In this document: positions 1-64,000 of the stretch, in pieces | Numbering within the stretch: position 1 is the stretch's first letter | Layout of the letters: each line of letters opens with the position of its first letter | Sequence record: PP274704.1 | DNA length: 64,000 nucleotides | Strand: one strand, 5' to 3' | DNA from: Escherichia phage ECp13 | Notes under the pieces: generated by a model | The model's database searches: none | Seen by the model: the letters and a program-made list of their open reading frames with translations, nothing else | Told to the model about the DNA's origin: nothing | Position numbers and translations under genes: made by a program

Positions 1-378
1 TATTCTGACATTGACCCAGAAATGAAAATGGATTGGGACAAAGATGTTTCTAGATCCCTTGGATTAAGGTCAATTAAAAATAGCCTTTTAGGAATTATTA
101 CAACTAGAAAGGGGTCAAGGCCATTTGACCCAGAATTTGGATGCGATTTATCTGATCAGCTTTTTGAGAATATGACTCCTCTTACTGCTGATACTGTTGA
201 GCGTAACATTGAAAGCGCAGTAAGAAACTACGAGCCACGTATTGATAAATTAGCAGTTAATGTAATACCAGTTTATGATGATTATACTCTGATAGTAGAA
301 ATACGCTTTTCAGTCATCGATAACCCTGATGATATTGAGCAGATAAAACTGCAACTGGCTTCTAGTAACAGAGTATAA
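1..378 (+). CDS. 25: baseplate wedge subunit gp25, 5'-truncated by window edge
   Basis: In frame from nt 1 (YSDIDPEMKMDWDK...), stop at 376-378; recognised as the C-terminal part of T4 gp25 (132 aa in T4). Confidence 0.9.
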   Translation, partial: YSDIDPEMKMDWDKDVSRSLGLRSIKNSLLGIITTRKGSRPFDPEFGCDLSDQLFENMTPLTADTVERNIESAVRNYEPRIDKLAVNVIPVYDDYTLIVEIRFSVIDNPDDIEQIKLQLASSNRV

Positions 379-404
379 TGCTTCACGTATAAACGTGGTA
401 TAAT
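374..404 (+). promoter_or_regulatory. middle (MotA-box) promoter for uvsY
   Basis: TAATGCTTCA (376-385) then 13 bp then TATAAT (399-404), 40 nt upstream of uvsY ATG; matches MotA box plus sigma70 -10 architecture. Confidence 0.5.
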
Positions 405-444
405 GAATCTAAGTCCATCCAATAACAATTGAATAGAGAACAAT

Positions 445-858
445 ATGAGATTAGAAGATCTTCAAGAAGAATTGAAGAAAGATGTGTTTATAGATTCGAC
501 TAAATTACAGTATGAAGCAGCTAATAATGTGATGTTATATAGTAAATGGCTTAATAAGCATTCAAGTATTAAAAAAGAAATGCTTAGAATTGAAGCACAG
601 AAAAAAGTTGCTCTTAAAGCTAAATTAGACTACTACTCGGGACGAGGAGATGGTGATGAATTTAGTATGGACCGTTATGAGAAATCAGAAATGAAGACAG
701 TTCTATCAGCTGATAAGGATGTTTTAAAAGTTGATACTTCATTGCAATATTGGGGAATTTTATTGGATTTCTGTAGCGGAGCTCTTGATGCTATTAAATC
801 ACGCGGATTTGCTATTAAGCATATTCAAGACATGCGAGCATTTGAGGCTGGAAAATAA
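445..858 (+). CDS. uvsY: recombination mediator UvsY
   Basis: 137-aa ORF, MRLEDLQEELKKDVFIDSTKLQYEAANN...; length and sequence recognised as T4 UvsY. Confidence 0.92.
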   Translation: MRLEDLQEELKKDVFIDSTKLQYEAANNVMLYSKWLNKHSSIKKEMLRIEAQKKVALKAKLDYYSGRGDGDEFSMDRYEKSEMKTVLSADKDVLKVDTSLQYWGILLDFCSGALDAIKSRGFAIKHIQDMRAFEAGK

Positions 859-1082
859 TGAAATATAGCATTGATGATGCTTTTAATTATGAAGAAGAAT
901 TCGAAACGGAAATTCAATTCTTAATGAAAAAGTATAATCTCAAGCGTCAGGATATTCGTATCCTGGCCGACCATCCATGCGGTGAAGATGTACTTTATGT
1001 TAAAGGAAAATTTGCTGGATATCTTGATGAATATTTTTATTCTAAAGATATGGGCATTGATATGCATATGAGAGTTATATAA
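858..1082 (+). CDS. uvsY.-1: small protein, positional equivalent of T4 uvsY.-1
   Basis: 74-aa ORF with ATGA start/stop overlap with uvsY; position matches T4 uvsY.-1. Confidence 0.7.
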   Translation: MKYSIDDAFNYEEEFETEIQFLMKKYNLKRQDIRILADHPCGEDVLYVKGKFAGYLDEYFYSKDMGIDMHMRVI

Positions 1083-1110
1083 ATAGATATATAATTTAGA
1101 GGAGACAATC

Positions 1111-1278
1111 ATGTCAGATAAGATTTGTGTTGTCTGTAAAACTCCAATCGATTCTGCATTGGTTGTTGAAACAGACAAAGGTCCTGTACATCCTGGGCCT
1201 TGTTATAATTACATTAAAGAACTACCGGTTTCAGAAAGTTCGGAAGAACAATTAAATGAAACACAACTTTTGCTATAG
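1111..1278 (+). CDS. uvsY.-2: small Cys-rich protein, positional equivalent of T4 uvsY.-2
   Basis: 55-aa ORF (below track cutoff), MSDKICVVCKTPID...; GGAG RBS 6 nt upstream; CxxC motif. Confidence 0.55.
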   Translation: MSDKICVVCKTPIDSALVVETDKGPVHPGPCYNYIKELPVSESSEEQLNETQLLL

Positions 1279-1333
1279 TGTGACCTTTAGTCTATAGTTT
1301 TGGCCCTTCCTTTTTGGTTGGGCCTTTTTTAAT

Positions 1334-1576
1334 TTAAAAGCTTTCTTCTACTTCATCGTCTGAATCTTCTAATTCAGCTCTTTTTCCTGCCAAAGCATCT
1401 CTGACTGAGATGTCATCAGTATCTTTTAATTCAGTTTCTTTAACTCTTTTCTTATAATAAGCTTCAAGTTCTTCTAGACCTTCTATTGTTTGACAAGAGG
1501 CAATTTTACCCATAAATTCATCAATAGAAGCTTCATAAAGAAATTGTTTAAATTCTAGTAACATCTTTTTCTCCAA
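1334..1576 (-). CDS. uvsW.1: UvsW.1 small acidic protein
   Basis: 80-aa ORF directly downstream of uvsW on minus strand; T4 has UvsW.1 at this position. Confidence 0.75.
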   Translation of the reverse strand: MEKKMLLEFKQFLYEASIDEFMGKIASCQTIEGLEELEAYYKKRVKETELKDTDDISVRDALAGKRAELEDSDDEVEESF

Positions 1577-1589
1577 AGGGCCGAAGCCC

Positions 1590-3101
1590 TTATAAATTAA
1601 CTGTTTTCATTACGTAATTAAATTTTTCATCTGCATATCGCTGAATACGATCAATGCCGTGTTTTAAAAGATAGTTCAAATGAACGTATTTCTTTTTCGT
1701 ATTAGCAGATTTTGGCTTAACACCGCAATCATCTATGAGGTCCCAGACTGTTGCGATTGTTTTAGAACCGTGTTTACGTAATACGCGACCTATTGTTTGC
1801 AATACAATAATTTTAGATTTAACACCGTGTGCTAAAACAACGTGATGCAGATTTTTAACTGAAATACCAGTAGAAAATACACCATAACTAGCTACTATAA
1901 TTATTCCTTTACCGTTTTCAGCTAAGGTTTTCATTACATTGCGGGTTTCGGTATCAACTTCCCCTGATACGTAATAAACTTTATCGTATTCATTTTTAAT
2001 TAAATCGAAAATAGCTTTACCATGTGATACATGCTTAAACATGACAAAAGCGTTTTCATCTTTTTGTGCAAGCTTAATAGCTAATTTAGCGATCCATTTA
2101 TTTCTTTTACTGAGCCCAGTAATAATTTTTATTTCTTCTTGGTAAGTTTTTCCCTTTAATTTAGTAGTGAACTCATCGGGATAGCGAAGAAAAATACTAT
2201 TAATTTTTAACTCGGTTACTTGTCCATCTTCCATTAATTTAGAAGTAGTTACTGGCTTAAATATTTCACCAAACATTCCAACATACTGCATGATATTAGC
2301 TTTGCCATCACGTAATGAACCAGATAAACCGAATTTGAACATGCAGTTATTTAAACCTGATATGATAGATGAAATACTTTTTCCAGTAGCAAGATGACAT
2401 TCATCATTCATCATCATTCCAAACTGTGAGAACCATTCTTTCGGTTGTTTTACTACAGTTTGCCATGTACCAACAACGACTGGTGCATCATTTTTATATT
2501 TATCATCTTTTGATGCTCCACCGCCGATTTTCTTTATCATTGCATGACTGAATAAACGATAGTCAACAAAGTCATCAGCCATCTGAGTTGTCAGAGCAGT
2601 TGTTGGAACAATGATAAGAATTTTACCTTCATAATTTTCCAAATAATATCGAGCAAGCAAAGCTTGAATTAAAGATTTACCTGCGGATGTTGGAAGATTA
2701 AGAATTCTACGACGATTAACTAATCCTTCGAACACTGCATCTTTTTGATACCAGTGTGGTTCAATTCTTTTATTTCCTGAATAGATTTCTAATTTAGAAA
2801 GCCATTCATCAAAATCTTTTCTTGATAATTCTTCTTTTTCGTTAATCTGTGGGTCAATCCAGGCTTTATAGCCAAAGTTATCACAGAACTTTTTAATTTG
2901 CCCAACTAAGCCGAATGGAAGAAGGCGATTATAATCTAAAAGACGGATTCGTCCATCCCAGTGGCCATATTTGTACTTCGGATTAAAACGATACCCATCA
3001 GCTTCAAAGCTAAAGAAATCACGGAGTTCATGAAATGTACTTTCTTCACAATCAATTCTCACGTGACTAAAATCATAAAAATGTACTTTAATGTCAGTCA
3101 T
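1590..3101 (-). CDS. uvsW: UvsW DNA/RNA helicase
   Basis: 503-aa ORF; Walker A (NLPTSAGKS), DExH-like (MMMNDECH) and helicase C motifs; length matches T4 UvsW. Confidence 0.92.
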   Translation of the reverse strand: MTDIKVHFYDFSHVRIDCEESTFHELRDFFSFEADGYRFNPKYKYGHWDGRIRLLDYNRLLPFGLVGQIKKFCDNFGYKAWIDPQINEKEELSRKDFDEWLSKLEIYSGNKRIEPHWYQKDAVFEGLVNRRRILNLPTSAGKSLIQALLARYYLENYEGKILIIVPTTALTTQMADDFVDYRLFSHAMIKKIGGGASKDDKYKNDAPVVVGTWQTVVKQPKEWFSQFGMMMNDECHLATGKSISSIISGLNNCMFKFGLSGSLRDGKANIMQYVGMFGEIFKPVTTSKLMEDGQVTELKINSIFLRYPDEFTTKLKGKTYQEEIKIITGLSKRNKWIAKLAIKLAQKDENAFVMFKHVSHGKAIFDLIKNEYDKVYYVSGEVDTETRNVMKTLAENGKGIIIVASYGVFSTGISVKNLHHVVLAHGVKSKIIVLQTIGRVLRKHGSKTIATVWDLIDDCGVKPKSANTKKKYVHLNYLLKHGIDRIQRYADEKFNYVMKTVNL

Positions 3102-3130
3102 GTCTAAATACCGTGTAATAAATATATCTA

Positions 3131-3138
3131 TATTTATA
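3131..3138 (-). promoter_or_regulatory. late promoter (TATAAATA) for uvsW
   Basis: tatttata on plus strand reads TATAAATA on minus strand, 30 nt upstream of uvsW start codon (3101). Confidence 0.6.
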
Positions 3139-3151
3139 CTGAGGAAATATT

Positions 3152-3832
3152 ATGATAGATAAAGATTATATTGCAGAGCTGAAGGCTCTTGATGATAATA
3201 AAGAAGCTAAAGCTAAATTAGCTGAATATGCTGAACAGTTTGGTATAAAGGTCAAAAAGAATAAATCTTTTGATAATATCGTTAATGATATTGAAGAAGC
3301 TTTCCAGAAGCTCGCTAGTGAACCTATGCCAGAGACTGATGGGTTATCTATTAAAGACTTAATTGATGCTGCTGATGCCGCAGACGGATTAAAATATGAC
3401 GATGAAGAAGTCAATCCAGAGGCAGCACTTCTGATTGATTCTCCGGTTAAATCTGACATTAAAATTGAAGTAGTAGAAACGGATAAAATTCCTGAAAATA
3501 CCGATGTTTTGATTGAAGATACTCCTTTTGTTGAAGAAAAATTCGAACAGGCTGTAGCTGAGATTATTGAATCTGAAAAGCCGTCTGTATTTACTCTTCC
3601 GGAAAACTTTAGCCCAAATCTTCAGCTGATTGGAAAAAATCCAGGATTCTGCACTGTTCCTTGGTGGATTTACCAATGGATTGCTGAAACTCCGGATTGG
3701 AAATCTCACCCAACTAGTTTTGAACATGCGTCTGCTCATCAAACTTTGTTTAGCTTAATTTACTACATTAATCGTGACGGATCAGTTCTAATTCGTGAAA
3801 CACGCAATTCTTCTTTCGTAACATTAAAATAA
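3152..3832 (+). CDS. inh: inhibitor of prohead protease gp21 (Inh)
   Basis: 226-aa ORF, same length and position (between uvsW and hoc) as T4 Inh; no segE-like ORF intervenes. Confidence 0.8.
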   Translation: MIDKDYIAELKALDDNKEAKAKLAEYAEQFGIKVKKNKSFDNIVNDIEEAFQKLASEPMPETDGLSIKDLIDAADAADGLKYDDEEVNPEAALLIDSPVKSDIKIEVVETDKIPENTDVLIEDTPFVEEKFEQAVAEIIESEKPSVFTLPENFSPNLQLIGKNPGFCTVPWWIYQWIAETPDWKSHPTSFEHASAHQTLFSLIYYINRDGSVLIRETRNSSFVTLK

Positions 3833-3841
3833 GGATAACTT

Positions 3842-5260
3842 ATGGCTTTTACAGTTGATATAACTCCTAAAACACCTACTGGAGTTATTGATGAAACCAA
3901 GCAGTTTACTGCTGCACCAAGTGGTCAAACCGAAGGTGGAACTATTACCTATGCTTGGAGTGTAGATAATGTTCCACAGGATGGAGCTGAAGCAACTTTT
4001 GATTATGTATTAAAAGGACCTGCCGGTCAAAAGACTATTAAGGTGGTTGCAACAAATACAGTTCCAGAAGCTGATCCTGAAACAGCAGAAACTACGACAA
4101 CTATCACAGTTAAAAATAAAACACAAACAACTACCTTGGCAGTAACTCCTGCTAGTCCTCCAGCTGGAGTAATCGGAACAGCTGTCCAATTTACTGCTGC
4201 CTTAGCTTCACAGCCATCGGGCGCAACAGCCACGTATCAATGGCACGTTGACGGTTCTCCTGTAAGCGAAGCAACTTCTGCTACATTCAATTACACTCCT
4301 ACCACAAGTGGAGTTAAAAAAATCAAGTGCATAGCTCAAGTAACTGCGGCAGATTATGATGCACTGAGCGTTACTTCTAATGAAGTGTCACTGACAGTTA
4401 ATAAAAAGACGCAGACAACTACCTTAGCTGTAACTCCTAATAGTCCTTCAGCTGGAGTAATTGGAACCCCAGTTCAATTTACTGCTGCCTTAGCTTCTCA
4501 ACCCGATGGCGCAACTGCTACATATAAATGGTATGTAGATGATTCTCAAATTGGTGGAGAAACTAACTCTACATTTAACTATACTCCAACTACAAGTGGA
4601 GTAAAAAGAATTAAATGTGTAGCGCAAGTAACTGCAGAAAATTACAATGAAAAGGAAGTTACTTCCAACGAAGTGTCACTGACGGTTAATAAGAAGACAA
4701 TGAATCCACAGGTTGCATTGACTCCTCCTTCTATTAACGTTCAGCAAGATGCTTCGGCTACATTTACAGCTAATGTTACTGGAGCACCTGAAGCAGCACA
4801 AATTACTTATTCATGGAAGAAAGATTCTTCTCCTGTGGAAGGGTCAACTAACGTATACACCGTTGACACCTCATCTATTGGAAGTCAAACTATTGAAGTT
4901 ACTGCTGTCGTTACAGCAACTGACTATGACAGTAAAACAGTTAAAGCAACAGGCCAAGTTCAGGTGACTGATAAAGTTGCTCCGGAACCAGAAGGTGAAT
5001 TGCCTTATGTTCATCCTCTTCCACATCGTACTTCAGCTTATATCTGGTGCGGTTGGTGGGTTATGGATGAAATCCAAAAAATGACCGAAGAAGGTAAAGA
5101 TTGGAAAACTGAAGATCCAGATAGTAAATACTACCTGCACCGTTACACCCTTCAGAAGATGATGAAAGACTATCCAGAAGTTGATGTTCAAGAATCACGT
5201 AATGGATACATCATTCATAAAACTGCTTTAGAAACTGGTATCATCTATACCTATCCATAA
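3842..5260 (+). CDS. hoc: Hoc outer capsid decoration protein with four Ig-like domains
   Basis: 472-aa ORF with repeated ~96-aa Ig-like modules (TTLAVTP...VQFTAALASQP...FNYTPTTSGVK...VSLTV) plus conserved C-terminal capsid-binding region; T4 Hoc is 376 aa. Confidence 0.85.
   Translation: MAFTVDITPKTPTGVIDETKQFTAAPSGQTEGGTITYAWSVDNVPQDGAEATFDYVLKGPAGQKTIKVVATNTVPEADPETAETTTTITVKNKTQTTTLAVTPASPPAGVIGTAVQFTAALASQPSGATATYQWHVDGSPVSEATSATFNYTPTTSGVKKIKCIAQVTAADYDALSVTSNEVSLTVNKKTQTTTLAVTPNSPSAGVIGTPVQFTAALASQPDGATATYKWYVDDSQIGGETNSTFNYTPTTSGVKRIKCVAQVTAENYNEKEVTSNEVSLTVNKKTMNPQVALTPPSINVQQDASATFTANVTGAPEAAQITYSWKKDSSPVEGSTNVYTVDTSSIGSQTIEVTAVVTATDYDSKTVKATGQVQVTDKVAPEPEGELPYVHPLPHRTSAYIWCGWWVMDEIQKMTEEGKDWKTEDPDSKYYLHRYTLQKMMKDYPEVDVQESRNGYIIHKTALETGIIYTYP
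4118..4693 (+). repeat. tandem duplication (2 x ~288 bp) inside hoc encoding two near-identical Ig-like domains
   Basis: Units ~4118-4405 and ~4406-4693 align at roughly 80% nucleotide identity by eye; protein repeats KTQTTTLAVTP...SNEVSLTVNKKT. Confidence 0.8.
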
Positions 5261-5264
5261 TCAT

Positions 5265-5290
5265 AAGGGCTTCGGCCCCTTTCTTCATTT
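5265..5290 (+). terminator. stem-loop (UUCG tetraloop) with U-rich tail after hoc
   Basis: GGGC-ttcg-GCCC followed by cctttcttcatttt, 7 nt after hoc stop. Confidence 0.4.
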
Positions 5291-5348
5291 TGAAAGCACA
5301 CAAAACACACTCATAAAATGATGTATATAATGGCACCAACTCGATAAC

Positions 5349-5564
5349 ATGAGATTGATTATGAGAACTGAGGTTGTGGTGTTTACACTCCATGAGTCTG
5401 GAAAGTCATTCATTGAAATTGCTCGTGAATTGAACTTACAGGCAAAAGAAGTGGCTGTATTATGGGCTCGAGCTATGACTGCTAAGAATAAATTTGAGAC
5501 TCGAGAAAAAGTTGTCTATAGAAAAAGACATATTAATAAAAAGGTGAAAAATGGAACAGTATGA
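5349..5564 (+). CDS. 24.3: small HTH-like protein, positional equivalent of T4 24.3
   Basis: 71-aa ORF; SGKSFIEIARELNLQAKEVAVLWARA resembles a helix-turn-helix. Confidence 0.6.
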   Translation: MRLIMRTEVVVFTLHESGKSFIEIARELNLQAKEVAVLWARAMTAKNKFETREKVVYRKRHINKKVKNGTV

Positions 5565-5829
5565 TCTTTATGAAAATGAATCTTTTGCTAATCAATTACG
5601 AGAAAAAGCACTTAAAAGCAAACAGTTTAAGCTAGAGTGTTTTATTAAAGATTTTTCAGAACTTGCTAATAAAGCAGCTGAACAAGGTAAAACATATTTT
5701 AGTTATTATTGCACTGCTCGCGATAAATTGATTACTGAAGAAATTGGTGATTGGCTGAGAAAAGAAGGATTTAGCTTTAAAGTCAATAGTGATCAGCGTG
5801 ATGGTGATTGGTTAGAAATTACATTTTGA
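5551..5829 (+). CDS. 24.2: hypothetical protein, positional equivalent of T4 24.2
   Basis: 92-aa ORF overlapping upstream gene; conserved position upstream of rnlB. Confidence 0.6.
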   Translation: MEQYDLYENESFANQLREKALKSKQFKLECFIKDFSELANKAAEQGKTYFSYYCTARDKLITEEIGDWLRKEGFSFKVNSDQRDGDWLEITF

Positions 5830-5838
5830 GGATTAATT

Positions 5839-6843
5839 ATGTTTAAAAAGTATAGCAGTCTTGAAAATCATTACAATTCTAAATTTATTGAAAAACTTTA
5901 TAGTTTAGGATTGACTGGTGGCGAATGGGTAGCTCGTGAAAAGATTCATGGCACAAATTTCTCATTAATTATTGAGCGTGATAAAGCAACTTGTGCTAAA
6001 CGTACTGGTCCTATTCTTCCTGCTGAAGATTTCTTTGGGTATGAAATTATTTTGAAGAATTACGCTGATTCCATTAAAGCAGTACAAGATATTATGGAAA
6101 CTTCAGCAGTTGTATCTTATCAAGTCTTTGGCGAATTCGCTGGACCTGGCATTCAGAAGAATGTCGATTATGGTGATAAAGATTTTTATGTATTTGACAT
6201 TATTGTTACTACCGAAAGTGGTGATGTGACTTATGTCGATGATTATATGATGGAATCATTCTGCAATACATTTAAATTTAAAATGGCTCCACTTTTAGGT
6301 CGCGGTAAATTTGAAGAGCTTATTAAATTGCCAAATGATTTAGATTCTGTCGTCCAAGATTATAATTTTACAGTAGACCATGCTGGATTAGTTGATGCAA
6401 ATAAATGCGTTTGGAATGCTGAAGCAAAAGGCGAAGTATTTACCGCTGAAGGATATGTATTGAAACCTTGTTATCCTTCTTGGATGCCTAATGGCAATCG
6501 CGTAGCTATCAAATGCAAGAACTCTAAATTTAGTGAAAAGAAAAAGTCTGATAAGCCTATTAAAGCTAAAGTTGAGTTGTCAGAAGCTGATAATAAATTG
6601 CTGGGAATTTTAGCTTGTTATGTTACACTGAACCGAGTAAATAACGTTATTTCTAAAATTGGCGAAATTGGTCCAAAAGATTTTGGAAAGGTGATGGGAC
6701 TAACGGTTCAAGATATTTTGGAAGAAACTTCTCGTGAAGGTATTACTCTAACTCAAGCGGATAATCCTTCTTTGATTAAGAAGGAATTAGTTAAAATGGT
6801 ACAAGATGTACTTCGTCCGGCTTGGATTGAATTGGTAAGTTAA
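5839..6843 (+). CDS. rnlB: RNA ligase 2 (Rnl2)
   Basis: 334-aa ORF with nucleotidyltransferase motif I KIHGTN; length and position match T4 RnlB. Confidence 0.9.
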
Positions 6844-6877
6844 ATAAAAAGGGACCTTTCGGTCCCTTTGTTTTATT
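6844..6877. terminator. bidirectional intrinsic terminator between convergent rnlB and gene 24
   Basis: GGGACC-tttc-GGTCCC hairpin flanked by A-run upstream and T-run downstream, exactly between the two stop codons. Confidence 0.65.
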
Positions 6878-8156
6878 CATCAATGATAATTTTTGGTAGC
6901 TTAACACCTAATAAAACAGACAAATCTGAACGACCCGCCATTTTATCCATGTCTCCACCATCAATTACTCTTGCTTCTTTTTCATCTTTTGCTACAGTGT
7001 AAGGATTTGCAGATAAAGCATATCTAACTAATAAACCGATAGATGGCTGCAAACTTTCTGGATCAACTACAACTTTAAATGCACCTACATGTTCAGGGTC
7101 ATCTAAGTCAAGACCTTCTGTATACGGAGCATAGAAAATTGACCCAACAATTTCTTTTTCACCGATATTTTCTACTACGCCAACGATTACATAATCTAAT
7201 GGGCTGTTGGTATCGCAATAAAGCGGTAAACCATTAGCTAAGAACCCGTAGGCATTTTGTGAAAGATATTTGTCATCTTCTGGTTTATGTTTTAACCAAC
7301 CTGATGCAGCAAGAATTGCAGCGGCACGAGCTGAAGCAACACAGAATGTTGCAGTATAAGTTGATTCTTTTTGGATATGCGAAACCATTTCACATACCAT
7401 TCGGTATAATGAACGACCAGCTTCAGGTGCAGATGCATAACTCAAATCAATGAATCCAGTATCAGTAATTCCTGTAACTTTATAGCGTTTTGACACTGTA
7501 ATCAAAGACTGCAGAATATCTTTATTGATTTCATCTGCCATTTCGGTTGCAAGCAAATCTTCCAAGAAATTAGGAGCATCGAATCCATTTGCTTCTAAAT
7601 CTTGTGCTAATTCAACTGTGATGCCAGTTTTAAGTTTACGAGATTTAACCGCGGTTTGCCATTTATTAATCTGGAATCTAGCATCCGCAATTTCACTATC
7701 AGAGCTTTCAAATTTGCTTGTTACTGCAGCATCAGAAAATAGACGAACCTTTAAAAGAACAATTGCAATCTGAAGAGCTAATTCTAAATCGCTTTCTTCA
7801 ATATCAGCAAATGGTGTATCTTCTAATACTTTATAAACGATATTATTATATTTGAATAAATCGCCTTTATTGAGAGTTAATTTAGACTCTTCTGTTAATT
7901 CTGTGATTTGTTCTCGGTCTACATACCCAGCTTCGCCGGCGTAAGTAGCACCAGTTTTAAATGTAAATTCGTTATCTGGGTTAAGGTATTTGATACCATA
8001 AAAAGCAGCAACAGGTTGATTAGTTCTTTGCGTTGCTACAATGTCAGAATATATTAATTTAGTGGTAGCGCGAGTCAAAGCAACGAGATTTGGGCGACCG
8101 ATTGAGTTGCTATTCGTTGTGGTTGATTCGCGCAGAAGTTCGTTGATTTTAGCCAT
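6873..8156 (-). CDS. 24: head vertex protein gp24
   Basis: 427-aa ORF, same length as T4 gp24; gp23-like fold residues; adjacent to gene 23. Confidence 0.92.
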   Translation of the reverse strand: MAKINELLRESTTTNSNSIGRPNLVALTRATTKLIYSDIVATQRTNQPVAAFYGIKYLNPDNEFTFKTGATYAGEAGYVDREQITELTEESKLTLNKGDLFKYNNIVYKVLEDTPFADIEESDLELALQIAIVLLKVRLFSDAAVTSKFESSDSEIADARFQINKWQTAVKSRKLKTGITVELAQDLEANGFDAPNFLEDLLATEMADEINKDILQSLITVSKRYKVTGITDTGFIDLSYASAPEAGRSLYRMVCEMVSHIQKESTYTATFCVASARAAAILAASGWLKHKPEDDKYLSQNAYGFLANGLPLYCDTNSPLDYVIVGVVENIGEKEIVGSIFYAPYTEGLDLDDPEHVGAFKVVVDPESLQPSIGLLVRYALSANPYTVAKDEKEARVIDGGDMDKMAGRSDLSVLLGVKLPKIIIDE

Positions 8157-8183
8157 TGCGCTTTCCTTTTGGTTTATATGATT

Positions 8184-8191
8184 TATTTATA
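8184..8191 (-). promoter_or_regulatory. late promoter (TATAAATA) for gene 24
   Basis: tatttata on plus strand, 28 nt upstream of gene 24 start (8156). Confidence 0.65.
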
Positions 8192-8204
8192 CCATAAAAA
8201 CAAC

Positions 8205-8226
8205 TAAAGGGACCCGAAGGTCCCTT
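8205..8226 (-). terminator. hairpin terminator/attenuator downstream of gene 23
   Basis: GGGACC-cgaa-GGTCCC palindrome at 8209-8224, followed on minus strand by a T-rich run. Confidence 0.55.
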
Positions 8227-8239
8227 AAATCGTCAAAGA

Positions 8240-9805
8240 TTAGATACCTTTAACATATACACGGCGGAAGTAAGCGTTTTTACCAAGGCTATTCAGAATA
8301 GAAGGCATACCGCTCTGGATGCGAGAAGCCGGAGCCTGAGCAGCGGATTCTGCAAATGGGTTGATACCGATACCGTAACGAGTTTTGAATCCCATTACTG
8401 GTTGGAAGTTCTTCGGATCGGAACCACGCAGCGGAGTCAGAGCTACATATGGAGCGTAGTAAATACCAGCATCCATTTCGTTCGGACCTTTATAACCTAC
8501 AGTGAAATAATCCTGTTTAGCATACTGGTCGATATATACACGGTATTTACCACCCAGAACACCAGCAAATACTGACTTAGTAGTATCAGTGTTAAAGCCG
8601 GTAGCCAGACCCTGTGCAGCATAAGAAATGCCAGTATCAACTGAAGCCAGAACGTTAACTACGTTACGGGAAGCGATAATGAAGTTACCTTCACCACGAC
8701 CGGTCTGACGAGCAATTTCAACTGCTTCTTTGTCAATCTGGAACAACAGAGCTTTAAAGGATTCACCCGCCCAGCGAGCACCACGAATATCAATCGGATC
8801 CTGGAAGTCAAACACACCAGCTTTAGAACCCGGAGTCAGGGTCATACCAGATTTACCAACCTGAGCTGAGTAGTTAATCCAATCAACAACTTCACGGTTG
8901 ATTTCCAGCATGATTTCGGTAGCCAGAATACCAGACAGTTCAGCATCAGCATCCATACCGTGAACAGCGCGGAGGTCTTGTGCTAATTCGATAGAGTAAG
9001 CAGCTTTCAGCTGGCGAGATTTAGCTTCGATAACTTGTTTATCGATACGGAAGCCCATTTCATTCCATGGGTTATCGGTAGAACCGTTGAAACCTTCCTG
9101 AAGTTCAGCGATAGAAGTAGCCATACCTTCAGCGATTTCTACCAGTACACCAGCTTCCATTTGTTTCTTAATTTCAGCATCTAATTTAGCTGCATCATCC
9201 GCAGTAGAACTAATTGTTACTTGAGCAGAAGCTTGCAGATACACAGTACCAGTGTCCTGGAAGAAGTGAGTATAGATATCACCTACTGTAGTTTGTGTAC
9301 TAGCAGCCAGAGCTGGGAATTTCTTAGCAGCACCCTGACCAGAGAACATTGCATCTGGACCATACATTGGGTGGAATGCTTCTTTAGCACCGGCAGCGAT
9401 TGGGTCTTTACCATATACTGCACGCAGTGCGAATACCTGGCCAGTCGGGCTGTTCATCGGCTGAACACCGCAAATGTCGAAAGCAATCAGGTTAGGAATA
9501 GCACGACGTACCATACCCATAACAGCTGGGCCAATCTGAGTTACTGCGCCAGAAGTCTGACCTGCAGCGATGTTGGTAGCATTGTAACCGTGGTCACCAC
9601 CGATTTCAGCTTCTGTTAAGAAAGAACCGAATGCCTGAGCAATTTTTTCGTCTTTATATTCCGGAGCTGTCTGGAAATCTTTTTCCTGGTTTTCAAAGAT
9701 TTTAGCGATAATCGCTTGTTTGCTATTAGCAATTTCCGGTAAACCTTCACCTTCCAGTAATGGCTTCCATTTGTTCAAAAGTTCAGCTTTAGTTTTGATA
9801 GTCAT
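8240..9805 (-). CDS. 23: major capsid protein gp23
   Basis: 521-aa ORF, length identical to T4 gp23; host-like GC-richer codon usage typical of this highly expressed gene. Confidence 0.95.
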   Translation of the reverse strand: MTIKTKAELLNKWKPLLEGEGLPEIANSKQAIIAKIFENQEKDFQTAPEYKDEKIAQAFGSFLTEAEIGGDHGYNATNIAAGQTSGAVTQIGPAVMGMVRRAIPNLIAFDICGVQPMNSPTGQVFALRAVYGKDPIAAGAKEAFHPMYGPDAMFSGQGAAKKFPALAASTQTTVGDIYTHFFQDTGTVYLQASAQVTISSTADDAAKLDAEIKKQMEAGVLVEIAEGMATSIAELQEGFNGSTDNPWNEMGFRIDKQVIEAKSRQLKAAYSIELAQDLRAVHGMDADAELSGILATEIMLEINREVVDWINYSAQVGKSGMTLTPGSKAGVFDFQDPIDIRGARWAGESFKALLFQIDKEAVEIARQTGRGEGNFIIASRNVVNVLASVDTGISYAAQGLATGFNTDTTKSVFAGVLGGKYRVYIDQYAKQDYFTVGYKGPNEMDAGIYYAPYVALTPLRGSDPKNFQPVMGFKTRYGIGINPFAESAAQAPASRIQSGMPSILNSLGKNAYFRRVYVKGI

Positions 9806-9823
9806 TTGTGTTAACCTTTAAAA

Positions 9824-10633
9824 TTAGAAACGAGATGCGACTTTCGCATATACACTTACAATATCTTCTGCACCAGGTGCAGCTTTATCTTCTACAGCTT
9901 CAGTGACGAAATTCAGTCCGGCTGCTTCAGTATCAGGAGTATTTATACTCTCAGTAATAGTGCTTTCATCTTTATTAGATTTCTTCACCATTTCTACGAT
10001 GGCACTCAATTTACTTGAGAATGCATCTGAATAATCCATACCTTCGACCAGAGCAGAGACTTTTTCTTTTTGAGACTCAGTCAGATCTTTAGTACTTTCG
10101 CTCAATGCCACTTCACGCTGCACATAATTAATATATGCGTCGCGCATATTGAGTTCTTCGAACAGACGAGCTGATTCTTCTTTATGTTCTTGCAGCTCTT
10201 CTTCCATTTCAGCTACAACATCAACTGATTCTTCTGGAACAACAACGTTGTGTTCAACAAAGAGCTCTTTTAATCCACCAAGCATGGATTCAAACAGTTC
10301 GGCTTTGATGCCTTTATCAACTGCTAATTTATTTTCAGCGAGCCATTCTTTTGCAAGATGGTCGATGAATTTAGAAGCTTGCTCAGCGATTTTCTTCTCA
10401 GCTTTTTCTTCGGCTTCTTCTTTATTTTTTTCTACTTCTTCTTCTGCTTTTTCAGCAATTTTAGCGATATGAGATTCAGCTAATTTAACGGCGTGCTGCT
10501 TGACGGTAGCTTCGAATACAGTGCCGAAAGTTTCTTTTGCTTCCGGAGAAATATTAACTGATTCGAAAATACTATCAAGAGCAACGGAAGCATCAATTTT
10601 TTGCGCTTCAGCAATCAGTTGTTCTTTAAGCAT
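9824..10633 (-). CDS. 22: prohead core scaffold protein gp22
   Basis: 269-aa acidic coiled-coil ORF; length and position match T4 gp22. Confidence 0.9.
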   Translation of the reverse strand: MLKEQLIAEAQKIDASVALDSIFESVNISPEAKETFGTVFEATVKQHAVKLAESHIAKIAEKAEEEVEKNKEEAEEKAEKKIAEQASKFIDHLAKEWLAENKLAVDKGIKAELFESMLGGLKELFVEHNVVVPEESVDVVAEMEEELQEHKEESARLFEELNMRDAYINYVQREVALSESTKDLTESQKEKVSALVEGMDYSDAFSSKLSAIVEMVKKSNKDESTITESINTPDTEAAGLNFVTEAVEDKAAPGAEDIVSVYAKVASRF

Positions 10634-10660
10634 TTTGTAGTCCTGTTGTTTAGATAATAA

Positions 10661-10668
10661 TATTTATA
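10661..10668 (-). promoter_or_regulatory. late promoter (TATAAATA) for gene 22
   Basis: tatttata on plus strand, 28 nt upstream of gene 22 start (10633). Confidence 0.6.
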
Positions 10669-11302
10669 ACGCTTTTTTCATGGCCTCTGCGAGAGCCATA
10701 TAGGCGTCATCGGCACTTGTATCGGCTTCCGCCGTCTGTGATTCGGTAATTTCCTTAGGAGTTACCCATGCATCTGGAGCACTTGGACCCCATACTGCAT
10801 CAACACCTACAGTTAATTTGAATCCTTCGTTTACGATACGATAACCTTTATTTGTGTCAGTCAATGAACCTAATCCACGAGAAGAAACTCCTGGAATCCA
10901 TCCGGCACGAATATTAGCTGCTAATTTATCTCCAGGACCATGGTCACCTTCAATAACACGAGCTCGTCCGTATACGTCATTTCCTTTCCACCACATATCT
11001 TCTATAATGATAGCGGCTTGCATCGGGTCAACATTAGCGCGTGGAGGATGATTTAATTCTCCGAGAGCTTGTTTAGTTAAAACTTGCTCATTGATATAGT
11101 CTTTTACCGCTTTTTCTAATATGCGTTTTGGATAAAGACGTTTATTTCTATTGACGACTTCCGCTTGCATGAATATTCCTTCGATGTATAAACCAGGTTT
11201 TAAACCGAGGTCTTTTCCATCATGAGATTCAAGCATTGGCACGCCATCAATAATTTCGCCAGGTTGACCCCAAGTTTCAATTAGTAATTGGGGTTCATTC
11301 AT
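10664..11302 (-). CDS. 21: prohead protease gp21
   Basis: 212-aa ORF, same length as T4 gp21; between 68 and 22. Confidence 0.9.
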   Translation of the reverse strand: MNEPQLLIETWGQPGEIIDGVPMLESHDGKDLGLKPGLYIEGIFMQAEVVNRNKRLYPKRILEKAVKDYINEQVLTKQALGELNHPPRANVDPMQAAIIIEDMWWKGNDVYGRARVIEGDHGPGDKLAANIRAGWIPGVSSRGLGSLTDTNKGYRIVNEGFKLTVGVDAVWGPSAPDAWVTPKEITESQTAEADTSADDAYMALAEAMKKAL

Positions 11303-11727
11303 TAGCTTAATCCTAATGCTTTACGGCGTTTAAGAGCTTTTTTACGCTTACGCTGAGCACGAGATTGACCTGCTGGATTGGCAATCTTCGTTTTGGTAGC
11401 TTTGCGAGCAATTTGTCTACGTTTTGCTTTAGACAGCCCGGTGGTTTGAAATGCATTACGTTCACGCGTTTTGCGGTCTTTGGTACGTGTAATTTCACCA
11501 CGAGCAGAAACATGTTTAACGATGAATTCATTTAGCGGCATATCTTCATTAATAGAAGCTAATGCAATCGCTAAATCAGTTTCATCATCAAGCATATTCT
11601 CGACAATTGTATTTATATCGTCTTTATTTAAAGCAGAAGACAATTCGTCAAAGCGACCCTGTGCTTCAGGAATAAGTGCTTCGACATTCTCGAGAACCAA
11701 TTCATGAGTTTCAGGGATCAGAAGCAT
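11302..11727 (-). CDS. 68: prohead core protein gp68
   Basis: 141-aa ORF with basic C-terminus; length matches T4 gp68. Confidence 0.85.
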
Positions 11728-11974
11728 TATTCATCATCCTCGTCTTCGTCAGAGTCTTTGTCTTTTTTGTCGTCTTTATCATCGCTATCTTCATCATCCT
11801 CGTCTTCGTCATCATCCTCATCATCAGGTTCTTCACCTTCGATTAAGAAATTGCGAGCGATAGCGATTTTTTCTTCTTTAATTAAATCAATCGTTCTTGC
11901 AGCCATGGCTTCAGCAAATAATTTACGAGCGGCTACGAGGTCGTTTGATTTAATAGCTTCAATTAAACCTTCCA

Positions 11975-11975
<1 letters not shown>
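11727..11975 (-). CDS. 67: prohead core protein gp67
   Basis: 82-aa ORF ending in a long Asp/Glu tract; matches T4 gp67 position and character. Confidence 0.85.
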
Positions 11976-13600
<1,625 letters not shown>

Positions 13601-13632
13601 TTAAGCAGGATGGGGATTTCTCCCCATTCATT

Positions 13633-14124
13633 TTATTCCCAATAATCGAGAGCGAGAGTTACTTCAAAGGTTTGGATTTCATTGTTTGAATCCCAATCTA
13701 ACTGAAGTTCACCCACGTTAGTAGGCCACAGGCCTTTAATTTCGACTTCTTTTGTTACAGTTTTAGCGTCACGAGCATATTGGCGAACAACAGCGCTCTT
13801 TTTATACTCTGCTGGTTTTCCACCAGTAATTTCGTTCCCCTGCCCAGCGGCAATGCTTTGCCAATCAACAAACTTCTGACGAGCATCATGTGCCTCATCG
13901 TTCATTACTGTAACAGTCCAGTCATCGAATGTACGATCGCCTGCTACGTTAATTTTACGGTTCATAAATCCGACTGGAATTTTTTCTACAATACCAGCTG
14001 GTAAAGCAGTGGCTTTACATTGAAACGTAAAATTTTGTCCAAGATAAGAAATTTCTACTTGGAATAAGTTAGGTCGAGCAAAATCACCAGATTCAAACGC
14101 TCGTGTTACATCATCTACAAACAT
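13633..14124 (-). CDS. 19: tail tube protein gp19
   Basis: 163-aa ORF, length identical to T4 gp19. Confidence 0.92.
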   Translation of the reverse strand: MFVDDVTRAFESGDFARPNLFQVEISYLGQNFTFQCKATALPAGIVEKIPVGFMNRKINVAGDRTFDDWTVTVMNDEAHDARQKFVDWQSIAAGQGNEITGGKPAEYKKSAVVRQYARDAKTVTKEVEIKGLWPTNVGELQLDWDSNNEIQTFEVTLALDYWE

Positions 14125-14138
14125 ATTAGCCTCTGTAG

Positions 14139-14146
14139 TATTTATA
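14139..14146 (-). promoter_or_regulatory. late promoter (TATAAATA) for gene 19
   Basis: tatttata on plus strand, 15 nt upstream of gp19 start codon. Confidence 0.65.
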
Positions 14147-14196
14147 TCCCTATGTTTAACCTAGGCATATAGAATTAAAGAATTAAGGATATAGTG

Positions 14197-14204
14197 TATT
14201 TATA
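14197..14204 (-). promoter_or_regulatory. second TATAAATA motif preceded by hairpin, just downstream of the HNH ORF
   Basis: tatttata at 14197-14204; GGCCTG-ccgaaa-CAGGCC hairpin at 14206-14223 lies between the HNH stop and this motif. Confidence 0.45.
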
Positions 14205-14230
14205 TGGCCTGCCGAAACAGGCCTTTAGAA

Positions 14231-14848
14231 TCATTCTAGTAAATCCCAAAGATCTACACTATTTCTTTTTGATTTTTCTCGGTTAGATTCCCAAGTGATT
14301 ATTTCTAAATTATTAATACCGCCAATTATTTCAGCAGGAATTAAATTATCAAAACCGTATTTGATAGATACCTTATGATCAAGTTGGTAAGCACCTTTTG
14401 TACCGCACACTCCTATTTTATCAGCATTTGGCCATTTTGACCAAATTTTCTTATGCTTACGAGTTTCTTTATATACCAATGAAATATATTCACGCATTTC
14501 AGATTTATTTGGGTTCCATCTTGGATGATTTACGCCATGCATACATTCTACTGTTTTTCCTTTATTCGCGGAACCATATGAATTATTGCGCATTTTATCT
14601 TTATGACGGCAATCACGACAAATATCAGTGTTTCTTCCAATGCGTTGGTTATATTCAATTCCACATTTATCGCAACGGCATTTTACATACGCGGTATTAC
14701 CTTTAATGTCTTCAACTTTAACATCAATTTCATAATACCTAAATCCATGTTTAACCGCTCCAAGAGGTGTTAATTTATAACCCTTTGATTGATAATGTTT
14801 AAAATTTGATGGTACAATTTTCACTTTAACAAACTTAGAAATAATCAC
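14231..14848 (-). CDS. freestanding HNH-family endonuclease with N-terminal Zn-ribbon (putative homing endonuclease)
   Basis: 205-aa ORF with GTG start and GAGGAA RBS; CxxC...CxxC region (CRCDKCG...CRDCRH) then HNH/HNN-like core (YQLDHKVSIKYGFDNL...GGINNLEIITWESNREK); AT-rich relative to flanking genes 18 and 19. Confidence 0.7.
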   Translation of the reverse strand: MIISKFVKVKIVPSNFKHYQSKGYKLTPLGAVKHGFRYYEIDVKVEDIKGNTAYVKCRCDKCGIEYNQRIGRNTDICRDCRHKDKMRNNSYGSANKGKTVECMHGVNHPRWNPNKSEMREYISLVYKETRKHKKIWSKWPNADKIGVCGTKGAYQLDHKVSIKYGFDNLIPAEIIGGINNLEIITWESNREKSKRNSVDLWDLLE

Positions 14849-14859
14849 TTGTTTCCTCG

Positions 14860-14880
14860 AGAATAGGGCCGAAGCCCCAT
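14860..14880 (-). terminator. hairpin after gene 18
   Basis: GGGC-cgaa-GCCC palindrome between gp18 stop (14887) and the HNH RBS. Confidence 0.4.
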
Positions 14881-14886
14881 AATCAA

Positions 14887-16866
14887 TTAACCTGCAAGAC
14901 CAGTTAACTCATCGAAGTCTGCACCAGTAGCAGTTGCGACGAAATTCAAAGTAATATAATTTATACTGCGCGCCGGTTGGATGTAGAATGTTGCAACAAA
15001 CTCATTTCTATCAATTACTGACGGAGTGTTATTTGTTGTATCGCAAACTACACGATATTCATAAATTCCACCGAGAGCTTTAATTCCCTGCAAGTACTGG
15101 GAAGTTTCTGTGCGGAATGATGAACGAGTAAACGCGTTGTTTAATTCGAACAAACGATATTTTGAACTACGTCCGATATTCGTTTTCAACATATTAAACA
15201 GACGACGAACGTTAATACGATCAAATGGAGAAGGAACAGAAGTAGCTGTTTTATCACCATATAATACGTAACCATCACCACCTGTACCAGTTACTGGGTT
15301 GATAGCTTCTTGATATAAACGGTCGCGCTGAGCTTGGCGAGTTTCAATAGCAAGTTTAATAACGTTCAAAATTTGGCCACGATTATAACCAGCTGGAGAC
15401 ATCCAAGTCTGAGAAATGTTATCTGTTCTTGCGCATAAACCAGCAATATCAGCTGCTAATGGAACCCAACGATTTACATCATTATATTTGTCATACTGAT
15501 ACTTGTAGTTACCATCAATTGCTGCGTAGGTTGAACTGATATTAAAGTTATTATCAGTGTATGAACCTGCTGCGGTTCTCCAGTTGACTAAGTTATCAAC
15601 AGCACGAGTTACAGGAATTCCAACTACAGTTTCACGCGGTGGCGAGCACAGTACTAAGCAATCTTGGCGAGCATCCCCAATTGAAACGACGTGTTTTTGG
15701 ACAGTAGATGCTGTTTCTAAAGATTCACCGGCGCAAGAACCCGCAATAAACAACTGAACATCAACAGATTCGCGGTCAGCAAAGAAGTCCCAAGCTTCCA
15801 TCAAATCTCCTGCTGTTACTTCAGCATTTGACGATAATCCACCAGACAGAGTTAAAATTCCAGAGAAGCCTTCTGGCCAGTTTTGTGCAGTTGCAAAAAT
15901 ATATTCTGAACCGCCTTTTGCGAAAAAGTCATCAATGTAGATGTTACTATCGTAAATATCTTTTTCACCACGTTTTGTTGAAAGAACAACGCTTTGAACA
16001 ATAGCATCATTGCGACGAACTATAATAGCGTATTGTGAATCAGTTTGTGGTCCATATCCAAACACTGCTTTGGCAGTAGATGCACGTGTTCCGCCACCTG
16101 GATAAATCGGCAGTAATGCAGAAGCCCCTTTTGCGTAGTCAGCTTTAGATACAATTTCAATTTCAATTTTATCGCCCAACTCGCCTGGATAAAGAGCTAC
16201 TACTCCTGGAATTCCATATTTTTCGAGATTTGCCTGAAAGTCAACAGCTGTCATAGCAGCTTCGGCATTTTCAATTTCAGCTAATAAAATACCAGAATCA
16301 GTAATAATTTTTCCAAGAGTTATTACTGCAGCTAAACCAGATGAAGACGAAGAAATTTCCGCGGTCCAGTTAGAACCTAATTCTGGATATTCGCCTACTT
16401 CTTTCGCTTTAGCGATAATTTTTGCGGTAGGAATATTAATTTTCTTAATTTTTCCATCAGCATCTACTTCGGTAACTTTACATTCTGTTTCAACATCTTC
16501 TGAAACATACTTAACCGTGATTTTATCTCCAACCGCGTAGTTACTACCTGGTGTAGAAATAGTGTATTCAATATTACCGGCAATCGGAGATGAGTTTTTA
16601 GCGGTATCTCTATCGACAGCACGCACAACTCGCAAATCATTTCCGTATTGTAAGAAATTCATTGCAGACATAAAATAGTCAGCAGTTTCAGCTGTAGGTT
16701 GACCAAAAGTATTAACTAAATCTACTTCATTTGTAACCTGTTTAATTTGAAAAGCAGGACCCCACTGGAATTTACCGGCCAAAGCTGCTGTACCAGTAGA
16801 GTTATTAACCACGGTGCTTTGAACCGTAGTTTCTTTGAGCTCAATGCCCGGAGATAATAAAGTCAT
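14887..16866 (-). CDS. 18: tail sheath protein gp18
   Basis: 659-aa ORF, length identical to T4 gp18. Confidence 0.95.
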   Translation of the reverse strand: MTLLSPGIELKETTVQSTVVNNSTGTAALAGKFQWGPAFQIKQVTNEVDLVNTFGQPTAETADYFMSAMNFLQYGNDLRVVRAVDRDTAKNSSPIAGNIEYTISTPGSNYAVGDKITVKYVSEDVETECKVTEVDADGKIKKINIPTAKIIAKAKEVGEYPELGSNWTAEISSSSSGLAAVITLGKIITDSGILLAEIENAEAAMTAVDFQANLEKYGIPGVVALYPGELGDKIEIEIVSKADYAKGASALLPIYPGGGTRASTAKAVFGYGPQTDSQYAIIVRRNDAIVQSVVLSTKRGEKDIYDSNIYIDDFFAKGGSEYIFATAQNWPEGFSGILTLSGGLSSNAEVTAGDLMEAWDFFADRESVDVQLFIAGSCAGESLETASTVQKHVVSIGDARQDCLVLCSPPRETVVGIPVTRAVDNLVNWRTAAGSYTDNNFNISSTYAAIDGNYKYQYDKYNDVNRWVPLAADIAGLCARTDNISQTWMSPAGYNRGQILNVIKLAIETRQAQRDRLYQEAINPVTGTGGDGYVLYGDKTATSVPSPFDRINVRRLFNMLKTNIGRSSKYRLFELNNAFTRSSFRTETSQYLQGIKALGGIYEYRVVCDTTNNTPSVIDRNEFVATFYIQPARSINYITLNFVATATGADFDELTGLAG

Positions 16867-16894
16867 TTTTAATCCTCTTTAATATGCTTTAATA

Positions 16895-20035
<3,141 letters not shown>

Positions 20036-20076
20036 GATTTCTCCTAATCTGGGCTTTAATTAGTTTATAATATTTA

Positions 20077-21778
<1,702 letters not shown>

Positions 21779-21809
21779 TTAAAAATCCTTTGGGCCTTGC
21801 GGCCCCATG

Positions 21810-23267
21810 TTATGCTGGTGATAAAAAGGTAGAAAGTAATACCCATTCGCCGTCTTTACGAACGTAAGCTTGACCATCTTTTGGAGCTTCAGGAATATAA
21901 CCTGCTTCCTGTAAAGTCTGAACATCCGCCTGTAATGAAGATACATTACTTTTAATACTACGCATTTCTTGATTAATAGAAGAAATGTTAGTTTCATTAG
22001 CTTTTATTGAATTAGTTAATCCACGTTCTTCGACAGTTGAACCATTTGGATTTGTTCCATTTACTAATTTATTTAATGTTACAACCTGTCCTTTAATTCC
22101 GGAATTGTTATTACCAATTTCAACTTGCAAGTTTTGAACATCATTATTCAGTCTATTAACGGAAGTTTCAACAGTTGAAACTCTATTTAAAAGAGACCCA
22201 GGAGGAGAAGGTTGTCCACCGCTAGAATCAGTTCCAACAATTTGGTTTAACCACGAAACGTTTGCTCGTAGTCCAGATGAAGTGTTTTCACCTACAATTC
22301 CATTTAAAGACTCAATAGAGGTAGTATTATCTTTAATTTGACCTTTAATACTAGAAGGAATATCATCTGAGCCAATTGATGTTTCAATGACAGTTAATCG
22401 CTGTTTAACACCTCCGCTTTTATTTAGCTCATCAGTTAAAGCTGAAATTTCTCGTGTATTAGTGTTAACATCTGTGATTATTGAAGTATTTCCTGGATAT
22501 CCAATAGAAGTTTTGATAGATTTAATTTCGGAATTAAGATTAATTTGTGATTGATCTAAATTATGCACACGTGAATATATACTTTCACTAAATGAAGGTG
22601 GTCTTTGTCCTAATTCCTGTCTAAGATTTCCTACTTCGATTGTAAGCGAACCTACATCAGATTCAATAAATTTTTCTTCTAAATCACTTAGACGTATTCC
22701 TTGGGAAGTTATAGCATCTGTGTTATTAATAATACGATGCTTCATTCCCGTGCTGGTATTTCCTACAACAGGAAGACCATTAATATCTTGTCCAGCATAT
22801 TGTCCTAGTTCCCTTTTAATCCACAACAAATCATTTCTAATCGTTCTATAAACTGAATTTGCTTGCGAATTAAATGGGCCAATATCAGAAAGAATATTGT
22901 CAACCGTAGTATTTGTACCATTTAATATATCAGTATGTTCACTTGTGAGCGTCTTTAAACTTGATATATCATTTTTATTAACGCTGATTTGTGACAGTGC
23001 TTCTATATCTCCAGATACATCCAAAATGCCTTGAATTGTTTTAATATCTTCCTGAGATGTTTCAACAGCATCTTTAAGAATTCCTATATTTTCATCAAGA
23101 ACCTCAACATTTTTAAACACGGAAACAGTTGGTCTATTCATTGATCCATCGTTTCCATACTTAGTACTAGCTCCTAGTATTTCTTCACCATTTTTAATCC
23201 ATGAAATACGTTCCTGACCTTCGCCAGGAACGCTATCAACAAAAGGTAACTCTTTTAATTCAATCAT
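21810..23267 (-). CDS. wac: fibritin (whisker antigen control)
   Basis: 485-aa ORF of serine-rich coiled-coil segments, foldon-like C-terminus ([27 protein letters not shown]); T4 wac is 487 aa. Confidence 0.9.
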
Positions 23268-23276
23268 TTGTAATCC

Positions 23277-24827
23277 TTAGTAATGAATTTTAATAATATA
23301 GTTTAATGATATATTCCATGGTCTAGTTTCATAACCAATTAATCCTTCACGATTAAGTGTACCAAGGGCATCTCTCGGTCCACCTAATTCAAATCCATCA
23401 TTAGTGAAGTATGAAGCATTATCCCAGTCGGCATATTTTCTAGTTCCAAGATATCCTTGATAAACGGACGCGCCAAATGGAGCTTCATGTCTTTGGTATT
23501 CTCCCCAGCCACCAGCATGTTTATGGTATGACATTTGTTGTGCCTGAACACCACCAACATGCATTCCGTCACATCCTACACCAAGTCTATCCTTCCCATA
23601 ACCATCTTGTCCGCGTTGATTTAAAATATGACCACCTGTGCCAGCTCCTCTGACGAAAAGACCTCGCATATCAGGAATGCCAGGATTATTCCAATCACCA
23701 CCAAATCTTGTTCCAACTGTGTTTCTATAATCAGGATATTGATCTCCTGACACGGTTCCACCATGGCACATAATCCAACCTGGAGGTGCAGAATCACCCG
23801 CAAACATCATAATAGTTCCAACTGGAACCCTTTCAGACGCATATCTTTCAGTGGCAACGGGTTGATCGCCATTTTTCCACATACCGCCGCGTGACCAAAT
23901 TCCATTTGCTGTAAGATGGTCTAAATTTAAAGAACCGTTAATAGTTTGTCCACCGCGAGTATTAATTACATCTGCGTTCCATGCTAATGCTCCAGAGCCA
24001 TCACCTTCGGGGGCAATACCGGCTTGCGTCGTTAATTTTACTACACCGCGCATAGAACCAGTAGCTCCTCGACCATTTAATGTTTCGCCTGTTACTGCAA
24101 CATCTCCCAAATTACTGTTAATTTCTGACTGCGTTCCTAAACGTATAACACCCTTATATTCTTGTGTTGCAACAGAATTCATAAAGGTATATGGGGAAAT
24201 TGCATATCCTTCGCGGAGAGTTCCTTGACGAGTTTGCGCAACAGTAGATAATTGAACTACACCTCTCACAGATTCTGATGCAGTATCTTCGGAAGGAGCT
24301 ATTTGTGAAATTAATTTTATTGCAAGTTTTTGCGTTTTTAATGGAGTCATTGCCGTAGTATCATCAACTCCAGCTAAAGCTGCAGGTGTAGATGATATTT
24401 TAATAACCCCGTTTGATGACTCAGACGAATATCTATTTTGGAATACATCGTCAGTATGGTATTTCAGTTTTTGCGGCGTTATTGATGAATTATTATCTGA
24501 GCCTTCTAAAGTTTCTTCATTTGTTGAATAGCGCGTTAAACCATATTTAGTTTCAGTAGCATTTGGATACAATAATCTTGTTGCTAATGTAGCGGGTGTA
24601 ACGATTTTAGAATTATTAGTTCCATCTAAAACTTCTTGCTCTGACGCAATCATTGCTATTCCTTTAACTTCCATAGTTGCATCAGGAATACCATTTACGC
24701 CAATATTACTTATTTTTGATAATGCAGACTGCACTGTCGTAACAGTGTCAGGAAAATTCGATCCTACTGGATCGAATTTAACATATTTTGATTCATTTGA
24801 TACGTGCTGATATGTATTGTTATTCAT
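23277..24827 (-). CDS. 12: short tail fibre protein gp12
   Basis: 516-aa ORF between wac and gene 11; T4 gp12 is 527 aa. Confidence 0.88.
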
Positions 24828-25483
24828 GCTATTCTCTCAAAATAATAAAATACTGTAGGTTGTGTGTGACTATCTAGCGTGACAGTTTGCGCACCCAATA
24901 ATTGCCAAGTTCCATATCCGGGCTTAGAAGGAGAAATTATTTCTTGTTTGAAAGTAATTCCTTTATCAGAGTATTGTTCTAAGATATGTTCTTGGTTATC
25001 TAAATACTTAACTTGTATTTTATTTCCTATGGTAGGATGGTCTTCAAATGAATCAATTGCAATAAATTTTGCAACCATTTCCTGTAGAGCTGTTCTAACG
25101 GCACTTGTGAATTCGATTGAAGTCATTCCATTAGTAGCTTTAACAGGAATGCCAAACATGTTAACAATAACTGGGTCACCTGGTTTGGCTGAAGTATCAT
25201 TGACAGTTCCTTCAAATGACCAATAGTCTGTTTGCTGCACGCCAGTAGGAGATACGCCGCTTATATTAACTAATACAGCTCCAACTTGTTGCTCTGCCAT
25301 ATTTCTAACATCATTAATAGCTGATTCGACATTTGGGTCATAAAAACCTTTTGCTATTTGTGAAATTGTTACAGCGCCGACCGGTTGATTATTCATAACC
25401 GAAATATCATTTTTCTTAGTTCTAAAACCGAGAAAATCTGCTAAGCGGGAAATGACTCCCGCTTTATTATTAAGTAAACTCAT
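24824..25483 (-). CDS. 11: baseplate wedge/short-fibre attachment protein gp11
   Basis: ORF to 25501; ATG at 25483 (MSLLNNKAG...) gives 219 aa, the T4 gp11 length, with TAATG overlap to gene 10. Confidence 0.88.
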
Positions 25484-27288
25484 TATGCAATCCTTATCCA
25501 ACGATATACAGTAATAGACGGTTGAATATTACTAATATTAGCAGGAGGAGTATGTGAAGAGTTTGTTGTTGCGTAATCTTCACGATATTTTGTATATATA
25601 GGACCAGTTTCATCTGGGTCATATTGGCAACCTCCAATAATAACCGATCCATTTTCGTCTTCAATTAAAACTCTTTCGTCGGTTTTAGTTGCAGGAAGAT
25701 TTGCGTTTTCAAGCGTTACTGATGTTGTTCCAACCGTTCCACCTGCCGTATGTGAAGGATTTCCGCTAGAATCTAAATCATTATTGTTTAAAGCAAAGTT
25801 TGGATCCGTAACATCATCATTCCATCCTACTAAAACTTGTCCTTTACCAAATAATTTCCATGAACCAAATCCCATATAAGTCACCGGATTATTTGGGTTT
25901 ATAGCATTTTCATAAATTGAACCAACAGGATAAATGCTGTCGAAAATAGATGATATTGAATTATACGTTCTAGTATAAGAATCAACTTTTTCAACATTTG
26001 GCCAACCGATTTTATCAAAATCTGTTAAGGCCACATCACCAGTAACTTCAGTAGATGATCCTTTACTAACATAGCGGTCATCAGTCAATTCAATAATGTC
26101 ATCTTTTTCTAAAAGAGTTCCTAAATCGTTATTGAACCATGTTATAACGATAATGTCACCGGATTCAAATTTTCTATCAAATAAAAGACTGATAGGTTTT
26201 CCGTCTTCATATTCTATAGAATAATCGGTGTTTGATTCTTTCCATTCGCCACCAAGAGATATACATCCTTCTTGCGTATCTGAATTAGCGCCTTCGCACA
26301 AAAACAGAGGATATCCAGCTGTTCCAGCCTGCTGCTGTAAAATTCCATTAAAACGAACCTCAAGAGAGTTCGGATTAATGGGTTCACCAGGAATTAATCC
26401 AAATGCAGAAAATGGAATTGATTTCATCGCCGATAAATCAGTAACATAAATGCTTCCTTCTAAAGAAGTCTTTGATGTTAGTTTTGAATCCAGTACTTTT
26501 ATTTGGCGTCTTGTATATGAACTTCTCCATTGTGATACACCATCCATAAATGTTTCAATTTGAACAGTGTCACCAATATTACAAGGCTGTCTTAATCGAA
26601 TATTAAATCCATCAAGAGGAACTAATTCGCCTTCATTTTCGCCCGGAGAGCCAAAGTCACTGTTTTCGCTAAATACATCGCCGTAATACAATTCGTTACC
26701 ACGATGTTTTACTCTGATGTTATTGACATTATAACTAGTTCCACGGAAAATATCTAAAAAGTCAGTTTGTCCTTGAACTTCAACTAAAAATTCTTTGCGA
26801 GCTACATTACTAATATCTGAACTAATAATTTTATCAATTTGCTTATTTTTGACATACTCCCAGCGTCCTGGAGCGCAATAAACGAGCTCTAAATCACTAA
26901 ATTGAATATTAATTTCAACTGACGATGACGACCCTTTAATTGTATCTCCGGAAGCAGCTACTAAAGTAACTGGATTGATGTTCCATGTAGCGAATACGTC
27001 TCTAGCTCTAATTACCTTGTTGTAATCATTAACAGTTCCTTTAGGAAGTTGTAGTGTTACTCTCCCAGACGAAGTATTAATAGCGTATGATTTTCCCCAT
27101 TCTGCCGTTAGTGTTTGCCCAGATGAAGCATTATAAGTTTTCCAGGCACCGGCTGAATATGGAACATTCCCATCACCAAGCTCATAATAAAGTTCATCAA
27201 AGTTTTCATTTATTTTTATACCACCTTTACGCAGGTAGTCACCGGTACCATCATCAACAACATTACCGATATTAATATTTTGTTTCAT
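25483..27288 (-). CDS. 10: baseplate wedge protein gp10
   Basis: 601-aa ORF; T4 gp10 is 602 aa. Confidence 0.9.
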
Positions 27289-28154
27289 TATTGAGCCACC
27301 CCGATTTTCTGCGTAGCGATAACTTTAACTGCTGCTCTCATACCGACAGTTGAAGAACTTATAGTCGCCGTTACATAATTTTCTTTAATACTAAATGTAA
27401 TATTAGCGATTTCGTCTTCTTCGGTTTCATTCCCAACCCGCATGACAGCATATTCAGAAGAAATGACCGTTGAATTAACAGTATCTACAAGAATATTTAT
27501 TTCTGCCGTTTTAATTTTTCTTCCATCTACCGATTGACAAGTAACTAGCAATTTAGCCATATTGTATTCAGTACGATGAAATAATGGAATGTCAACTGAT
27601 CCAGATGTAGAAATATTCCATGTACCTTCGGCAGGTGATTCCTTTTGGCCAAACATACTTTCAATAGAATAATTCCAAACTGACGTAGAATTATCAGATG
27701 AAATACAGCGCAAAGTAACTTTACTATATGGACTAGTTACTACTAAATTACCTGAAACACCTTTTATTGAATCAATCGCTTGAATCGTTAAAGGATTAGT
27801 AACTGATATAGATCCATTTGAGTTAATAAATTCAACGCAGTCACCAAGTTCGCCTCTTTCAATGATAACTTTAACACCTACAGTAGAGGTATCAATATCA
27901 TGCCTAGTGCCAACTTTTACTGGAGTTGCGTACTCTGCAATAGAGTGTTTTTGATAATATCCAGTAGCATGAATAATTTGGCCATCTGCTCCGGTGCCAT
28001 TTGCTACTGCCATTTTGCGCTGATCGCCAAACGCATTATAAATTGCGTTAAAATCACTATTAATTTTATTACCACCGTCGAATAAGATATCACCAGTAGA
28101 AGCGTTACCAATTTCGCCGGTATCAATCAATTTCTTTGGTTCTTGAATGAACAT
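27288..28154 (-). CDS. 9: baseplate wedge protein gp9 (long tail fibre socket)
   Basis: 288-aa ORF, T4 gp9 length. Confidence 0.9.
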   Translation of the reverse strand: MFIQEPKKLIDTGEIGNASTGDILFDGGNKINSDFNAIYNAFGDQRKMAVANGTGADGQIIHATGYYQKHSIAEYATPVKVGTRHDIDTSTVGVKVIIERGELGDCVEFINSNGSISVTNPLTIQAIDSIKGVSGNLVVTSPYSKVTLRCISSDNSTSVWNYSIESMFGQKESPAEGTWNISTSGSVDIPLFHRTEYNMAKLLVTCQSVDGRKIKTAEINILVDTVNSTVISSEYAVMRVGNETEEDEIANITFSIKENYVTATISSSTVGMRAAVKVIATQKIGVAQ

Positions 28155-28178
28155 AGCGGTTTCCTTATGAGTTTATAG

Positions 28179-28186
28179 TATTTATA
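28179..28186 (-). promoter_or_regulatory. late promoter (TATAAATA) for gene 9
   Basis: tatttata on plus strand, 25 nt upstream of gp9 start. Confidence 0.65.
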
Positions 28187-28190
28187 AAGA

Positions 28191-28216
28191 AAAAGGGAGC
28201 CCATGGGCTCCCTTAA
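28191..28216 (-). terminator. hairpin terminator after gene 8
   Basis: GGGAGCCC/GGGCTCCC palindrome followed on minus strand by TTTT; lies between gp8 stop and the gp9 promoter. Confidence 0.55.
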
Positions 28217-28217
28217 T

Positions 28218-29222
28218 TTAAAATGTAAACAGAATATTGATTTCTTCTGTTTGATCCATTGCCATGATAATAGGTGGCCTATTTTCCATATAAATCATTT
28301 CGCCCGAATGCCTCATTAAATCTTCCGGATCATAATAATCCTTTTCAGCTTTAACGTTTGGGTCATTTGGATGAACTTTAGCTTCAAGAGGATTGGTGAT
28401 TATTGATATTTGTCTAAATCCTTTATTTCCCGGTAATGCAGCATCAGGAAAGTAAACTGAATCTAAATATGCTTTAAAACGGATAGTATTTGCCTTAACG
28501 CGATAAATTAATCCAAAATCATCTTGTTGCCATGTGAGATTATCTTCATACCCCCATCTAGCCGGGTCTTCTTTTAATTCCTCAGGCCAAGGAACCACGA
28601 TATATTCATTCGTGCATCTATTTATAGATACATCAGGCGGAATCTCAAAAAGATATTCCCAAACATATCCGTCTCCGGGTTCGATTGTTCCTTCAGCGTC
28701 TCCTCGACCTTCAGGAGGAGTCATTGACCTAACAGAAGGAGTCCATTTTCCACCTAACTTAAGACATTCATCCTTATTAGTTAAAGATGCTATTGAACAC
28801 GTTCCGGTATCAGGAACATCTAAACAACGATATACTAACCAGCCTGCGCCTGATTCAGTAGCGTTGTAAGGAGCTGAGTTACACACTACAATATCGTTAA
28901 TTCTAAATGTGTATGGATCCGGATATCTCGTATCTCCCCAATCTCTACGAGGAATAACTGCATCAAGCATAGATGGAAGAACCTTTACGGTTCCCATCAT
29001 ATGAGTCCACATGTCAGTTACACCCAATACAGAATCAGTTGGATAAGGTGGAGCAAAGCCCACCTCATTTTCATTTGATGACCACGGTTCTGATCTTCCA
29101 AATGTGATAAAGATAGTGTTTTTATCCGGACCACTCCCAATTGAATTATAAAAATTCAACATTTTTTCTGTTCTAAATTTTGAAGTAACTATCGCACGAT
29201 AGATAACACTTGAATCATTCAT
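28218..29222 (-). CDS. 8: baseplate wedge protein gp8
   Basis: 334-aa ORF, T4 gp8 length. Confidence 0.9.
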   Translation of the reverse strand: MNDSSVIYRAIVTSKFRTEKMLNFYNSIGSGPDKNTIFITFGRSEPWSSNENEVGFAPPYPTDSVLGVTDMWTHMMGTVKVLPSMLDAVIPRRDWGDTRYPDPYTFRINDIVVCNSAPYNATESGAGWLVYRCLDVPDTGTCSIASLTNKDECLKLGGKWTPSVRSMTPPEGRGDAEGTIEPGDGYVWEYLFEIPPDVSINRCTNEYIVVPWPEELKEDPARWGYEDNLTWQQDDFGLIYRVKANTIRFKAYLDSVYFPDAALPGNKGFRQISIITNPLEAKVHPNDPNVKAEKDYYDPEDLMRHSGEMIYMENRPPIIMAMDQTEEINILFTF

Positions 29223-32200
29223 CTATTTTAACCTGTGTTGGATTTTCAGGGTCTCTTGGATTTCCTATATTATCTTTTAGACGTTTATTAACTAAATCTC
29301 TAAATTGTGCAAATGTTGTTCCAGATGCATCAAATAAAGGACTCATTAATTTGCGTCGTTCAGACGGCAATTGACCTTGAAATATTGAATTGTTATTTTC
29401 AGCATTATAGTCATCAGGAAGAGGATATTCTACGCCAGCCATTGGGCCAGGTTCATAAATTGCTTCGCCTGTTACCGAATCATGCTCAATTTCACCAGTC
29501 GGAGTCAATTTAGCTACTCTATCAGCATATTCGGTAGGCAATCCAGAATCCCATTTGTAGTTTTTGTATTTATTAATTATAGTCTCTGTATGTTTAAGAG
29601 TTAAACCAACATTAATAAACATCGTTAAAAGGGTAATTGCTATAAATCCAAATCCTACTGGATGAACAAAACGAATAACGTCAGATTTCCAGCGGGAAGA
29701 AGGCAAATTGGATTTAATTTTCATTACATAATATGATCGACTTCTATTAATATAGTCTATATTATTTTGAAGCAAATCCTTTCCTTTAACTCCACGAATA
29801 ATTTCGCCTTCAAAACTAGGAAGTCTTTCTGCTTTAACTTCTTGACCAGCAATTAATCTTCCCAAAAGATTATGAATAGTTACGGTCCATTGCAATTTAC
29901 CATTAGAATAGCTTCTTTCTATATAAGTAACATTACATCTTCCTGTAGCTGTATAAATCGTTTGTCCTACTAAGTCTTCAGTCAAAGAATCAGATTGAAC
30001 GATTATATCATATTCAGTACCAGCCCCAGATTCAATTTCAATTTCAACCTCTTCATTATAAAGAACTTTAAAAAGAAATTTGTATGATGCTTCAATTCCT
30101 TTAGTAGAATAAAAATCATAGCTACGTGATTCGAAAAATCTTGCAACAGCATCACGTTTGTCAGCATTTAAATAAATGTTTCTTTTATATATCTCTGACC
30201 ACAAATATTCCCATGCATGCTCTTCTCGTGGATATTTGTTACGAATTAAATTTCGTAAATTGTTATACTGAGTTCCATATCCATCAGAAAGATATTGAAT
30301 ATATGCTTCGCAAAATGCTTCAAAATTCGAATCCTGTAACAAATAAGAATCAGGCATCATTGTGCCAATCAATGGTCTTAAATCAGGGTCAGCTAATCCA
30401 CTCTCTTCTTCAGGCGACCAAGGAGTTTCATGTTCTTGGTTTTGTAAAAATGCTTTTAAAAATACTCCAGTTGGCTTCCAAATAATTTCGACAGTGTCTC
30501 TAACACGATAGTTAAAATCGTAGTAAGAAATTATTTCGCCGGAGGCTTTATAGAAAAGCATCCCAGATGCATATTTTTTAAATCCAGTGAATTTAACATT
30601 TGGCATTACTATAGTGCAATCGCCGTCATCCCAGTATTCATGAACTAATCTATCTGGAGATGTTTCTGGAAAATTTTCAATAACTTTAGTGTATTTTAAA
30701 TCAGCATAAACTACTACAGCTCTATCAGAGTTGTTTATCCAACAACGTGTGTTAGATTTTTTAGACCAGTTAAAGAATGGTTCTGCGTAGTATTTCATTG
30801 GCTGAGGCGTAAAAGTTTCCCAATCAGATTTTTCATCTGCTATAAATGCCATCATATGATAATGCTTATCAGCTAACCATTCACGAGGAAATTCATATTT
30901 AACGGCACCAATTAACTGATATTTTGCTGCAGTTTCAGAGTCATTAACAATATTATCACTTAAAAACTTAAAATTACTCGAAGATAGCGAAACTAATTTA
31001 CCGTCAGTTGACATATTCGCATACCCTGGTTGAATACGTCTTCTTTCTTCTTCAGTGTTGCCAAAAACTCTTTTCCATGTTTTTGTGTCATGATTTAAAA
31101 CATATATTCCTTTATCAGCAGAATCAATTATTTTTGATGTTCTAGGATTAGCATTTACTGTTTCAACTTCACCAATAATAAGAGCAAAAACTTTATCACC
31201 GATAGAATCCATTTTATAGCATACTGCTTTAGGATTTCCAGTTATAGTCATTGTATCAGGTTCAAAAAGCCTTTCCGAATATGTTGGAGATAATGGATCA
31301 GAATCTATAGGTGCATTACTCGTTTTTATGTATCTAACTTTGTCTCTGGCGACAACGTAAATGTAATCATCGGTGCAAGTAATAGCTTCTGCAATGCGAT
31401 ATACATTCGCTGGTAAAGTCGCGTAAGTGGCAAAAATTTCTACATCAAATCCTAAATGTAATTGGTCGCCAAGTTTAGCGAATGTTATATCCTGCGAACT
31501 AAATCTGACATCGTCAGCTGACCATCTAACATCAGTAGATTTGCGGCCATAGAAAATCTTGTCGTATCCTAGAACGTATGTTGTGTTCGCAGATTGGTAA
31601 TATACTGTCTTAGATAAAGGATATCCTACGCGGTCATTGAAGAGCTTTACAGCTTTCCAGGTTTGTCCTTTATCATTGGATACTTTAACTACAGGCTGAT
31701 AGCGCTCAAAAAGATATAGAACCCCTTCTGATTCCATCAAATAAACTCGGTTAATATCCTTACATACTTGCTGAATAGAACCCTGTATTTCATGATACTC
31801 ATTTTCACCAATAATAAAATTACTTATTGATGAAACGTCAACATATGATGGGCTGAATTGGAATGATTCATTCATCAATGCAGCCATTATAGTGTCATTA
31901 TTAAAATTAACATAGTTAGAATTATTAAGAGTAAATTTTTCCTGAATGAATTTATTGGCTAATTGCATTTCAATCATGTTTTGAAATGTATAAGCATTTG
32001 TAGCAAAAGTTTCAAACTCTTCGGTATAAATCCAATCAGACTGCTCAAAATCTTGTGCAGCTGTAGCCACTCTAATAATGTATGATGTCAATGGGTCAGC
32101 ATCGTCAAAAAAGAAGCTGTTATTTGCAGTATATCCTAAGTTAATCCAACGATATTGATCACTCGGGAGATTTTCCCCCGAGTCTGTTTTTGTCTCAGCG

Positions 32201-32313
32201 ATTTCTACAAAATAGTAGAAATTAGCACCAACGTCATCCCAGCGTACTTGCACCTGATTTGCGGATAACTTGGAAATTCTGAGACTAGTGACTGAAGGTG
32301 CTTTTACTGTCAT
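29215..32313 (-). CDS. 7: baseplate wedge protein gp7
   Basis: 1032-aa ORF, T4 gp7 length. Confidence 0.93.
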   Translation of the reverse strand: MTVKAPSVTSLRISKLSANQVQVRWDDVGANFYYFVEIAETKTDSGENLPSDQYRWINLGYTANNSFFFDDADPLTSYIIRVATAAQDFEQSDWIYTEEFETFATNAYTFQNMIEMQLANKFIQEKFTLNNSNYVNFNNDTIMAALMNESFQFSPSYVDVSSISNFIIGENEYHEIQGSIQQVCKDINRVYLMESEGVLYLFERYQPVVKVSNDKGQTWKAVKLFNDRVGYPLSKTVYYQSANTTYVLGYDKIFYGRKSTDVRWSADDVRFSSQDITFAKLGDQLHLGFDVEIFATYATLPANVYRIAEAITCTDDYIYVVARDKVRYIKTSNAPIDSDPLSPTYSERLFEPDTMTITGNPKAVCYKMDSIGDKVFALIIGEVETVNANPRTSKIIDSADKGIYVLNHDTKTWKRVFGNTEEERRRIQPGYANMSTDGKLVSLSSSNFKFLSDNIVNDSETAAKYQLIGAVKYEFPREWLADKHYHMMAFIADEKSDWETFTPQPMKYYAEPFFNWSKKSNTRCWINNSDRAVVVYADLKYTKVIENFPETSPDRLVHEYWDDGDCTIVMPNVKFTGFKKYASGMLFYKASGEIISYYDFNYRVRDTVEIIWKPTGVFLKAFLQNQEHETPWSPEEESGLADPDLRPLIGTMMPDSYLLQDSNFEAFCEAYIQYLSDGYGTQYNNLRNLIRNKYPREEHAWEYLWSEIYKRNIYLNADKRDAVARFFESRSYDFYSTKGIEASYKFLFKVLYNEEVEIEIESGAGTEYDIIVQSDSLTEDLVGQTIYTATGRCNVTYIERSYSNGKLQWTVTIHNLLGRLIAGQEVKAERLPSFEGEIIRGVKGKDLLQNNIDYINRSRSYYVMKIKSNLPSSRWKSDVIRFVHPVGFGFIAITLLTMFINVGLTLKHTETIINKYKNYKWDSGLPTEYADRVAKLTPTGEIEHDSVTGEAIYEPGPMAGVEYPLPDDYNAENNNSIFQGQLPSERRKLMSPLFDASGTTFAQFRDLVNKRLKDNIGNPRDPENPTQVKIDE

Positions 32314-34292
32314 TGTGATATAGGCTCCAAATCGATAGTTAAGTATTGTGGACGTAAGTCATTTTCAAATACAATCAGTGAACCGTCGCGAGTAAAGATA
32401 ACATCATCGGTTGGGTCAGAATATAATTCAATAGTCTGAACTTCAAATTTTTCAGATGTTAAATTAATTTTAGCGATATTCCAATAAATCACATCAGCTG
32501 GATAATTTATTTCACCGATAACATAGTATTTGTCGCGTCCATCAGAATTTGCTAATTTGTTAAAATCGTTGCCTGTATATGGCTGAATGTTTTCATTTTC
32601 TGTAACATCGCCAGAAGCAAATGGACCAATAATAACTTTACCAATTCCTTTAGAATCTCGGTCTGTTGATACTATGCGAACGTCATATAATACATCTTCT
32701 TCTAAACCAGTATCAGGATTTACAACCTTTCGTCCAGAATTAAATGAAAACGTATTAGATTCCATAGAACGGTCTTTTATTTGATTATTGTATTTAATAC
32801 CTGCTTCAGGCGTTTTATAGAAGTTTTGTACTTCACGAACAATTTGAATTGTCGCTGATGAACCAATGATAGAATGATCTGCATCATCTACATATGTCAA
32901 CATCTTAGATTTAGCGAAAGATGAGTTAAAAATTTCTACATCTTCGGTATAATAACGATCAATTTTATCAATTATTTGACCTTCGAGCCACTGCTCAGAT
33001 TCTTGCAGCTTATTTAAAGCATATGTGACTTTTAAATTAGTCTTAATAAAAAGATAATTAGGAGAAATAATTGATGGCGTAATAGGAGCTAAATTATAGT
33101 CTTTGAGATAATTTTTAATATCTTCGCGCTGTACAGTAGTTAAATATAGCCCTGATTTAGGTTTAGCGGCAATAAATGCATAACCAGGTTTAGTAGAATC
33201 AGTGAACGTCTGAACTGCTTGAATAATAGAACCAAATCTCTCTGAAACGAATGTATCATAATCAGTCGCAGTTACGCAGCGTTGCTGGGTTTCGCGTTTA
33301 ATAGTACCCAATTCGCGAATACGTTCAATATCTTCTGGATCGCCACCGCCATCTGCCCCAACAAAATCCGGGTCATCGTTTGGATTTTCATTAATATTGA
33401 TGACAGTTATATTTGTCAATGTATCTGCGTATGAAAATCCGACTGCGCCATTCGCATCTGCACCGTTAGTACTGATGTACTCAATAACAATCGTAGAGTT
33501 CTGGGTAGGTTTAAGACCTCCAATATAATTAGCAGTCAATGCTCCTTCTGCCGCATTAACAGAAATCTCACCTTCACCAAAATAAAACTCAGTATTTCCA
33601 TCAATAGTTTCACGCATGTAGTAAATTGTCGATGTAGAACCAGCATGAACCATTGACTTTCTTGTCCAGTTAATCCATTCTGCTCCATCAACGTATAGTT
33701 TAACTTGATTTCTATCTATATTTTTGTCATAAATGATAATAGGTGTTAATTTATCATAGATGATTTCAGTTCTTACTATACGCCCCTGGGCTAATTTTAA
33801 ACGCGGAAAATATTGGTTATTTTTATCACGAATAGCAATAACATCTTCGGTAGATACAAAGTTGTAAGGATTAACGGAAGTATCCTTTGCATATGCTAAA
33901 AAGCGAGTACCACGAGGAATAGTAATGTAATTTCTATTCAATGCGTCTGTGCAAGTTAGCATAATTTCAGTTTGAGCAGCTGATTTTGAAGTAGGTAAAT
34001 ATCCATTATCTTGTGCAGCTTGAACTACTGAACTACGCAAATTAGCAGTACGCATAAAGCTTTCGTACAAGGCAGCATTACCAAACTGCTGAATGTATAA
34101 TGTATTATAAGCCAAAAGGTCGCACAGAACGTTTAATCTTGAGCCTTCAAAATCATAATCCAAAAATTCATTTTGGCCATTAAGCCATTCAATGAGGTTT
34201 TGTTTTATTTCAGCAAATGTACCCCCGACGAATATCTCGGGAATAGCATTTGCTGTTCTTGTTAATTGATAATTTACAGGGGTATTTGCCAT
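32310..34292 (-). CDS. 6: baseplate wedge protein gp6
   Basis: 660-aa ORF, T4 gp6 length. Confidence 0.93.
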   Translation of the reverse strand: MANTPVNYQLTRTANAIPEIFVGGTFAEIKQNLIEWLNGQNEFLDYDFEGSRLNVLCDLLAYNTLYIQQFGNAALYESFMRTANLRSSVVQAAQDNGYLPTSKSAAQTEIMLTCTDALNRNYITIPRGTRFLAYAKDTSVNPYNFVSTEDVIAIRDKNNQYFPRLKLAQGRIVRTEIIYDKLTPIIIYDKNIDRNQVKLYVDGAEWINWTRKSMVHAGSTSTIYYMRETIDGNTEFYFGEGEISVNAAEGALTANYIGGLKPTQNSTIVIEYISTNGADANGAVGFSYADTLTNITVININENPNDDPDFVGADGGGDPEDIERIRELGTIKRETQQRCVTATDYDTFVSERFGSIIQAVQTFTDSTKPGYAFIAAKPKSGLYLTTVQREDIKNYLKDYNLAPITPSIISPNYLFIKTNLKVTYALNKLQESEQWLEGQIIDKIDRYYTEDVEIFNSSFAKSKMLTYVDDADHSIIGSSATIQIVREVQNFYKTPEAGIKYNNQIKDRSMESNTFSFNSGRKVVNPDTGLEEDVLYDVRIVSTDRDSKGIGKVIIGPFASGDVTENENIQPYTGNDFNKLANSDGRDKYYVIGEINYPADVIYWNIAKINLTSEKFEVQTIELYSDPTDDVIFTRDGSLIVFENDLRPQYLTIDLEPISQ

Positions 34293-34300
34293 TTTAAATC

Positions 34301-34594
34301 CTATTTAATGAATACTTTAGATGATGCCTGAGCCACAGTATCACCGCATGATATTGGATCAGCCATTTGAACAGCTTTCTTTCCAGTGACATATACCTTA
34401 GAAGTTCTAGGTTGTGTCACTCCGCCATGTGTTTCATATGGCTTTTTAATTTCTGTGTGTTCTGTAATTGGATCACCTGCTACGAGAACAGCAATTCCTC
34501 CAGTGAATACTTTACTTTGTGTAGCATTCACAACTGTTGGAGGCCATGCTTCATGGCCGGCAGTAACACACTTATCATAACTTAATCCTGACAT
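34301..34594 (-). CDS. 5.4: PAAR-repeat spike tip protein gp5.4
   Basis: 97-aa ORF, T4 gp5.4 length; immediately upstream of gene 6. Confidence 0.85.
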
Positions 34595-35152
34595 TTATGG
34601 CCTCTCATACACGTAGCTTCTCAATTTATTAGCCCAACGACTCCAATTTCCAACTATAGTTTTTGTGTAATTTTTAACAAGAGTTTTTCTTATTGGAGCT
34701 GGAGGATCAGTTGGTTCAGTGGTATCAGAAGATGACCTAGAATTACTGCCAGAACCTCCAGATTCACTTTGTTCTTGGTAGTCATATATTAATGTTACTT
34801 CGTAAGTGAATGTCTTCTGGAGGTTTTGAGGAGCTTTCCATAAATATAACTGAGTATTAGAATCAGTTGGAAGGCCTTCCCATGAAGCAGCAGTTTTAAA
34901 TTCATCATCTAAACGATATTTCAATGCGTCATTTCCAAATCCAAATACAGATTCATACGTTCCATATAAACGATTTTCTTCTACTAAAACCCCAGGAGTT
35001 TCTTCGTAACTAGTTATATTTATAGATACTAACGTTTCACCTGTTTCTAATTGAGCGGTAAAGGTGACGTCGATAGAAGAACCTTCCATGGATTCTCCTA
35101 AATCAGCGCTCATTGGAAGTATATTAGCCAATGTCAATCCTCGATCCATCAA
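34595..35152 (-). CDS. 5.1: hypothetical protein, positional equivalent of T4 5.1
   Basis: 185-aa ORF directly downstream of gene 5. Confidence 0.7.
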
Positions 35153-36851
35153 TTGTGTATTGACCAGATGAAATAGAACTCATAGATGCCATTTTTTCTG
35201 TCCAATCGCCACCAACGTCCCAATCAACTGTCCCAGCAACTTTCCAAGAAAGATTTCCATTTACTGTATTAGTCTGATTTCCTTCAACTAAAGTGGTAGC
35301 ATCTCCTTTAACTGTAATGTCAGCATTACCTTCAACTACAATAGTAACATTACCTTTGACTAGGATAGTTCCATTACCTTCAACCGTCTTAGTTTCATCG
35401 CCACGCACAAATATTGTATTGCTTCCATCTATTTGGTGGAGACGATTATCCATGTTGTAATAAATTTCTGATCCACCGACGTTAGTCTTTTTATCGCCAG
35501 CTACCAAAAAATTACCATCAGCATTTGTTATATCATACAAATTATCAACAGTTTTTCTTGTTCTTCTTCCTGACGGTGATACTTCCTCATATGTTCCAGT
35601 CGGATGAACTAATCTGTATCGTTCTTGCCCAGGGGTATCATCAAACTCCTGAATATGACCGCTTTCAGTTTCCATTGTATGAACATACGGATATTCGCCT
35701 TTATATGAAGAAACAGGTTCTTTAAATAAAATTCTCGAATCATTCGGAATAGGAGGGTCAGCTGGATCAGAAGACTTTGCTACAGTAGCAGCCATTGCTG
35801 ACAAAGACCTAGCCGGTGTTTTCACTTCAATACCGTATGATTCCAAATTACCCGTAAGAATAATCATGGTAACACGGGATGCACGGCCTTTTGTTTGTTG
35901 ATACCACAATGAATCACGACCAGCTTTATATGCTTTTTCCCAATCTCCGGCTAACATAGCAGTTAACATTGTGTTAAATTTAGCTACACCACCAACACCC
36001 ATCTGAAATGCCATATTTTCTAATGCCATTTGACGAGAACGATTAACTGCTTGCCAAACTGGGCCAACTTTAGAATGTGATTTAATGTCACGTTGCATAT
36101 CAGCCAAATCACGTTCAAATAAAGTTACCGCTTCTTCCATTGTAATAGAACCTGGATTTCCGGTAATTTCACGACCAACTTGTTTTGATAAAACTTTATT
36201 AATTTGAGTCATATCACGAACTGGCTGCTTCATGATAAGATGACCAATACCAATTGTCGGATATCCTTCAGTATCCCAATAAACTTTTAGTCTTAATCCT
36301 TCATCACGGCGAAGCATTTCAGCCATTGACATATTTGGATTATCATCAGTTGGAATCTCTGATAGCGGTCTATCATCGGGATTTATCGCAGTGTCTAGAT
36401 TACTGTCTTGGATAATATTAGAAGACGAATCATATCCTACTTCTCCGCCTTGGTTTAATACGTTAGTATCATTTCCTAGACGTCTAGGATACTGTCCAGT
36501 CGGGTCAGAAAATCCTTCAAGTCTATTCGGTTTTTCGCGAACTATTCCACCATACGTGCCAAGGACAATTCCGTTAGTTTTCCATTTGTCTAAAAAATGA
36601 CCATAAACTCTAGTTCCTTCTACCGGACCAGTAACGGAGCCTCCAATTCCAGACATTGCTGCAGAAGTTATAGGTTGAATAACTGACATCCATGGTAATT
36701 TATCAGTTGGAATACCCATTACATCGCCTTGTGCTCTTTGAGGTGGATGCAGACCAACTACACGAACACGAACACGACCTAATTTTAATGGGTCCATTCT
36801 ATCTTCAACAACACCAACAAACCAATTAAGGTTATTACTTATCATTTCCAT
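35124..36851 (-). CDS. 5: baseplate hub subunit and tail lysozyme gp5
   Basis: 575-aa ORF, T4 gp5 length; T4-lysozyme-like domain (LRLKVYWDTEGYPTIGIGHL) and C-terminal beta-helix repeats (VxG repeats). Confidence 0.95.
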   Translation of the reverse strand: MEMISNNLNWFVGVVEDRMDPLKLGRVRVRVVGLHPPQRAQGDVMGIPTDKLPWMSVIQPITSAAMSGIGGSVTGPVEGTRVYGHFLDKWKTNGIVLGTYGGIVREKPNRLEGFSDPTGQYPRRLGNDTNVLNQGGEVGYDSSSNIIQDSNLDTAINPDDRPLSEIPTDDNPNMSMAEMLRRDEGLRLKVYWDTEGYPTIGIGHLIMKQPVRDMTQINKVLSKQVGREITGNPGSITMEEAVTLFERDLADMQRDIKSHSKVGPVWQAVNRSRQMALENMAFQMGVGGVAKFNTMLTAMLAGDWEKAYKAGRDSLWYQQTKGRASRVTMIILTGNLESYGIEVKTPARSLSAMAATVAKSSDPADPPIPNDSRILFKEPVSSYKGEYPYVHTMETESGHIQEFDDTPGQERYRLVHPTGTYEEVSPSGRRTRKTVDNLYDITNADGNFLVAGDKKTNVGGSEIYYNMDNRLHQIDGSNTIFVRGDETKTVEGNGTILVKGNVTIVVEGNADITVKGDATTLVEGNQTNTVNGNLSWKVAGTVDWDVGGDWTEKMASMSSISSGQYTIDGSRIDIG

Positions 36852-37425
36852 AAGATTTCTCCATTATACGTATAAGGTCGTTCATAAATGAATTGATGTC
36901 TGATTTTGCTATTATTTTTATTTGACGAAGTTTTTCATTTTCAAGAACAGCAGCTTCATACGTATCGACCGCAGCAAGTGCTCCTTCATATTGAGGATAT
37001 TTTCTAGCTTTATCGCCTTTGTCATACCAAACATATGGATTATCATCATATGATACTAAATTATAAAATTTTTCACCGTTTTCATTCACATGATATACTA
37101 TTTGGTCTCCACCTACGTTTTTGTATTTTTGTATAGATGCTTGATAAGCAGCTTCTTGCGAAGTAATCCATCCATAATACGGATCATAATTATCATTACA
37201 CATCAATAAAACCCAATACAACTGTGGATTTCCATATATAGCATTTGCTAATTCTTCCGGGCGTGGTGAACCTTTAATATAATAAGTGCGTAAGCGGTAT
37301 CCCGCAAGAGCACGTTTGAAATAGTCTTTATAGTTTCTAAAAATATCTGTCATAGGAATAGTCGGCGCGTTTTTATTCACCGTTTTGGCCGCATATTCAA
37401 TCGGATCAAAAAATGTAAAGAGCAT
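36835..37425 (-). CDS. 53: baseplate wedge protein gp53
   Basis: 196-aa ORF, T4 gp53 length. Confidence 0.9.
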   Translation of the reverse strand: MLFTFFDPIEYAAKTVNKNAPTIPMTDIFRNYKDYFKRALAGYRLRTYYIKGSPRPEELANAIYGNPQLYWVLLMCNDNYDPYYGWITSQEAAYQASIQKYKNVGGDQIVYHVNENGEKFYNLVSYDDNPYVWYDKGDKARKYPQYEGALAAVDTYEAAVLENEKLRQIKIIAKSDINSFMNDLIRIMEKSYGNDK

Positions 37426-37438
37426 GGGCCCTCCTGTT

Positions 37439-37446
37439 TATAAATA
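37439..37446 (+). promoter_or_regulatory. late promoter (TATAAATA) for gene 4
   Basis: TATAAATA on plus strand, 27 nt upstream of gene 4 ATG (37473). Confidence 0.65.
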
Positions 37447-37453
37447 TATTATC

Positions 37454-37461
37454 TATTTATA
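37454..37461 (-). promoter_or_regulatory. late promoter (TATAAATA) for gene 53, divergent from the gene 4 promoter
   Basis: tatttata on plus strand, 29 nt upstream of gene 53 start (37425). Confidence 0.65.
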
Positions 37462-37472
37462 AGGAGAATCCA

Positions 37473-37925
37473 ATGGCATATTCTGGAAAATGGGTTCCTA
37501 AAAATATATCAAAATATAGAGGTGACCCTAAAAAAATTACGTATAGATCAAATTGGGAAAAATTCTTTTTTGAATGGTTAGATAAAAATCCAGAAATTAT
37601 TGCATGGGGTAGTGAAACAGCAGTAATTCCTTATTTTTGTAATGCAGAAGGGAAAAAACGTAGATACTTCATGGATATTTGGATGAAAGATTCTTCTGGA
37701 CAAGAATTTTTTATTGAAATAAAACCTAAAAAAGAAACACAACCACCAGTTAAACCAGCACATCTAACAACTGCAGCGAAGAAAAGATTTATGAATGAAA
37801 TTTATACATATTCCGTTAATACTGACAAATGGAAAGCAGCACAAGCTTTAGCTGAAAAGCGTGGAATAAAATTTAGAATTCTAACAGAAGATGGATTACG
37901 AGCTCTTGGCTTTAAGGGGGCATAA
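37473..37925 (+). CDS. 4: head completion protein gp4
   Basis: 150-aa ORF, T4 gp4 length. Confidence 0.9.
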
Positions 37926-38749
37926 TGGCTATTTTTCAAATAATTAATGAAAGCACTCCCCAAGTTCCAAAGGTTAAGCAATCATTAAACGAAAAGAAAT
38001 GGATTCAGATAGGTCTTGAATACAGAAAGGCCAAAGCAAAAGGAATGACAGGAAAGCAATTTGCCGAAGAAAGAGGAATCAAATACTCTACGTTTACTTC
38101 AGCAATGTCAAAATATGCTTCAGGAATTAAAACAGCTGAAAAGATTCAAAAGCTTGAATCAAAACCAATGAATAAACTCAATAAGCAAGAAAGACAACTG
38201 CTTATGATAAATTCATTCAGGCAAACATTGCGTGATAAAATTCGTAATGAAGGTGCAGCAATTAATAATAAAACCAGAAAGTGGTTTGCTGAAACTATTA
38301 AGCAAGTAAAAGGACATAAGGTTGTTCGCCCGCAGCCTGGACGAATATATGCTTTTGCTTATGATGCTAAACACAAGGAAACTCTTCCTTACTGGGATAA
38401 ATTTCCTTTGATAATTTACCTTGGTTTAGGTAAACATAATTTAATGTACGGGTTGAACTTGCACTATATTCCACCTAAAGCTCGTCAGCAATTTTTAGAA
38501 GAGCTTTTAAAGCAATATTCAAATACACCTACTATTACTAATAAAACGAAATTAAAAATTGATTGGAGTCAAGTGAAAGGATTTAGGGGTGCAGACCAAA
38601 TGATTAAGGCATATATACCCGGTAATATTATGGGTAGCCTTGTTGAAATCGCCCCGAAAGACTGGGCGAACGTTGTGTTAATGCCACTTCAGCAGTTCGT
38701 TTCAAAAGGAAAACGTTTCTCTGCAAACAAAGTCTGGTCAAATATCTAA
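37925..38749 (+). CDS. 2: DNA end protector protein gp2
   Basis: 274-aa ORF, T4 gp2 length. Confidence 0.9.
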
Positions 38750-38855
38750 TTCTATTATCTTCCATTCTTTTCTATTGTTTGTTCTAATTGGAATTGAATG
38801 GAAGGGACTTAGACCCATTATACCACCAACATTTATAAAGCATTATGAGGAATAT

Positions 38856-39386
38856 ATGTCGCAAGCATTGCAACAAATTTTTAACCAAGCAAATACAACT
38901 AACTTTGTAGTATCAATACCACATAGTAATACTACATCTGCTTTTACTTTAAATGCTCAATCAGTTCCTATTCCGGGAATTAGAATACCTGTTACTGATA
39001 CCGTGACTGGGCCGTTTGGACTAGGCAGAGCACAACGTCCAGGAGTTACATTTGAGTACGATCCACTCATCGTGAGATTTATAGTTGACGAAGAGCTTAA
39101 GTCGTGGATAGGAATGTATGAATGGATGCTAGGAACTAGTAACTATCTTACAGGCGAAAATACTGCCCAAAAAACAGGTCCTGAATACATTACGCTTTAC
39201 ATTTTAGATAATAGTAAAACTGAAATCGTGATGTCAATAAATTTTTATAAGCCTTGGGTTTCTGACCTGTCTGAAGTAGAATTTAGCTACACGGAAGATT
39301 CAGACCCAGCTTTAGTATGCACAGCAACGATTCCTTATACGTATTTTCAAGTAGAAAAAGATGGCAAAATTATAGCAGAAGTTTAA
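38856..39386 (+). CDS. 3: tail completion and sheath stabiliser protein gp3
   Basis: Track ORF starts at 38775 from a non-ATG codon; ATG at 38856 (MSQALQQIF...) with GAGGAA RBS gives 176 aa, the T4 gp3 length. Confidence 0.88.
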   Translation: MSQALQQIFNQANTTNFVVSIPHSNTTSAFTLNAQSVPIPGIRIPVTDTVTGPFGLGRAQRPGVTFEYDPLIVRFIVDEELKSWIGMYEWMLGTSNYLTGENTAQKTGPEYITLYILDNSKTEIVMSINFYKPWVSDLSEVEFSYTEDSDPALVCTATIPYTYFQVEKDGKIIAEV

Positions 39387-39393
39387 TGCTTCA

Positions 39394-39420
39394 GTTTCAT
39401 GTGTTATAATCTTAACTAAA
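39394..39420 (+). promoter_or_regulatory. middle (MotA-box) promoter for gene 1
   Basis: TAATGCTTCA (39394-39403) then 11 bp then TATAAT (39415-39420), 16 nt upstream of gene 1 ATG; same 10-mer as the uvsY MotA box. Confidence 0.5.
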
Positions 39421-39435
39421 TTTGAGGAGAAACAT

Positions 39436-40160
39436 ATGAAACTAATCTTTTTAAGTGGTGTAAAGCGCAGTGGAAAAGATACTACTGCAGATTTTATCAT
39501 GAATAATTATTCTGCAGTTAAATATCAACTTGCTGGTCCTATTAAAGATGCATTGGCTTATGCATGGGGTGTATTTGCAGCAAACAATGATTATCCTTGC
39601 TTAACTCGTAAAGAGTTTGAAGGAATTGATTATGATCGTGAGACTAATTTAAATCTGACTAAATTAGAAGTAATTACGATTATGGAACAAGCATTTTGCT
39701 ATCTTAATAGTAAAAGCCCAATTAAAGGTGTGTTTGTTTTTGATGACGAAGGAAAAGAATCGGTTACTTTCGTAGCATTTAACAAGATTGCTGACGTTAT
39801 AAATAATATTGAAGATCAATGGTCAGTCCGTCGTCTGATGCAAGCCCTAGGTACGGATTTGATTGTTAATAACTTCGACCGCATGTATTGGGTAAAATTA
39901 TTTGCTTTAGATTATCTTGATAAATTTAACTCAGGTTATGATTATTATATCGTTCCTGATACTCGTCAAGATCATGAAATGGATGCGGCTAGGGCGATGG
40001 GTGCTACAGTAATTCATGTAGTTCGTCCTGGTCAAAAATCCAATGATATGCATATTACAGAAGCTGGATTGCCAATTCGTGATGGCGATTTAGTAATTAC
40101 AAACGATGGTTCTCTTGAAGAACTTTTTTCTAAAATTAAAAATACACTAAAGGTACTATA

Positions 40161-40161
<1 letters not shown>
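39436..40161 (+). CDS. 1: deoxynucleoside monophosphate kinase gp1
   Basis: 241-aa ORF with P-loop (GVKRSGKDT); T4 gp1 length. Confidence 0.92.
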
Positions 40162-40854
<693 letters not shown>

Positions 40855-40869
40855 TAATTTCACAAAGTT

Positions 40870-40899
40870 GTTTACATGCTGATGAGGTAGTGATACTAT
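40870..40899 (+). promoter_or_regulatory. early sigma70-type promoter
   Basis: GTTTAC (40870-40875), 18 bp, TACTAT (40894-40899) with TG upstream; 31 nt before the IP-like gene start. Confidence 0.6.
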
Positions 40900-40929
40900 T
40901 ATCTCATCAAAATTAATTAGGAAAATAAA

Positions 40930-41187
40930 ATGAAAACTTTCAAAGAGTTTGCTACAAAAACCACTATCACTGAATCTTCTCACGGTATGGAAGTAAAGCT
41001 TGGAATGGCTTTAGCTGAAGCTGAGCGTCTTTTCTCTCGTATTAAAGAACTTGCTGCTGCAGTCGATCCTTCATCTTTTAAAGGAGACCAAACTAAAGTT
41101 AAAGCACTTTTAGCATTATGCTCCGATGCAGGAGAAATTGCTAAAAATGGTTCTAAGATGAAGAAACGATTAGAAGATTTAAAATAA
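40930..41187 (+). CDS. internal-protein-like small protein with capsid-targeting-like N-terminus
   Basis: 85-aa ORF at the T4 ipI position; MKTFKEFATKTTITE resembles the T4 IP targeting sequence (MKTYQEFIAE) with an I-x-E gp21-type cleavage motif. Confidence 0.6.
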   Translation: MKTFKEFATKTTITESSHGMEVKLGMALAEAERLFSRIKELAAAVDPSSFKGDQTKVKALLALCSDAGEIAKNGSKMKKRLEDLK

Positions 41188-41199
41188 TTTCACAAAGTT

Positions 41200-41229
41200 G
41201 TTTACATAGGGTTTTAGTTGTGATACTAT
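41200..41229 (+). promoter_or_regulatory. early sigma70-type promoter (repeat copy of 40870-40899)
   Basis: GTTTAC, 18 bp, TACTAT; embedded in a 32-bp exact direct repeat of the copy upstream of the IP-like gene. Confidence 0.6.
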
Positions 41230-41257
41230 TACCCTATCAACTACCGAGGAGAATAAA

Positions 41258-41443
41258 ATGAAACGTTGTGAATTAATTCGAAATGTTGCTATTGCAATTT
41301 CTGCTTCCGCTTTTAGTTTTTCAATGTTTGTTGGATTTATATGCGGATTATTGACTACAGCAGAAAATGTGTTTTCACTTGTAGTAGCATTTTTAATTGG
41401 TTTAATTGCTATCGTTATGGATAAAATTTCTAAAGGTGAATAG
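41258..41443 (+). CDS. small membrane protein (2 predicted TM helices)
   Basis: 61-aa hydrophobic ORF with GAGGAG RBS. Confidence 0.55.
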   Translation: MKRCELIRNVAIAISASAFSFSMFVGFICGLLTTAENVFSLVVAFLIGLIAIVMDKISKGE

Positions 41444-41444
41444 A

Positions 41445-41825
41445 ATGTACAAAGTGTATGCGGATTATCAGGCTAATCCATCTGAAAAGCCAGGTTGTCA
41501 AATTGGATGGGCTCATGATACTTTGCTTGAAGCAGTAGATGCTGCTCAAAAATTGGGATATAAATATGTAGAGATTGTTCAACCGTCAGGAAAAGTTATT
41601 ACTCTTGAAGAGTTCAATAACATTAAACCAAACTTTTTACTTTTTGCAGGTGATAATTATTATCCTCGTGGTGGATATGCTGATTTAATAGCGAAAGCCG
41701 CTACCGAAGATGAACTCCGTGACATTATCAAAGAAAATGAAAACAAACCGATGTATGGTTCTAATCGCTTTGATTGGTGGCAAATTGTAAATGCCAATAC
41801 GCACACTATTGTTGATGAAGGTTGA
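41445..41825 (+). CDS. hypothetical protein
   Basis: 126 aa from ATG 41445 (RBS AAGGTGA 7 nt upstream), immediately after the upstream stop. Confidence 0.55.
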   Translation: MYKVYADYQANPSEKPGCQIGWAHDTLLEAVDAAQKLGYKYVEIVQPSGKVITLEEFNNIKPNFLLFAGDNYYPRGGYADLIAKAATEDELRDIIKENENKPMYGSNRFDWWQIVNANTHTIVDEG

Positions 41826-42118
41826 TAATGATTCTTTATGCGAAAGTATCATCCATTGAAAATGGATATAAATATGATCAAGAAGCAGCTAAAGCCTTGA
41901 TTGATGATTATGGCGTTTTAACATATTTTGAAGTTGAAAAGGTTTACATTGGCCGTTCATCTTCTCAAGTTAAATTAGTAAAGGAAGACCGTACATTTAA
42001 TACAGTAAATTTTGATTTCTTTATTGAAACAGAAAAAGGTCCTCTTGAATATGATATTTTCAAGAATCCTTTGGGTCTTGAATGTATTAAATATACTTAC
42101 ATTAATGCAGCGTGGTGA
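41822..42118 (+). CDS. hypothetical protein
   Basis: 98-aa ORF, ATGA overlap with upstream gene. Confidence 0.5.
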   Translation: MIMILYAKVSSIENGYKYDQEAAKALIDDYGVLTYFEVEKVYIGRSSSQVKLVKEDRTFNTVNFDFFIETEKGPLEYDIFKNPLGLECIKYTYINAAW

Positions 42119-42120
42119 AA

Positions 42121-42636
42121 ATGAATATTTGTTTAGGTACTACAATTCCGCAGGGCTACGTAATTGATGTCACTACCTGGGAAAATGATGGTGACAACTA
42201 TAAAACTAAAACACTGTTTGACGTAGAAGAGCATGAAATCTTACAATTTCAGTATCTTTTAAAGAAGTTTAAAAGCAGATATTCTAGTACTAAAATTGAG
42301 CGCTATTGTGGTAATGGTTTGTTCAGCGAGCAATCTCTTTTTATTTATGAATACTTGGTTGAAGGACTGTTCTCAGACCAGCTTTATCCAGAATTCATTA
42401 AAAAGGTCTTTCGCATAGAAGTTGATCTTGGTAATAAATCTGAAGAAGATGAAGAACGTGTATTTGACTTATTCTTTGTGAATGGTAATAAAGTGCTTGA
42501 AGGACTTATTAATATTTTAGGTAATGCTTCTGAGTATTATGATTATGATTTTTTGCGTGTAGTTGAGAGTGTTAAATACTCTTATATAGAAGAAGAAATT
42601 GTTTTGCCGACAGTTAAAATGTTTAATTTGCTTTAA
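42121..42636 (+). CDS. hypothetical protein
   Basis: 171 aa from ATG 42121 (track starts at a GTG at 42112); acidic segments. Confidence 0.5.
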   Translation: MNICLGTTIPQGYVIDVTTWENDGDNYKTKTLFDVEEHEILQFQYLLKKFKSRYSSTKIERYCGNGLFSEQSLFIYEYLVEGLFSDQLYPEFIKKVFRIEVDLGNKSEEDEERVFDLFFVNGNKVLEGLINILGNASEYYDYDFLRVVESVKYSYIEEEIVLPTVKMFNLL

Positions 42637-42720
42637 GAATTATTTGTTATTATTAACTCATATCGCACTGATTAATACCCTCTATCATCAAGGGTTCTTG
42701 TTTGAGAGCCTTTGTTAATA

Positions 42721-42781
42721 ATTTTGGTAGAGCGCCTGATTTGGGATCAGGAGGTCCAAGGTTCAAATCCTTGTATGGAGA
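42721..42781 (+). pseudogene. tRNA-Pro(UGG) 3' fragment (5' acceptor and D-arm missing)
   Basis: Intact anticodon arm (CCTGA-tttggga-TCAGG, anticodon TGG), variable loop, T-arm (CAAGG-ttcaaat-CCTTG) and 3' acceptor TATGGAG; no complementary 5' acceptor or D-stem upstream. Confidence 0.5.
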
Positions 42782-42783
42782 CT

Positions 42784-42883
42784 GGAGGCGTGGCAGAGTG
42801 GTTTAATGCACCGGTCTTGAAAACCGGCAGTCGCTCCGGCGACTCATACTAGGTCGTAGGTTCGATCCCTACTGCCTCGACCA
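42784..42883 (+). tRNA. tRNA-Ser(UGA), type II with long variable arm, CCA encoded
   Basis: Acceptor GGAGGCG, D-arm GCA-gagtggtttaa-TGC, anticodon arm CCGGT-cttgaaa-ACCGG (anticodon TGA), variable stem GTCGC/GCGAC, T-arm GTAGG-ttcgatc-CCTAC, 3' TGCCTCG-A-CCA; immediately follows the Pro fragment as in the T4 Pro-Ser pair. Confidence 0.6.
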
Positions 42884-43051
42884 AACAAGAAACCGGGTCG
42901 CTACCGGTAAGTCGTCGGACTGATGTTCCCTGGAGTATAGTTCCTCCCACAGTTTTACTGTGTTCTGGTTCTTTACTATCACAGCTGAAACGGCGCACCG
43001 AATTATCGATTCGAGGAAATATCTTTGCCGTAAGCCGAGTAGCGTTTTTGA

Positions 43052-43143
43052 CGGAACGTTCGGATATGGTCGAGATATGGCCTTTTAAAAATATTGAGTA
43101 GCGTCAACTGCTTAATAACCGGGTTCGAATCCCGGCGTTTCGT
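43052..43143 (+). ncRNA. tRNA-like element (acceptor stem plus canonical T-arm), possible stable small RNA or degenerate tRNA
   Basis: CGGAACG (43052-58) pairs with CGTTTCG (43136-42); T-arm CCGGG-ttcgaat-CCCGG; no canonical anticodon arm; lies in a 630-bp ORF-free stretch. Confidence 0.3.
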
Positions 43144-43195
43144 ACAAACACTTGCCTTAGCAGGTGGAACCCCGACAAGGTTGCCGCAAGGCTTA

Positions 43196-43222
43196 GCCCC
43201 GACCGAAAGGTTGGGGCTTTTT
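43196..43222 (+). terminator. intrinsic terminator closing the tRNA/small-RNA region
   Basis: CCCCGACC-gaaa-GGTTGGGG hairpin followed by CTTTTT. Confidence 0.65.
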
Positions 43223-43224
43223 AG

Positions 43225-43232
43225 TATAAATA
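43225..43232 (+). promoter_or_regulatory. late promoter (TATAAATA) for the IP-like gene at 43273
   Basis: TATAAATA on plus strand, 41 nt upstream of the ATG. Confidence 0.55.
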
Positions 43233-43272
43233 TAGTAGTATATTAAATCCACGAATTAAAACAGGAAATAAG

Positions 43273-43746
43273 ATGAAATCATATGCTCAATTTTTAAATG
43301 AAGCGGTGTTAAATGAAGCATCTAGCACCGAAATTCAAGCCGTCGCAAAAGCAGCCATTGCAGCGGGTAAATATTCCTATAAAGATGCTTCTGACGAATC
43401 ACGATTCCAATTTGCTCGCGACATGAAAGCAGAAGGATTTACGGGAAATGCGGTTAGTATGGCCTGGAAAAGTCTAGTTGCTACTGGCGCTGCTTTTGCA
43501 AAGGCTTCGGGTAAACCTGCTCCTAAAGCAGATCCTAAAGCTGCACAAGAAAAAAATATCGTTAAAGGAATTATCGCTAAATATGAAGCTATCCTTAAAG
43601 AGCTTTTAGTAATCAAAACCGAAGGCCAAAAGTTAGCCCGTGCTTATAGTTTCAAAGATAATCCACATGTTCACTCTCTTGAGTATGTTGAAGACATTCA
43701 AAAAATTATTAAAGACCGCATTTGGTCTGCTAAACAAATCAAATAA
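43273..43746 (+). CDS. internal-protein-like protein with capsid-targeting-like N-terminus
   Basis: 157-aa ORF; MKSYAQFLNE-A resembles the 10-residue T4 IP targeting sequence ending in an L-x-E cleavage motif; late promoter upstream. Confidence 0.6.
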   Translation: MKSYAQFLNEAVLNEASSTEIQAVAKAAIAAGKYSYKDASDESRFQFARDMKAEGFTGNAVSMAWKSLVATGAAFAKASGKPAPKADPKAAQEKNIVKGIIAKYEAILKELLVIKTEGQKLARAYSFKDNPHVHSLEYVEDIQKIIKDRIWSAKQIK

Positions 43747-43755
43747 CATTCTTAA

Positions 43756-43782
43756 CCCCGACCAAAAGGTTGGGGCTTTTTG
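43756..43782 (+). terminator. intrinsic terminator (second copy of the 43196 hairpin)
   Basis: CCCCGACC-aaaa-GGTTGGGG followed by CTTTTT, 10 nt after the IP-like stop. Confidence 0.65.
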
Positions 43783-43914
43783 GTATCTAGGCCTTTCTGG
43801 ACCTCTCTAGGCATCATTTAGTTTATACCCTTTATAATATATTATCCTATCTTTTAATTGCCCCTCCCTGCCCTAGAATTCCCTAAAAATTTTTAAAAAT
43901 TTTTTCACAAAACT

Positions 43915-43944
43915 ATTTACATCCCTGTTCTTCCATGGTACTAT
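43915..43944 (+). promoter_or_regulatory. early sigma70-type promoter (conserved module TGGTACTATACAACTATCAACT)
   Basis: TTTACA at 43916-43921, 17 bp, TACTAT (43939-43944). Confidence 0.6.
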
Positions 43945-43988
43945 ACAACTATCAACTACTGATACAGAAAAACAACTTGGAGAATGAA

Positions 43989-44252
43989 ATGGATAATTAC
44001 GGCGAACTGTTCAACTTCTTTATGAAATGCGTTTCAGAAGATTTCGGTCGTACAGTGAATGATATTAAAGTTATCGGTCCTGACCATCCGATGTTTGAAA
44101 CTTACGCAGTAATGGGTAATGAAGACGGACAGTGGTATACTGTAAAGGTTGTGATTAACATGTTCACAGCAGAAGGTTATGTTAAACTGTCTTCTAAAGT
44201 TTACCACGATAACGACGAAATCGCAGAAGAATATTTCAATAATATGAAATAA
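43989..44252 (+). CDS. hypothetical protein
   Basis: 87 aa from ATG 43989 (GGAGA RBS 9 nt upstream); track ORF starts further upstream at 43935. Confidence 0.5.
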   Translation: MDNYGELFNFFMKCVSEDFGRTVNDIKVIGPDHPMFETYAVMGNEDGQWYTVKVVINMFTAEGYVKLSSKVYHDNDEIAEEYFNNMK

Positions 44253-44282
44253 GTTTACATAGGCTCATGATTGAGATATTAT
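44253..44282 (+). promoter_or_regulatory. early sigma70-type promoter
   Basis: GTTTAC (44253-44258), 18 bp, TATTAT (44277-44282). Confidence 0.55.
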
Positions 44283-44308
44283 GAGCCTACAATTTGAGGA
44301 AAACCGTT

Positions 44309-44839
44309 ATGTCTCTTTATACCGAACTGAATGAAACTTCCGAAAAATCTTTTGATGATATCTTATCAATAATGCAAAAACAGGTATTAGAACAGCTTAG
44401 TGAAGCCGCAAGCAATGGGCACAAGGCTTGTCGAGTCCAAAGCCCACATCGCCGCATGTATGAACGCCCTCTTATTAATTGGCTAGAAAGCGAAGGTCTT
44501 ACAGTTAAGATTTGCCCTGCTAAATTTGATGTCCCACGTATTCTTAATATTTACTGGGATAAACCGGCTGAGAAATCGGTTGAGAAAAGTGACCCTTGGG
44601 TTGTTAATGTAAAAACATGTGACAGTGGATGCTCACTTGAGGTGTCTGCTGTAATTAAAGGCACTCATGGTGAAAAATCATGGGGTTGGCCTAGTAAAGA
44701 TAAAGAAATCGTGTTAAGTGTAAAAGCTACTAGTATTAGTACTCCTATAGCTAAAAGCATTATCGCCGCCGCCGTTGAAGAAGCTGAACGAATTTGTAAA
44801 ATTAAAAATAGTTTACATCTCTTAAATAGTATGATATAA
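44309..44839 (+). CDS. hypothetical protein
   Basis: 176 aa from ATG 44309 (RBS GAGGAA); track ORF begins at a TTG at 44294. Confidence 0.5.
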   Translation: MSLYTELNETSEKSFDDILSIMQKQVLEQLSEAASNGHKACRVQSPHRRMYERPLINWLESEGLTVKICPAKFDVPRILNIYWDKPAEKSVEKSDPWVVNVKTCDSGCSLEVSAVIKGTHGEKSWGWPSKDKEIVLSVKATSISTPIAKSIIAAAVEEAERICKIKNSLHLLNSMI

Positions 44840-44881
44840 TTCTTCCACAGATTTTATTTTTAATCAACCTAAGGAAATACT

Positions 44882-45475
44882 ATGAACACACTGAAGAAAA
44901 TTGTTGAATTTATTCGCACTAAACTTGGTTCTGCTATGGCTAAAAATCTATCTGTTGAAGAACAGTATACTGCTGCAGCAGCAAAACTGCTTGATAAAAT
45001 TAAAGATCTAAAAACTGCTTCTGTTAAATCTATTAATGAAGAAAAACGTATTCGTGAACTTATTGTCGAAAAGAATCGACAGGCCGAATCAAAAGAGCGT
45101 GAAATTCGTAAACTTCTTTCCGAAGGTCAAGATGTAACAATGCATGCTAAACTCGGTTTACTATATCGTCGAACAGCTGAGCAGTTGACTACTAAGGCTG
45201 ACGGTTATGCTGAAATGCGAATTGAAATCGCCAAGAAAGTAGTTGAGTTAGATGATGCTCGCCAAGAACTTGCAGTTAAATTGGAATATATCCGTGAAAC
45301 TCGTGCAGCAAATGCCCTTGGAATTAGTACTGCCGATGATGTAGTTGAAATTGCAGCACTGACTAAGGTTGATATTGAAGATACTCTTGCTCGAGTTGAA
45401 ACCTTTAACGGTAATATTTCTGGGGTTGAAACTACCTCTGCCGATGTTCAGGAATACATTAATTCTCTGAAATAA
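44882..45475 (+). CDS. coiled-coil protein with PspA/IM30-like architecture
   Basis: 197-aa ORF; N-terminal amphipathic segment then long heptad-rich helices; local resemblance to E. coli PspA (for example LARVETF versus PspA ARFESFE). Confidence 0.45.
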
Positions 45476-45516
45476 TGATAAGGGGCTTCGGCCCCTTATA
45501 CTTGGAGTAAATAGGA

Positions 45517-46131
45517 ATGAAAATGAAAATGCAAAGTGATTTCAATTCAATGTTTGAAGAGTTCCAAAGACAGGTTGATGTTCCAGATCAATTACTAAAT
45601 GCTCTTAAGCGTATGGCAGAAGGACGTAATTACTATTGGGGGTCTTCATATGAAACTGATGAAAGCCTTTCCGGAAGATTTTCTAGAGGTAAAAAGTCTT
45701 TAATACGTCCTGGAATACTCATTAACAGTATTGAATCAATTCATTCATTGACATGTGATTTTGATGTTGAATTTACTGATTTCATTTCTCCTGAATGGAC
45801 AGTTTGTTATTTAAATGACGATTATGATTATCTTGGCGTTTATAGTTTAAGTGACGCATGGTTTAAACGTAATTTACAAAAGTCAAATTTGTTCTATATT
45901 GATACTACGGTAAAATTTCAGGGAAAGAAATATTTCTTTACTCTTATAATTGATTCTGAAACAAAGCATGAAAATAAACGTATTCTTAGTAAAAAGAATA
46001 TCTTAACTATTGTTGATGATCTTTTTGATAAATTCGTGGAAAATCCCAATTTTGAAAGCGATTTATTATTAGAAAAATTTGTTAAGGAATGTAGAGAATA
46101 TGTCAAAGCCATCACTATACCTTCCAAGTAA
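45517..46131 (+). CDS. hypothetical protein
   Basis: 204-aa ORF with GGAG RBS. Confidence 0.5.
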   Translation: MKMKMQSDFNSMFEEFQRQVDVPDQLLNALKRMAEGRNYYWGSSYETDESLSGRFSRGKKSLIRPGILINSIESIHSLTCDFDVEFTDFISPEWTVCYLNDDYDYLGVYSLSDAWFKRNLQKSNLFYIDTTVKFQGKKYFFTLIIDSETKHENKRILSKKNILTIVDDLFDKFVENPNFESDLLLEKFVKECREYVKAITIPSK

Positions 46132-46492
46132 ACCTGTGAAGTATGAATTAAAGCGTCAGATAATTTCTACTGATGTGTTAATAGGTCCTGTGGTAGCTGT
46201 ATCATTTGTGATTTTGCTGATTGCTGGAATGGTTATAGACGTTATGACTGATATTGAATCTGGTGTAATATTTGGAGCAACACTAATTCTTCCATTGGTA
46301 GTTCCGTTTTTATTAGTACCTGTAAATTGGGTAGGATACTGGTATCAAGGAAGACACTATCGTAAACGCGTACGCGAATGGAAAGCTCAGTGTAAAAAGA
46401 TTAAAAAGGAACACCAGCTTAAACTTGATATGTATGAATTTAATGAAATTATGAAATTTGTTAAGGAATCACGATGCAAAAGCCAAAACTAA
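46100..46492 (+). CDS. small membrane protein (2 TM), paralog 1 of 3
   Basis: 130 aa from ATG 46100; two hydrophobic helices; C-terminal motif KFVKESRCK shared with the next two ORFs. Confidence 0.5.
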   Translation: MSKPSLYLPSKPVKYELKRQIISTDVLIGPVVAVSFVILLIAGMVIDVMTDIESGVIFGATLILPLVVPFLLVPVNWVGYWYQGRHYRKRVREWKAQCKKIKKEHQLKLDMYEFNEIMKFVKESRCKSQN

Positions 46493-46836
46493 ATAAAGTT
46501 AAATATTCGTTTCCTGAGGCACTATTAATTCTTGCCGTATCAGCATTTGTAGCTCTTGCAGGTAGTCTTATTGGATTAATGATTGACTGTATTATTTTAA
46601 ACATCGACGGCCCAGTAATTATAGAAGAGGTTTGGAGTGAACTTCGTTATACTATAGCGATTTCATTATTTTCATTCTTTGGTACCATGTTATATTTTCA
46701 TTATGATAATTTTAAAATAAATTGGCAAAGAAAAAAGGATTACAAAATACAATTAAAGGAATATAATAGCTACATGTCTTATATTGAAAATGAATCAATG
46801 AAAGAGTTTGTGAGTGATTGTAGGAAAATCAAATGA
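46474..46836 (+). CDS. small membrane protein (2 TM), paralog 2 of 3
   Basis: 120-aa ORF; two hydrophobic helices; C-terminal EFVSDCRKIK. Confidence 0.5.
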   Translation: MQKPKLNKVKYSFPEALLILAVSAFVALAGSLIGLMIDCIILNIDGPVIIEEVWSELRYTIAISLFSFFGTMLYFHYDNFKINWQRKKDYKIQLKEYNSYMSYIENESMKEFVSDCRKIK

Positions 46837-47321
46837 TTTTAAAAACTCGCTGGTATGATTTAGATGATGGGGACGATGGCATTTCATTTGATAGAGTTGA
46901 CTGGAGCGGCTGTTCTGAAGATACAAAGAAACGATTAATTAGGGAGTTTAGAATGGGATATCAAGCAGTTAAGCCATCTACTGTAACAGATGATAAATTC
47001 GTGTGTATTCAAAATGGCCGTGCTAAGTTAACGAATGCTGATTGGTTTACAGGCAAGAATATGCTTTTATGGTATATCATTAGTCTTCCTGTGTCATCAT
47101 TCGTATTTTATTTCTTTGGAAAAAATCCAATGGATAGAATAGGAGATTGGGCTCTTTTTACTCTGCTTGTTAATATTTTTATAACAGCAGTAATATCAGG
47201 AATATGGTGCGTGTTCATTGAAATGCCATGGCGGTTACGTAGGCAGCAAAAGATTTTTGATGAAAAGAAATATACCCAAAATTTAAATAACTTTATCACT
47301 GAATGCAGGAAATTAAAATGA
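46833..47321 (+). CDS. small membrane protein (2 TM), paralog 3 of 3
   Basis: 162-aa ORF; two hydrophobic helices; C-terminal NFITECRKLK. Confidence 0.5.
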   Translation: MILKTRWYDLDDGDDGISFDRVDWSGCSEDTKKRLIREFRMGYQAVKPSTVTDDKFVCIQNGRAKLTNADWFTGKNMLLWYIISLPVSSFVFYFFGKNPMDRIGDWALFTLLVNIFITAVISGIWCVFIEMPWRLRRQQKIFDEKKYTQNLNNFITECRKLK

Positions 47322-47758
47322 AAACACTATCAGCTGGTATTATCTTTATGACAGAAGATAAAGATTTATTTATGGGACGAGTTACTGGTTCTCGTAAACC
47401 TGGAATGATGGCACATCGCTGGGATATTCCAAAGGGCCGTGTAGAAAGTTCTGATTTGAATGCACTGGAAGCTGCAAAAAGAGAATGCTCAGAAGAGACT
47501 GGTTTTATCGATTATAATTCAGACCTTCTAGAAGACCTAGGTGTATTTAAATATTCTAGTAATAAAGACTTACAGTTATTTTATTATACGATTCCAGTAG
47601 AGCATGAGATGTTTAGAAATTGCCATTGCGAGTCTTATTTTGAAAATAAAGATGGTGTTATGATTCCAGAGATGGATGCTTTTGCCCTTATTCCTCGTAC
47701 TCAGTGGCAATATGTGATGGGTCCTTCACTTTACCGAATAATGAACAGCCTCTTTTAA
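47303..47758 (+). CDS. nudE: Nudix hydrolase NudE
   Basis: Nudix box GRVESSDLNALEAAKRECSEETGF; directly upstream of e as T4 e.1/nudE; start may be the ATG at 47318. Confidence 0.85.
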   Translation: MQEIKMKTLSAGIIFMTEDKDLFMGRVTGSRKPGMMAHRWDIPKGRVESSDLNALEAAKRECSEETGFIDYNSDLLEDLGVFKYSSNKDLQLFYYTIPVEHEMFRNCHCESYFENKDGVMIPEMDAFALIPRTQWQYVMGPSLYRIMNSLF

Positions 47759-48289
<531 letters not shown>

Positions 48290-48293
48290 AGTT

Positions 48294-48323
48294 GTTTACT
48301 TTCTCCTAGAATTGTGATAGTAT
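48294..48323 (+). promoter_or_regulatory. early sigma70-type promoter for denV
   Basis: GTTTAC (48294-48299), 18 bp, TAGTAT (48318-48323); 25 nt upstream of denV ATG. Confidence 0.55.
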
Positions 48324-48348
48324 ATTAACAGTTACTTGGAGGGATAAA

Positions 48349-48765
48349 ATGACTCGTATTAATTTGACTTTAGTATCTGAACTTGCTGATCAACATTTAA
48401 TCGCAGAATACCGTGAACTGCCGCGTGTTTTTGGTATAGTTCGTAAACATGTTGCAAATGGTAAGCGGGTTAAAGATTTTAAAATATCTTCCGAGTTTAT
48501 TTTAGGTTCTGGTCATGTCACGTTCTTTTACGATAAGTTAGAATTTTTGCGAAAGCGTCAATCAGACATTATAACGGAATGCTTAAAACGTGGGTTCAGT
48601 ATAAAAGATACTGAAGTTCCTGACATCAGCGATATTCCAGCAGAATGGAAAAATGATTATAATCCATGCAAATCAGCTATTAAATTGAGCCAACAACGAC
48701 TCGATGAAAAAATTTTAATGAAGCCATACTGGTATAAATACTACGGTAAAACTATTTACATTTAA
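48349..48765 (+). CDS. denV: endonuclease V (pyrimidine dimer DNA glycosylase)
   Basis: 138-aa [31 protein letters not shown]...; length and sequence recognised as T4 endonuclease V. Confidence 0.92.
48733..48740 (+). promoter_or_regulatory. late promoter (TATAAATA) inside 3' end of denV, serving the downstream IP gene
   Basis: TATAAATA 35 nt upstream of the IP ATG at 48775. Confidence 0.55.
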
Positions 48766-48774
48766 AGGAAACAC

Positions 48775-49248
48775 ATGAAAACATATCAAGAATTTATCAC
48801 TGAAGCAGCTATTAATTCTCAAATTATCGCTGAATCTTTTATTGATCTTTTGAAATTTAAAAAAGGTCAAAAAATCACTGCTGTATTGGATGATGGTACA
48901 GAAGTTGAGATGGATGTACAGGGATATAATTATGCAGTAGATGGAAAACTGTATAATAAATCTCATGCTAAATTTGATTCATTTGACGATTTTGTTAATA
49001 CAGTTGAAGATGAAAAAACTCGTAGATCCATTGCAACTGGCGACGCTAAGGTTCTTATGGCACATGGTCATGAACGTATCCGCGCGAAGCAGAATAAAAT
49101 GGGTGAAGATAATTTTGCATTAGTTGGTTATCAATCTGGTAAACAAACTTATGGTTATCAGCGTACTGCTACCATGTATAACAAAAATGGTAAAATCGCT
49201 TTCGTGAATAGCAAAGGTTCTATTCAGTACGTCAAATCATTCAAATAA
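48775..49248 (+). CDS. internal protein (IPII/IPIII-type) with canonical capsid targeting sequence
   Basis: 157-aa ORF starting MKTYQEFITE-A, matching the T4 IP targeting sequence and gp21 cleavage site. Confidence 0.75.
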   Translation: MKTYQEFITEAAINSQIIAESFIDLLKFKKGQKITAVLDDGTEVEMDVQGYNYAVDGKLYNKSHAKFDSFDDFVNTVEDEKTRRSIATGDAKVLMAHGHERIRAKQNKMGEDNFALVGYQSGKQTYGYQRTATMYNKNGKIAFVNSKGSIQYVKSFK

Positions 49249-49401
49249 GCAAATAAGAAATATGGGAACAAGCTGGACCTCATGATTCTATGAGGGATTC
49301 CCGCCAACCTGTAATAAGGTCGAGCCCGAGTGCGGTAATGGGTAAATACAGAAATGGACAATTCATGCGCCATGGAATGGCCCAAATTTAGAGAGAATAA
49401 A

Positions 49402-49941
49402 ATGAGAACATTTTTAACTGGTCCTTATCTATCCCTGATGAATGCTTTTACATACCATTCTGATGCTAGAGTAGAAGAAATTTGTAAAAACGATTATATC
49501 CTACCATTTGAAGACTTACTCAAACAGTATTGCACACTTCGACTAGATGGTGGACGTCAATCCGGTAAATCAACTGCTGTGACTAACTTTGCTGCTAATT
49601 GGCTGTATGATGGTGGAACAGTTATTGTTCTTTCTAATACTTCAGCTTACGCTAAAATTTCTGCAGGCCACATTAAAAAAGAATTTTCTCGTTATTCTAG
49701 TGACGATATTCGATTCCGCTTATTTACTGATTCTGTCCGTAGTTTTGTTGGTAATAGAGGCAGCAAGTTCAGAGGTTTATCGCTTTCGCGGATTTTGTAT
49801 ATAATCGATGAGCCGGTTAAATCTCCCGATATGGATAAAATTTACGATATTCATATTGAAACTGTACAATACTGTTGCAATAGTAAATGTTGCACTGGTG
49901 GTATTACTCGTCCGCAGTTTTTCGTAATCGGAATGCAATGA
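49402..49941 (+). CDS. small P-loop NTPase
   Basis: 179 aa from ATG 49402 (RBS AGAGAGA); Walker A GGRQSGKST and Walker B-like LYIIDEP. Confidence 0.55.
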   Translation: MRTFLTGPYLSLMNAFTYHSDARVEEICKNDYILPFEDLLKQYCTLRLDGGRQSGKSTAVTNFAANWLYDGGTVIVLSNTSAYAKISAGHIKKEFSRYSSDDIRFRLFTDSVRSFVGNRGSKFRGLSLSRILYIIDEPVKSPDMDKIYDIHIETVQYCCNSKCCTGGITRPQFFVIGMQ

Positions 49942-50267
49942 TGACAGACACACAGCTTTTCGAATATCTTTATTTTTCGCCAAAAACTATTAAAAATAAA
50001 TTGGTGAATCATTTTGAAATTTTGGCAAATAACAACGTCTTGAGCGAATTTTATCCTAAGCAATACAAATTACAAAAAGGTGTATTCAAAGGATGCAGAG
50101 TTTTGTGTACTGCTCCTAATGCAAGATTAATGAATAAAATTCCATATTTTACCATGGAATTTATTGATGGACCTTTTAAAGGACTAATCACCCAAAGTTT
50201 AATGGCATATGATTCTGAGCCATTTTTAATTAAAGAACAGTCTTGGATAAATTTATTTTCTAATTGA
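49938..50267 (+). CDS. hypothetical protein
   Basis: 109 aa from ATG 49938 (ATGA overlap with upstream stop). Confidence 0.5.
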   Translation: MMTDTQLFEYLYFSPKTIKNKLVNHFEILANNNVLSEFYPKQYKLQKGVFKGCRVLCTAPNARLMNKIPYFTMEFIDGPFKGLITQSLMAYDSEPFLIKEQSWINLFSN

Positions 50268-50273
50268 GGTTAT

Positions 50274-50636
50274 ATGAAAGCATATCAAATTCTTGAAGGC
50301 ACACATAAAGGTACTATTTATTTTGAAGATGGTATTCAAGCACGAATTATTGTTTCTAAAACCTTTAAAGAGGACTCTTTTGTAGACCCAGAAATTTTCT
50401 ACGGTTTGCACACCCGTGAAATTGAAATTGAACCACAGCCTACAGTTAAAATTGAAGGTGGTCAGCACCTGAACGTTAACGTTCTGCGTCGTGAAACTCT
50501 GGAAGATGCAGTTAAGCATCCGGAAAAATATCCGCAGCTGACCATCCGTGTATCCGGTTATGCAGTTCGCTTTAACTCTCTGACTCCGGAACAGCAGCGC
50601 GACGTTATCGCTCGTACCTTTACTGAGAGCTTGTAA
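50274..50636 (+). CDS. autonomous glycyl-radical cofactor (GrcA/YfiD-like)
   Basis: 120-aa ORF; C-terminal half carries the glycyl-radical motif [25 protein letters not shown] and matches E. coli GrcA as recalled; T4 encodes a homolog (Y06I) between regB and denV; 3' half uses host-like codons (CTG, CGT, CCG). Confidence 0.8.
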
Positions 50637-50857
50637 TGGCAAAGATAATTATTGAAGGTTCTAAAGATGTGTTAAATGCTTTCGCCGAATGGTTTAGTAA
50701 TTCAGGCGAACAGCAATTTAATGAAGCGTGGACCATGGGTGATATTGATGGAATTTATCCTACGACAGAAATTTCTGTTCAAGGATATGGCATTCATGAA
50801 CCTATTCGTTTAGTTGAATATGATTTATGTACTGGTGAGGAAGTCAAATATGATTGA
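50636..50857 (+). CDS. hypothetical protein
   Basis: 73-aa ORF, ATGA-type coupling to upstream gene. Confidence 0.5.
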   Translation: MAKIIIEGSKDVLNAFAEWFSNSGEQQFNEAWTMGDIDGIYPTTEISVQGYGIHEPIRLVEYDLCTGEEVKYD

Positions 50858-51116
50858 AGATATTAAAGGTTATAAGCCACATACTGAAGAGAAAATTGGT
50901 AAAGTGAATGCTATCAAAGATGCTGAAGTTCGTTTAGGACTTATCTTTGACGCTTTATACGATGAATTCTGGGAAGCACTGGATAATTGTGAAGACTGTG
51001 AATTCGCGAAGAATTATGCTGAAAGCCTCGATCAGTTAACTATTGCTAAAACGAAACTCAAAGAAGCCAGTATGTGGGCTTGTCGTGCTGTGTTCCAACC
51101 AGAGGAAAAATATTAA
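50850..51116 (+). CDS. hypothetical protein
   Basis: 88 aa from ATG 50850 (RBS GAGGAAG). Confidence 0.5.
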
Positions 51117-51394
51117 TGGCTCAATTAAGCGCAGGGTTTGGTTATGAGTATTATACTGCCCCTCGTCGTGTATCTGTTGCTCCTAAGAAAATTCAAAGTC
51201 TTGATGACTTCCAGGAAGTAGTCCGTAAAGCTTTCCAGGACTATGCGCGTTATCTTAAAGAAGATTCACAGGACTGTCTAGAAGAAGATGAAATTGCTTA
51301 CTATGAGCAGCGTCTTGAACAGCTTAAAAACCTACATGAGGTTCGTGCAGAAGTTACAAAGTCTATGAATAAATTGATTAGATTTAAAGAATAA
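51116..51394 (+). CDS. hypothetical protein
   Basis: 92 aa from ATG 51116 (RBS AGAGGA; TAATG overlap). Confidence 0.5.
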
Positions 51395-51396
51395 CT

Positions 51397-51426
51397 GTTT
51401 ACTTTTCCTCTTGACTGTGGTATAAT
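51397..51426 (+). promoter_or_regulatory. early sigma70-type promoter for regB
   Basis: GTTTAC (51397-51402), 18 bp, TGG-TATAAT (51421-51426). Confidence 0.65.
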
Positions 51427-51453
51427 TTTTCTATCAGTTAAGAGGAGAATAAC

Positions 51454-51915
51454 ATGACTATCAATACAGAAGTTTTTATCCGTCGAAATAAGCTTCGTCG
51501 TCACTTTGAGTCGGAGTTTCGTCAAATTAACAATGAGATTCGTGAGGCATCAAAAGCAGCAGGAGTCTCATCGTTTCATCTAAAATATTCTCAGCATCTT
51601 CTTGATCGTGCAATTCAACGGGAGATTGATGAGACATATGTTTTTGAATTATTCCACAAAATAAAAGACCATGTTTTAGAAGTTAATGAATTCCTGAGTA
51701 TGCCTCCGCGTCCTGATATTGACGAGGATTTTATTGATGGGGTTGAATATCGTCCTGGACGTTTAGAAATCACAGATGGAAATCTTTGGCTTGGATTTAC
51801 GGTTTGTAAACCTAATGCGAAGTTCAAAGACCCGTCGCTTCAATGTAGGATGGCAATTATCAACAGTCGTCGTTTACCAGGAAAGGCTTCTAAAGCAGTA
51901 ATTAAAACTCAATGA
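51454..51915 (+). CDS. regB: RegB sequence-specific endoribonuclease
   Basis: 153-aa ORF MTINTEVFIRRNKLRRHFESEFRQINNEIREASK...; length and sequence recognised as T4 RegB. Confidence 0.9.
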   Translation: MTINTEVFIRRNKLRRHFESEFRQINNEIREASKAAGVSSFHLKYSQHLLDRAIQREIDETYVFELFHKIKDHVLEVNEFLSMPPRPDIDEDFIDGVEYRPGRLEITDGNLWLGFTVCKPNAKFKDPSLQCRMAIINSRRLPGKASKAVIKTQ

Positions 51916-51922
51916 GGTAAGC

Positions 51923-52468
51923 ATGAGAAAAGCACTACTCGCTGGTCTATTGGCCATTTCTATGATGGCACATAGCTCCGAGCATACTTTCAGTAATGTC
52001 CAACTCGATAACATGCGTTACGCATATCAATTCGGGGAACAATTTTCTAAGGATGGAAAATATAAAACACACAAAAATATCCACAAGAGCGGATTAGGTC
52101 ATATAATGGCTGCTATTTTATGGCAAGAAAGCTCTGCCGGAGTTAATTTAAAATCTAAACCAAAGCATCATGCCTACGGAATGTTCCAAAATTATTTGCC
52201 GACCATGCGAGCAAGAGTTAAGGAACTTGGTTATAATATGACCGATGCTGAAATAAAAAGAATGTTGAATAAACGGTCCAATTCAGCTTCCTGGGCGTAC
52301 ATTGAACTTTCTTATTGGTTAAATATACATAAGGGAGATATAAGAAAGGCGATATCCTCTTATAATTCGGGATGGAACGTTAAAGCAGGTTCTAAATATG
52401 CTTCTGAAGTCCTAGAAAAGGCTAATTACCTTAAAAATAATAAACTTTTGGAAATAGTAAATGACTAA
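51923..52468 (+). CDS. secreted lytic-transglycosylase-like protein (positional equivalent of T4 vs.1)
   Basis: 181-aa ORF with signal peptide (MRKALLAGLLAISMMAHS) and SLT-like motifs (WQESS...YGMFQ...YNSG). Confidence 0.65.
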   Translation: MRKALLAGLLAISMMAHSSEHTFSNVQLDNMRYAYQFGEQFSKDGKYKTHKNIHKSGLGHIMAAILWQESSAGVNLKSKPKHHAYGMFQNYLPTMRARVKELGYNMTDAEIKRMLNKRSNSASWAYIELSYWLNIHKGDIRKAISSYNSGWNVKAGSKYASEVLEKANYLKNNKLLEIVND

Positions 52469-52802
52469 AATTTTGGTTTTATGTATAGGATTAATTTCAT
52501 TTTCTGCGTTAGCAGATACATCATATACTGAAATTAGAGAGTATGTAAATCGTACTGCCGCGGATTATTGCGGGAAAAATAAAGCATGCCAAGCTGAATT
52601 TGCACAGAAATTAATATATGCATATAAAGACGGAGAAAGAGATAAATCAAGCAGATATAAAAATGATACATTGTTAAAACGATATGCTAAAAAATGGAAT
52701 ACCTTAGAATGTTCAGTTGCGGAGGAGAAAGATAAAGCCGCTTGTCATTCAATGGTTGACCGTTTGGTAGATTCTTATAATCGAGGATTGAGTACTAGAT
52801 GA
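52461..52802 (+). CDS. small secreted protein (positional equivalent of T4 vs)
   Basis: 113-aa ORF with N-terminal signal peptide and four Cys residues. Confidence 0.55.
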   Translation: MTKILVLCIGLISFSALADTSYTEIREYVNRTAADYCGKNKACQAEFAQKLIYAYKDGERDKSSRYKNDTLLKRYAKKWNTLECSVAEEKDKAACHSMVDRLVDSYNRGLSTR

Positions 52803-53278
52803 TTGTAAAATATATCAAGGGCGATATTGTCGCCCTATTTCTTCAAGGTAATATTATTGCGCACGGGTGTAATTGCTTCCACACAATGGGCTCTGGCGTA
52901 GCGGGTCAATTAGCAAGAGCCTATCCCAAAATTTTAGAAATAGATAAAACTACTACCGAGTACGGTTCTCGCGATAAATTAGGCGATATGTCTGTTGTTT
53001 TTAAACATAGTCCTACGGGATTTGGTATATGCTATAATTTGTATACGCAATACGAACCGGGTCCTAATCTTGATTATGGTGCTTTAGTAAACTGCATGAT
53101 AGAATTAAATCTACAGGCAGAAACCCTTTTGTTTAAACCAGTAATTTACATTCCACGCATAGGTTGCGGTATTGCTGGTGGTGATTGGGACAAGGTTTCT
53201 AAATTAATCGACATGTTTACTCCTGATATTGATTTAATAGTGGTGGATTATGAAAGTACATTACCCGCATCCGTTTGA
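52799..53278 (+). CDS. macro-domain protein (predicted ADP-ribose binding or hydrolase)
   Basis: 159-aa ORF; macro-domain signature elements KGDI..., NIIAHGCNCFHTMGSGVAGQL, IPRIGCGIAGGDW. Confidence 0.65.
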   Translation: MIVKYIKGDIVALFLQGNIIAHGCNCFHTMGSGVAGQLARAYPKILEIDKTTTEYGSRDKLGDMSVVFKHSPTGFGICYNLYTQYEPGPNLDYGALVNCMIELNLQAETLLFKPVIYIPRIGCGIAGGDWDKVSKLIDMFTPDIDLIVVDYESTLPASV

Positions 53279-53462
53279 TCCTAAAAACAGAGTGGAAATT
53301 ATTCGTCAATGGGAACGCATTTGCCGTACTAAATGCCCAATTAATAGTCCACATGATGTAAATAAAGACTATATTGGAACATTCGTTGAATATACCTTTA
53401 TTGATAAGAAAGGTCGTAAACAGCACGTAGAAGAATATTGCTTAAAGGTTACATGGTTATGA
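53250..53462 (+). CDS. hypothetical protein
   Basis: 70-aa ORF overlapping the macro-domain gene 3' end. Confidence 0.45.
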   Translation: MKVHYPHPFDPKNRVEIIRQWERICRTKCPINSPHDVNKDYIGTFVEYTFIDKKGRKQHVEEYCLKVTWL

Positions 53463-53665
53463 GCCAAACTAGTATTCTTAAAAATGCACACTGCGAAAAG
53501 TGTGAATGGCCAGTTGTTTTTGCTTTATGTAATGATGAAATGGCTTGTGATTTCGATTATTGGTGCTATTGTTCTAATAAAGGATGCATCAATCATAAAG
53601 GTGAAGGATTTTATTCGGGATTTTATCCTTATCCTGATTTCGTTAAAGAAGGTAAACCGAAATGA
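53453..53665 (+). CDS. small Cys-rich protein (putative zinc-binding)
   Basis: About 70 aa with 10 Cys (CEKCEW...CNDEMACDFDYWCYCSNKGC); start at 53453 or 53459. Confidence 0.5.
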   Translation: MVMSQTSILKNAHCEKCEWPVVFALCNDEMACDFDYWCYCSNKGCINHKGEGFYSGFYPYPDFVKEGKPK

Positions 53666-53835
53666 ATAGTTTTGAGTTACAATATGAAGTGTTACGTGAA
53701 CTTGATAATTTAATTGAACTCGCTGTTAATAAAGGTTTTGCCATTGGAATCGGTCAAAAAGATACTGATCATTTAACTATGGAAATATTTAAGCAAAAGC
53801 GAATTATTTTAAAACTCCTGGAAATTAATATATGA
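53662..53835 (+). CDS. small hypothetical protein
   Basis: 57-aa ORF (below track cutoff) with ATGA coupling at both ends. Confidence 0.4.
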   Translation: MNSFELQYEVLRELDNLIELAVNKGFAIGIGQKDTDHLTMEIFKQKRIILKLLEINI

Positions 53836-54017
53836 GTCTGAGTAAAGAACAAAAAGATAAATTGTTTGAGCTTATCCATGAACTTCTAGATGAGCATACA
53901 GAAGCAAACACCTTTTATGATGAATACGGTCCGCTATCTCCCGAACAGCAAGAAGAATTTGCTGATCGGTTTGATAAGAAAGAAAATGAATTAATAGCTT
54001 ATGTGAATACGCTTTAA
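53832..54017 (+). CDS. small acidic helical protein (member of a repeated ~60-aa family)
   Basis: 61-aa ORF MSLSKEQKDKLFELIHELL... Confidence 0.5.
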   Translation: MSLSKEQKDKLFELIHELLDEHTEANTFYDEYGPLSPEQQEEFADRFDKKENELIAYVNTL

Positions 54018-54026
54018 GAAGGTGAT

Positions 54027-54608
54027 ATGGCGAGTTTAATTTTTACTTATGCAGCAATGAATGCTGGAAAATCTGCTTCTCTTTTGACTGCTGCGCATAA
54101 TTATAAAGAACGCGGAATGGGTGTATTAGTTCTTAAGCCTGCTATTGATACTCGCGATTCTGTCTGTGAAGTCGTTTCTCGCATTGGAATTAAACAGGAA
54201 GCGAATATTATTACGGATGATATGGATATTTTTGAGTTCTATAAATGGGCTGAAGCACAAAAAGATATTCATTGCGTATTTGTAGATGAAGCTCAGTTTT
54301 TAAAAACTGAACAGGTGCATCAATTAAGCCGAATTGTTGATACATATAATGTTCCTGTTATGGCTTATGGGCTAAGGACCGATTTCGCTGGAAAATTATT
54401 TGAAGGTTCTAAAGAACTTTTGGCGATTGCAGATAAACTTATTGAACTAAAAGCAGTTTGTCATTGCGGTAAAAAAGCGATTATGACAGCTCGATTAATG
54501 GAAGATGGAACACCAGTTAAAGAAGGCAATCAAATCTGTATTGGTGATGAAATTTATGTTTCTTTGTGTAGAAAACATTGGAATGAATTAACTAAAAAGC
54601 TCGGTTAG
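54027..54608 (+). CDS. tk: thymidine kinase
   Basis: 193-aa ORF with P-loop (AMNAGKS) and C-terminal Cys cluster; T4 Tk length. Confidence 0.92.
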   Translation: MASLIFTYAAMNAGKSASLLTAAHNYKERGMGVLVLKPAIDTRDSVCEVVSRIGIKQEANIITDDMDIFEFYKWAEAQKDIHCVFVDEAQFLKTEQVHQLSRIVDTYNVPVMAYGLRTDFAGKLFEGSKELLAIADKLIELKAVCHCGKKAIMTARLMEDGTPVKEGNQICIGDEIYVSLCRKHWNELTKKLG

Positions 54609-54650
54609 TGCAAAAGTTATAAATAGGTTTATCTAACTAAAGGGGTATAT

Positions 54651-54863
54651 ATGCTACAATTAACTGAAAAGCAACTTCGCAATCTTACTGTTCTTCAATT
54701 AGATGAAATTCGTAGGGAAGTTGGAAATATCATTTCAGCTTTGCGTCGAGAAGTATCACTCAACCAATCTCCGGCAGACTATACTAGATTGCGAAATTTT
54801 GAAAAATACCTTGATAAAGTTAAGGCCGTGCATCGGCATAAAGTAAATACAGGACAAAAATGA
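54651..54863 (+). CDS. rI.-1: small protein, positional equivalent of T4 rI.-1
   Basis: 70-aa ORF between tk and rI. Confidence 0.6.
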
Positions 54864-54875
54864 TAGGAGGCCTTT

Positions 54876-55169
54876 ATGGCCTTAAAAGCAACGGCACTAT
54901 TTGCCATGCTAGGATTAGCGTTTGCTTTATCTCCACCAATTGAAGCGAATGTCGATCCTCATTTTGATAAATTTATGGAATCTGGTATTAGACACGTTTA
55001 TATGCTTTTTGAAAATAAAAGCGTAGAATCATCTGAACAGTTCTATAGTTTTATGCGAACGACTTATAAAAATGACCCGTGTTCTTCCGATTTTGAATGT
55101 ATAGAGCGAGGCGCGGAGATGGCACAATCATACGCTAGAATTATGAACATTAAATTGGAGACTGAATGA
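54876..55169 (+). CDS. rI: lysis inhibition regulator RI
   Basis: 97-aa ORF with N-terminal signal-anchor (MALKATALFAMLGLAFALSPPIEA); T4 RI length. Confidence 0.88.
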   Translation: MALKATALFAMLGLAFALSPPIEANVDPHFDKFMESGIRHVYMLFENKSVESSEQFYSFMRTTYKNDPCSSDFECIERGAEMAQSYARIMNIKLETE

Positions 55170-55552
55170 AATTCAGCGACTTTTCACAAAGTGGAAAACC
55201 TTCAAAGGCAGATGAATACTTAGGTTTATTAATGGCTGCACAAGCTTATTTTCATTCTGCACATTTTGAAACTAAAAGTTATGCTAGACACAAAGCATAC
55301 GATTTTATTTTCTCTGAGTTGCCAGATTTGATTGATAAATTTGGTGAGCAATATTTGGGGTATTCTGGTAGAAAATACACGCCTTCTATTCCAGATGCCA
55401 GTAAACTTCCTACCGACACAATTAAAATGATTGATCGCATACTAGACCAATCTAACAGCATTTATAAAGAAATGCCTCCAGCCATTCAAAGCACGATAGA
55501 TGATATTACTGGGATGTTTTACCAGAGTAAATATCTTCTTTCCCTCGAATAA
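55166..55552 (+). CDS. rI.1: hypothetical protein, positional equivalent of T4 rI.1
   Basis: 128-aa ORF overlapping rI stop. Confidence 0.6.
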
Positions 55553-55556
55553 CATT

Positions 55557-55580
55557 AGTCTCCTTCGGGAGACTTTTTTC
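55557..55580 (+). terminator. intrinsic terminator after rI.1
   Basis: AGTCTCC-ttcg-GGAGACT hairpin followed by TTTTTT. Confidence 0.7.
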
Positions 55581-55589
55581 ATTTTACCG

Positions 55590-55619
55590 GTTTACTTTCC
55601 ATTTGAGCTGTGATACTAT
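55590..55619 (+). promoter_or_regulatory. early sigma70-type promoter
   Basis: GTTTAC (55590-55595), 18 bp, TACTAT (55614-55619). Confidence 0.6.
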
Positions 55620-55647
55620 ACAACCATCGGATAAAGAGGAGAACATC

Positions 55648-55836
55648 ATGAAAATTGAAGCACTCAATCAAGAAGGAAATATCTACGTCATCATTAATGG
55701 TGATTTTTTCGTCAACATGGATGAAGTTACTAGTGAAGAACTTGTAGAACTTCTTAAGAAACGCTATAGTATGTGTGATGAAGCTGCGACTCATATGGCG
55801 TGTGCAATATTTTCTCTTTCATATGTGGTGGAATAA
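55648..55836 (+). CDS. small hypothetical protein
   Basis: 62 aa from ATG 55648 (RBS AAGAGGAG). Confidence 0.5.
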
Positions 55837-56018
55837 TGATTAGTATTGAACAAGCAGATAAAATTAAAGAATTGGTAGCTTTAATTCGCAAAGCAGATGA
55901 GGAACGCATTAACTTTGCCTTATCAGGTATTGAAGAATTTGAAGCTAAAGTTGATAATGCTTTAGAAGCGTTAGATATGTTTCTTGATGAAATTATCGAT
56001 CATAATACGAGAGTTTAA
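55836..56018 (+). CDS. small helical protein (repeated ~60-aa family)
   Basis: 60 aa from ATG 55836 (TAATG overlap), [17 protein letters not shown]... Confidence 0.5.
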   Translation: MISIEQADKIKELVALIRKADEERINFALSGIEEFEAKVDNALEALDMFLDEIIDHNTRV

Positions 56019-56020
56019 GT

Positions 56021-56215
56021 ATGCTAACACGTGAACAGTTTGAAAAAATCATTAAATTAGCACGTGATGTTGAAATAGATTCATACCAATTGGCAGTTGA
56101 GCATTGTGAAGGATACTCATACGATGGTATAGAAGCAGCTAAAAAGGATTTGGATAAATCCAAAGCTAAGTTAGTTCAATATCTTGAAATGATTAGGTGG
56201 AATAATGAAAACTGA
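56021..56215 (+). CDS. small helical protein (repeated ~60-aa family)
   Basis: 64-aa ORF MLTREQFEKIIKLARDV... Confidence 0.5.
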   Translation: MLTREQFEKIIKLARDVEIDSYQLAVEHCEGYSYDGIEAAKKDLDKSKAKLVQYLEMIRWNNEN

Positions 56216-56378
56216 AAAGCAGATGTTTTTAATGAAGCTAATTGAAGAATATGCTAATGCAGTTTCTGACTATGAGTATTCTGCTAGGGAAAGAGGTACA
56301 GCTTTCGCAAAGGAAGAAATGAAAATCATGGTTGATGCTCACACAAAGCTTCAGAATTTTATTGAAAACGTCATTTAA
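56205..56378 (+). CDS. small helical protein (repeated ~60-aa family)
   Basis: 57-aa ORF (below track cutoff), MKTEKQMFLMKLIEEYANAV...; RBS AGGTGG. Confidence 0.45.
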   Translation: MKTEKQMFLMKLIEEYANAVSDYEYSARERGTAFAKEEMKIMVDAHTKLQNFIENVI

Positions 56379-56380
56379 TT

Positions 56381-56410
56381 GTTTACAAGTTGGCAAGGTT
56401 ATGGTATAGT
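56381..56410 (+). promoter_or_regulatory. early sigma70-type promoter
   Basis: GTTTAC (56381-56386), 18 bp, TATAGT (56405-56410). Confidence 0.55.
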
Positions 56411-56542
56411 AATCTTGTCAACTGCCAAGGAGAAGAGAATGAAAGTTTTGTTTGTTGTGTATGTGATGATTCAATATAATTATCCAATGTTTACTTATAA
56501 TCTGGTGAACAACATTATTGATATTATTCAAAGGAGTATGTA

Positions 56543-56728
56543 ATGACAAGTGAGCAGGCTTTTAAATTAAGAGAATTAATTGAGATGTATAGTAAAGCTG
56601 TTCATACATCAACAGTTATTGATGAATCAGCTTTCTCTGGATATGCTAACAAGATTAAATATAAAACTCTTATGGAAGAAGCTAAAGTAAATCTTGATTC
56701 TTATATTGAAACTTTAATTGGTGAATAA
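56543..56728 (+). CDS. small helical protein (repeated ~60-aa family)
   Basis: 61-aa ORF MTSEQAFKLRELIEMYSKAV... Confidence 0.5.
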   Translation: MTSEQAFKLRELIEMYSKAVHTSTVIDESAFSGYANKIKYKTLMEEAKVNLDSYIETLIGE

Positions 56729-56729
56729 T

Positions 56730-56996
56730 GTGAGCTTTCCGAAATTAGAAGTAGGTGATTTAGTCTTAACAAAATTGTGGAATGATGCTCAATCAGTAGA
56801 AATCTGCCAATATCGTGGAGCAACAGGTAATTTGATGTACACGATTTATAATCCAGAAATTTTGTTAGAGTGTCATTTGGAACGCTTTATAAAAGACACT
56901 GATAGTATGCCTTATAGTGTATCGATTGTGCGTAAATCTGATACAAAGGAATACTCTAAAATTTTAGAACAAATTTATGTCAGTAAAAAGGATTAA
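56730..56996 (+). CDS. hypothetical protein (non-ATG start)
   Basis: Track ORF from TTG 56718; GTG at 56730 with GGTGA RBS is the likelier start, about 88 aa. Confidence 0.4.
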   Translation: MSFPKLEVGDLVLTKLWNDAQSVEICQYRGATGNLMYTIYNPEILLECHLERFIKDTDSMPYSVSIVRKSDTKEYSKILEQIYVSKKD

Positions 56997-56997
56997 T

Positions 56998-57531
56998 ATG
57001 AAACGATTAGTATTAGAAGTTAGTCCACTTTTTGGCGAATTGGCTATAGAAAAAGTAAATAATATGTATCGTTTGACGCAAGAAGACGATATGCTATATT
57101 TTACGCCCAGTGAAATCATTCATTTAACCCAAATTGAATATCCTTATACTGATAAAATAGTAAGCATTAATGATGAGCACAAAATTCATTTTTATTCTTC
57201 ATGCCCAGGATTTAATATTAAAAGTGAGTCAATGTGTTTATCAGTTATCCATTGGGATAGTTTTATAGATAAGATTAAATATTTTTATTATTCTAATGAA
57301 AGAAAACATAGTTTAAAATGGTTTAAAAATTGCAATGCTATTATTACTAACGCTTGCAATCAGAATGATGAAACTGTTTTAAATGTGTCAAAATGCTATG
57401 AAGATGGAGATGTCTTAACTATTCGTCAAATTGACGATTTTCGATCGCATATTGTCACATTTACCAAAGACGAAGCTATTGCGCTAAAGACTTATCTTGA
57501 TTCTGTCATTCCAACTATGATTTCAAAGTGA
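56998..57531 (+). CDS. hypothetical protein, paralog A
   Basis: 177 aa from ATG 56998 (RBS AAAAGGA); C-terminus ...KDEAIALKTYLDSVIPTMISK. Confidence 0.5.
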   Translation: MKRLVLEVSPLFGELAIEKVNNMYRLTQEDDMLYFTPSEIIHLTQIEYPYTDKIVSINDEHKIHFYSSCPGFNIKSESMCLSVIHWDSFIDKIKYFYYSNERKHSLKWFKNCNAIITNACNQNDETVLNVSKCYEDGDVLTIRQIDDFRSHIVTFTKDEAIALKTYLDSVIPTMISK

Positions 57532-57537
57532 GGAAAT

Positions 57538-58059
57538 ATGTTTATTTCAAGTGGAAGTGGTTTAATTCGCGTTGAATTTAAAAATGACATCTTCTTTATT
57601 CAAGGAGATGATATTATTAAAATGAGTTATGATGAAATTAAGAAAATTTGTAATGCTCTTGAAAATCATGGAAAGGTGAATGCTGTCATTGATATTGGCG
57701 ATTTATGGGTGACACTTTATGAAGTATCCGAAGGATTTAACATTGAAGATGAAAATAACATTTTAGCTATTGATAAAAGAAGTGATTTGTTTGATGTGTT
57801 AAAAGTTTATGAACAGTCAAACGGTGGAAGAAAAGCTGCATTGATTTATCAAAAACCACATTCATGTGGAACTGCTTCAATCATTTCAGATATTGAAGAT
57901 GAAACTGATACTTATATGTGTGTTTTAAAAGCTGGTGGTGACCGTCATCCGGATTTTATTTCTATTCGTCAAAACAATGGAGAAATTTCATTATCAAAAT
58001 CAGAAGCTGAAGCTATGATTAAGTATTTAACAACTGTTACACCTTCAATGAAAGGATGA
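57538..58059 (+). CDS. hypothetical protein, paralog B
   Basis: 173-aa ORF; C-terminus ...KSEAEAMIKYLTTVTPSMKG parallels the upstream ORF. Confidence 0.5.
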   Translation: MFISSGSGLIRVEFKNDIFFIQGDDIIKMSYDEIKKICNALENHGKVNAVIDIGDLWVTLYEVSEGFNIEDENNILAIDKRSDLFDVLKVYEQSNGGRKAALIYQKPHSCGTASIISDIEDETDTYMCVLKAGGDRHPDFISIRQNNGEISLSKSEAEAMIKYLTTVTPSMKG

Positions 58060-58541
58060 TTATAACTATGGTTATTAATGAAAACTCTTGGCACTTTAAA
58101 ATTTACTCGGCATTTAATAGCACATGGAATCGTCCAAAAACGTTATGTGCTTATTTTTGGAAAACGTTTCTCCCGGTATTAGCGGTTTCAATTGTTGGAT
58201 TTGCAACTTTAACAGGTGCTGCAATCATTGGCCAAGAAATTTTAATTAAATTCTTTGTCTTTAGTAGTCTATGGACATTAGTTCCGGCTTCAATTGGTAT
58301 AGGTATTTTAGCATTATCGGTCATGGTTCTTATTGCTGTCGGGGCGGTAATTGGTCCTTCTTGGTTGTTAGACAAATATAACGACCGAAAGCTCAATAAA
58401 GAAATTGAGCTCATTGTACAAAACGAAGAACGAATCAAAAATGGACTTGAGCCTATTCAACCCAAGAAATCTATTATCGTCGAATTTTTAAAAGCGCGTA
58501 AAGCTAAAGTATGTCCTGTTATTGAATATAAGGCTGAATGA
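58056..58541 (+). CDS. membrane protein
   Basis: 161-aa ORF with two or three hydrophobic helices and a charged C-terminal tail. Confidence 0.5.
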   Translation: MIITMVINENSWHFKIYSAFNSTWNRPKTLCAYFWKTFLPVLAVSIVGFATLTGAAIIGQEILIKFFVFSSLWTLVPASIGIGILALSVMVLIAVGAVIGPSWLLDKYNDRKLNKEIELIVQNEERIKNGLEPIQPKKSIIVEFLKARKAKVCPVIEYKAE

Positions 58542-59551
58542 TGAAAACAGTAATGAAAAGCTATTTTGGTAGTCATCTTTATGGAACTTCTACTCCAGAA
58601 TCTGATGTAGATTTTAAAGAAATCTTTGTTCCTCCTGCTCGCGATATTCTTATCGGAAATGTTAAAGAGCATATGAGTAAAAACACTAACAACACATCAT
58701 CTAAAAACACTAAAGATGATATTGACCATGAACTATACAGTCTTAAATATTTCTTTAAATTAGCTGCAGATGGTGAAACTGTAGCATTGGATATGCTCCA
58801 TACTCCACCTGAACTAGTGGTTAAATCAGATTTGCCTGATGTATGGAAGTTTATTCAAGACAATCGTTCTCGTTTTTATACGACTAACATGAAATCCTAT
58901 TTAGGATATGTCCGCAAGCAAGCTTCTAAATACGGTGTTAAGGGTTCTCGTTTGGCCGCATTGCGTGATGTATTGAAAGTAGTTAATCAAATCCCCGATC
59001 AGTGGGTTGATTATCAAGAAGGAATCCCTGATAGACTTCGTCGTACTAAGGTAGAAGATATCAAACACAGACTCCCTGAAAATGAGTTCTGTGAATGGGT
59101 ATTCCATAATCATGAGAAAACAGGCCCACAAACGTTCTACACTGTGTTGGGTCGTAAATATCAGACAACACTTTCTCTTATTGAACTTAAGCAGTCACTG
59201 AACAAATTAGATGCTGAATACGGCGAACGCGCTCGTAAGGCTGAAGCGAATGAGGGCATTGACTGGAAAGCTCTGAGTCATGCTTGTCGTGGTGGACTCC
59301 AACTATTGGAAATTTACAAAACAGGTGACTTAGTTTATCCACTTCAAGACGCTCCATTTATTCTCGACGTGAAGCTGGGTAAACACCCATTTAAAACTGT
59401 TCAAGAGTTTTTGGAAGATGTGGTCGATCAAGTAGAAGCAGCATCCATTGAAGCTTCTAAGAACGGTATGCAGCAAAAAGTAGACATGGGTTTCTGGGAT
59501 GACTTCCTTGAGAGGGTTTATCTTGAAAACCATCGAAGTTATTATAAATGA
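58538..59551 (+). CDS. nucleotidyltransferase-fold protein (Pol-beta superfamily motif)
   Basis: 337-aa ORF; N-terminal YFGSHLYGTSTPESDVDF matches the G[GS]...D.D minimal NTase motif. Confidence 0.55.
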   Translation: MMKTVMKSYFGSHLYGTSTPESDVDFKEIFVPPARDILIGNVKEHMSKNTNNTSSKNTKDDIDHELYSLKYFFKLAADGETVALDMLHTPPELVVKSDLPDVWKFIQDNRSRFYTTNMKSYLGYVRKQASKYGVKGSRLAALRDVLKVVNQIPDQWVDYQEGIPDRLRRTKVEDIKHRLPENEFCEWVFHNHEKTGPQTFYTVLGRKYQTTLSLIELKQSLNKLDAEYGERARKAEANEGIDWKALSHACRGGLQLLEIYKTGDLVYPLQDAPFILDVKLGKHPFKTVQEFLEDVVDQVEAASIEASKNGMQQKVDMGFWDDFLERVYLENHRSYYK

Positions 59552-59553
59552 TA

Positions 59554-59580
59554 GGGAGCCTTCGGGCTCCCTTTTTATTT
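59554..59580 (+). terminator. intrinsic terminator after the NTase-fold gene
   Basis: GGGAGCC-ttcg-GGCTCCC hairpin followed by TTTTTATTT. Confidence 0.7.
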
Positions 59581-59600
59581 CAAAATTTTTTCACAAAACG

Positions 59601-59630
59601 GTTTACAAGCATAAAGCTTTATGGTACTAT
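59601..59630 (+). promoter_or_regulatory. early sigma70-type promoter (conserved module)
   Basis: GTTTAC (59601-59606), 18 bp, TACTAT (59625-59630); shares TGGTACTATACAACTATCAACT with the 43915 and 61040 promoters. Confidence 0.6.
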
Positions 59631-59664
59631 ACAACTATCAACTGATACGGATTTGGAGAATAAA

Positions 59665-60633
59665 ATGAAAACTGTAACTATCAATAAGGGTATCTACTTC
59701 GGTAAAGAAATCTCTGGAACTTTTGAGCTCTTAGGCGAATGGTTCCCAGATAATGCTCCGGTAGATGCACAAGGAGATGGTAAAGTTTTTGTTGAAATTG
59801 ACGGTAAACGTCGCGGTGTTTGGGTTTACAAATCAGATATTTCATATGATGGTGTAAAGGTTGAAGAAGTTAAAGAATCGTATGAAGATATGAAAACCCG
59901 CATTAATAAAAGATTTAATGTTATGGGAATGATGACGAATGGTATTATTAATGGAAATATTCGTTCATTGATTATCTCTGGTGCAGCAGGTATTGGTAAA
60001 ACGTATTCTTTAGATAAAGCTTTAAATAAAGCAAATGATATTGGATACATTGAATATAAAAGTATTAATGGTAAAATCTCTGGTATTGGTCTTTATGAGC
60101 AGCTTTGGAATAATCGTGAAGAGAATTCTGTCCTTTTGATTGATGATGTGGATGTTTTCTCTGATATGGACATTCTTAATCTTCTAAAAGCCGCTCTGGA
60201 CACCGGAGAGACCCGTAAAGTCTGCTGGAGCACTGCGTCTTCTTACTTAGAAGAAAAAGGCATTGAGCGTGAGTTTGAATTTAAAGGAACGATTGTTTTT
60301 ATCACAAACGTTGACATTGACCGCGAATTAGACCGTGGTACTAAACTTGCTCCACATTTACAAGCATTAGTGTCCCGCTCGGTTTATTTGGATTTGGGTG
60401 TTCACACTAATGAAGAAATTATGGTCAGGGTTGAAGATGTTATTCTTTCAACTGACATGATGCAAAAGCGCGGTCTTTCTGATGAAGAAACTTATAAAGC
60501 ATTATCATGGATGAAAGTTAATGTTAATCGTTTACGCAATGTTTCACTGCGTACTGCTCTTTATCTTGCTGACTTTATTATGACCGACAAAAACGGTTGG
60601 GAAGAAATCGCTGAGGTTACTCTTCTGAAATAA
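59665..60633 (+). CDS. AAA+ family ATPase
   Basis: 322 aa from ATG 59665 (RBS GGAGAA); Walker A GAAGIGKT, Walker B VLLIDDVD, sensor-like FITN. Confidence 0.6.
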   Translation: MKTVTINKGIYFGKEISGTFELLGEWFPDNAPVDAQGDGKVFVEIDGKRRGVWVYKSDISYDGVKVEEVKESYEDMKTRINKRFNVMGMMTNGIINGNIRSLIISGAAGIGKTYSLDKALNKANDIGYIEYKSINGKISGIGLYEQLWNNREENSVLLIDDVDVFSDMDILNLLKAALDTGETRKVCWSTASSYLEEKGIEREFEFKGTIVFITNVDIDRELDRGTKLAPHLQALVSRSVYLDLGVHTNEEIMVRVEDVILSTDMMQKRGLSDEETYKALSWMKVNVNRLRNVSLRTALYLADFIMTDKNGWEEIAEVTLLK

Positions 60634-60734
60634 TTCATAAGAGGACTTCTATGACAAAAAGGCAGTTCAGAAATAGATTATATGGACTGCCATTAAAAAG
60701 ATGACTAGAATTAAACTGGTGAATGGAGGTAGTG

Positions 60735-61037
60735 ATGTTATACTCAAAGGCTCGTGAAATTTACGAAACTAAAATTAAAGAAGCAGTATTTCAGTTCGCA
60801 ACAACGATGCGATGGACAAATGATTGGGAGTATTCAAAAAATCATAAGAAGCCCATGGTGGCAAGAAAGGCTCATATGTTAGTGTTAATAGACCGTGAGC
60901 AGATTAAAGCCCGAGAAGCCCTCCAGAATCACAAAAAGGCTGCCTTTGAATGGTTTATGGATAACACTGCTCCTGAGACCAAGAAAGCAGTGAGCGCCTG
61001 GTTCAGTGGAAAAAATTGTGAAAGAAGTTTCTTTTAG
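60735..61037 (+). CDS. hypothetical protein
   Basis: 100 aa from ATG 60735 (RBS GGAGG at 5 nt). Confidence 0.5.
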   Translation: MLYSKAREIYETKIKEAVFQFATTMRWTNDWEYSKNHKKPMVARKAHMLVLIDREQIKAREALQNHKKAAFEWFMDNTAPETKKAVSAWFSGKNCERSFF

Positions 61038-61039
61038 TG

Positions 61040-61069
61040 GTTTACAAGACTATTCCTCTGTGGTACTAT
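61040..61069 (+). promoter_or_regulatory. early sigma70-type promoter (conserved module)
   Basis: GTTTAC (61040-61045), 18 bp, TACTAT (61064-61069). Confidence 0.6.
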
Positions 61070-61097
61070 ACAACTATCAACTACGGAGGAACAGAAA

Positions 61098-61625
61098 ATG
61101 AACGCTAAAGATATTTTCAACTTGGTAAATTATAACGATGGTAAATTTAAATCTGAAGCACAAAGCAAGTTCTTTAATGACATCTCAATCGGAGGTGAAA
61201 TCACTGTTGATGGAGGACAAATTTACAAATCCCGTTGGAATTGGATCGTTATTATCGATGAGATCGGTATTGTAGAAATTTACAAGAATACGAATAAAAA
61301 TCGTACATTACACTGGTCTCGTGATACTAACGAACAGCACAAAAAGGATAAAGCATCTAAATTATCTCGTGTAACTCAAGAAGATATTGAGTTCATCAAG
61401 AAAGATATTTTAATGTATGATAACTTAATTGCTGAAGAGCAAGCTGTTATTGATAAATTTGACGAGATTAAAGCTTCTCGTGAAATTCCTGATTTTATGA
61501 AAGAATCAGTAAATGAACGATACTCTCTCATTTCAGAGCGTATTGAAACTTACAAAAAGCAAAGAGCTGAACGCCAAAATACTCTTCGGAAGTTTGAAGA
61601 ACGGTTAAAGACGGTACTCGCATAA
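61098..61625 (+). CDS. hypothetical protein
   Basis: 175-aa ORF with RBS GGAGGA. Confidence 0.5.
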   Translation: MNAKDIFNLVNYNDGKFKSEAQSKFFNDISIGGEITVDGGQIYKSRWNWIVIIDEIGIVEIYKNTNKNRTLHWSRDTNEQHKKDKASKLSRVTQEDIEFIKKDILMYDNLIAEEQAVIDKFDEIKASREIPDFMKESVNERYSLISERIETYKKQRAERQNTLRKFEERLKTVLA

Positions 61626-61680
61626 CCGCTTTATACCAAGGATGGTATAATGGTTCTAAGCCCTTATAATTGAGATTATT

Positions 61681-62082
61681 ATGAAACAGTTGATAATTAA
61701 AAGATTGAATTTATTGATATGTTGTTTATGTGTAGTAGTTGCATATGGTTATTACGCAATTAATGATTATATGCACTATAAAGATTATGATGTTACTGTA
61801 GTTAATACCATTACAGGAATACAAGGAAAAGGGTCTAGTTTATCGTTTATTGCCGTATATGAACTTAAAGACGGCTATAGATTTAGTGAATATATTTCCC
61901 CAGAGATGTATTCTTCAATAGAAAAAGGTGATAATATTACTGTAAGTTTACGTCCTTTCGACGTAAAACAGACGTGGTTTGATAATATTGTTTGGTTCTT
62001 TGGAATGGCATTAGTTCAGTCTATATGCGGTACTTATATAGTCTGTTCAATCTTATTTAGTGTAATTAGTAAAATTGAGTGA
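61681..62082 (+). CDS. membrane protein
   Basis: 133-aa ORF with N-terminal and C-terminal hydrophobic helices. Confidence 0.5.
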   Translation: MKQLIIKRLNLLICCLCVVVAYGYYAINDYMHYKDYDVTVVNTITGIQGKGSSLSFIAVYELKDGYRFSEYISPEMYSSIEKGDNITVSLRPFDVKQTWFDNIVWFFGMALVQSICGTYIVCSILFSVISKIE

Positions 62083-62089
62083 GGAAAAT

Positions 62090-62980
62090 ATGTCAGTAGT
62101 AATTAATAATGTCAATGCAGTAATTAAATCTTTAGTTAATAAAAAAATGATGAATGAATGGACTGTATTTCGCAGTGCAGAGCCAGATAAATTTTTTCAT
62201 AGATTTAACCCAACTTTGGATTTGAATGTTATCGACAGAGATGTTCATGCTGAAATTTTAGATAAGTTTAAAGTTGATATTGGATTTGGATTAGAAAAAC
62301 ATTTACAGCGAACAAATGGATCTGGAATGAGTTTATCTAATCGCATTATGAAAGCCCTTAATAAAATTGGAGCATTGTCTCGTATTAATGCAAGTGAAAT
62401 CCTTCGTAATTATAATAAAGGATATGACCTTTATGGTCGACTGATGCCAAAATTATCATTCGATCAAATGATTACGGATTTGTGGGAAAATCAAAGACGA
62501 TTATTAGCATTAGGCGCTCGATTAGCTAAAGGTCTAGATAAACAAATGATTTTTAAGACCAATAATACAGAAGACCTTAAATGCTTTAAATTTAGTACTC
62601 GTGGCATTGATTATTATATCAGAGCTCACTCTACAGATTATGTCAATATGGGGCATCATCTCTGTTTAGCTTTTGAAGTTTTAAAAGAAGCTGGAACATT
62701 AGAATATTCATCTGGGGCAAAATGTCCTATTGGTTCAAGTTGTATTTTAATTTATCGCCCGGATGAATCCAGTTCAACTACATTGCCTACGAAACCTGTA
62801 CCAGTTCGTAGTAACGAAAAACATTCTGAACAAATTGATTATTTTAATAAACAGATTGAAGAGCTGAATATTTCTATTCAACAATATGATGATGAAATTT
62901 TCAGACTATCTGGACTGAGTAGTAAAGCTAAATCTGAGCGTGAAAAGTTAATTAAAATTGTCGATTTACTTAAATCTTAA
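62090..62980 (+). CDS. hypothetical protein with C-terminal coiled coil
   Basis: 296 aa from ATG 62090 (RBS GAGGAAA); track ORF starts at a TTG at 62075. Confidence 0.5.
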   Translation: MSVVINNVNAVIKSLVNKKMMNEWTVFRSAEPDKFFHRFNPTLDLNVIDRDVHAEILDKFKVDIGFGLEKHLQRTNGSGMSLSNRIMKALNKIGALSRINASEILRNYNKGYDLYGRLMPKLSFDQMITDLWENQRRLLALGARLAKGLDKQMIFKTNNTEDLKCFKFSTRGIDYYIRAHSTDYVNMGHHLCLAFEVLKEAGTLEYSSGAKCPIGSSCILIYRPDESSSTTLPTKPVPVRSNEKHSEQIDYFNKQIEELNISIQQYDDEIFRLSGLSSKAKSEREKLIKIVDLLKS

Positions 62981-62988
62981 GGAATACC

Positions 62989-64000
62989 ATGAAAACTCGT
63001 TCTCAAATTGAAGATATGGTTCGTACTGCCAGCGATACTCGTAATGTTATGACATTTTTGTGCGAAAATAATTTAGACCCTGATAAAGTTAATCGTGCTA
63101 TTCATCACTTTAAATATCTAAATAGCAGTGAATGGGTGAGTAATTTTAGTAAAGCGGGGTATATTACACAAATGACGGCTCGTGAGCAGCTCACAGATTT
63201 TTGTAAAACTATTGATTATAAAAATCCTCTATTTGTTCAAGGCGTTGGTCAAAGTAAGGTCGATTTATCGTCTGGATTTTTTAATCCAAATCATTATCGT
63301 ATTGAATGGAGATTTATTGCTCTATTCCGTAAACAATTAAAGCAAATTTTATCAACTGCGAGTCGATTAAAAGGTTCTGATATTAACTTAAAGAACCTGA
63401 AATTTGATGGTTATACTCTTCAGATGGAAGTAAGACCATTAAAAGAAAATAACAGAACTGCGCGAATTAGCTTTAAACCTAATACAAAAAATTCTCTTTC
63501 AATTTGCGAATGCCTTAAATCACAGTTGACAGAAGCATTTAAGTATATGGATGTTGTTGCCGCTGTTCAGTCTAAGATTTTACCTCGTTTTGAGCGATTT
63601 AAATTAGACACAACAACGTATGAACTTGATATGTTCGTTTCATTTAAATACGATTTTTTGAGAAAGGACGAAATCCCGCAAGAGAAAAAGCAGGAAGTGC
63701 AAGATATCTTAAATTTATCCAATTACTCATCAAACGATCCTAAATTTTGGATGTATAGCTCAGGTAATAAGGATGCATGGAAATTCAATAAAGCGAATTT
63801 TCTTCCTATTGAAAATCCGAGTCTTAAACCTGTTGAAAAATGGCACGCCGATGCGATTGAGAATTCTCTTAAAGCAGTAGATGATGAACTCGTTAAAGCA
63901 ACTAATGAAGTGTTAGAAGCTGAAAAGATGCTAGAACAAGCTCAGTCAAGGGTTCAAAATCTGACAAAGCAACGTTCTAAACTGAACAATGCACTAAATG
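62989..64000 (+). CDS. hypothetical protein with C-terminal coiled coil, 3'-truncated by window edge
   Basis: Open frame from ATG 62989 (RBS AAGGAA) to the window end with no stop, more than 337 codons; absent from the ORF track because no stop is in view. Confidence 0.5.
   Translation, partial: MKTRSQIEDMVRTASDTRNVMTFLCENNLDPDKVNRAIHHFKYLNSSEWVSNFSKAGYITQMTAREQLTDFCKTIDYKNPLFVQGVGQSKVDLSSGFFNPNHYRIEWRFIALFRKQLKQILSTASRLKGSDINLKNLKFDGYTLQMEVRPLKENNRTARISFKPNTKNSLSICECLKSQLTEAFKYMDVVAAVQSKILPRFERFKLDTTTYELDMFVSFKYDFLRKDEIPQEKKQEVQDILNLSNYSSNDPKFWMYSSGNKDAWKFNKANFLPIENPSLKPVEKWHADAIENSLKAVDDELVKATNEVLEAEKMLEQAQSRVQNLTKQRSKLNNALN

Follow-up and report, generated by a model that had tools for sequence, protein, structure and literature searches.

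The stretch of DNA analysed here (hereafter the window) comprises 64,000 nucleotides of Escherichia phage ECp13 (PP274704.1) and, judged by nucleotide comparison, is a segment of a Tequatrovirus (T4-like) genome. A database search revealed that positions 43200-46200 are 99% identical to Shigella and Escherichia Tequatrovirus genomes (ESh16, KNP1 and pSs-1), with 661 phage records matching this interval. Alignment with T4 places the 37-64 kb part of the window as the reverse complement of T4 map positions 49-77 kb, collinear with T4 genes 4 to nrdC.6, all of which lie on the + strand of the window. The gene order begins with 4, 2, 3, 1, 57A, 57B, ipI, trna.4-.2 and a largely deleted tRNA cluster, and continues with e.8 to e, denV, the vs genes, regB, tk, rI, mobD.x and nrdC.11 to nrdC.6. 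Gene 57B (40403-40861), annotated as anti-CBASS Acb1 in the P8 record, displays a frameshift near codon 121 relative to pSs-1 and loses its last 30 residues; either a genuine inactivation or an error of sequencing could explain this. At 4106-4681, inside the late structural-gene region, two copies of a 288-nt sequence (77% identity) form a tandem direct repeat.

The tRNA cluster, which normally lies between trna.2 and e.8, was considered as the source of the repeats described below and rejected, since ARAGORN called no tRNAs in the window and most of the cluster has been lost. Relative to each of the eight related genomes used in this work, the region 42617-42890 lacks 264 nt at 42723 and 400-960 nt at 42848-42887. 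Rfam detects tRNA-like stretches at 42710-42781 (30 bits) and 42784-42880 (49 bits); when aligned with T4 and P8, the former looks like a 5'-truncated tRNA-Pro and the latter like the 5' part of a tRNA-Ser joined to the 3' end of a tRNA-Arg. The fusion and the truncation suggest that the deletion arose via exchange between tRNA genes.

The original prediction held that a promoter-like module recurs at 43899-43968, 59585-59650 and 61038-61087. This recurrence is confirmed by the exact 22-mer TGGTACTATACAACTATCAACT, present in all three copies at 43936, 59622 and 61061 on the + strand (three matches, against 0.00 expected from 100 shuffles). The pattern GTTTACA-N17-TACTAT, allowing at most two mismatches, is about four-fold enriched (12 matches, 2.98 expected), and a repeat search recovered the repeat families, including the related copies at 40842-40910, 41172-41240 and 55590-55637; those proposed at 40846-40900, 41176-41230 and 55590-55625 thus stand, being found also by the T4-trained matrix described below. 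Details of the proposed module require correction. The upstream block TTTTTCACAAAAC occurs at 43899 and 59585 and is absent from the 61038 copy, and the GTTTACA motif does not hold for the 43899 copy, whose -35 element is ATTTAC and not GTTTAC. Dispersed direct repeats are real, but they are not duplicates of about 50-65 bp: the spacers of the three principal copies are unrelated, and the repeat is thus a set of conserved blocks and not one contiguous sequence.

A position weight matrix trained on 34 T4 early promoters identified exactly 11 sites in the 64 kb, all on the + strand and scoring 17-55 bits against a shuffle maximum of 11.4 (Table 1). All 11 lie within the accessory region at 40.8-61.1 kb, where their neighbours are IP genes and small ORFs of unknown function, and none falls in the 37 kb of structural genes. 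The discriminating scan in the window is that for the T4-specific pattern only, unlike the generic sigma-70 consensus, which was uninformative (84 sites against 78.8 expected; 47 against 43.4). The six copies listed originally are among the seven best-scoring sites, and five sites (e.7, e.6, after e, regB and mobD.2a) had been missed. Transcription starts were predicted 36 nt downstream of the -35 G, a distance calibrated on the T4 RefSeq note "early promoter Pe133295" and the scanned -35 at 133331; for the ipI, trna.4 and mobD.5 promoters this gives predicted starts at 40906, 41236 and 55626.

Table 1. Hairpins and predicted early promoters of the window, in order of position.
Feature	Position (strand)	-35	-10	Predicted +1	Shine-Dalgarno	ATG	Score (bits)	Other elements
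Promoter of the ip gene (ipI), T4 PE2	40842..40932 (+)	40870-40875	40894-40899			40930		7-bp inverted repeat TGATGAG/CTCATCA wrapping the -10
Promoter of trna.4, T4 PE1	41172..41260 (+)	41200-41205	41224-41229			41258		Inverted repeat ATAGGGT/ACCCTAT around the -10
Terminator hairpin ending the tRNA/rnaC region; left copy of 36-nt direct repeat	43192..43227 (+)							-20.3 kcal/mol
Right copy of 36-nt hairpin repeat	43751..43786 (+)							92% identity between the two copies
Hairpin	43756-43775							AAAA loop
Early promoter of e.8 (matrix scan, T4 orthology)	43887..43991 (+)	ATTTAC 43915-43920	TGn plus TACTAT 43936-43944	A43951	GGAG 43979-43982	43989	54.4	UP-like block 43892-43912
Early promoter of e.7 (-35 to -10)	44253..44282 (+)	from 44253					17.4	
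Early promoter of e.6	44811..44840 (+)	from 44811					17.2	
Early promoter downstream of e (lysozyme), denV/ip side	48294..48323 (+)	from 48294					35.1	
Early promoter of regB	51397..51426 (+)	from 51397					38.4	Spacer TCCTCTT complementary to SD region AAGAGGA
Terminator hairpin of rI.-1	55557-55574							UUCG loop; -10.8 kcal/mol; 16 nt from mobD.5 -35
Early promoter of mobD.5, after rI.-1 terminator hairpin	55557..55650 (+)	55590-55595	55614-55619			55648	43.2	
Early promoter upstream of mobD.2a-like ORF	56381..56410 (+)	from 56381					43.7	
Terminator hairpin of nrdC.11	59553-59572							UUCG loop; -18.4 kcal/mol; 29 nt from nrdC.10 -35
Early promoter of nrdC.10, preceded by nrdC.11 terminator hairpin	59553..59667 (+)	59601-59606	59625-59630	59637	59655-59658	59665	55.3	UP 59578-59598; palindromic spacer ATAAAGCTTTAT
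Early promoter of nrdC.8	61010..61100 (+)	61040-61045	61064-61069	61076	61085-61089	61098	54.8	Without TTTCACAAA block and without upstream hairpin

Each of the 11 promoters has a T4 counterpart at the same gene junction with near-identical sequence, and individual spacers are conserved among positional orthologues in T4, T2, pSs-1 and P8. The three principal copies thus correspond to the T4 early promoters of e.8, nrdC.10 and nrdC.8, the orthologue of the e.8 copy being the T4 promoter with its -35 at T4 coordinate 70696. The T4 record X03016 (1985) annotates PE2 and PE1, equivalent to window positions 40870 and 41200, with potential stem-loops over both; unlike this older record, NC_000866 and AF158101 carry no promoter annotation. 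A total of 546 phage records contain the 75-nt nrdC.10 module, with about 5.4 occurrences per genome, and some of them label it "promoter" or "terminator". T4 early promoters are UP/-35/TGn/-10 promoters with additional regions of consensus (Hinton 2010, PMC2988021). Among the papers searched, no genome-wide transcription start-site data set for T4 was found. On this basis the repeats are immediate-early promoters of a T4-like phage, with promoter activity deduced from T4 annotation and the literature.

Copies of the module had been proposed to follow GC tetraloop terminators directly. This applies to two of the 11 promoters, those of mobD.5 and nrdC.10, where the hairpins at 55557 and 59553 abut the -35; the hairpin at 43756 lies ~140 nt upstream of the e.8 promoter. 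The e.8 copy itself (43899-43968) displays neither an abutting GC hairpin nor an inverted repeat wrapping the -10, and retains a decayed hairpin remnant only. The T4 equivalent of the hairpin at 43192-43227 is recorded as a potential terminator in X03016. A different structure is more frequent: inverted repeats of at least 6 bp wrap the -10 in six of the 11 window promoters (-35 starts 40870, 41200, 44253, 51397, 56381 and 61040); the first arm lies in the -35/-10 spacer and the second immediately downstream of the -10, which itself occupies the loop. At regB the 3' arm is the Shine-Dalgarno sequence. Across T4, perfect inverted repeats of this kind occur in 17 of 36 promoters, where permutation of partners predicts 3.6 (at most 8 in 500 permutations). 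For the T4 genes e, soc, 49 and I-TevI, hairpins are described that surround a promoter and, in read-through transcripts, cover the ribosome-binding site; these classical hairpins involve late promoters. The early promoters described here are similar, in that about half carry an inverted repeat with arms in the spacer and downstream of the -10, but, in contrast with the classical late-promoter hairpins, theirs are annotated solely as potential terminators (X03016).

The copies are more alike than a shared promoter consensus predicts. Promoter sets were simulated from the family's own position frequencies, and in-register exact runs of at least 22 nt were counted. Four promoter pairs in the window display such runs (32, 24, 23 and 22 nt), while only 0.1% of simulated 11-promoter sets contain even one. 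T4 itself presents 21 such pairs against 0.01 expected, the longest run extending over 58 nt between the nrdC.10 and frd.3 promoters and including an identical 18-nt spacer. The 32-nt run in the window is common to the 40842 and 41172 modules. Gene 57B in relatives ends in ...DDLK* and the window ip gene in ...EDLK*, encoded by the same codons, so this repeat (40842-40870, 41172-41200) includes a gene 3' end and not the promoter alone. The copies form a dispersed repeat family: each Tequatrovirus genome has about five to six modules of the 75-nt nrdC.10 type, set among ~36 early promoters in T4. Alignment of the subfamily reveals a mosaic of shared pieces, namely hairpin/T-run/UP, spacers, a -10-to-leader block and SD-ATG, which implies that copies descend from, or have recombined with, one another. 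The conserved blocks map to regions contacted by RNA polymerase, and among orthologues in five genomes (window, T4, T2, pSs-1 and P8) the 22-mer does not vary while spacers drift, so that purifying selection clearly plays a part. Both ACAACTATCAAC and TTTCACAAA are missing from 50 kb of JS98, a phage of another genus infecting the same host. JS98 carries a recurrent block of its own, CATGATACTATAGACCTATCAACT (locus 1-50000, minus strand), present also at the orthologous nrdC.8 promoter, and its spacer is mostly one base shorter; the start-site CTATCAAC is the sole block common to the window family and JS98. Selection for polymerase contacts therefore explains part of the likeness, while the identical blocks particular to each lineage indicate that copies share descent or have exchanged sequence.

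Relatives show rearrangements at several of these sites, with the endpoints of indels and swaps located inside modules. In chained alignments with eight relatives (T4, pSs-1, T2, P8, ZN18, ECML-134, N2 and BECP11), the REARRANGEMENTS comparison yielded 35 breakpoint clusters, grouped into about 14 variable loci. Ten of the 35 fall in module zones covering 5.7% of the region (p = 1.8e-5), and seven of the eight indel or replacement events with a direct repeat of at least 20 nt at both ends use module or hairpin sequence. At the ip locus, the variable cassette with the ip gene at 40930-41187 has the 69-nt module at 40842 as its left boundary and the one at 41172 as its right. An additional ip gene is found here in T2 and ECML-134, bordered by repeats of the trna.4 module (84 nt and 47 nt), and T2 displays a chimeric promoter in which a trna.4-type upstream half is joined at TACTAT to an ipI-type downstream half. 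The ORF at 43273-43746 lies between the two 36-nt hairpin copies and is absent from T4, T2 and N2, while pSs-1, ZN18 and ECML-134 contain, at the second hairpin, a further segment of 634-645 nt with another ORF, flanked by 44-55-nt repeats. The product of ORF 43273-43746 (157 aa, PHROG 2280, no Pfam match) begins with MKSYAQFLNEA, a sequence similar to the N-terminus that targets T4 internal proteins to the capsid; the N-termini compared with it were MKTYQEFITEA (48775) and MKTFKEFATK (40930).

Further downstream, the e.7 cassette is replaced or deleted between a left boundary at the 44253 promoter (breakpoints 44252-44304) and a right boundary at 44811 (44828-44865), and the variable ipIII/ipII/denV block has the 48294 promoter as its left boundary (breakpoints 48278-48348). 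The nrdC.11/nrdC.10 junction is a rearrangement hot spot, with at least five alternative cassettes (T2/N2, P8, ECML-134, ZN18 and BECP11) whose endpoints lie inside the module. In T2 and N2, hairpin/T-run/UP/GTTTAC repeats form the cassette boundaries; the crossovers of ECML-134, ZN18 and BECP11 map to TACAACTATCAA and to GGAGAATAAAATGAAAACT; in P8 the crossover is just past the start codon, and ZN18 retains a degraded half-promoter. Database-wide, this junction displays insertions of several sizes. The cassette inserted in T2 and N2 is a 486-nt ORF (T2 locus 21590-22075; N2 locus 22376-22861) that appears to be a candidate match to an ORF of HY01 (NC_027349) and ECO07P3 labelled "RNA polymerase ADP-ribosylase" or "modA_2".

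The proposal that the copies mark the boundaries of accessory cassettes thus applies to 40846, 41176 and 59585, and fails for 43899-43968, 61038 and 55590, which are intact in about 500 of 500-600 related genomes. In particular, the e.8 junction is intact in 514 of 544 related records, the mobD.5 junction in 499 of 501 and the nrdC.8 junction in 498 of 614, the remainder of the latter (more distant genera, 80-90% identity) also aligning across the promoter. The regB (51397) and mobD.2a-like (56381) modules show no rearrangement in the eight-genome panel. Elsewhere, variable sites fall at homing endonuclease genes, at tRNA genes or at overlaps of ribosome-binding sites with start and stop codons. 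T2 and ZN18 both lack the ORF at 46833-47321, and the junction shows an overlap of 30 nt (46807-46836, 47292-47321); this repeat, at 46807 and 47292, is a ribosome-binding site plus start/stop overlap (..AGGAAAATCAAATGA / ..AGGAAATTAAAATGA) and not a promoter, and translational-coupling signals therefore act as exchange points as well. The accompanying claim that candidate novel genes lie beside the modules was not borne out, as all eight tested module-associated or window-specific ORFs belong to existing PHROG families, two of them being internal head/virion proteins.

The reading we favour, with a probability of roughly 80%, is that the immediate-early promoters double as short homology tracts for cassette exchange. 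Each module, which would be read by host sigma-70 RNA polymerase, comprises an A/T-rich UP-like block AAAATTTTTTCACAAAAC, a -35 GTTTAC(A/T), a 17-nt spacer ending in TG (extended -10), a -10 TACTAT/TATAAT, a conserved start region cTATCAAC and a short leader that contains a GGAG Shine-Dalgarno before the ATG, some copies lying directly 3' of what would be the intrinsic terminator of the upstream gene. As every cassette opens with the same 20-60 nt, these could provide short homology tracts for the phage recombination machinery. Exchange at modules would insert, delete or swap promoter-led ORF cassettes encoding internal head proteins and small accessory genes, and expression signals would survive module-to-module exchange intact. 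The repeats, their excess similarity, their T4 orthology, and the indel endpoints and chimeric promoters inside modules are the observations behind this reading; that the recombination is homologous rather than site-specific, and any mini-circle intermediate, we infer.

Endpoints might also gather at modules solely because intergenic DNA tolerates rearrangement, recombination itself not being targeted to them. Judged against gene junctions alone, the association is weak: eight of 12 module-bearing junctions are variable and 16 of 45 others (OR 3.6, p = 0.054), and this enrichment is only suggestive. Two thirds of the variable gene junctions (16 of 24) lack a module, and other junctions use microhomology at ribosome-binding sites and start/stop codons, as such a filter on viability would predict. 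It does not readily account for the predominance of module or hairpin sequence among the events with long direct repeats (seven of eight), for endpoints that lie on the shared blocks (-35, -10/+1, SD-ATG) and not elsewhere in intergenic DNA, or for the independent states, at least five, of the nrdC.11/nrdC.10 junction, and we regard tolerance of intergenic rearrangement as a rather unlikely sole explanation. Pure convergence, in which selection for one optimal E. coli RNA polymerase promoter and leader (and for Alt/RegB control) makes the copies alike and recombination has no role, would fit the location of the conserved blocks at the UP, -35, TGn/-10 and start, as well as the unrelated spacers of the three principal copies, the 22-mer that is constant among orthologues whose spacers vary, the occurrence of CTATCAAC in JS98 also, and the stability of three of the six listed copies in ~500 genomes. 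However, a model of independent columns almost never yields the exact runs observed, distant T4 loci (nrdC.10/frd.3, 58-nt run) share identical 18-nt spacers and whole leaders, JS98 uses a different shared block in the same host, and chimeric promoters and repeat-flanked cassettes are found. Convergence as the whole explanation is accordingly judged improbable.

Cassette exchange might also be driven by an enzyme of a dedicated system, site-specific or transposition-based (integron-like or MITE-like), with the modules as its attachment sites; Arbiol 2010 (PMC2839356) left site-specific recombination open and detected cassette mini-circles in RB49/phi1. The crossovers seen here are instead scattered over the -35, -10/+1, SD and ATG and present no single core, and neither target-site duplications nor terminal inverted repeats were seen at the modules. 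Pfam and PHROG searches revealed no integrase or transposase domains in the flanking genes, and the "integrase/recombinase" labels of the T2 record are automatic similarity names unsupported by Pfam; nrdC.10 has a weak AAA-like match, and nrdC.11 is a RlaP nucleotidyltransferase. A dedicated system of this type is very improbable.

Beyond short-homology exchange at promoters, a broader and more tentative idea, which we hold to be possible though doubtful, is concerted evolution of the early promoters within each T-even lineage. Blocks of 20-60 nt would be homogenised across the genome by gene conversion between dispersed copies; in Tequatrovirus these would be ACAACTATCAACT plus TTTCACAAA, in JS98 CATGATACTATAGACCTATCAACT, and even orthologous promoters would be reached. 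Stem-loops wrapping the -10 would act as combined terminator/promoter units, and the promoter set would constitute a genome-wide network of recombination sites in which the rate of exchange is set by the length of the shared block. The lineage-specific JS98 block CATGATACTATAGACCTATCAACT is the signature expected of concerted promoter evolution.

The region carries injected internal proteins, small early genes and the counter-defence genes 57B/Acb1 and vs.4/Acb2 (names from the P8 record), and so the exchange of such cassettes among T4-like phages matters for host range and for phage-therapy cocktails. What the window adds to known work is a clean documented example, the nrdC.11/nrdC.10 junction, to be read with the caution that most copies are stable and most variable junctions lack a module. 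Residual interest lies in the way promoter blocks appear to evolve in concert inside a lineage, and in the frequent stem-loop enclosing the -10.

The architecture, positions and downstream genes of the T4 Pe promoters (PE1/PE2, X03016) are the same as those of the window modules, and the sequences are near-identical, spacers included; the window differs from T4 by ATTTAC for GTTTAC at the e.8 promoter, another ip gene, another e.7 and the absence of ipII/ipIII after e. The modules had been likened to the promoter-early-stem-loop (PeSL) elements of T4-type phages, and this likeness is upheld in its core. As described for RB49/phi1, a PeSL unites an AT-rich region, early promoter, stem-loop, SD and ATG; ORF cassettes are lost or gained by recombination between copies, mini-circles are detected by inverse PCR, and crossovers map either to the stretch from the -10 to the ATG or to the stem-loop/AT-rich region (Arbiol 2010, PMC2839356). 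In Comeau 2014 (PMC4122927), the concept is extended to PST/T4 with the consensus TTTACW-N17-TAYWAT, elements at two IP loci are credited to Repoila 1994, and the T-even elements are described as based on T4 early promoters with weaker AT-rich stem-loops, analogues and not homologues of the RB49/phi1 PeSLs. The window modules fit this consensus and combine an AT-rich region, early promoter, SD and ATG in intergenic space. Indel endpoints lie inside them at the ip locus, at e.7, downstream of e, at nrdC.11/nrdC.10 and at the two hairpin copies, and are not found there at 43915, 51397, 55590, 56381 and 61040. Similar to the window modules, the PST/T4 PeSLs adjoin variable small ORFs and IP genes, have indels ending in or near the elements and include degraded half-elements, and there is no conceptual difference between the two. 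As the modules match a published concept already extended to T4/PST, the feature is already known, although the nrdC.11/nrdC.10 hot spot and the hairpin-flanked 43273-43746 cassette are not among the examples named in the text and figure legends consulted of Comeau 2014 (PMC4122927). The RB49/phi1 PeSLs resemble the window modules in the combination of AT-rich region, early promoter, SD and ATG, in cassette indels and in crossover positions, and differ in having near-perfect TTGACA/TATAAT promoters, polyG/polyC stems and mini-circles demonstrated experimentally. Integron cassettes (attC) are comparable in that short repeated boundaries flank promoter-dependent accessory ORF cassettes that are gained or lost as units. 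Unlike integrons, the window modules have no integrase domain among their flanking genes and no single crossover core, each cassette has its own promoter, and general homologous or short-homology recombination is the simplest account of the exchange.

Follow-up and report, generated by a model that had tools for sequence, protein, structure and literature searches.

Gene e.6 of T4-like phages probably encodes a compact and very divergent protein of the PspA/IM30 (Vipp1) family

The closest known counterparts of the protein considered here are PspA, Vipp1 (IM30) and LiaH (PF04012), ESCRT-III-like proteins with which bacteria stabilise or repair their membranes; in PspA/Vipp1, amino acids 24–142 form the hallmark helical hairpin (PMC8281802). 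The relation of PspA/Vipp1 to ESCRT-III was established in the same study (PMC8281802), and PspA/Vipp1 would be the sole intermediate that ties the phage protein to ESCRT-III. Among viruses, PspA-like genes were known before in a few large phages. In the Jug jumbo phages a pspA-like gene adjoins terD and is actively transcribed (PMC12880540), and a protein of Acinetobacter phage vB_AbaM_ME3 (A0A172Q0S7) proved to be the first named neighbour of our structural model, outside its own family, in the BFVD collection of viral structures.

We describe gene e.6 as found in Escherichia phage ECp13 (PP274704.1), of which a stretch of 64,000 nucleotides, here called the window, was analysed. Its product is very probably a compact, strongly diverged protein of the PspA/IM30 (Vipp1) family, which represents the ESCRT-III superfamily in bacteria. 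As in PspA, Vipp1 and LiaH, a predicted helix alpha0 (residues ~2–22) is followed by an alpha1–alpha2/3 hairpin, at residues ~25–145 in e.6 versus 24–142. The sequences align collinearly from residue 1, interrupted by one small indel; the conserved motif A-[KR]-x-x-L, with which alpha2 begins, stands opposite L-A-R-x-A-L of PspA, a C-terminal helix carries [IL]-x-x-L-K, and the proteins are of comparable size (197 versus ~220 amino acids). In contrast, identity to PspA/Vipp1 is only ~13–16% and the window protein reaches no PspA model; e.6 has N-x-S-x-E-[ED] in place of the A-E-D-P linker, its alpha4/alpha5 region is ~20 residues shorter, and its alpha0 is more cationic (+3 versus -1 to +1). 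Unlike its cellular counterparts, e.6 is viral, lies behind a predicted phage early promoter and is not accompanied, in the region examined (43273–48765), by PspF/B/C or LiaI/R/S partners.

With the phage proteins annotated as PspA/IM30, e.6 shares its viral origin and, in all probability, its superfamily. Those of ME3 and the Jug phages, unlike e.6, are recognised by standard annotation, measure ~230 amino acids and belong to large or jumbo phages, whereas the e.6 family is far commoner. With the ESCRT-III proteins (Snf7/CHMP, CdvB) it has a helical hairpin core in common, and CdvB2 filaments, Snf7 and Asgard ESCRT-IIIB are among the structural matches of the e.6 model; unlike them, it has no detected sequence link to Snf7/CHMP, no MIM-type tail and no Vps4-like ATPase partner. 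What would be new, then, is a highly divergent and very widespread viral branch of a known superfamily. The literature was searched for a link between T4 e.6 and PspA or ESCRT-III and none was found, nor was one present in the annotations.

Although T4 serves as the reference among lytic phages, its gene e.6 has remained without a listed function. Its GenBank annotation is "conserved hypothetical protein", it is placed in PHROG 1203, which is listed as function unknown, and the genome-wide CRISPRi-ART tables of 2025 still give it as unknown function (PMC11879866 supplement). Placement with PspA would provide a concrete, testable function, and this candidate function would extend to a gene in ~1,180 sequenced phage genomes, making e.6 by far the commonest virus-encoded member of the PspA/Vipp1/ESCRT-III membrane-remodelling superfamily. 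It would also offer mechanistic work a compact PspA variant of small size that can be studied in a genetically tractable system.

The e.6 gene and its transcription unit

The initial annotation had proposed a 197-residue ORF at this site, and the ORF is a real, conserved gene, T4-type e.6. It runs from ATG to TAA behind a Shine-Dalgarno sequence (Table 1), and its product is identical to that of T4 gene e.6 (NP_049742) in 195 of 196 residues (99%). The ORF listing shows no overlapping ORF of at least 40 amino acids on the plus or the minus strand. On the plus strand of the window the genes follow one another as in T4 (e.6, e.5, e.4, e.3, e.2, nudE, e); the window is that of a Tequatrovirus, and the e.6 region shows 99% identity to several Shigella and Escherichia T4-like phages. 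The family, gathered by a word-indexed search together with an exhaustive HMMER search of 1.8 billion representatives, comprises 48 clusters when grouped at 90% identity and 46 when grouped at 50%, with members that are all ~200 amino acids long.

Table 1. Coordinates of e.6 and associated features in the window
Feature	Position	Strand	Description
e.6 coding sequence, 197 aa + stop	44882..45475	+	ATG...TAA ORF; probable divergent PspA/IM30-superfamily protein
Predicted sigma-70-type early promoter of e.6	44812..44840	+	-35 TTTACA (44812-44817), 17-nt spacer, TG-extended -10 TATAAT (44835-44840)
Shine-Dalgarno sequence AAGGA	44871..44875	+	6 nt 5' of the e.6 ATG; identical in T4
Predicted stable RNA hairpin	45478..45499	+	AUAAGGGGC-UUCG-GCCCCUUAU; begins 2 nt past the e.6 stop; without U-run
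Residues 2-22, predicted cationic amphipathic helix, putative alpha0 equivalent	44885..44947	+	AlphaFold2 helix (low pLDDT), aligned residue for residue with Vipp1/PspA alpha0
Residues 25-145, predicted helical hairpin	44954..45316	+	alpha1 25-80, tip 81-85, alpha2/3 86-145; PspA/Vipp1/ESCRT-III hallmark, from AlphaFold2 and alignment
Residues 146-197, shortened divergent C-terminal region	45317..45472	+	short helices; conserved TF-G and Y-[IL]-x-S-L-K; possible alpha4/alpha5 equivalent
e.5, e.4, e.3, e.2, possible partner genes	45517..47321	+	all end in F-[VI]-x-[ED]-[CS]-R

In a scan of 5.2 kb, the promoter listed in Table 1 was the best promoter-like site, with the TG and 11 matching positions out of 12. 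At the same site T4 retains GTTTACA...TGATATTAT while the spacer has diverged, and the gene 5' of e.6 in the window (at the e.7 position) is unrelated to T4 e.7. Conservation of the boxes despite a diverged spacer and an unrelated upstream gene argues for a promoter that is functional and that belongs to e.6 itself. The RNA hairpin beyond the stop codon has a minimum free energy of -15.6 kcal/mol (z=-3.2) and is near-identical in T4, where the core GGGGC-UUCG-GCCCC is kept and the two differences fall on the outer base of the 3' arm; it is a candidate transcript-end or stabilising structure. With a conserved early promoter of its own and a stable hairpin at its end, e.6 has the appearance of an early, autonomous transcription unit, whose expression is predicted to be driven by a phage early promoter of constitutive type.

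For T4, omics data place the e.6 RNA in the early class and the protein in the middle class (PMC9697503 supplement). The protein was detected in T4 by proteomics and is thus made (PMC9697503 supplement). T4 does not need the gene for growth on laboratory E. coli: under standard conditions, CRISPRi-ART knock-down of T4 e.6 was scored "Not Fit" at 0.30, that is, with no fitness effect on this host (PMC11879866 supplement).

Relation to PspA/Vipp1 in sequence and predicted fold

Taken singly, the window protein has no match to PF04012 in Pfam at E values up to 10 (the gathering score of 33.9 bits is not reached), none to the PspA and LiaH models of NCBIfam, and none among PDB sequences by phmmer. 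A narrow PspA HMM gives it 12.1 bits versus 12.2 bits for reversed decoys, and hhalign against the E. coli PspA sequence alone yields 0.6% probability. Profiles built from close T4-like members only, such as the shallow alignment A1, reach 6–13% probability against a PspA/Vipp1 alignment (6% for A1). Since neither the close-member profile nor the narrow HMM gives a signal, the assignment of the window protein to PspA is a transitive one, and depth from the distant e.6 branch is essential for the PspA signal.

Two alignments of the family were compared with PspA/Vipp1. A1 comprises 32 sequences, all at least 47% identical; A2 adds the distant members to A1, giving 55 sequences that reach down to 18% identity. 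The A1 profile already had Synechocystis Vipp1 (sll0617) among its weak PDB matches (E=1.7), collinear over 4–142 to 4–144. When 177,635 PDB sequences were searched with A2 by hmmsearch, the top eight matches were Vipp1/PspA, the best being 8qfv (E=7e-5), to which residues 1–146 align over 1–147 with only one indel, of one residue; generic coiled coils score not far below in this search (Vipp1 25.7 bits versus prefoldin 20.9 bits).

For the profile-profile comparison a PspA/Vipp1 alignment of 25 sequences was used. It consists of 23 gamma-proteobacterial PspA sequences (one taken from a genome record of E. coli, the other 22 from contigs) and two Vipp1 N-termini, and is therefore mostly gamma-proteobacterial in scope; a protein search seeded with E. 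coli PspA had yielded only relatives at least 86% identical, too uniform for a diverse profile. Against this alignment, A2 obtained 93.8% probability in hhalign (E=1.7e-7) over 195 columns, with e.6 residues 1–197 placed on PspA 1–218. Controls with reversed sequences fell to 0.7–1.4% probability (scores of 17–20 versus 48–53 forward), and omission of the four Pfam-hitting members from A2 left 83.7%.

When each family member was scanned singly against Pfam, five matched PF04012. Two of them, P0066 (39.0 bits, E=8.9e-10) and P0065 (35.1 bits), lie over the gathering score of 33.9 bits; P0067 and P0068 match at E ~1e-4, and orf179 of the cultured Kuttervirus STP55, with 33.7 bits, is 0.2 below the gathering score. 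The members that score near or above the PspA_IM30 threshold are distant ones, from Ackermannviridae-type phages. The T4-type proteins are connected to them in several ways: the A1 profile retrieves P0065 at E=1.8e-21 among 1.8 billion proteins, in BLASTP the two groups align along their entire length with 24% identity (E=1e-16), tblastn with P0065 reaches T4 itself (E=5e-8), and PHROG 1203 takes in both groups. Judged from these comparisons, both links of the chain are strong, the one from T4-type e.6 to the distant branch and the one from there to PspA_IM30. Homology to PspA/IM30 is thus detected both through intermediate sequences and by profile-profile comparison.

The fold was predicted with AlphaFold2, with a pLDDT of 78 when A1 was supplied and 80 with A2. 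Helices were predicted at 3–22, 25–80 and 86–145, followed by short ones at 151–160, 166–170/173 and 186–196; pLDDT is 83–97 over residues 31–150, 71–76 over 21–30 and low at 160–185. In Foldseek searches of the PDB with this model, Vipp1 occupied ranks 1–11 (E from 2.9e-3, probability 0.96–1.00), archaeal CdvB2 came next, and E. coli PspA (4WHE) stood at rank 44. Among the viral structures of BFVD the model matched its own family first and then one unnamed 222-residue entry; among the named matches that follow are a 'PspA/IM30 family protein' from a phage and a 'Snf7 family protein' from a giant virus. The fold evidence is consistent with the PspA assignment and is not decisive alone.

At the level of residues, the hairpin tip of e.6 lies at the same position as in the PspA/Vipp1 alignment, and A89-K90-L91, invariant in the e.6 family, falls opposite L86-A87-R88, invariant in PspA. 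Helix 2–22 has a hydrophobic moment (muH) of 0.45, versus 0.49 in PspA and 0.61 in Vipp1, and a net charge of +3; its amphipathicity relative to shuffled sequences is modest (p=0.07). The K-A-E-D-P signature of the linker between alpha0 and alpha1 is absent from the e.6 family in the alignment inspected. In PspA/Vipp1, A22-E23-D24-P25 is invariant and K21 nearly so, while the e.6 family has K-N-x-S-x-E-[ED], in which only the lysine and the helix break are kept. Past residue 146 e.6 is ~20 residues shorter than PspA and the alignment is ambiguous; hhalign sets YlasLK of e.6 opposite eLAaLKAK of PspA in a register that differs between runs.

The suggestions made from the sequence at the outset can be read against these results. 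An amphipathic N-terminal segment had been noticed, and it corresponds to the predicted helix 3–22 (muH 0.45, net charge +3, p=0.07 versus shuffles); the long helical stretches reappear as AlphaFold2 helices 25–80 and 86–145. The local similarity that had been placed in the PspA C-terminal region was not recovered there: the signal lies instead at residues 1–146, and the C-terminal alignment is weak and shifts in register. As for the PspA/IM30-like identity itself, it holds for the family (E=7e-5; 93.8% probability) and fails for the window protein alone, which matches no PspA model. The profile comparison that had been recommended gave a significant match of the e.6 family profile to PspA/IM30, with distant members over the PF04012 gathering score, and the structure prediction returned a helix order of ESCRT-III type with Vipp1 at the top of the Foldseek matches. 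The functions suggested at the same time, stabilising the membrane and countering pore-forming abortive infection, are taken up below as proposals.

Downstream genes and candidate roles

The four genes that follow e.6 were considered as possible partners. The product of e.5 is soluble, and those of e.4, e.3 and e.2 have hydrophobic segments. When the regular expression [FILVM][ILV]..[ACS]R, which was defined on the T4-type genes after these had been inspected, was applied to the last 18 residues of the 122 window ORFs of at least 60 amino acids, it was found in four, exactly e.5, e.4, e.3 and e.2 (the expectation from shuffling is 0.007 per protein). At three loci of Ackermannviridae type the only genes that the same expression picks out are those immediately following the PspA-like gene, and relaxed or related tail motifs are found behind the e.6 homologs of Erwinia, Serratia and Pseudotevenvirus phages. 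Many of the motif-bearing neighbours possess hydrophobic segments, including all of the Erwinia ones scored. A scan of these neighbours found no Pfam family and no PHROG common to them, and their pairwise similarity is weak (E=0.05). The shared tail motif suggests that these may be partner proteins forming a functional module with e.6.

Components of the known psp and lia systems were also looked for. No psp partner genes were found in the region examined (43273–48765), and the neighbours of e.6 (e.8, the gene at the e.7 position, e.5–e.2 and nudE) have no Pfam match to psp or lia components. The locus thus shows no association with PspF/PspB/PspC or LiaI/LiaRS, and the small membrane proteins encoded downstream are unrelated by sequence to PspB, PspC and LiaI.

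Taken as a whole, the explanation that e.6 is a divergent PspA/IM30 member acting as a membrane effector is the one we moderately favour; the effector mechanism itself, which is drawn by analogy with PspA, we regard as an even proposition. T4 rapidly shuts off host transcription, so the infected cell would be unable to induce its own psp operon. The cell membrane is meanwhile under stress from penetration by the tail, from superinfection, from the build-up of holin and possibly from abortive-infection effectors that target membranes, and with host psp induction blocked the phage would supply an effector of its own. Soon after infection, e.6 would attach to the inner membrane on its cytoplasmic side by means of the cationic amphipathic helix at its N-terminus and polymerise by hairpin packing, with the C-terminal helix taking part in a domain swap like that of alpha5; stressed membrane would be sealed or stabilised by the polymer, and the proton-motive force so preserved. 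The e.2–e.5 proteins, with their common C-terminal motif, may recruit e.6 or be organised by it. If this function is true, lytic phages actively maintain the host inner membrane with an ESCRT-III-like protein of their own, which bears on the energy supply of infected cells after host shut-off and on phage resistance to defence systems that kill by membrane depolarisation.

A bolder form of this proposal, which we hold to be unlikely, is that phages of T4 type and of ViI type (Ackermannviridae) carry a minimal 'phage shock' module. An early, ESCRT-III-like e.6 and small inner-membrane proteins docking by their C-terminal tails would together keep the membrane energised after host shut-off; such a module could in addition counteract abortive-infection effectors that depolarise the membrane, or damage from superinfection. 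If true, it would give a function to the long-unexplained e.2–e.6 block within the 'hyperplastic' region of T4.

The tail motif lends itself to a different reading, in which e.6 is an adaptor or scaffold: a PspA-like hairpin polymer would dock the tails of e.2–e.5 and their counterparts at the inner membrane, and the biological effect (for example exclusion, host takeover or anti-defence) would be due to those proteins rather than to repair of the membrane by e.6 itself. Restriction of the motif to four of 122 window ORFs, exactly the genes after e.6, its recurrence in other phage lineages and the hydrophobic segments of most motif-bearing neighbours all speak for such a role, as does the recruitment of cellular PspA and LiaH by small membrane proteins (PspB/C, LiaI). 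Against these stand the post hoc definition of a motif that is short and is loosened in some lineages, and the neighbours themselves, which belong to no common PHROG or Pfam family and are pairwise similar only at E=0.05; the motif may be no more than the mark of a tail domain that was duplicated in tandem and has nothing to do with e.6. We consider the adaptor unlikely. That the resemblance to PspA is a coiled-coil artefact, e.6 being an unrelated long helical hairpin protein of other function (for instance one of those named in some database records), is in our estimate distinctly improbable: the hhalign signal vanishes with reversed sequences (scores of 17–20 versus 48–53), the sequences stay collinear from residue 1 onward and their hairpin tips coincide, two family members lie above the curated Pfam threshold, and two independent methods put only Vipp1/PspA at the top of the PDB matches.

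Homology to PspA could also mean that e.6 imitates the host protein as a decoy or regulator, binding PspF, PspB or PspC to hold the psp response off, or disturbing a defence that uses PspA as a platform (the CBASS cyclase conjugated to PspA by Cap2). E. coli PspA also exerts negative control over PspF, and early expression of e.6 would suit a part in takeover or anti-defence. The identity to E. coli PspA is only ~13%, however, and the conserved surface motifs are not kept, so that mimicry is poorly founded; repression of PspF would moreover be redundant if, as we assume, T4 shuts off host transcription anyway. In one Bacillus type II CBASS system the cyclase is inactive while conjugated specifically to PspA and is freed on infection (PMC11153139), but this link comes from Bacillus and not from the enterobacterial hosts of the e.6 phages (PMC11153139). 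Mimicry of the host protein is in our judgement very unlikely, and a divergent PspA/IM30 protein acting on the membrane remains the reading we prefer.

Distribution among phages

Relatives of e.6 were found by tblastn with P0065 in 1182 of 50,697 phage records. They belong to Straboviridae of many enterobacterial and Aeromonas hosts and to Ackermannviridae such as Kuttervirus STP55. The same type of search with E. coli PspA returned only two records, both metagenomic phage contigs. In 40 records sampled across the ranking the gene is annotated as hypothetical, save for 'host specificity protein', 'putative 22.0 kDa protein' and, in RB69, 'e.6 conserved hypothetical protein'. The labels 'host specificity protein' and 'tail completion protein' were considered for e.6 and set aside; no virion or host-range support was found for them, and the gene is early, not late. 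Synteny of e.5 with the distant e.6 homologs was looked for and none was found. These homologs lie elsewhere in their genomes, near uvsX, gp41 and ligase, and since they occupy different neighbourhoods the e.6 gene appears to move as a cassette.

Genes downstream of e.6

All four genes that follow e.6 (e.5, e.4, e.3 and e.2) encode proteins that terminate in a common C-terminal motif, F-[VI]-x-[ED]-[CS]-R, and these are the only ORFs to carry it among the 122 in the window. In Ackermannviridae-type, Erwinia, Serratia and Pseudotevenvirus phages, genes lying directly 3' of the e.6 homolog likewise carry the identical motif or a relaxed form of it. Hydrophobic segments are present in the products of many motif-bearing genes next to e.6 and its homologs; no known family common to these genes was identified.

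The e.2 product is 162 amino acids long in the window versus 102 in the T4 record. Since PHROG scans revealed that the longer version covers two separate phage protein families, one matching its N-terminal part and the other a 36-residue C-terminal part, the sequence suggests a frameshift or split gene at e.2 of T4.

Features at and around e.6 and at loci with e.6 homologs
Feature	Location	Strand	Remark
Rfam tRNA match	42710-42781		30 bits
Rfam tRNA match	42784-42880		49 bits
Terminator-like hairpin	43200-43223	+	followed by T-run
ORF between tRNA remnant and e.8	43273-43746		157 aa
Terminator-like hairpin	43756-43785	+	followed by T-run
ORF at e.7 position	44294-44839		181 aa
e.5, e.4, e.3, e.2	45517-47321		C-terminal motif
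e.2	46833-47321		window version
e.2 of T4	L001 2153-2461		T4 version
Motif-bearing genes near e.6 homologs, other phages	L003 7942-8124; L005 8661-9666; L086 5222-5389; L087 6363-7600; L090 5635-8536		same or relaxed motif

Database names of e.6 homologs

In many GenBank/UniRef records e.6 homologs are labelled "host specificity protein," and in one "tail completion protein"; records of e.6 homologs include those from Shigella phage ESh16, Escherichia phage vB_EcoM_FJ1 and Klebsiella phage UPM 2146. Since no support for either name was found in this analysis, both look like propagated mis-annotations.

Region upstream of e.6

The e.7 position, immediately 5' of the conserved e.6 promoter, is a site of gene replacement. 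The ORF located there has no detectable similarity to the 110 amino acid T4 e.7 and no Pfam match.

Compared with T4, which has eight tRNAs and segB, the tRNA cluster (42700-43250) is strongly shrunken, and the nearest relatives carry approximately 1 kb of extra DNA at this site relative to the window. ARAGORN found no tRNA between 40000 and 44000; Rfam gave two matches. The ORF which lies between this remnant and e.8 has no Pfam match, and is bracketed by two terminator-like hairpins on the plus strand.

Follow-up and report, generated by a model that had tools for sequence, protein, structure and literature searches.

In the Lia system of Bacillus subtilis, LiaI anchors LiaH, and the gene for this PspA-family scaffold stands beside genes for lineage-specific small membrane tethers. 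In phage T4, Imm and Sp act in superinfection exclusion, and RI, RIII and the t holin act in lysis timing. To our knowledge, none of these T4 proteins ends in an F-[IV]-x-x-C-R tail, and we know of no description, for the partners of the Lia or Psp systems, of a C-terminal motif that is common to soluble and membrane proteins. PspC, a small polytopic protein of the inner membrane, binds PspA through its cytoplasmic C-terminal domain (PMC5596341). Comparative studies of Psp systems have catalogued pairs of PspA and a small membrane anchor (PMC9239133, PMC11237479), and a word search of PMC11237479 gave no passage on members encoded by phages.

The window analysed here is the whole stretch of 64 000 nucleotides from Escherichia phage ECp13 (PP274704.1), a genome of the Tequatrovirus (T4) type, and the three open reading frames in focus are the T4 genes e.4, e.3 and e.2. 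The T4 e.2–e.8 block was sequenced decades ago without an assigned function; under their old T4 names e.4, e.3 and e.2 are msp5, msp6 and msp7, respectively, and they are annotated as 'conserved hypothetical, predicted membrane protein'. The initial annotation had described three consecutive overlapping reading frames of 130, 120 and 162 residues, which is exactly what is found at 46100–46492 (e.4), 46474–46836 (e.3) and 46833–47321 (e.2), all on the plus strand. The overlaps are 19 nt between e.4 and e.3, 4 nt between e.3 and e.2, and 4 nt between e.2 and nudE, where an ATGA start–stop overlap places the ATG of nudE at 47318. The last of these genes (47318–47758, plus strand) encodes a Nudix hydrolase, as indicated by the Pfam NUDIX match (E = 7.5e-13) and by the record annotation, and the description of a translationally coupled tandem array of small two-segment membrane proteins upstream of nudE is borne out. 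As the region matches more than 490 Tequatrovirus genomes at 95–97% identity, as public records already place the names e.4, e.3 and e.2 on these reading frames, with an unchanged gene order from e.5 to nudE, and as all three have full-length PHROG matches (e.4, PHROG 2604, E = 1e-70; e.3, PHROG 2330, E = 6e-57; e.2, PHROG 2203, E = 1e-75), they are real genes. Other public labels, namely 'sulfurtransferase' for e.3 and e.4 and 'DNA primase' for a homologue of e.3, find no support in family searches against Pfam and NCBIfam, and e.4, e.3 and e.2 have no meaningful family match in Pfam, NCBIfam or PADLOC.

Hydropathy analysis agrees with the two hydrophobic segments that had been noticed in each protein, although the second segment of e.3 is weaker. 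The two segments of e.4 are both strong (TM1, residues 24–46, nt 46169–46237; TM2, residues 54–79, nt 46259–46336) and are followed by a basic tail at residues 80–130. In e.3, a strong TM1 (residues 15–41) is followed by the weaker, aromatic-rich TM2 (residues 57–76), which lies above the threshold in several homologues, and by a tail at residues 77–120, while e.2 begins with a soluble domain of 75 residues that precedes TM1 (residues 76–96), TM2 (residues 105–130) and the tail (residues 131–162). The net charges of the N-terminus, the loop and the tail are +4, −3 and +9 in e.4 and +4, −4 and +3 in e.3, and the tail of e.2 carries +6. On the basis of this charge distribution along the segments, the three proteins are predicted to form hairpins in the inner membrane with both ends in the cytoplasm (N-in/C-in). 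Their common layout, seen in the segment charges, the hydropathy and the family alignments, is a basic N-terminus, a transmembrane segment, a short acidic loop, a second transmembrane segment, and a basic tail that ends in a motif. Within Tequatrovirus the tails are 94–96% identical, whereas the membrane segments are 56–88% identical, so that the tail is the constrained part of these proteins and the membrane segments drift rapidly.

The three proteins had also been called paralogous, a description with partial support: similarity is seen between the tails of e.4 and e.3 and of e.3 and e.2, but neither in the membrane segments nor for the pair e.4 and e.2. Comparison of family profiles by hhalign gave probabilities of 73% for e.4–e.3, 87% for e.3–e.2 and 2.6% for e.4–e.2, with the aligned columns confined to the last 18–39 residues and with reversed-sequence controls at no more than 9%; the Smith–Waterman z-scores were 3.75, 4.0 and 1.6 for the same pairs. 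No similarity among the membrane segments was detected by profile–profile comparison with hhalign, and the soluble families that carry the motif align to the same tail columns as the membrane families. Whole-length paralogy is therefore not supported: the architecture is shared by all three proteins, but the similarity is restricted to the tail and does not extend to every pair. Since the motif is equally common to soluble proteins, it does not by itself prove duplication of whole genes.

The shared element is the motif phi-E-x-F-[IV]-x-x-C-[RK] near the C-terminus. The C-terminal strings KFVKESRCK, EFVSDCRKIK and NFITECRKLK, to which the initial annotation had drawn attention, were quoted correctly and lie far above chance when scored with a position-specific motif matrix: 15.4 bits for e.4 (IMKFVKESR, residues 117–125, nt 46448–46474), 20.2 bits for e.3 (MKEFVSDCR, residues 109–117, nt 46798–46824) and 25.0 bits for e.2 (LNNFITECR, residues 151–159, nt 47283–47309), compared with a maximum of 8.0 bits over 13 607 positions in the other plus-strand reading frames of the window. 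The gene immediately upstream, e.5 (45517–46131, plus strand; 204 residues; PHROG 2607, E = 4e-110), encodes a soluble protein without a hydrophobic segment that also ends in the motif (EKFVKECRE; LEKFVKECR at residues 185–193, nt 46069–46095; 22.5 bits), so that four consecutive genes carry it rather than three. The run ends in this phage at nudE, the product of which lacks the motif (best matrix score 2.9 bits). When all six-frame reading frames of at least 40 residues in the window were scanned with the strict pattern [FWY][IVL]..C[RK], four matches were obtained, namely the C-termini of e.5, e.3 and e.2, and thymidine kinase; as a C-terminal tail the motif is restricted, within the window, to e.5–e.2. 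Serine occupies the cysteine position in e.4, and the e.4 lineage usually has Ser, Ile, Val or Met there.

As the genes overlap at their starts and stops, and as a Shine–Dalgarno sequence (AAGGAA or AGGAAA) falls within the motif codons (VKE in e.5 and e.4, CRK in e.3 and e.2), the motif might be a by-product at the nucleic acid level, reflecting either the ribosome-binding and coupling region of the next gene or a recombination linker at gene boundaries. This origin is very improbable. The next start codon lies at varying distances from the Phe codon (18, 23 and 27 nt), the phi-E-x-F-[IV] part has no Shine–Dalgarno content, and every conserved residue shows synonymous variation, in Phe, Ile/Val and Cys and especially in Arg, for which all six codons are used (AGA, AGG, CGA, CGC, CGT and CGG). 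Moreover, genes with no overlapping or close downstream neighbour retain the motif, for example ahead of an intergenic gap or 31 residues before the stop codon (Jia 127, Biq 262, Ish 043 and Pse 256). The synonymous variation and the persistence of the motif without an overlapping or adjacent downstream gene indicate that selection acts on the motif at the protein level and not through a ribosome-binding-site signal, and a Shine–Dalgarno or coupling artefact is largely refuted by the codons, the variable spacing and these instances.

What the initial annotation had missed is the context. Just upstream of e.5 lies the conserved gene e.6 (44882–45475, plus strand; 197 residues, all-helical), which invariably precedes the motif-bearing genes, and the motif marks the set of genes downstream of it. 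Across Straboviridae, 146 distinct proteins from 52 loci end in the motif; 76 of them are membrane proteins and 70 are soluble, and together they span at least 27 BLAST clusters. Members of the set were defined by a motif within about 30 residues of the C-terminus and a position downstream of e.6 on the same strand, as is found for e.4, e.3 and e.2. Over the 52 distinct loci, 139 C-terminal motifs lie downstream of e.6 and one lies upstream on the coding strand, with four and six, respectively, on the other strand, and the genes upstream of e.6 vary from genus to genus. The first gene after e.6 encodes a motif-bearing, e.5-like soluble protein in 50 of the 52 loci, a count that includes L048 and L049, where the motif has the degenerate form F-[IV]-x-x-C; the two exceptions are L014 and L042, with a truncated or split gene. 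The copy number of the membrane members varies among related phages, with zero to four per locus and differences both between and within genera. The 52 loci and the window together make up 53 catalogued regions, 18 of which have e.6 and an e.5-like gene and no membrane member, and the hairpin proteins are therefore accessory. The gene e.2, intact in the window with 162 residues, is disrupted in the T4 reference genome and is missing from L014. No publication that describes the motif family or its link to e.6 came to light in a literature search by gene name and for PspA with T4-like taxa.

Phe (141 of 146) and Cys (118 of 146) are near invariant in the motif and are followed by Arg or Lys in all 146 proteins. 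Such conservation could reflect self-assembly, in which the C-terminal helices of e.5 and of the hairpin proteins would form a hetero-oligomeric membrane complex without e.6, the one conserved cysteine of each chain possibly helping to hold a metal jointly, and it would fit with the two or more motif proteins of most loci and with translational coupling, which suits stoichiometric complexes. However, ten of the 53 regions have a single motif protein, most of the e.4 lineage departs from the canonical cysteine, the motif helix does not consistently exceed shuffled controls in amphipathicity and no metal-binding family was matched in Pfam or NCBIfam. Self-assembly is accordingly considered improbable.

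The identity of e.6 bears on what the tail may do. This protein is probably a divergent relative of PspA/Vipp1, a family whose ESCRT-III-type fold comprises an N-terminal amphipathic helix, a long alpha1–alpha2/3 hairpin and short C-terminal helices. The Pfam model PF04012 gives no match to e.6 of the window at E < 1, and the gathering score is not reached, but eight of 41 e.6 homologues match below the threshold (best E = 7e-5), and TIGR02977 gives a best E of 1.9e-4 in the comparison of e.6 with PspA/IM30/Vipp1. The e.6 profile aligned by hhalign to the single sequence of Escherichia coli PspA gave a probability of 1.7%. The public label 'host specificity protein' for e.6, like 'site-specific RNA endonuclease' for e.5, receives no support from family searches. 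The AF2 model of e.5 is poor (pLDDT 62.7), and the small alarmone synthetase fold at the top of its Foldseek listing is uninformative, with TM-scores near 0.15 and a probability of at most 0.51 from a weak model.

By analogy with the Psp and Lia systems, we tentatively favour, with rather less than even confidence, a reading in which the tails of e.4, e.3 and e.2 dock to one cytoplasmic partner in common, most probably e.6, and the hairpins serve as anchors similar to PspC and LiaI. The tail would be a short docking helix that links all of the motif proteins to one partner, e.6 would be a membrane-stabilizing scaffold of the PspA/Vipp1 type, e.5 would be its constant soluble partner, and the zero to four hairpin proteins, as anchors or sensors in the membrane, would bring e.6 to the inner membrane or regulate it there. 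Such a module may protect membrane integrity and the proton-motive force during infection, and could thereby affect the timing of lysis or the tolerance to membrane damage. The motif scores above the null, the distribution of 139 to one about e.6 and the sharing of the tail by soluble and membrane proteins are consistent with docking. The hairpin proteins resemble PspC in their size of about 120 residues, their inner-membrane location and their cytoplasmic C-terminal helical tail, and, as for PspB and PspC, several small membrane partners are encoded in a row that adjoins a gene of the PspA type, here the probable PspA relative e.6; the arrangement of LiaI and LiaH is similar. In contrast, the soluble e.5 separates e.6 from the membrane genes in the phage, the PspB and PspC profiles of Pfam and NCBIfam do not match e.4, e.3 or e.2 at E ≤ 1, and no similarity to LiaI is detectable. 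With the motif matrix, neither the tails of E. coli PspC and PspB nor the C-terminus of e.6 rise above background, which counts against docking. Two resemblances seen in these sequences were rejected: the C-terminal helix of e.6 (EYINSLK) is like the tail motif by eye, but the best e.6 score lies elsewhere, and the E. coli PspC tail that binds PspA (MERYVTSD) reaches −2.95 bits, a level at which about one match is expected per protein. The docking reading is also weakened by the 18 regions without a membrane member and by the disruption of e.2 in laboratory T4 and its absence from L014; furthermore, synteny in compact phage genomes can reflect common ancestry rather than interaction.

In an alternative reading, the hairpins would be independent membrane effectors that act on a target of the host or of a superinfecting phage, with the tail binding a host cytoplasmic factor and the adjacency to e.6 being historical; we regard this as possible but doubtful. 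Superinfection exclusion (compare Imm and Sp), lysis-inhibition signalling (compare RI and RIII) and the blocking of membrane-acting abortive infection are possible roles, of the kind that the initial annotation had proposed, and e.4, e.3 and e.2 resemble Imm, Sp, RI, RIII and t as small early or middle inner-membrane phage proteins that are dispensable under laboratory conditions and differ from one T4-like phage to another. A place in the early region, an inner-membrane topology and fast-diverging membrane segments and loops are typical of a phage–host interface: e.4, e.3 and e.2 are 77–95% identical to their Tequatrovirus orthologues, compared with 98.5–100% for e.6. Orthologues of e.4 occur at 14 loci in several genera, and the family of e.3 is very narrow, with seven clusters at E ≤ 1e-3 among 1.84 billion representative proteins; the variable copy number and the dispensability of e.2 in laboratory T4 would also suit a conditionally useful accessory gene. 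However, no family match to Imm, Sp, RI, RIII, a holin or an antiholin was found for the three proteins at E ≤ 1 in Pfam and PHROG, and e.6, e.5, e.4, e.3 and e.2 have no match at E ≤ 1 among the defence and counter-defence families of PADLOC. Independent action also leaves unexplained the presence of this tail on soluble proteins that are unrelated in sequence, and the location of all these genes directly downstream of e.6 across distant genera.

The docking reading can be extended to the proposal that phages of the T4 type own a Psp-like module for membrane maintenance, in which e.6 is the PspA/Vipp1-like scaffold, e.5, e.4, e.3 and e.2 are fast-evolving, copy-variable adaptors that plug in by the tail motif, a short linear motif without an earlier description, and the membrane members determine the place or the time of its deployment on the inner membrane of the host during infection. 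We offer this proposal as a speculative one that may well prove wrong. Three anonymous predicted membrane proteins are in any case recast as a motif-defined set that is tied to a conserved neighbour, e.6. Should the tail serve for docking to a phage scaffold of the PspA type, the locus would represent a phage-encoded use of ESCRT-III/PspA membrane repair, would help to explain how T4-like phages hold the inner membrane in an energized state until the holin is triggered, and would provide a simple sequence tag for further partners in the accessory regions of Straboviridae. Were a host factor its target, the tail would remain a compact and transferable recognition motif.

Two signals flank e.6 on the plus strand. 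Upstream of it, an early-promoter-like site of the sigma-70 type (TTTACA-17-TATAAT with TG; 44812–44840) agrees with 11 of 12 consensus positions and is the best match, by consensus only, in a scan of 43500–48500; in the old T4 record L13089, a −35 and a −10 signal are annotated at the corresponding position in front of msp3 (e.6). Between e.6 and e.5, sequence reading and a terminator scan identify a GC-rich hairpin with a UUCG loop (AAGGGGC-TTCG-GCCCCTT; 45478–45499), which may act as an attenuator or an mRNA stabilizer. The GGAG Shine–Dalgarno sequence of e.5 follows this hairpin, and L13089 annotates a 'putative stem_loop' at the same place.

The window belongs to Tequatrovirus, and its bases 45400–47900 share 95–97% identity with Shigella phage pSs-1 and with some 500 further T4-like genomes. 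The three overlapping ORFs of 130, 120 and 162 amino acids that the initial annotation had described 5′ of nudE were recovered and are the T4 genes e.4 (46100–46492), e.3 (46474–46836) and e.2 (46833–47321), listed as msp5, msp6 and msp7, respectively, in the 1993 T4 record L13089; as genes, they have long been annotated. On the same (+) strand they are preceded by e.6 (44882–45475) and e.5 (45517–46131) and followed by nudE (47318–47758) and the lysozyme gene e (47795–48289), after which comes denV. Consecutive genes from e.5 to nudE overlap by 32, 19, 4 and 4 nt, and the best promoter-like site (44812–44840) is located 5′ of e.6. The labels 'sulfurtransferase', 'DNA primase', 'site-specific RNA endonuclease' and 'host specificity protein' (the last often given to e.6 in public records) are attached to e.3, e.4, e.5 and e.6 in deposited genomes and found no support in the Pfam, NCBIfam or PHROG results; models of protein families, defence and counter-defence gave no match to these genes, and the literature search returned nothing on them, nor on any PspA-like protein encoded by a T4-type phage.

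Kyte–Doolittle profiles (19-residue window) gave two hydrophobic segments per protein, as initially proposed: residues 24–46 and 54–79 of e.4, both strong, residues 15–41 (strong) and 57–76 of e.3, and residues 76–96 and 105–130 of e.2. The second segment of e.3 is weaker and aromatic-rich, and exceeds the threshold in several homologues. The net charges of the N-terminus, loop and tail (+4, −3 and +9 in e.4; +4, −4 and +3 in e.3), together with that of the e.2 tail (+6), follow the positive-inside rule for a hairpin of N-in/C-in topology. The three products are hairpin membrane proteins whose tails, with the C-terminal strings correctly quoted in the initial annotation, are on this charge pattern predicted to be cytoplasmic.

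The proposal that the three are paralogues was supported in part, by similarity of the tails in two of the three pairs. Smith–Waterman comparison with shuffled sequences gave z = 3.75 (e.4–e.3), 4.0 (e.3–e.2) and 1.6 (e.4–e.2). When orthologues from about 55 Straboviridae loci were clustered (15 sequences for e.4, 12 for e.3 and 12 for e.2, plus two more membrane clusters), family-profile hhalign gave 73% for e.4–e.3 (39 columns), 87% for e.3–e.2 (18 columns) and 2.6% for e.4–e.2, against reversed-sequence controls of at most 9%. All of the aligned stretches are C-terminal, and the membrane segments did not align between families in these profiles. What the three have in common is their architecture and their tail; the observation itself is confirmed, and its interpretation is supported in part. 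Common descent of e.4 and e.3 as whole genes is plausible, although not demonstrated. A start of the form M-x-K-P-x-L, common to e.4 and e.3 in Tequatrovirus and Mosigvirus, is suggestive only. By eye, the N-terminal soluble domain of e.2 (46833–47057; WYDLDDGDDGISF) resembles the starts of small soluble motif proteins of other genera (YIEDDGGDGTMF and LEIDGADGTTCI; 5582–5824 of locus L010 and 6850–7128 of locus L006), a likeness that hhalign did not detect; it hints at e.2 being a protein of this kind into which a hairpin was inserted.

The tail motif, φ-E-x-F-[IV]-x-x-C-[RK], had been ascribed to the three membrane ORFs; all three do carry it, and it also ends the soluble upstream protein e.5 (...LEKFVKECREYVKAITIPSK) and many others. 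In Mosigvirus, Dhakavirus, Kanagawavirus, Jiaodavirus, Moonvirus, Biquartavirus, Ishigurovirus and Pseudotevenvirus it ends e.5-like soluble, hairpin and small soluble proteins. Across the loci, 146 distinct motif proteins (76 with and 70 without hydrophobic segments) fall into at least 27 BLAST clusters. Counted from the Phe (141 of 146), the consensus is Leu, Ile or Val at −3, Glu at −2, Ile or Val at +1, Cys at +4 (118 of 146) and Arg (129) or Lys (17) at +5, usually 0–15 residues from the C-terminus. Among the ORFs of 40 or more amino acids in all six frames of the 64 kb window, the strict pattern [FWY][IVL]..C[RK] occurs four times. Three of these matches are the C-termini of e.5, e.3 and e.2; the remaining one, YVSLCRK close to the thymidine kinase C-terminus (54018–54608; 99% identical to T4 tk), was judged to be due to chance. 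A weighted matrix scored e.5, e.4, e.3 and e.2 at 22.5, 15.4, 20.2 and 25.0 bits, with a maximum of 8.0 bits over 13 607 other positions. In 52 distinct loci, which are related and whose counts are not independent events, C-terminal strict matches on the e.6 coding strand lie downstream of e.6 in 139 cases and upstream in one, with four and six on the opposite strand.

As each downstream gene in the window has its Shine–Dalgarno sequence within motif codons, a nucleic-acid artefact is conceivable; it is nevertheless highly improbable, because the conserved residues are variously encoded (Phe by TTT/TTC, Cys by TGT/TGC, Ile/Val by ATT/ATC/ATA/GTT/GTG/GTC/GTA and Arg by six different codons), the next start codon lies at differing distances from the Phe codon (18, 23 and 27 nt), and the motif is kept even before an intergenic gap or 31 residues ahead of the stop. 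Selection thus acts on the amino acid sequence of the tail motif. Within Tequatrovirus the tails retain 94–96% identity, compared with 56–88% for the membrane segments, and whole-protein identity is 98.5–100% for e.6, 91–99% for e.5, 84–95% for e.4, 82–93% for e.3 and 77–88% for e.2.

At least one motif protein is present in all 53 regions of the catalogue (52 loci and the window). The first gene 3′ of e.6 is truncated or split in L014 and L042, and in all other loci its product is soluble, e.5-like and terminated by F-[IV]-x-x-C; CC2-like Aeromonas phages have the degenerate form F-[IV]-x-Y-C-I. Membrane members number, approximately, none in 18 regions, one in ten, two in eight, three in 11 and four in six. 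The gene e.2 is missing from the Tequatrovirus contig L014 (7594–8393), where e.3 abuts nudE, and is in pieces in the T4 reference NC_000866 (9473–9961 of locus L012), in contrast to the intact 162 residues in the window. An exhaustive HMMER search of 1.84 billion representative proteins with an e.3 profile yielded only seven clusters at E ≤ 1e-3; the individual families are narrow and fast-evolving. The three proteins could be independent membrane effectors whose tails bind a host factor, which we consider somewhat unlikely.

The gene e.6 is conserved across Straboviridae, with homologues in 1106 phage records (30–100% identity), and looks like a divergent PspA/Vipp1 protein of the ESCRT-III fold. 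The best match of a nine-sequence e.6 profile to PDB sequences was Vipp1 (8qhv; E = 0.048, collinear over residues 4–140), followed by more Vipp1 entries. An AF2 model (41 homologues, pLDDT 78.7) shows a helix at the N-terminus followed by a long helical hairpin and, at the C-terminal end, three short helices, and its first nine Foldseek hits in the PDB are Vipp1 structures (E 1e-3 to 4e-2, probability 0.98–1.0), with archaeal ESCRT-III and PspA lower down. Pfam PspA_IM30 matched eight of the 41 homologues below threshold (best E = 7e-5) and TIGR02977 matched one (E = 1.9e-4); one homologue bears the JGI label 'phage shock protein A'. The e.6 of the window itself has no Pfam match, and hhalign against the single E. 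coli PspA gave 1.7%. Probably e.6 is a true PspA/IM30 relative; at a minimum, it is a conserved protein that forms a helical hairpin and has an amphipathic N-terminus. For e.5, a low-confidence AF2 model gave no fold assignment; its top Foldseek hits, only small alarmone synthetases (RelQ/RelP) with TM-scores of about 0.15, are not evidence of fold. Pfam PF26876 is listed for e.5 in the database and is absent from the Pfam copy searched.

Small lineage-specific membrane partners are typical of PspA-family scaffolds. The motif may be a docking helix for one common partner. The best candidate for this partner would be e.6, since its pairing with a motif-bearing e.5-like gene hardly ever varies, whereas the genes 5′ of it change from genus to genus. 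An improbable alternative to such docking is that the motif proteins assemble with one another. We tentatively propose, as a possibility, that the tails dock on e.6 and that e.4, e.3 and e.2 would be anchors or sensors of a phage Psp-like module. PspC, a small membrane protein of the Psp system, uses its cytoplasmic C-terminal domain to bind PspA (PMC5596341). The predicted cytoplasmic tails beside the probably PspA-like e.6 would be comparable. Matrix scoring gave the phage motif no significant resemblance to the PspC tail or to the C-terminus of e.6, and the idea that it resembles either was dropped. Both the set of proteins with this tail motif and the association of that set with e.6, a neighbour that is probably PspA-like, are apparently new.

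A GC-rich UUCG hairpin (45478–45499) directly follows the e.6 stop codon and separates e.6 from e.5; 3′ of the hairpin, in the stretch 45478–45515 that holds both, the e.5 Shine–Dalgarno sequence is GGAG. The RegB endoribonuclease of T4 cuts GGAG in early mRNAs. The stoichiometry of e.6 to e.5, or their timing, could be set there, and the hairpin could provide a high ratio of e.6 to its partners. In Shigella phage vB_SsoM_113 (3118–4092 of locus L001), e.5 and e.4 are fused in frame (324 amino acids), with loss of the e.5 motif and retention of that of e.4; the fusion arises because the run GAAAAATTT immediately 5′ of the e.5 motif (46070–46100) is one base shorter there, and may reflect either natural variation or a sequencing error in the homopolymer. 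A second family of small, tandemly encoded soluble proteins (65–118 amino acids), all ending in G-x-W-V-S-S-S-x-x-C, absent from the window, is interleaved with the motif proteins in the same region of Mosigvirus, Dhakavirus, Kanagawavirus, Moonvirus and other genomes (3357–4151 of locus L004, 3351–4358 of L005, 5710–6788 of L006 and many others).

Follow-up and report, generated by a model that had tools for sequence, protein, structure and literature searches.

The analysed window is a stretch of 64,000 nucleotides from Escherichia phage ECp13 (PP274704.1), read 5′ to 3′ on one strand, and all positions are counted from its first letter. Over bases 49300–51200 the window shares 99.8% identity with Shigella phage Sfk20, and many T4-like phages reach 97–99%; on this similarity the phage is assigned to Tequatrovirus. 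The open reading frame (ORF) under study lies in the gene order vs.8-vs.7-[ORF]-vs.5-vs.4-vs.3-regB-vs.1-vs, which is T4-like synteny, and its predicted protein is identical to T4 Vs.6 at 118 of 120 residues, both proteins being 120 residues long. Since synteny and similarity with T4 are both shared, the ORF is the orthologue of T4 vs.6 (Y06I), whose product is named "autonomous glycyl radical cofactor GrcA" in RefSeq. The gene is one of a series of ORFs arranged as in an operon; the ATG of the following ORF begins at 50636, its A being the last base of the vs.6 stop codon. Coordinates of the features are given in Table 1.

Table 1. Features of the vs.6 locus and of the internal virion protein gene used for comparison.
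Feature	Position	Strand	Basis and remarks
vs.6 / Y06I orthologue, GrcA-type autonomous glycyl-radical cofactor	50274..50636 (stop codon included)	+	120 aa; ORF list, Pfam, PHROG, synteny
Ribosome-binding site GAGG, overlapping the vs.7 stop codon (TGA, 50265-50267)	50266..50269	+	Sequence
N-terminal MKAYQILE, resembling a capsid targeting sequence	50274..50297	+	Sequence; family motif
Phage-type 5′ half, AT-rich (residues 1-59 and first base of codon 60); counterpart of the disordered half of GrcA that binds cleaved PFL (cPFL)	50274..50451	+	GC content, identity, alignment
Putative host-derived conversion tract encoding the structured glycyl-radical domain (residues 61-117)	50452..50626	+	Identity to E. 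coli O157:H7 grcA over all 175 nt
Gly95 codon in RVSGYAV, predicted glycyl-radical site	50556..50558	+	Alignment to GrcA Gly102 and PFL Gly734
Phage-type 3′ end: third base of codon 118, codons 119-120 and stop (GAG AGC TTG TAA)	50627..50636	+	Differences from grcA
Genuine internal virion protein gene with a capsid targeting sequence (MKTYQEFITEA), for comparison	48775..49248	+	DUF7412, 3.7e-95; PHROG 3155 'internal virion protein'; TATAAATA at 48733-48740

The ORF was matched by the Pfam family Gly_radical (E = 2.6e-18) and, over its full length, by PHROG 1209. The predicted protein matched the GrcA structure PDB 6OWR at 8e-42 and residues 697–759 of pyruvate formate-lyase (PFL) at about 5e-26 (4.9e-26). 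In large glycyl-radical enzymes only the last ~60 residues were covered by its matches. Proteins of the GrcA type were defined as stand-alone proteins of ~14 kDa that lack both the ten-stranded catalytic barrel and the Cys-Cys site. Vs.6 of the window, a small protein encoded on its own between vs.7 and vs.5, is of such stand-alone size, and it possesses the glycyl-radical domain, with the RVSGYAV loop and homology to PFL ~693–759; the radical site was located according to the description of GrcA and PFL in PMC8683613. Its score of 153.4 bits lies below the NCBIfam equivalog cut-off for GrcA (TIGR04365, 170 bits) because the N-terminal half has diverged, and this cut-off is a classification threshold rather than a biochemical feature. 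Window Vs.6 is best described as the phage subfamily of GrcA.

A previous reading of this DNA, made from the sequence only, had proposed that the 3′ half of the gene is host-derived, and had set an alignment to host grcA as the test. The alignment bore this out, with elevated identity in the 3′ part and sharp edges on both sides. The tract listed in Table 1 aligned pairwise to E. coli O157:H7 grcA without a mismatch over its 175 nt, and its 57 codons showed 0/171 differences from E. coli grcA. A BLASTN search of 5,426 complete genomes of E. coli hit grcA in each of them, with 97.8–98.9% identity to window positions 50452–50636, and the alignments comprised ORF bases 179–363 only. Upstream of 50452, nucleotide identity to grcA was about 46%, and past the vs.6 stop codon the alignment contained no homology to the grcA region. 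When the whole 64-kb window was compared with the same 5,426 genomes by megablast, nothing matched except the grcA-like block. The C-terminal 60 residues of window Vs.6 were all identical to E. coli GrcA (60/60), in agreement with the match to GrcA/YfiD named in the earlier reading. At grcA position 213 the window tract has G, as in O157:H7, while T4, NR1, JK45 and RPN187 have the common A allele; the T4 vs.6 tract has 2/171 differences from E. coli grcA.

Composition changes together with identity, and the chimeric codon usage described in the earlier reading was confirmed. The 5′ half is AT-rich and phage-like, as had been stated, with a GC content of 33.3% and a GC3 of 20%, and the host-like block has a GC content of 50.3% and a GC3 of 43.9%. 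The latter GC3 value was reached in just 0.4% of 1,419 windows of 57 codons taken from the long ORFs of the window. All leucine codons of the block are CTG (5/5) and all proline codons are CCG (3/3), compared with window-wide frequencies of 8% and 15%, respectively. Where the encoded residue is the same, 58 of 60 codons of window vs.6 are identical to those of E. coli, versus 25/51 and 27/48 in phage copies in which the protein is conserved and the DNA is not host-like; codon sharing between window vs.6 and E. coli is far beyond chance. The synonymous divergence (dS) between the window and E. coli was 0 in the tract and saturated, at about 2.1, in the 5′ half.

Several other origins of the block and of the GC step were considered. 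An assembly artefact or contamination by host reads was rejected, as hundreds of independent phage records, among them the T4 reference, contain the block in frame. The genes pflB and tdcE were rejected as donors, with 75–80% identity versus 98–99% for grcA. An Rfam scan of 48600–51200 for RNA elements gave one sub-threshold chance match only, and the predicted folding of the GC-richer spacer at 49240–49360 gave no advantage over its shuffled versions (z = 0.11). Consensus scans for a promoter or terminator as the cause of the GC step found sites no more frequently than in shuffled sequence.

The sequence-only reading had explained the mosaic by the fusion of a host-derived 3′ module with a phage N-terminal region. 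A fusion of this kind, in which a host 3′ fragment was joined illegitimately to an unrelated phage sequence and gave a new chimeric protein, would agree with the abrupt change of GC content and codon usage at 50452, with the extension of the host-identical block almost to the stop codon, and with the lack of any NCBIfam or Pfam match for the 60-residue N-terminal half taken alone. However, this half is itself homologous to the N-terminal half of GrcA. BLASTP aligned residues 22–120 of window Vs.6 with GrcA 28–127, and positions 25–126 of the TIGR04365 profile aligned with residues 20–120. In the MAFFT alignment, YQILEG pairs with IQITKA and ARIIVSKT pairs with ARCIVAKA; in the multiple alignment, MKAYQILEG stands opposite M-ITGIQITKA and a 12-residue stretch of Vs.6 stands opposite ARCIVAKAGYAED. 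The motif ARxIV(S/A)K..ED and the N-terminal xQI motif are common to Vs.6 and GrcA. The homology to GrcA 1–60 is a weak match, the N-terminal half alone matching PHROG 1209 only, and among phages the 5′ half is under purifying selection (omega 0.05–0.28).

Three further observations do not agree with a fusion. PHROG 1209 is a full-length family in T4-like, T5-like, jumbo and Aeromonas phages, in many lineages of which the C-terminal half is not host-like DNA. The last three codons of the gene keep phage-type synonymous states: the two differences from grcA, at 50627 and 50631 (grcA positions 375 and 379), are both synonymous, and codon 118 is GAG in the window and in four other T4-like genera but GAA in E. 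coli. Finally, a block with the same boundaries and a different donor species occurs in Klebsiella phages. The fusion proposed earlier is thereby largely refuted, and we regard it as very improbable. Since the 5′ half is homologous to GrcA and the last codons are phage-type, the host sequence is a patch inside a pre-existing phage gene. Such a patch would be the product expected of homology-dependent recombination or gene conversion, which is the route we infer.

Relatives of Vs.6 were found by tblastn in 1,591 phage records, mostly as full-length matches, and their range includes T4-like genera, T5-like Demerecviridae, Asteriusvirus-type jumbo phages and Aeromonas phages. The base-by-base comparison took in 18 representative phages and some 85 alleles from hosts, with one strain standing for K. 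pneumoniae. In the copies from Karam-, Krisch-, Slopek- and Pseudotevenvirus and from T5-like, jumbo and Aeromonas phages, the protein is conserved and the tract DNA is 15–37% off every compared host, a combination that has the apparent look of an old phage copy. The tract dS between Karamvirus and E. coli was about 2.2, and the Karamvirus and T5-like copies, the two tested in this way, gave values of 1.6–2.2 against hosts.

These values bear on the proposal that a whole host grcA was captured once in the distant past and then decayed unequally, with no recent recombination. The C-terminal half is indeed strongly constrained in all phages (dN 0.07–0.13 versus E. coli) and the N-terminal half much freer (dN about 0.8 versus E. 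coli GrcA), as unequal decay would have it. Protein constraint, however, leaves synonymous sites free, as the high dS of the Karamvirus and T5-like copies illustrates, and in the window a tract with a dS of 0 lies directly beside sequence in which it is about 2.1. In its choice of codons the tract resembles E. coli and not the phage, and Klebsiella phages have the K. pneumoniae allele. Judged by the synonymous-site contrast, a single ancient capture is refuted, and we assign it next to no probability.

Comparisons between phages bear on the recurrence of the patch. Window vs.6 and that of Mosigvirus RPN187 differ at 22 of 180 positions in the 5′ half and at 1 of 171 in the tract (Fisher's test, p = 3.5e-6); the corresponding dS values are 0.39 and 0.023, a 17-fold reduction, and the flanking DNA of the two phages is 70–92% identical. 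Their sole tract difference is grcA position 213, which is polymorphic among E. coli strains. The JK45 tract has seven differences from the O157:H7 allele. With position 213 set aside, four of the six are changes from G/C to A/T, as expected of an older patch that may be decaying towards phage composition.

In Klebsiella phages the donor is a different species. Phage JIPh_Kp122 (Jiaodavirus) carries the same block (gene nt 181–353), which has 7/171 differences from K. pneumoniae grcA and 20/171 from E. coli grcA, the latter distance being equal to that between the grcA genes of the two hosts. Expressed as identity, the Jiaodavirus block is 96% identical to K. pneumoniae grcA and 88% to E. coli grcA. 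Phage records with 95–99% identity numbered 515 for E. coli grcA and 106 for K. pneumoniae grcA, and among those listed for the latter all were Klebsiella phages. A Salmonella-type patch was not found, as Salmonella grcA matched no phage above 84% identity and such matches were E. coli-type tracts; Tequatrovirus records from Salmonella, Yersinia and Shigella hosts carry the E. coli allele. Among 80 IMG/VR loci, six have E. coli-type tracts (1–3 differences) and one has a K. pneumoniae-type tract (5 differences). The other loci have 24–48 differences, with the exceptions of L132, which has 15 differences from a Yersinia allele and a host-like junction, L114, which is misaligned and has a shorter C-terminus, and L183, which is truncated.

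Since Jiaodaviruses have a K. pneumoniae-type patch and Tequatro- and Mosigviruses an E. coli-type one, the allele comparison shows at least two independent host-to-phage events. Recombination between phages that spread a single E. coli-derived patch, as opposed to separate acquisitions from the host, could explain in part why the tract differs so little among phage genera. That the patch has been acquired more than once and in a host-specific manner, E. coli-type in Tequatro- and Mosigviruses and K. pneumoniae-type in Jiaodaviruses, is well supported by the alleles compared.

Because the DNA of the host is broken down by T-even phages, its chromosome can recombine with theirs only rarely. A broader proposal, which we put forward only tentatively and consider rather doubtful, is that strictly lytic, hmC-containing T-evens may use vs.6 as a permanent hotspot, repeatedly copying the radical domain from the chromosome of their current host, this updating being selected. 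If it were selected, the spare part would stay exactly matched to the PFL and the PFL-activating enzyme (PFL-AE) of the current host, and if the locus were such a hotspot, the patch would double as a record of the recent natural host of a phage lineage.

Neutral conversion driven by homology would give the same pattern of recurrence as adaptive updating.

Functional interpretation relies on the T4 protein and its host counterpart. The statement in the sequence-only reading that T4 encodes a spare part for oxygen-damaged PFL agrees with the account of Y06I cited in PMC8683613. According to the summary given there of Wagner et al. 2001, T4 Y06I and YfiD are activated by PFL-AE and restore PFL cleaved by O2; the cleavage occurs at Gly734 (PMC8683613; PMC13450708). 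YfiD residues 1–60 are disordered and needed for binding to cleaved PFL and for efficient radical installation, and residues 61–127 are structured and duplicate PFL 693–759 (PMC8683613; PMC13450708). The function of window Vs.6 is transferred from T4 Y06I by orthology and is thus a presumed one. In the alignment with GrcA, residue 61 of Vs.6, where the tract starts, stands opposite residue 68 of the host protein, so that the structured half is entered seven residues before the tract. On this basis the phage appears to retain its own predicted docking half and to use the exact radical domain of the host.

Taken together, the gene very probably encodes a GrcA/YfiD-type spare part, the most conserved segment of which has very recently been overwritten by E. 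coli chromosomal grcA. Homologous recombination or gene conversion with the chromosomal gene would have replaced positions 50452–50626 of an old and complete phage homologue of grcA, leaving its 5′ half and final three codons phage-type. In the infected cell, the diverged N-terminal half (residues 1–60) would dock Vs.6 onto oxygen-cleaved host PFL, host PFL-AE would install the radical on Gly95, and the C-terminal domain would stand in for the lost C-terminus of PFL. Flux from pyruvate to acetyl-CoA and formate could then resume in micro-aerobic infected cells, and formate-dependent anaerobic dNTP synthesis by phage NrdD would probably be sustained as well. The last step is suggested by gene neighbourhoods, as homologues adjoin nrdD, nrdG or nrdC in the jumbo phages SE_PL and A4, in Aeromonas phage PX29 and in Krischvirus. 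Formate is the reductant of class III ribonucleotide reductases; with such neighbours, a role of vs.6 in supporting anaerobic dNTP synthesis is plausible.

The same neighbourhoods would also be compatible with a different client, namely the phage anaerobic ribonucleotide reductase NrdD itself, an O2-cleavable glycyl-radical enzyme, in place of host PFL, and a role in nucleotide metabolism was suggested by an earlier comparative paper (PMC1524935). Against this, the radical domain is identical to that of GrcA and closest to PFL 697–759, the donor of the patch is grcA and not nrdD, and rescue of PFL by T4 Y06I has been reported, as related in PMC8683613. The synteny is equally well explained if PFL supplies formate for class III reductases. 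We therefore consider NrdD an improbable client, and host PFL is retained as the presumed one.

The N-terminal MKAYQILE had raised the question of whether the protein is packaged, as it faintly resembles a capsid targeting sequence (CTS). In IPIII, residues 4 and 7 of the CTS are important for targeting, and the gp21 site is (L/I)xE (PMC9026906). The form tested here was MK(T/S)(Y/F)x(E/Q)F(I/L/A)x(E), ~10 residues. Part of the resemblance stood, as MK.YQ fits, and the MK.YQ start was found in two ORFs only of the window, vs.6 and the internal-protein gene at 48775. The remainder did not: MKAYQILEG agrees with the tested form within positions 1–5 only and lacks E/Q-F at positions 6–7, which is present in 3/3 real CTS genes of the window (40930, 43273 and 48775). 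The triplet I6-L7-E8 fits (L/I)xE, but such a triplet within residues 3–12 occurs in 19 of 84 ORFs, and E8 is unconserved, the homologues from Karamvirus and from T5-like and Aeromonas phages having N or K at this position. Other relatives begin in a similar way, with MKAYQ(S/N)LKSG in T5-like phages, MKAYQIMSG in a Morganella phage, MKALQILKG in Aeromonas phage PX29 and a looser form in jumbo phages. MKAYQ/xQIL is, on these alignments, a family-wide N-terminal motif that can be aligned with MITGIQITKA of GrcA.

Expression signals and published virion data were consistent with this view. A motif scan of the + strand for the late-promoter sequence TATAAATA found none from 48741 to 54617, i.e., none within 1.5 kb upstream of vs.6, the nearest + strand motifs being at 48733 and 54618; the motif lies 34–40 nt upstream of two of the three CTS genes, 43273 and 48775. 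In CsCl-purified Jiaodavirus virions (PMC13119998 supplement), the homologue of Vs.6 was represented by 5 credible peptide-spectrum matches (PSMs) versus 66 for the internal protein. All five PSMs map to the C-terminal half; four are identical to host GrcA, and one is phage-specific, differing from the VEGGQ... of Klebsiella GrcA. Neither peptides from the N-terminal half nor semi-tryptic peptides of the homologue were present in these data. RegB, DenV and other non-structural proteins occurred at a similar trace level in the same virions. Vs.6 is not mentioned in the text of the T4 head mass-spectrometry supplements.

If Vs.6 did carry a CTS, it would be targeted to the prohead core, cut by gp21 after ILE8 and injected as a spare part together with the DNA. 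The agreement with the CTS at four of its five leading residues, among them Y4, the gp21-like ILE8, the rarity of MK.YQ starts in the window and the phage-specific and host-identical peptides in purified Jiaodavirus virions could be read in this way. Nevertheless, with the motif shared by non-T4-like phages, residues 6–7 of all three CTS genes missing, the late-promoter motif absent and virion peptides confined to traces of the C-terminal half, packaging of Vs.6 into the capsid is unlikely, and a CTS function of its N-terminus is in our estimate very unlikely.

What the gene is and what its product does had been established before with T4 Y06I, and the vs.6 mosaic adds one more case to a phenomenon described previously. 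No description of a host-identical block in vs.6 was found in the literature searched, although an earlier mention is possible. The finding matters in that a lytic T-even phage, which destroys host DNA and elsewhere in these 64 kb has no DNA-level similarity to E. coli, carries 175 nt identical to a chromosomal gene, and in that K. pneumoniae sequence has replaced the same domain in Klebsiella phages. These two facts are direct evidence of repeated phage–host recombination at a homologous auxiliary gene, as in cyanophage psbA. The edge of the patch lies near the boundary between the disordered and structured parts of GrcA, and the patched genes are natural chimeras with which the role of the GrcA N-terminus could be probed. 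The patch sequence may also serve as a marker of the recent host.

Among known systems, T4 Vs.6 is the closest: it is the orthologue in the same vs.8-vs.7-vs.6-vs.5 position, and an E. coli-like 3′ block is also present in T4. The two proteins differ by two residues, T47A and R73H, and the T4 tract has the common A at grcA 213 together with one private non-synonymous change, whereas the window has G as in O157:H7. E. coli GrcA (YfiD, 6OWR) shares the arrangement of an N-terminal half of ~60 residues followed by a glycyl-radical domain; window Vs.6 is 7 residues shorter, and its N-terminal half belongs to the phage-specific PHROG 1209. The CTS of T4 IPI, IPII and IPIII (MKTYQEFIAE) is similar in that Vs.6 starts with MK-x-Y-Q and has (I/L)-x-E. 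Unlike these internal proteins, Vs.6 has no E/Q-F at positions 6–7 and no late-promoter motif, and its homologue is not abundant in Jiaodavirus virions.

The closest parallel for the mosaic itself is cyanophage psbA, for which host segments with discordant divergence in an auxiliary metabolic gene of T4-like phages are described by Sullivan et al. 2006 (PMC1484495). In vs.6, likewise, a segment of host identity lies within a phage-type copy, the divergence of the segments is discordant, and the donor matches the host species. The two cases differ in that vs.6 is carried by hmC-containing T-evens, which infect enterobacteria and break down the DNA of their hosts. In addition, the vs.6 patch always covers the same structural domain and is identical, or nearly so, to the allele of the current host species.

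When the window (1-64000) was compared by megablast with the complete genomes of E. coli (5,426 in all), nothing outside 50452-50640 matched; in most of these genomes, the paralogue pflB was an extra matching place. The K. pneumoniae grcA was taken from record L102 (CP125156.1) of the plasmid collection, which bears a plasmid label but is a chromosome of this species, 5.37 Mb long. A K. aerogenes record from this collection (L103, LR134122.1) carried a frameshifted grcA, probably as a result of sequencing error. A GrcA-like gene was also found on the 19-kb IMG/VR contig IMGVR_UViG_2706794630_000006 (L132). It has the host-type junction RVEGGQ, and its tract differs from a Yersinia allele at only 15 of 171 positions; it may simply be bacterial, on a contig that was classed as viral, or it may be a further copy of host type.

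The 5' half of vs.6 in Shigella phage JK45 (L098) differed from that of Mosigvirus RPN187 (L089) at 8 of 180 positions and from those of the window and T4 at 18-19. JK45 is nevertheless classified as a Tequatrovirus, and the closeness of its 5' half to the Mosigvirus sequence suggests that phages have exchanged DNA with one another at the vs.6 locus.

Genuine capsid-targeting-type N-termini were present on three window ORFs, two of which are named internal head/virion protein in PHROGs. The window's internal-protein set therefore differs from the ipI/ipII/ipIII set of T4. The late-promoter motif TATAAATA lies 34-40 nt upstream of the second and third of these ORFs.

Capsid-targeting-type and vs.8-like ORFs in the window
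Feature	Position	Strand	N-terminus or motif	TATAAATA upstream
Capsid-targeting-type ORF	40930-41187	+	MKTFKEFATK...	
Capsid-targeting-type ORF	43273-43746	+	MKSYAQFLNEA...	43225
Capsid-targeting-type ORF	48775-49248	+	MKTYQEFITEA...	48733
vs.8-like ORF	49354-49941	+	P-loop GGRQSGKST	

The vs.8-like ORF gave weak, sub-threshold matches to Terminase_6N and AAA domains. Its orthologue is labelled 'large terminase subunit' in some GenBank records, which looks like over-annotation.

Gene order at 47795-49941 is e - denV - DUF7412 internal protein - vs.8, whereas in T4 it is e - ipIII - ipII - denV - vs.8. The internal-protein cassette lies on the opposite side of denV and encodes a different protein family. 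In jumbo, Aeromonas and Krischvirus phages (SE_PL, L092; A4, L093; PX29, L095; UPWr_E1/SAP, L094/L088), the vs.6 homologue directly adjoins nrdD, nrdG or nrdC of the anaerobic ribonucleotide reductase module, whereas vs.6 of Tequatrovirus lies in the vs cluster.

Follow-up and report, generated by a model that had tools for sequence, protein, structure and literature searches.

The tk.4 gene of Escherichia phage ECp13: a T-even macrodomain ortholog of T4 adfM with a predicted lysine-independent active site

Introduction

What is a small protein with macrodomain motifs doing among the early genes of a T-even phage? In the 64,000-nucleotide stretch of Escherichia phage ECp13 (PP274704.1) analysed here, hereafter the window, an initial annotation made from the sequence had singled out a 159-aa open reading frame (ORF) between the vs-position gene and tk. 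It had been read as a stand-alone macrodomain that could undo ADP-ribosylation of DNA by DarT-type toxins, degrade the signals of Thoeris defence, or reverse the marks set by the phage's own Alt, ModA and ModB. DarTG systems stop phages by ADP-ribosylating DNA, and the counter-measures of T-even phages are layered, with AdfA, AdfN and now AdfM. That the ORF is an AdfM ortholog would explain the DarTG2 resistance of such phages and is relevant to the choice of therapeutic phages.

The tk.4 locus and its neighbours

The coding sequence and the genes that frame it are as follows.

52799..53278, + strand: tk.4 (adfM) coding sequence, ATG start, 159 aa, stop codon within the coordinates
52461..52802, + strand: vs, the gene upstream of tk.4, for the valyl-tRNA synthetase modifier (97% identity with T4 Vs)
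53250..53462, + strand: tk.3 (DUF7202, Pfam E 4e-37), downstream neighbour
51454-51915: RegB (Pfam REGB_T4, E 1.4e-68)
51923-52468: vs.1, SLT-domain protein
54027..54608: thymidine kinase, tk (Pfam TK, E 1.7e-60)

The ORF listing thus bears out an ATG-initiated frame for 159 aa on the plus strand, and its claimed position between vs and tk holds as well, Vs being encoded by the ORF immediately upstream and thymidine kinase lying downstream. The vs stop and the tk.4 start overlap as ATGA, an arrangement also found in T4, and tk.3 overlaps the final 29 nt of tk.4. Between tk.4 and tk we find tk.3, a Phage_zn_bind ORF, a 57-aa ORF for which Pfam gave no match and a DUF7438 ORF. The surrounding genes mark a T-even early-gene block, regB-vs.1-vs-tk.4-tk.3-tk as in T4, in which the ATGA overlap couples the start of tk.4 to the stop of vs. 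We claim no promoter for tk.4, because the count of sigma-70-like sites between 50000 and 55000 (16) is not above that of shuffled sequences (18.7 +/- 5.0); a tRNA scan of the whole window returned none. The vicinity of tk.4 is rich in anti-defence genes. A vs.4 homolog with an Acb2/Tad1 hairpin domain (50814-51116, E 1.1e-19) lies 2 kb upstream.

This is not a chance ORF: the encoded protein scores 32 bits against Pfam Macro PF01661, where the gathering score is 22 (E 1.3e-7), a search of the protein database at E<=1e-5 yields 777 homologs, and Tk.4-like tblastn matches occur in 2780 of 50,697 phage records. Megablast of positions 52300-53800 retrieved 736 phage records, nearly all from phages that infect Escherichia, Shigella or other enterobacteria; identity is 98-99% for the best of them, and in several the ORF is labelled 'tk.4: phosphatase' or 'macro domain protein'. 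Compared with T4 Tk.4 (NP_049723), the protein is 57-59% identical over 155 aa, that is full length, with an E value of 6e-71. Both proteins share the family-invariant residues (HGCNC, NLYTQ and the GxG...W loop), their lengths are 155 aa in T4 and 159 here, and the second loop reads GAGIGKGNW in T4 and GCGIAGGDW in the window. This identity, and a vs–tk.4–tk.3 order identical to that of T4, make the ORF the positional ortholog of tk.4 in T4.

Macrodomain fold and class

Two glycine-rich loops had been taken as hallmarks of a macrodomain, together with an N-terminal GDI. All three motifs are located in the protein, GDI at residues 8-10 and the loops at residues 30-36 and 122-128, with the following coordinates for the loops.

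52886..52906, + strand: MGSGVAG (codons M30-G36), first Gly-rich loop, predicted to bind ADP-ribose, from conservation in 53 homologs
53162..53182, + strand: GCGIAGG (codons G122-G128), second Gly-rich loop, predicted to bind phosphate, from conservation in 53 homologs

Conservation was measured on an alignment of 53 homologs, in which H22, G23, N25, C26, G33, A35, D49, G62, N80, Y82, Q84, P119, G122, G124 and W130 are invariant. Within the first loop G33 and A35 belong to this invariant set, conservation of M30 and G31 is 90% or more, and the whole MGSGVAG segment has the MGAG/MGKG loop of TARG1 and DarG as its counterpart in the alignment; within the second, G122 and G124 are invariant, G127 and G128 at least 90% conserved, and the alignment partner is GCGLDRLQW of TARG1. 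Loss of the Gly-rich loop on alignment had been named as an observation that would speak against a macrodomain, and it is not what the alignment gives, both loops being conserved among the 53 homologs. The protein also stands alone, as had been proposed: it consists of one domain, the Pfam Macro alignment pairing residues 22-136 with profile positions 2-117 of 118, and structural matches covering residues ~3-150.

Structure prediction points the same way. An AlphaFold2 model built from a homolog alignment without the T4 sequence row reached a pLDDT of 94.2 and a pTM of 0.89 and has the predicted three-layer alpha/beta/alpha macro fold. Foldseek matched this model to TARG1, BT1257, Poa1p and DarG at probability 1.0, and the top matches, namely TARG1, BT1257, Poa1p and the DarG macrodomains of Thermus aquaticus and Mycobacterium tuberculosis, have TM scores of 0.7-0.84 (TARG1, E 2.8e-10 and TM 0.82 on the target; Poa1p, E 1.7e-9; the two DarG macrodomains, TM 0.74-0.78). 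There were 177 PDB structural matches at E<=1e-3, and the best 50 of the 177 are either macrodomains or designed hydrolases with a macrodomain-like scaffold. When the family profile was compared with PDB sequences, BT1257 came first (2e-19), followed by TARG1 (2e-17), SCO6735 (3.5e-15), Poa1p (1e-14) and the DarG macrodomains (9e-12 and 3e-10), and the coronavirus nsp3 macrodomain, which is MacroD-like, reached only 4e-3. The subfamily search proposed in the initial annotation has therefore given a result: the Foldseek and profile rankings place the protein, as modelled, in the ALC1-like (TARG1/DarG/SCO6735) macrodomain class.

An active site in which glutamine takes the place of lysine

Which member of this class does the protein resemble most in its active site? 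The columns discussed below come from a MAFFT alignment with TARG1, BT1257, both DarG macrodomains and PhiKZ gp104, and from an alignment of the family profile with TARG1.

52871..52873, + strand: N25, in the invariant HGCNC motif, aligned with the Asn of DarG and with N23 of gp104
53048..53050, + strand: Q84, in the invariant NxYTQ motif, in the column of the catalytic Lys

Q84 shares its column with K84 of TARG1, K80 of DarG and the lysine of the FPTK motif in gp104. It is invariant in the 53 proteins, and the residue is Gln in 81 of 81 aligned viral loci, which were retrieved with search patterns not containing the NxYTQ motif. N25 is likewise invariant, both in the 53 proteins and in the aligned viral loci. 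The column of the TARG1 catalytic D125 is occupied by A126. We have consequently rejected a TARG1-type catalysis, the Lys84/Asp125 dyad being replaced by Gln84/Ala126. TARG1/OARD1 and Poa1p have in common with the window protein a KGD N-terminus and a PRIGCG loop.

The DarG macrodomains (M. tuberculosis 5M3I, T. aquaticus 5M31/5M3E) resemble the window protein in fold, in class, in the equivalent Asn and in the presumed substrate, and DarG is the sole defence-related model that the protein matches (NCBIfam 8.4e-7, PADLOC 3.7e-7). They differ at the catalytic residue, Lys80 in the FPTK motif of T. aquaticus DarG corresponding to Gln84. Membership of the DarG equivalog NF048014 was likewise discarded, the score being 28.6 bits for a cut-off of 250 and only positions 2-142 of 338 being matched. 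The protein is not assigned to the DarG family, as it has Gln for Lys, lacks a DarT-binding domain at its C-terminus and has vs and tk.3 as neighbours instead of a darT gene.

A Gln at the catalytic-Lys position together with a supporting Asn (Q84 and N25 here) is a feature shared with the subclass of SCO6735 and BT1257, two proteins that match each other with an E value of 3e-54; through the BT1257-SCO6735 alignment, N25 corresponds to Asn27 of SCO6735. SCO6735 is, like the window protein, a stand-alone macrodomain, although chromosomal and not phage-encoded, and it removes the thymidine-linked ADP-ribose (dT-ADPr) made by DarT, does so faster than DarG, and rescues Escherichia coli cells from DarT (PMC9411070). 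Its Q85A variant is inactive and its N27S variant almost inactive; the Gln serves to position the distal ribose, and catalysis has been proposed to start from a water held by the backbone (PMC9411070). Mutating the equivalent Asn also lowers activity in gp104 (PMC13309987), and in DarG as in SCO6735 (PMC9411070). Because SCO6735, with the same Gln, cleaves dT-ADPr and needs Q85 and N27 to do so, we favour for the window protein a lysine-independent hydrolysis of dT-ADPr mediated by Gln, Asn and water, which by this analogy would be the best-supported mechanism.

The resemblance has its bounds. In SCO6735 and BT1257 the mobile loop exceeds that of DarG and TARG1 by about five residues, carries Lys89/Lys94 and aids the use of DNA substrates (PMC9411070). 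This loop is shorter in the window protein, where six residues of BT1257 fall in a gap behind PGPN and the loop is as long as that of TARG1 and DarG; furthermore, Gly23 is found where the subclass has Val25. Since the characteristic long mobile loop is missing, we have not filed the protein in the SCO6735/BT1257 subclass, even with BT1257 as its best PDB profile match.

Role against DarTG2 and competing explanations

The gene is no newcomer to the literature. The A1pp/macro match of tk.4 orthologs has been in print since 2006 (PMC1524935), and the T4 record notes that tk.4 'contains A1pp phosphatase motif'. T4 deprived of adfA and adfN is still resistant to DarTG2 (PMC11257639), and another anti-DarTG2 factor was therefore to be predicted, a gap that adfM fills. 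In a HIDEN-SEQ preprint of 2025, tk.4 alone among T4 genes was significantly depleted on a DarTG2 host, its clean knockout sensitised T4 to DarTG2, it proved non-essential without a defence system, and it was named adfM, an anti-DarT factor with a macrodomain (bioRxiv 10.1101/2025.11.20.689424). The proposal that the macrodomain reverses DarT action was thus right and had already been tested, the knockout of T4 tk.4 being sensitised to DarTG2; the genetic backing, HIDEN-SEQ and clean knockout together, is that of a single preprint and was obtained with the T4 allele. Gene identity and, in T4, DarT function are already known, and the window allele presumably behaves like its 59%-identical T4 counterpart.

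The name AdfM is also borne by gp104 of phage PhiKZ, which hydrolyses dT-ADPr in vitro and is imported into the phage nucleus (PMC13309987, Cell Rep 2026). The two have much in common, both being phage-encoded stand-alone macrodomains with an anti-DarTG2 role. Unlike Tk.4, gp104 is genuinely of the DarG kind, since it has the lysine of the FPTK motif and matches M. tuberculosis DarG with an E value of 9e-25, and in-vitro enzymology published under the AdfM name is that of gp104 only, thus of the Lys type and not of the T4 type (PMC13309987). Placing Tk.4 in the gp104 family was considered and rejected: gp104 is DarG-like with its FPTK motif, and its kinship with the Tk.4 family appears at profile level only (hhalign probability 96%). 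The two AdfM proteins therefore belong to different subfamilies despite the shared name, having in common their job and their fold class. By count of phage records, Tk.4-like sequences (2780) are about ten times commoner than gp104-like ones (276).

How, then, would the window protein protect its phage? Host DarTG2 ADP-ribosylates thymidines in single-stranded phage DNA and thereby blocks replication. The two Gly-rich loops of the macrodomain would hold the ADP-ribose while the bond between ribose and thymine is hydrolysed, which would set ADP-ribose free and return the DNA to its unmodified state; in this reaction the invariant Gln84, held by Asn25, would by analogy with SCO6735 replace the catalytic lysine of DarG, TARG1 and PhiKZ gp104. 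The ORF is an AdfM ortholog, and hydrolysis of ADP-ribose from DarTG2-modified phage DNA is its likely function.

Protection could also come, partly or wholly, from toxin binding: Tk.4 would neutralise DarT2 mainly by inhibiting it in the manner of an antitoxin, and catalysis would play a lesser part or none. SCO6735 inhibits DarT through direct interaction, and the catalytically dead SCO6735 Q85A, DarG K80A and TARG1 K84A all inhibit DarT in vitro, SCO6735 being the strongest (PMC9411070); AdfA and AdfB, known anti-DarT factors, are described as direct DarT inhibitors; and the swapping of the tk.4 body as a cassette between genera, presented below, would fit alleles matched to toxin variants. 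By analogy with SCO6735, a contribution of binding is plausible. That it should be the main mechanism is unlikely in our eyes, since even very divergent homologs retain H22, N25, Q84 and both Gly loops unchanged, which argues for selection on catalysis, and a protein of 159 aa that matches the DarG model over positions 2-142 of 338 offers no counterpart of the DarG C-terminal DarT-binding domain. The 'phosphatase' label of PHROG 335 and RefSeq calls for another reading, that of a housekeeping enzyme, either a Poa1p-like ADP-ribose-1''-phosphate phosphatase or a general ADP-ribose-ester hydrolase acting on Glu/Asp-ADP-ribosylated protein or O-acetyl-ADP-ribose. Poa1p, described as a small-molecule phosphatase, is indeed among the best PDB sequence matches (E 2e-9 for the single sequence, 1e-14 for the profile) and has the HxCNC motif in common with Tk.4, and SCO6735 and TARG1 also act on Glu/Asp-ADP-ribosylated protein (PMC9411070). 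Yet the label derives from the old A1pp domain name and not from an assay (PMC1524935), the Poa1p match is no better than those of BT1257 or TARG1, and T4 tk.4 is both non-essential without defence and the single gene depleted on DarTG2 (bioRxiv 10.1101/2025.11.20.689424), so that we judge a housekeeping role decidedly improbable.

The two other activities once suggested, degradation of the Thoeris signals gcADPR and His-ADPR and reversal of the ADP-ribosylation of host proteins by Alt, ModA and ModB, deserve very little credence. Macrodomains in general bind ADP-ribose, and the Acb2/Tad1-family sponge gene, the vs.4 homolog at 50814-51116, is only 2 kb away. In neither case did support emerge here, and neither our analyses nor the literature consulted linked Tk.4-type proteins to Thoeris. 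Alt, ModA and ModB modify arginine. Against their reversal, the ALC1-like macrodomains that have been assayed act on Glu/Asp esters and on thymidine (PMC9411070), and the only arginine-specific macrodomain in the literature consulted is of the distinct MavL type (PMC10951314).

The residual interest of the locus lies in the putative lysine-independent chemistry of T4-type AdfM, in a cassette exchange between genera and in a conserved intragenic hairpin. The remaining questions are biochemical, namely the cleavage of the ribose-thymine bond without a catalytic lysine, and evolutionary, namely the exchange of a cassette between near-identical flanks.

A mosaic cassette with a hairpin at its edge

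Two further features belong to the tk.4 body and to its 5' end.

52829..53295, + strand: mosaic segment, Dhakavirus-type tk.4 body in a T4-type backbone, from nucleotide identity to T4
52818..52836, + strand: 8-bp GC-rich hairpin AGGGCGAT-ATT-GTCGCCCT, within codons 7-13 of tk.4, followed by a U-rich stretch

Up to position 52828 the nucleotide sequence agrees with that of T4 at 95-100%; over 52829-53295 the identity drops to 42-78%, and in tk.3 it is back at 93-97%. The proteins tell the same story: Tk.4 is 92% identical to that of the Dhakavirus JS98 versus 57-59% to that of T4, whereas RegB, Vs.1, Vs and Tk are 97-99% identical to their T4 counterparts and 45-69% to those of JS98. These identity profiles indicate that the body of tk.4 is a segment exchanged between genera.

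The hairpin coincides with the 5' junction of the swapped segment and was picked up as a terminator-like match in a terminator scan. Its minimum free energy of -12.9 kcal/mol compares with -4.2 +/- 1.8 for synonymous recodings, none of 500 being as stable. T4, JS98, SHP1 and the Serratia phage CBH8 have it too, with synonymous changes that compensate each other across the stem, and it is absent from most of the distant tk.4 homologs. Four of its eight pairs are altered on both sides, with a covariation score of 0.301 versus 0.175 in shuffles (0 of 500 reaching it), a count biased upward because that alignment contains a few distant sequences chosen for folding at the hairpin position.

Taking these observations together, it is tempting to hypothesize, in a joint reading that we put forward tentatively and hold to be rather doubtful as a whole, that Tk.4-type AdfM forms a third, lysine-independent subgroup of thymidine-ADP-ribose glycohydrolases, combining a SCO6735-like Gln with a short loop of the DarG/TARG1 kind, and that among sequenced phages it is, by record count, the predominant type of macrodomain. 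Its body would be traded between T-even genera as a cassette, the alleles being matched to different DarT2 variants, and the selected hairpin in codons 7-13 would form the 5' edge, as a recombination junction and/or as an RNA regulatory element (e.g., an attenuator or an Hfq/sRNA site). As regards regulation, a 2026 preprint found the tk.4 transcript of phage T2 with the host sRNA ArcZ by RIL-seq and detected the Tk.4 protein. The hairpin and its U-tract resemble an Hfq-binding or terminator module, and a link of this module to ArcZ is speculation on our part.

A mosaic gene for the macrodomain protein Tk.4

Comparison of nucleotide sequences with T4 revealed two divergent segments in the T-even early gene block regB-vs.1-vs-tk.4-tk.3-tk:

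52829-53295, + strand, divergent segment 1, covering codons 11-159 of tk.4 (the macrodomain gene orthologous to T4 tk.4, or adfM)
53476-54011, divergent segment 2

Nucleotide identity to T4 amounts to 42-78% in the body of tk.4 and to 95-100% in its flanks, and the edges of the mosaic are sharp. At the protein level, Tk.4 is 92% identical to its counterpart in the Dhakavirus JS98 and 57% identical to that of T4. The body of tk.4 is thus a cassette of an anti-defence gene swapped between genera. The tk.2-like end of segment 2 (about 53866-54045) is JS98-like too, with a nucleotide identity of 81-95%.

The 5' junction of the mosaic in tk.4 coincides exactly with a conserved hairpin:

52818-52836, + strand, GC-rich hairpin within tk.4 codons 7-13 (8-bp stem, 3-nt loop and U-rich tail)

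Its minimum free energy is -12.9, compared with -4.2 +/- 1.8 in synonymous recodings, none of which was as stable (0/500). The stem shows compensatory synonymous changes in phages related to the Serratia phage CBH8 and in some distant lineages; the hairpin is absent from most distant homologs. Possible roles of the hairpin include transcript attenuation or termination, binding of Hfq or an sRNA, and service as a junction for recombination.

Genes in the tk.3-tk interval

The set of genes lying between tk.3 and tk (53438-54017, + strand) is not the same as in T4, and no counterpart of T4 tk.1 was found in this interval of the window. Three ORFs were identified:

53438-53665, + strand, ORF with a Pfam Phage_zn_bind match
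53662-53835, + strand, 57-aa ORF without Pfam match
53832-54017, + strand, ORF with a Pfam DUF7438 match, about 69% identical in nucleotides to the T4 tk.2 region

Neighboring genes and the AdfM name

Two homologs of T4 vs genes also drew our attention:

50274-50636, + strand, vs.6 homolog (Pfam Gly_radical, E 2.6e-18)
50814-51116, + strand, vs.4 homolog of 100 aa (Pfam Acb2_Tad1_hairpin, PF24729, E 1.1e-19)

By its Pfam match, the vs.4 homolog is a member of the anti-CBASS/anti-Thoeris sponge family and, since it is located about 2 kb upstream of tk.4, the block harbors several counter-defence genes. Some tRNA genes were expected in the window because of the T4 tRNA cluster, which lies within about 10-12 kb of the vs-tk block; ARAGORN detected none across the whole 64 kb (1-64000). 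In agreement with the T4 annotation, the glycine-radical domain of the vs.6 homolog points to a protein that, like GrcA, serves as a replacement part of pyruvate formate-lyase.

Finally, the name AdfM is now common to two separate macrodomain subfamilies linked at the profile level only: the Tk.4 family, with glutamine at the catalytic-lysine position (2780 records in the phage collection), and the DarG-like family of PhiKZ gp104, which has lysine there (276 records).
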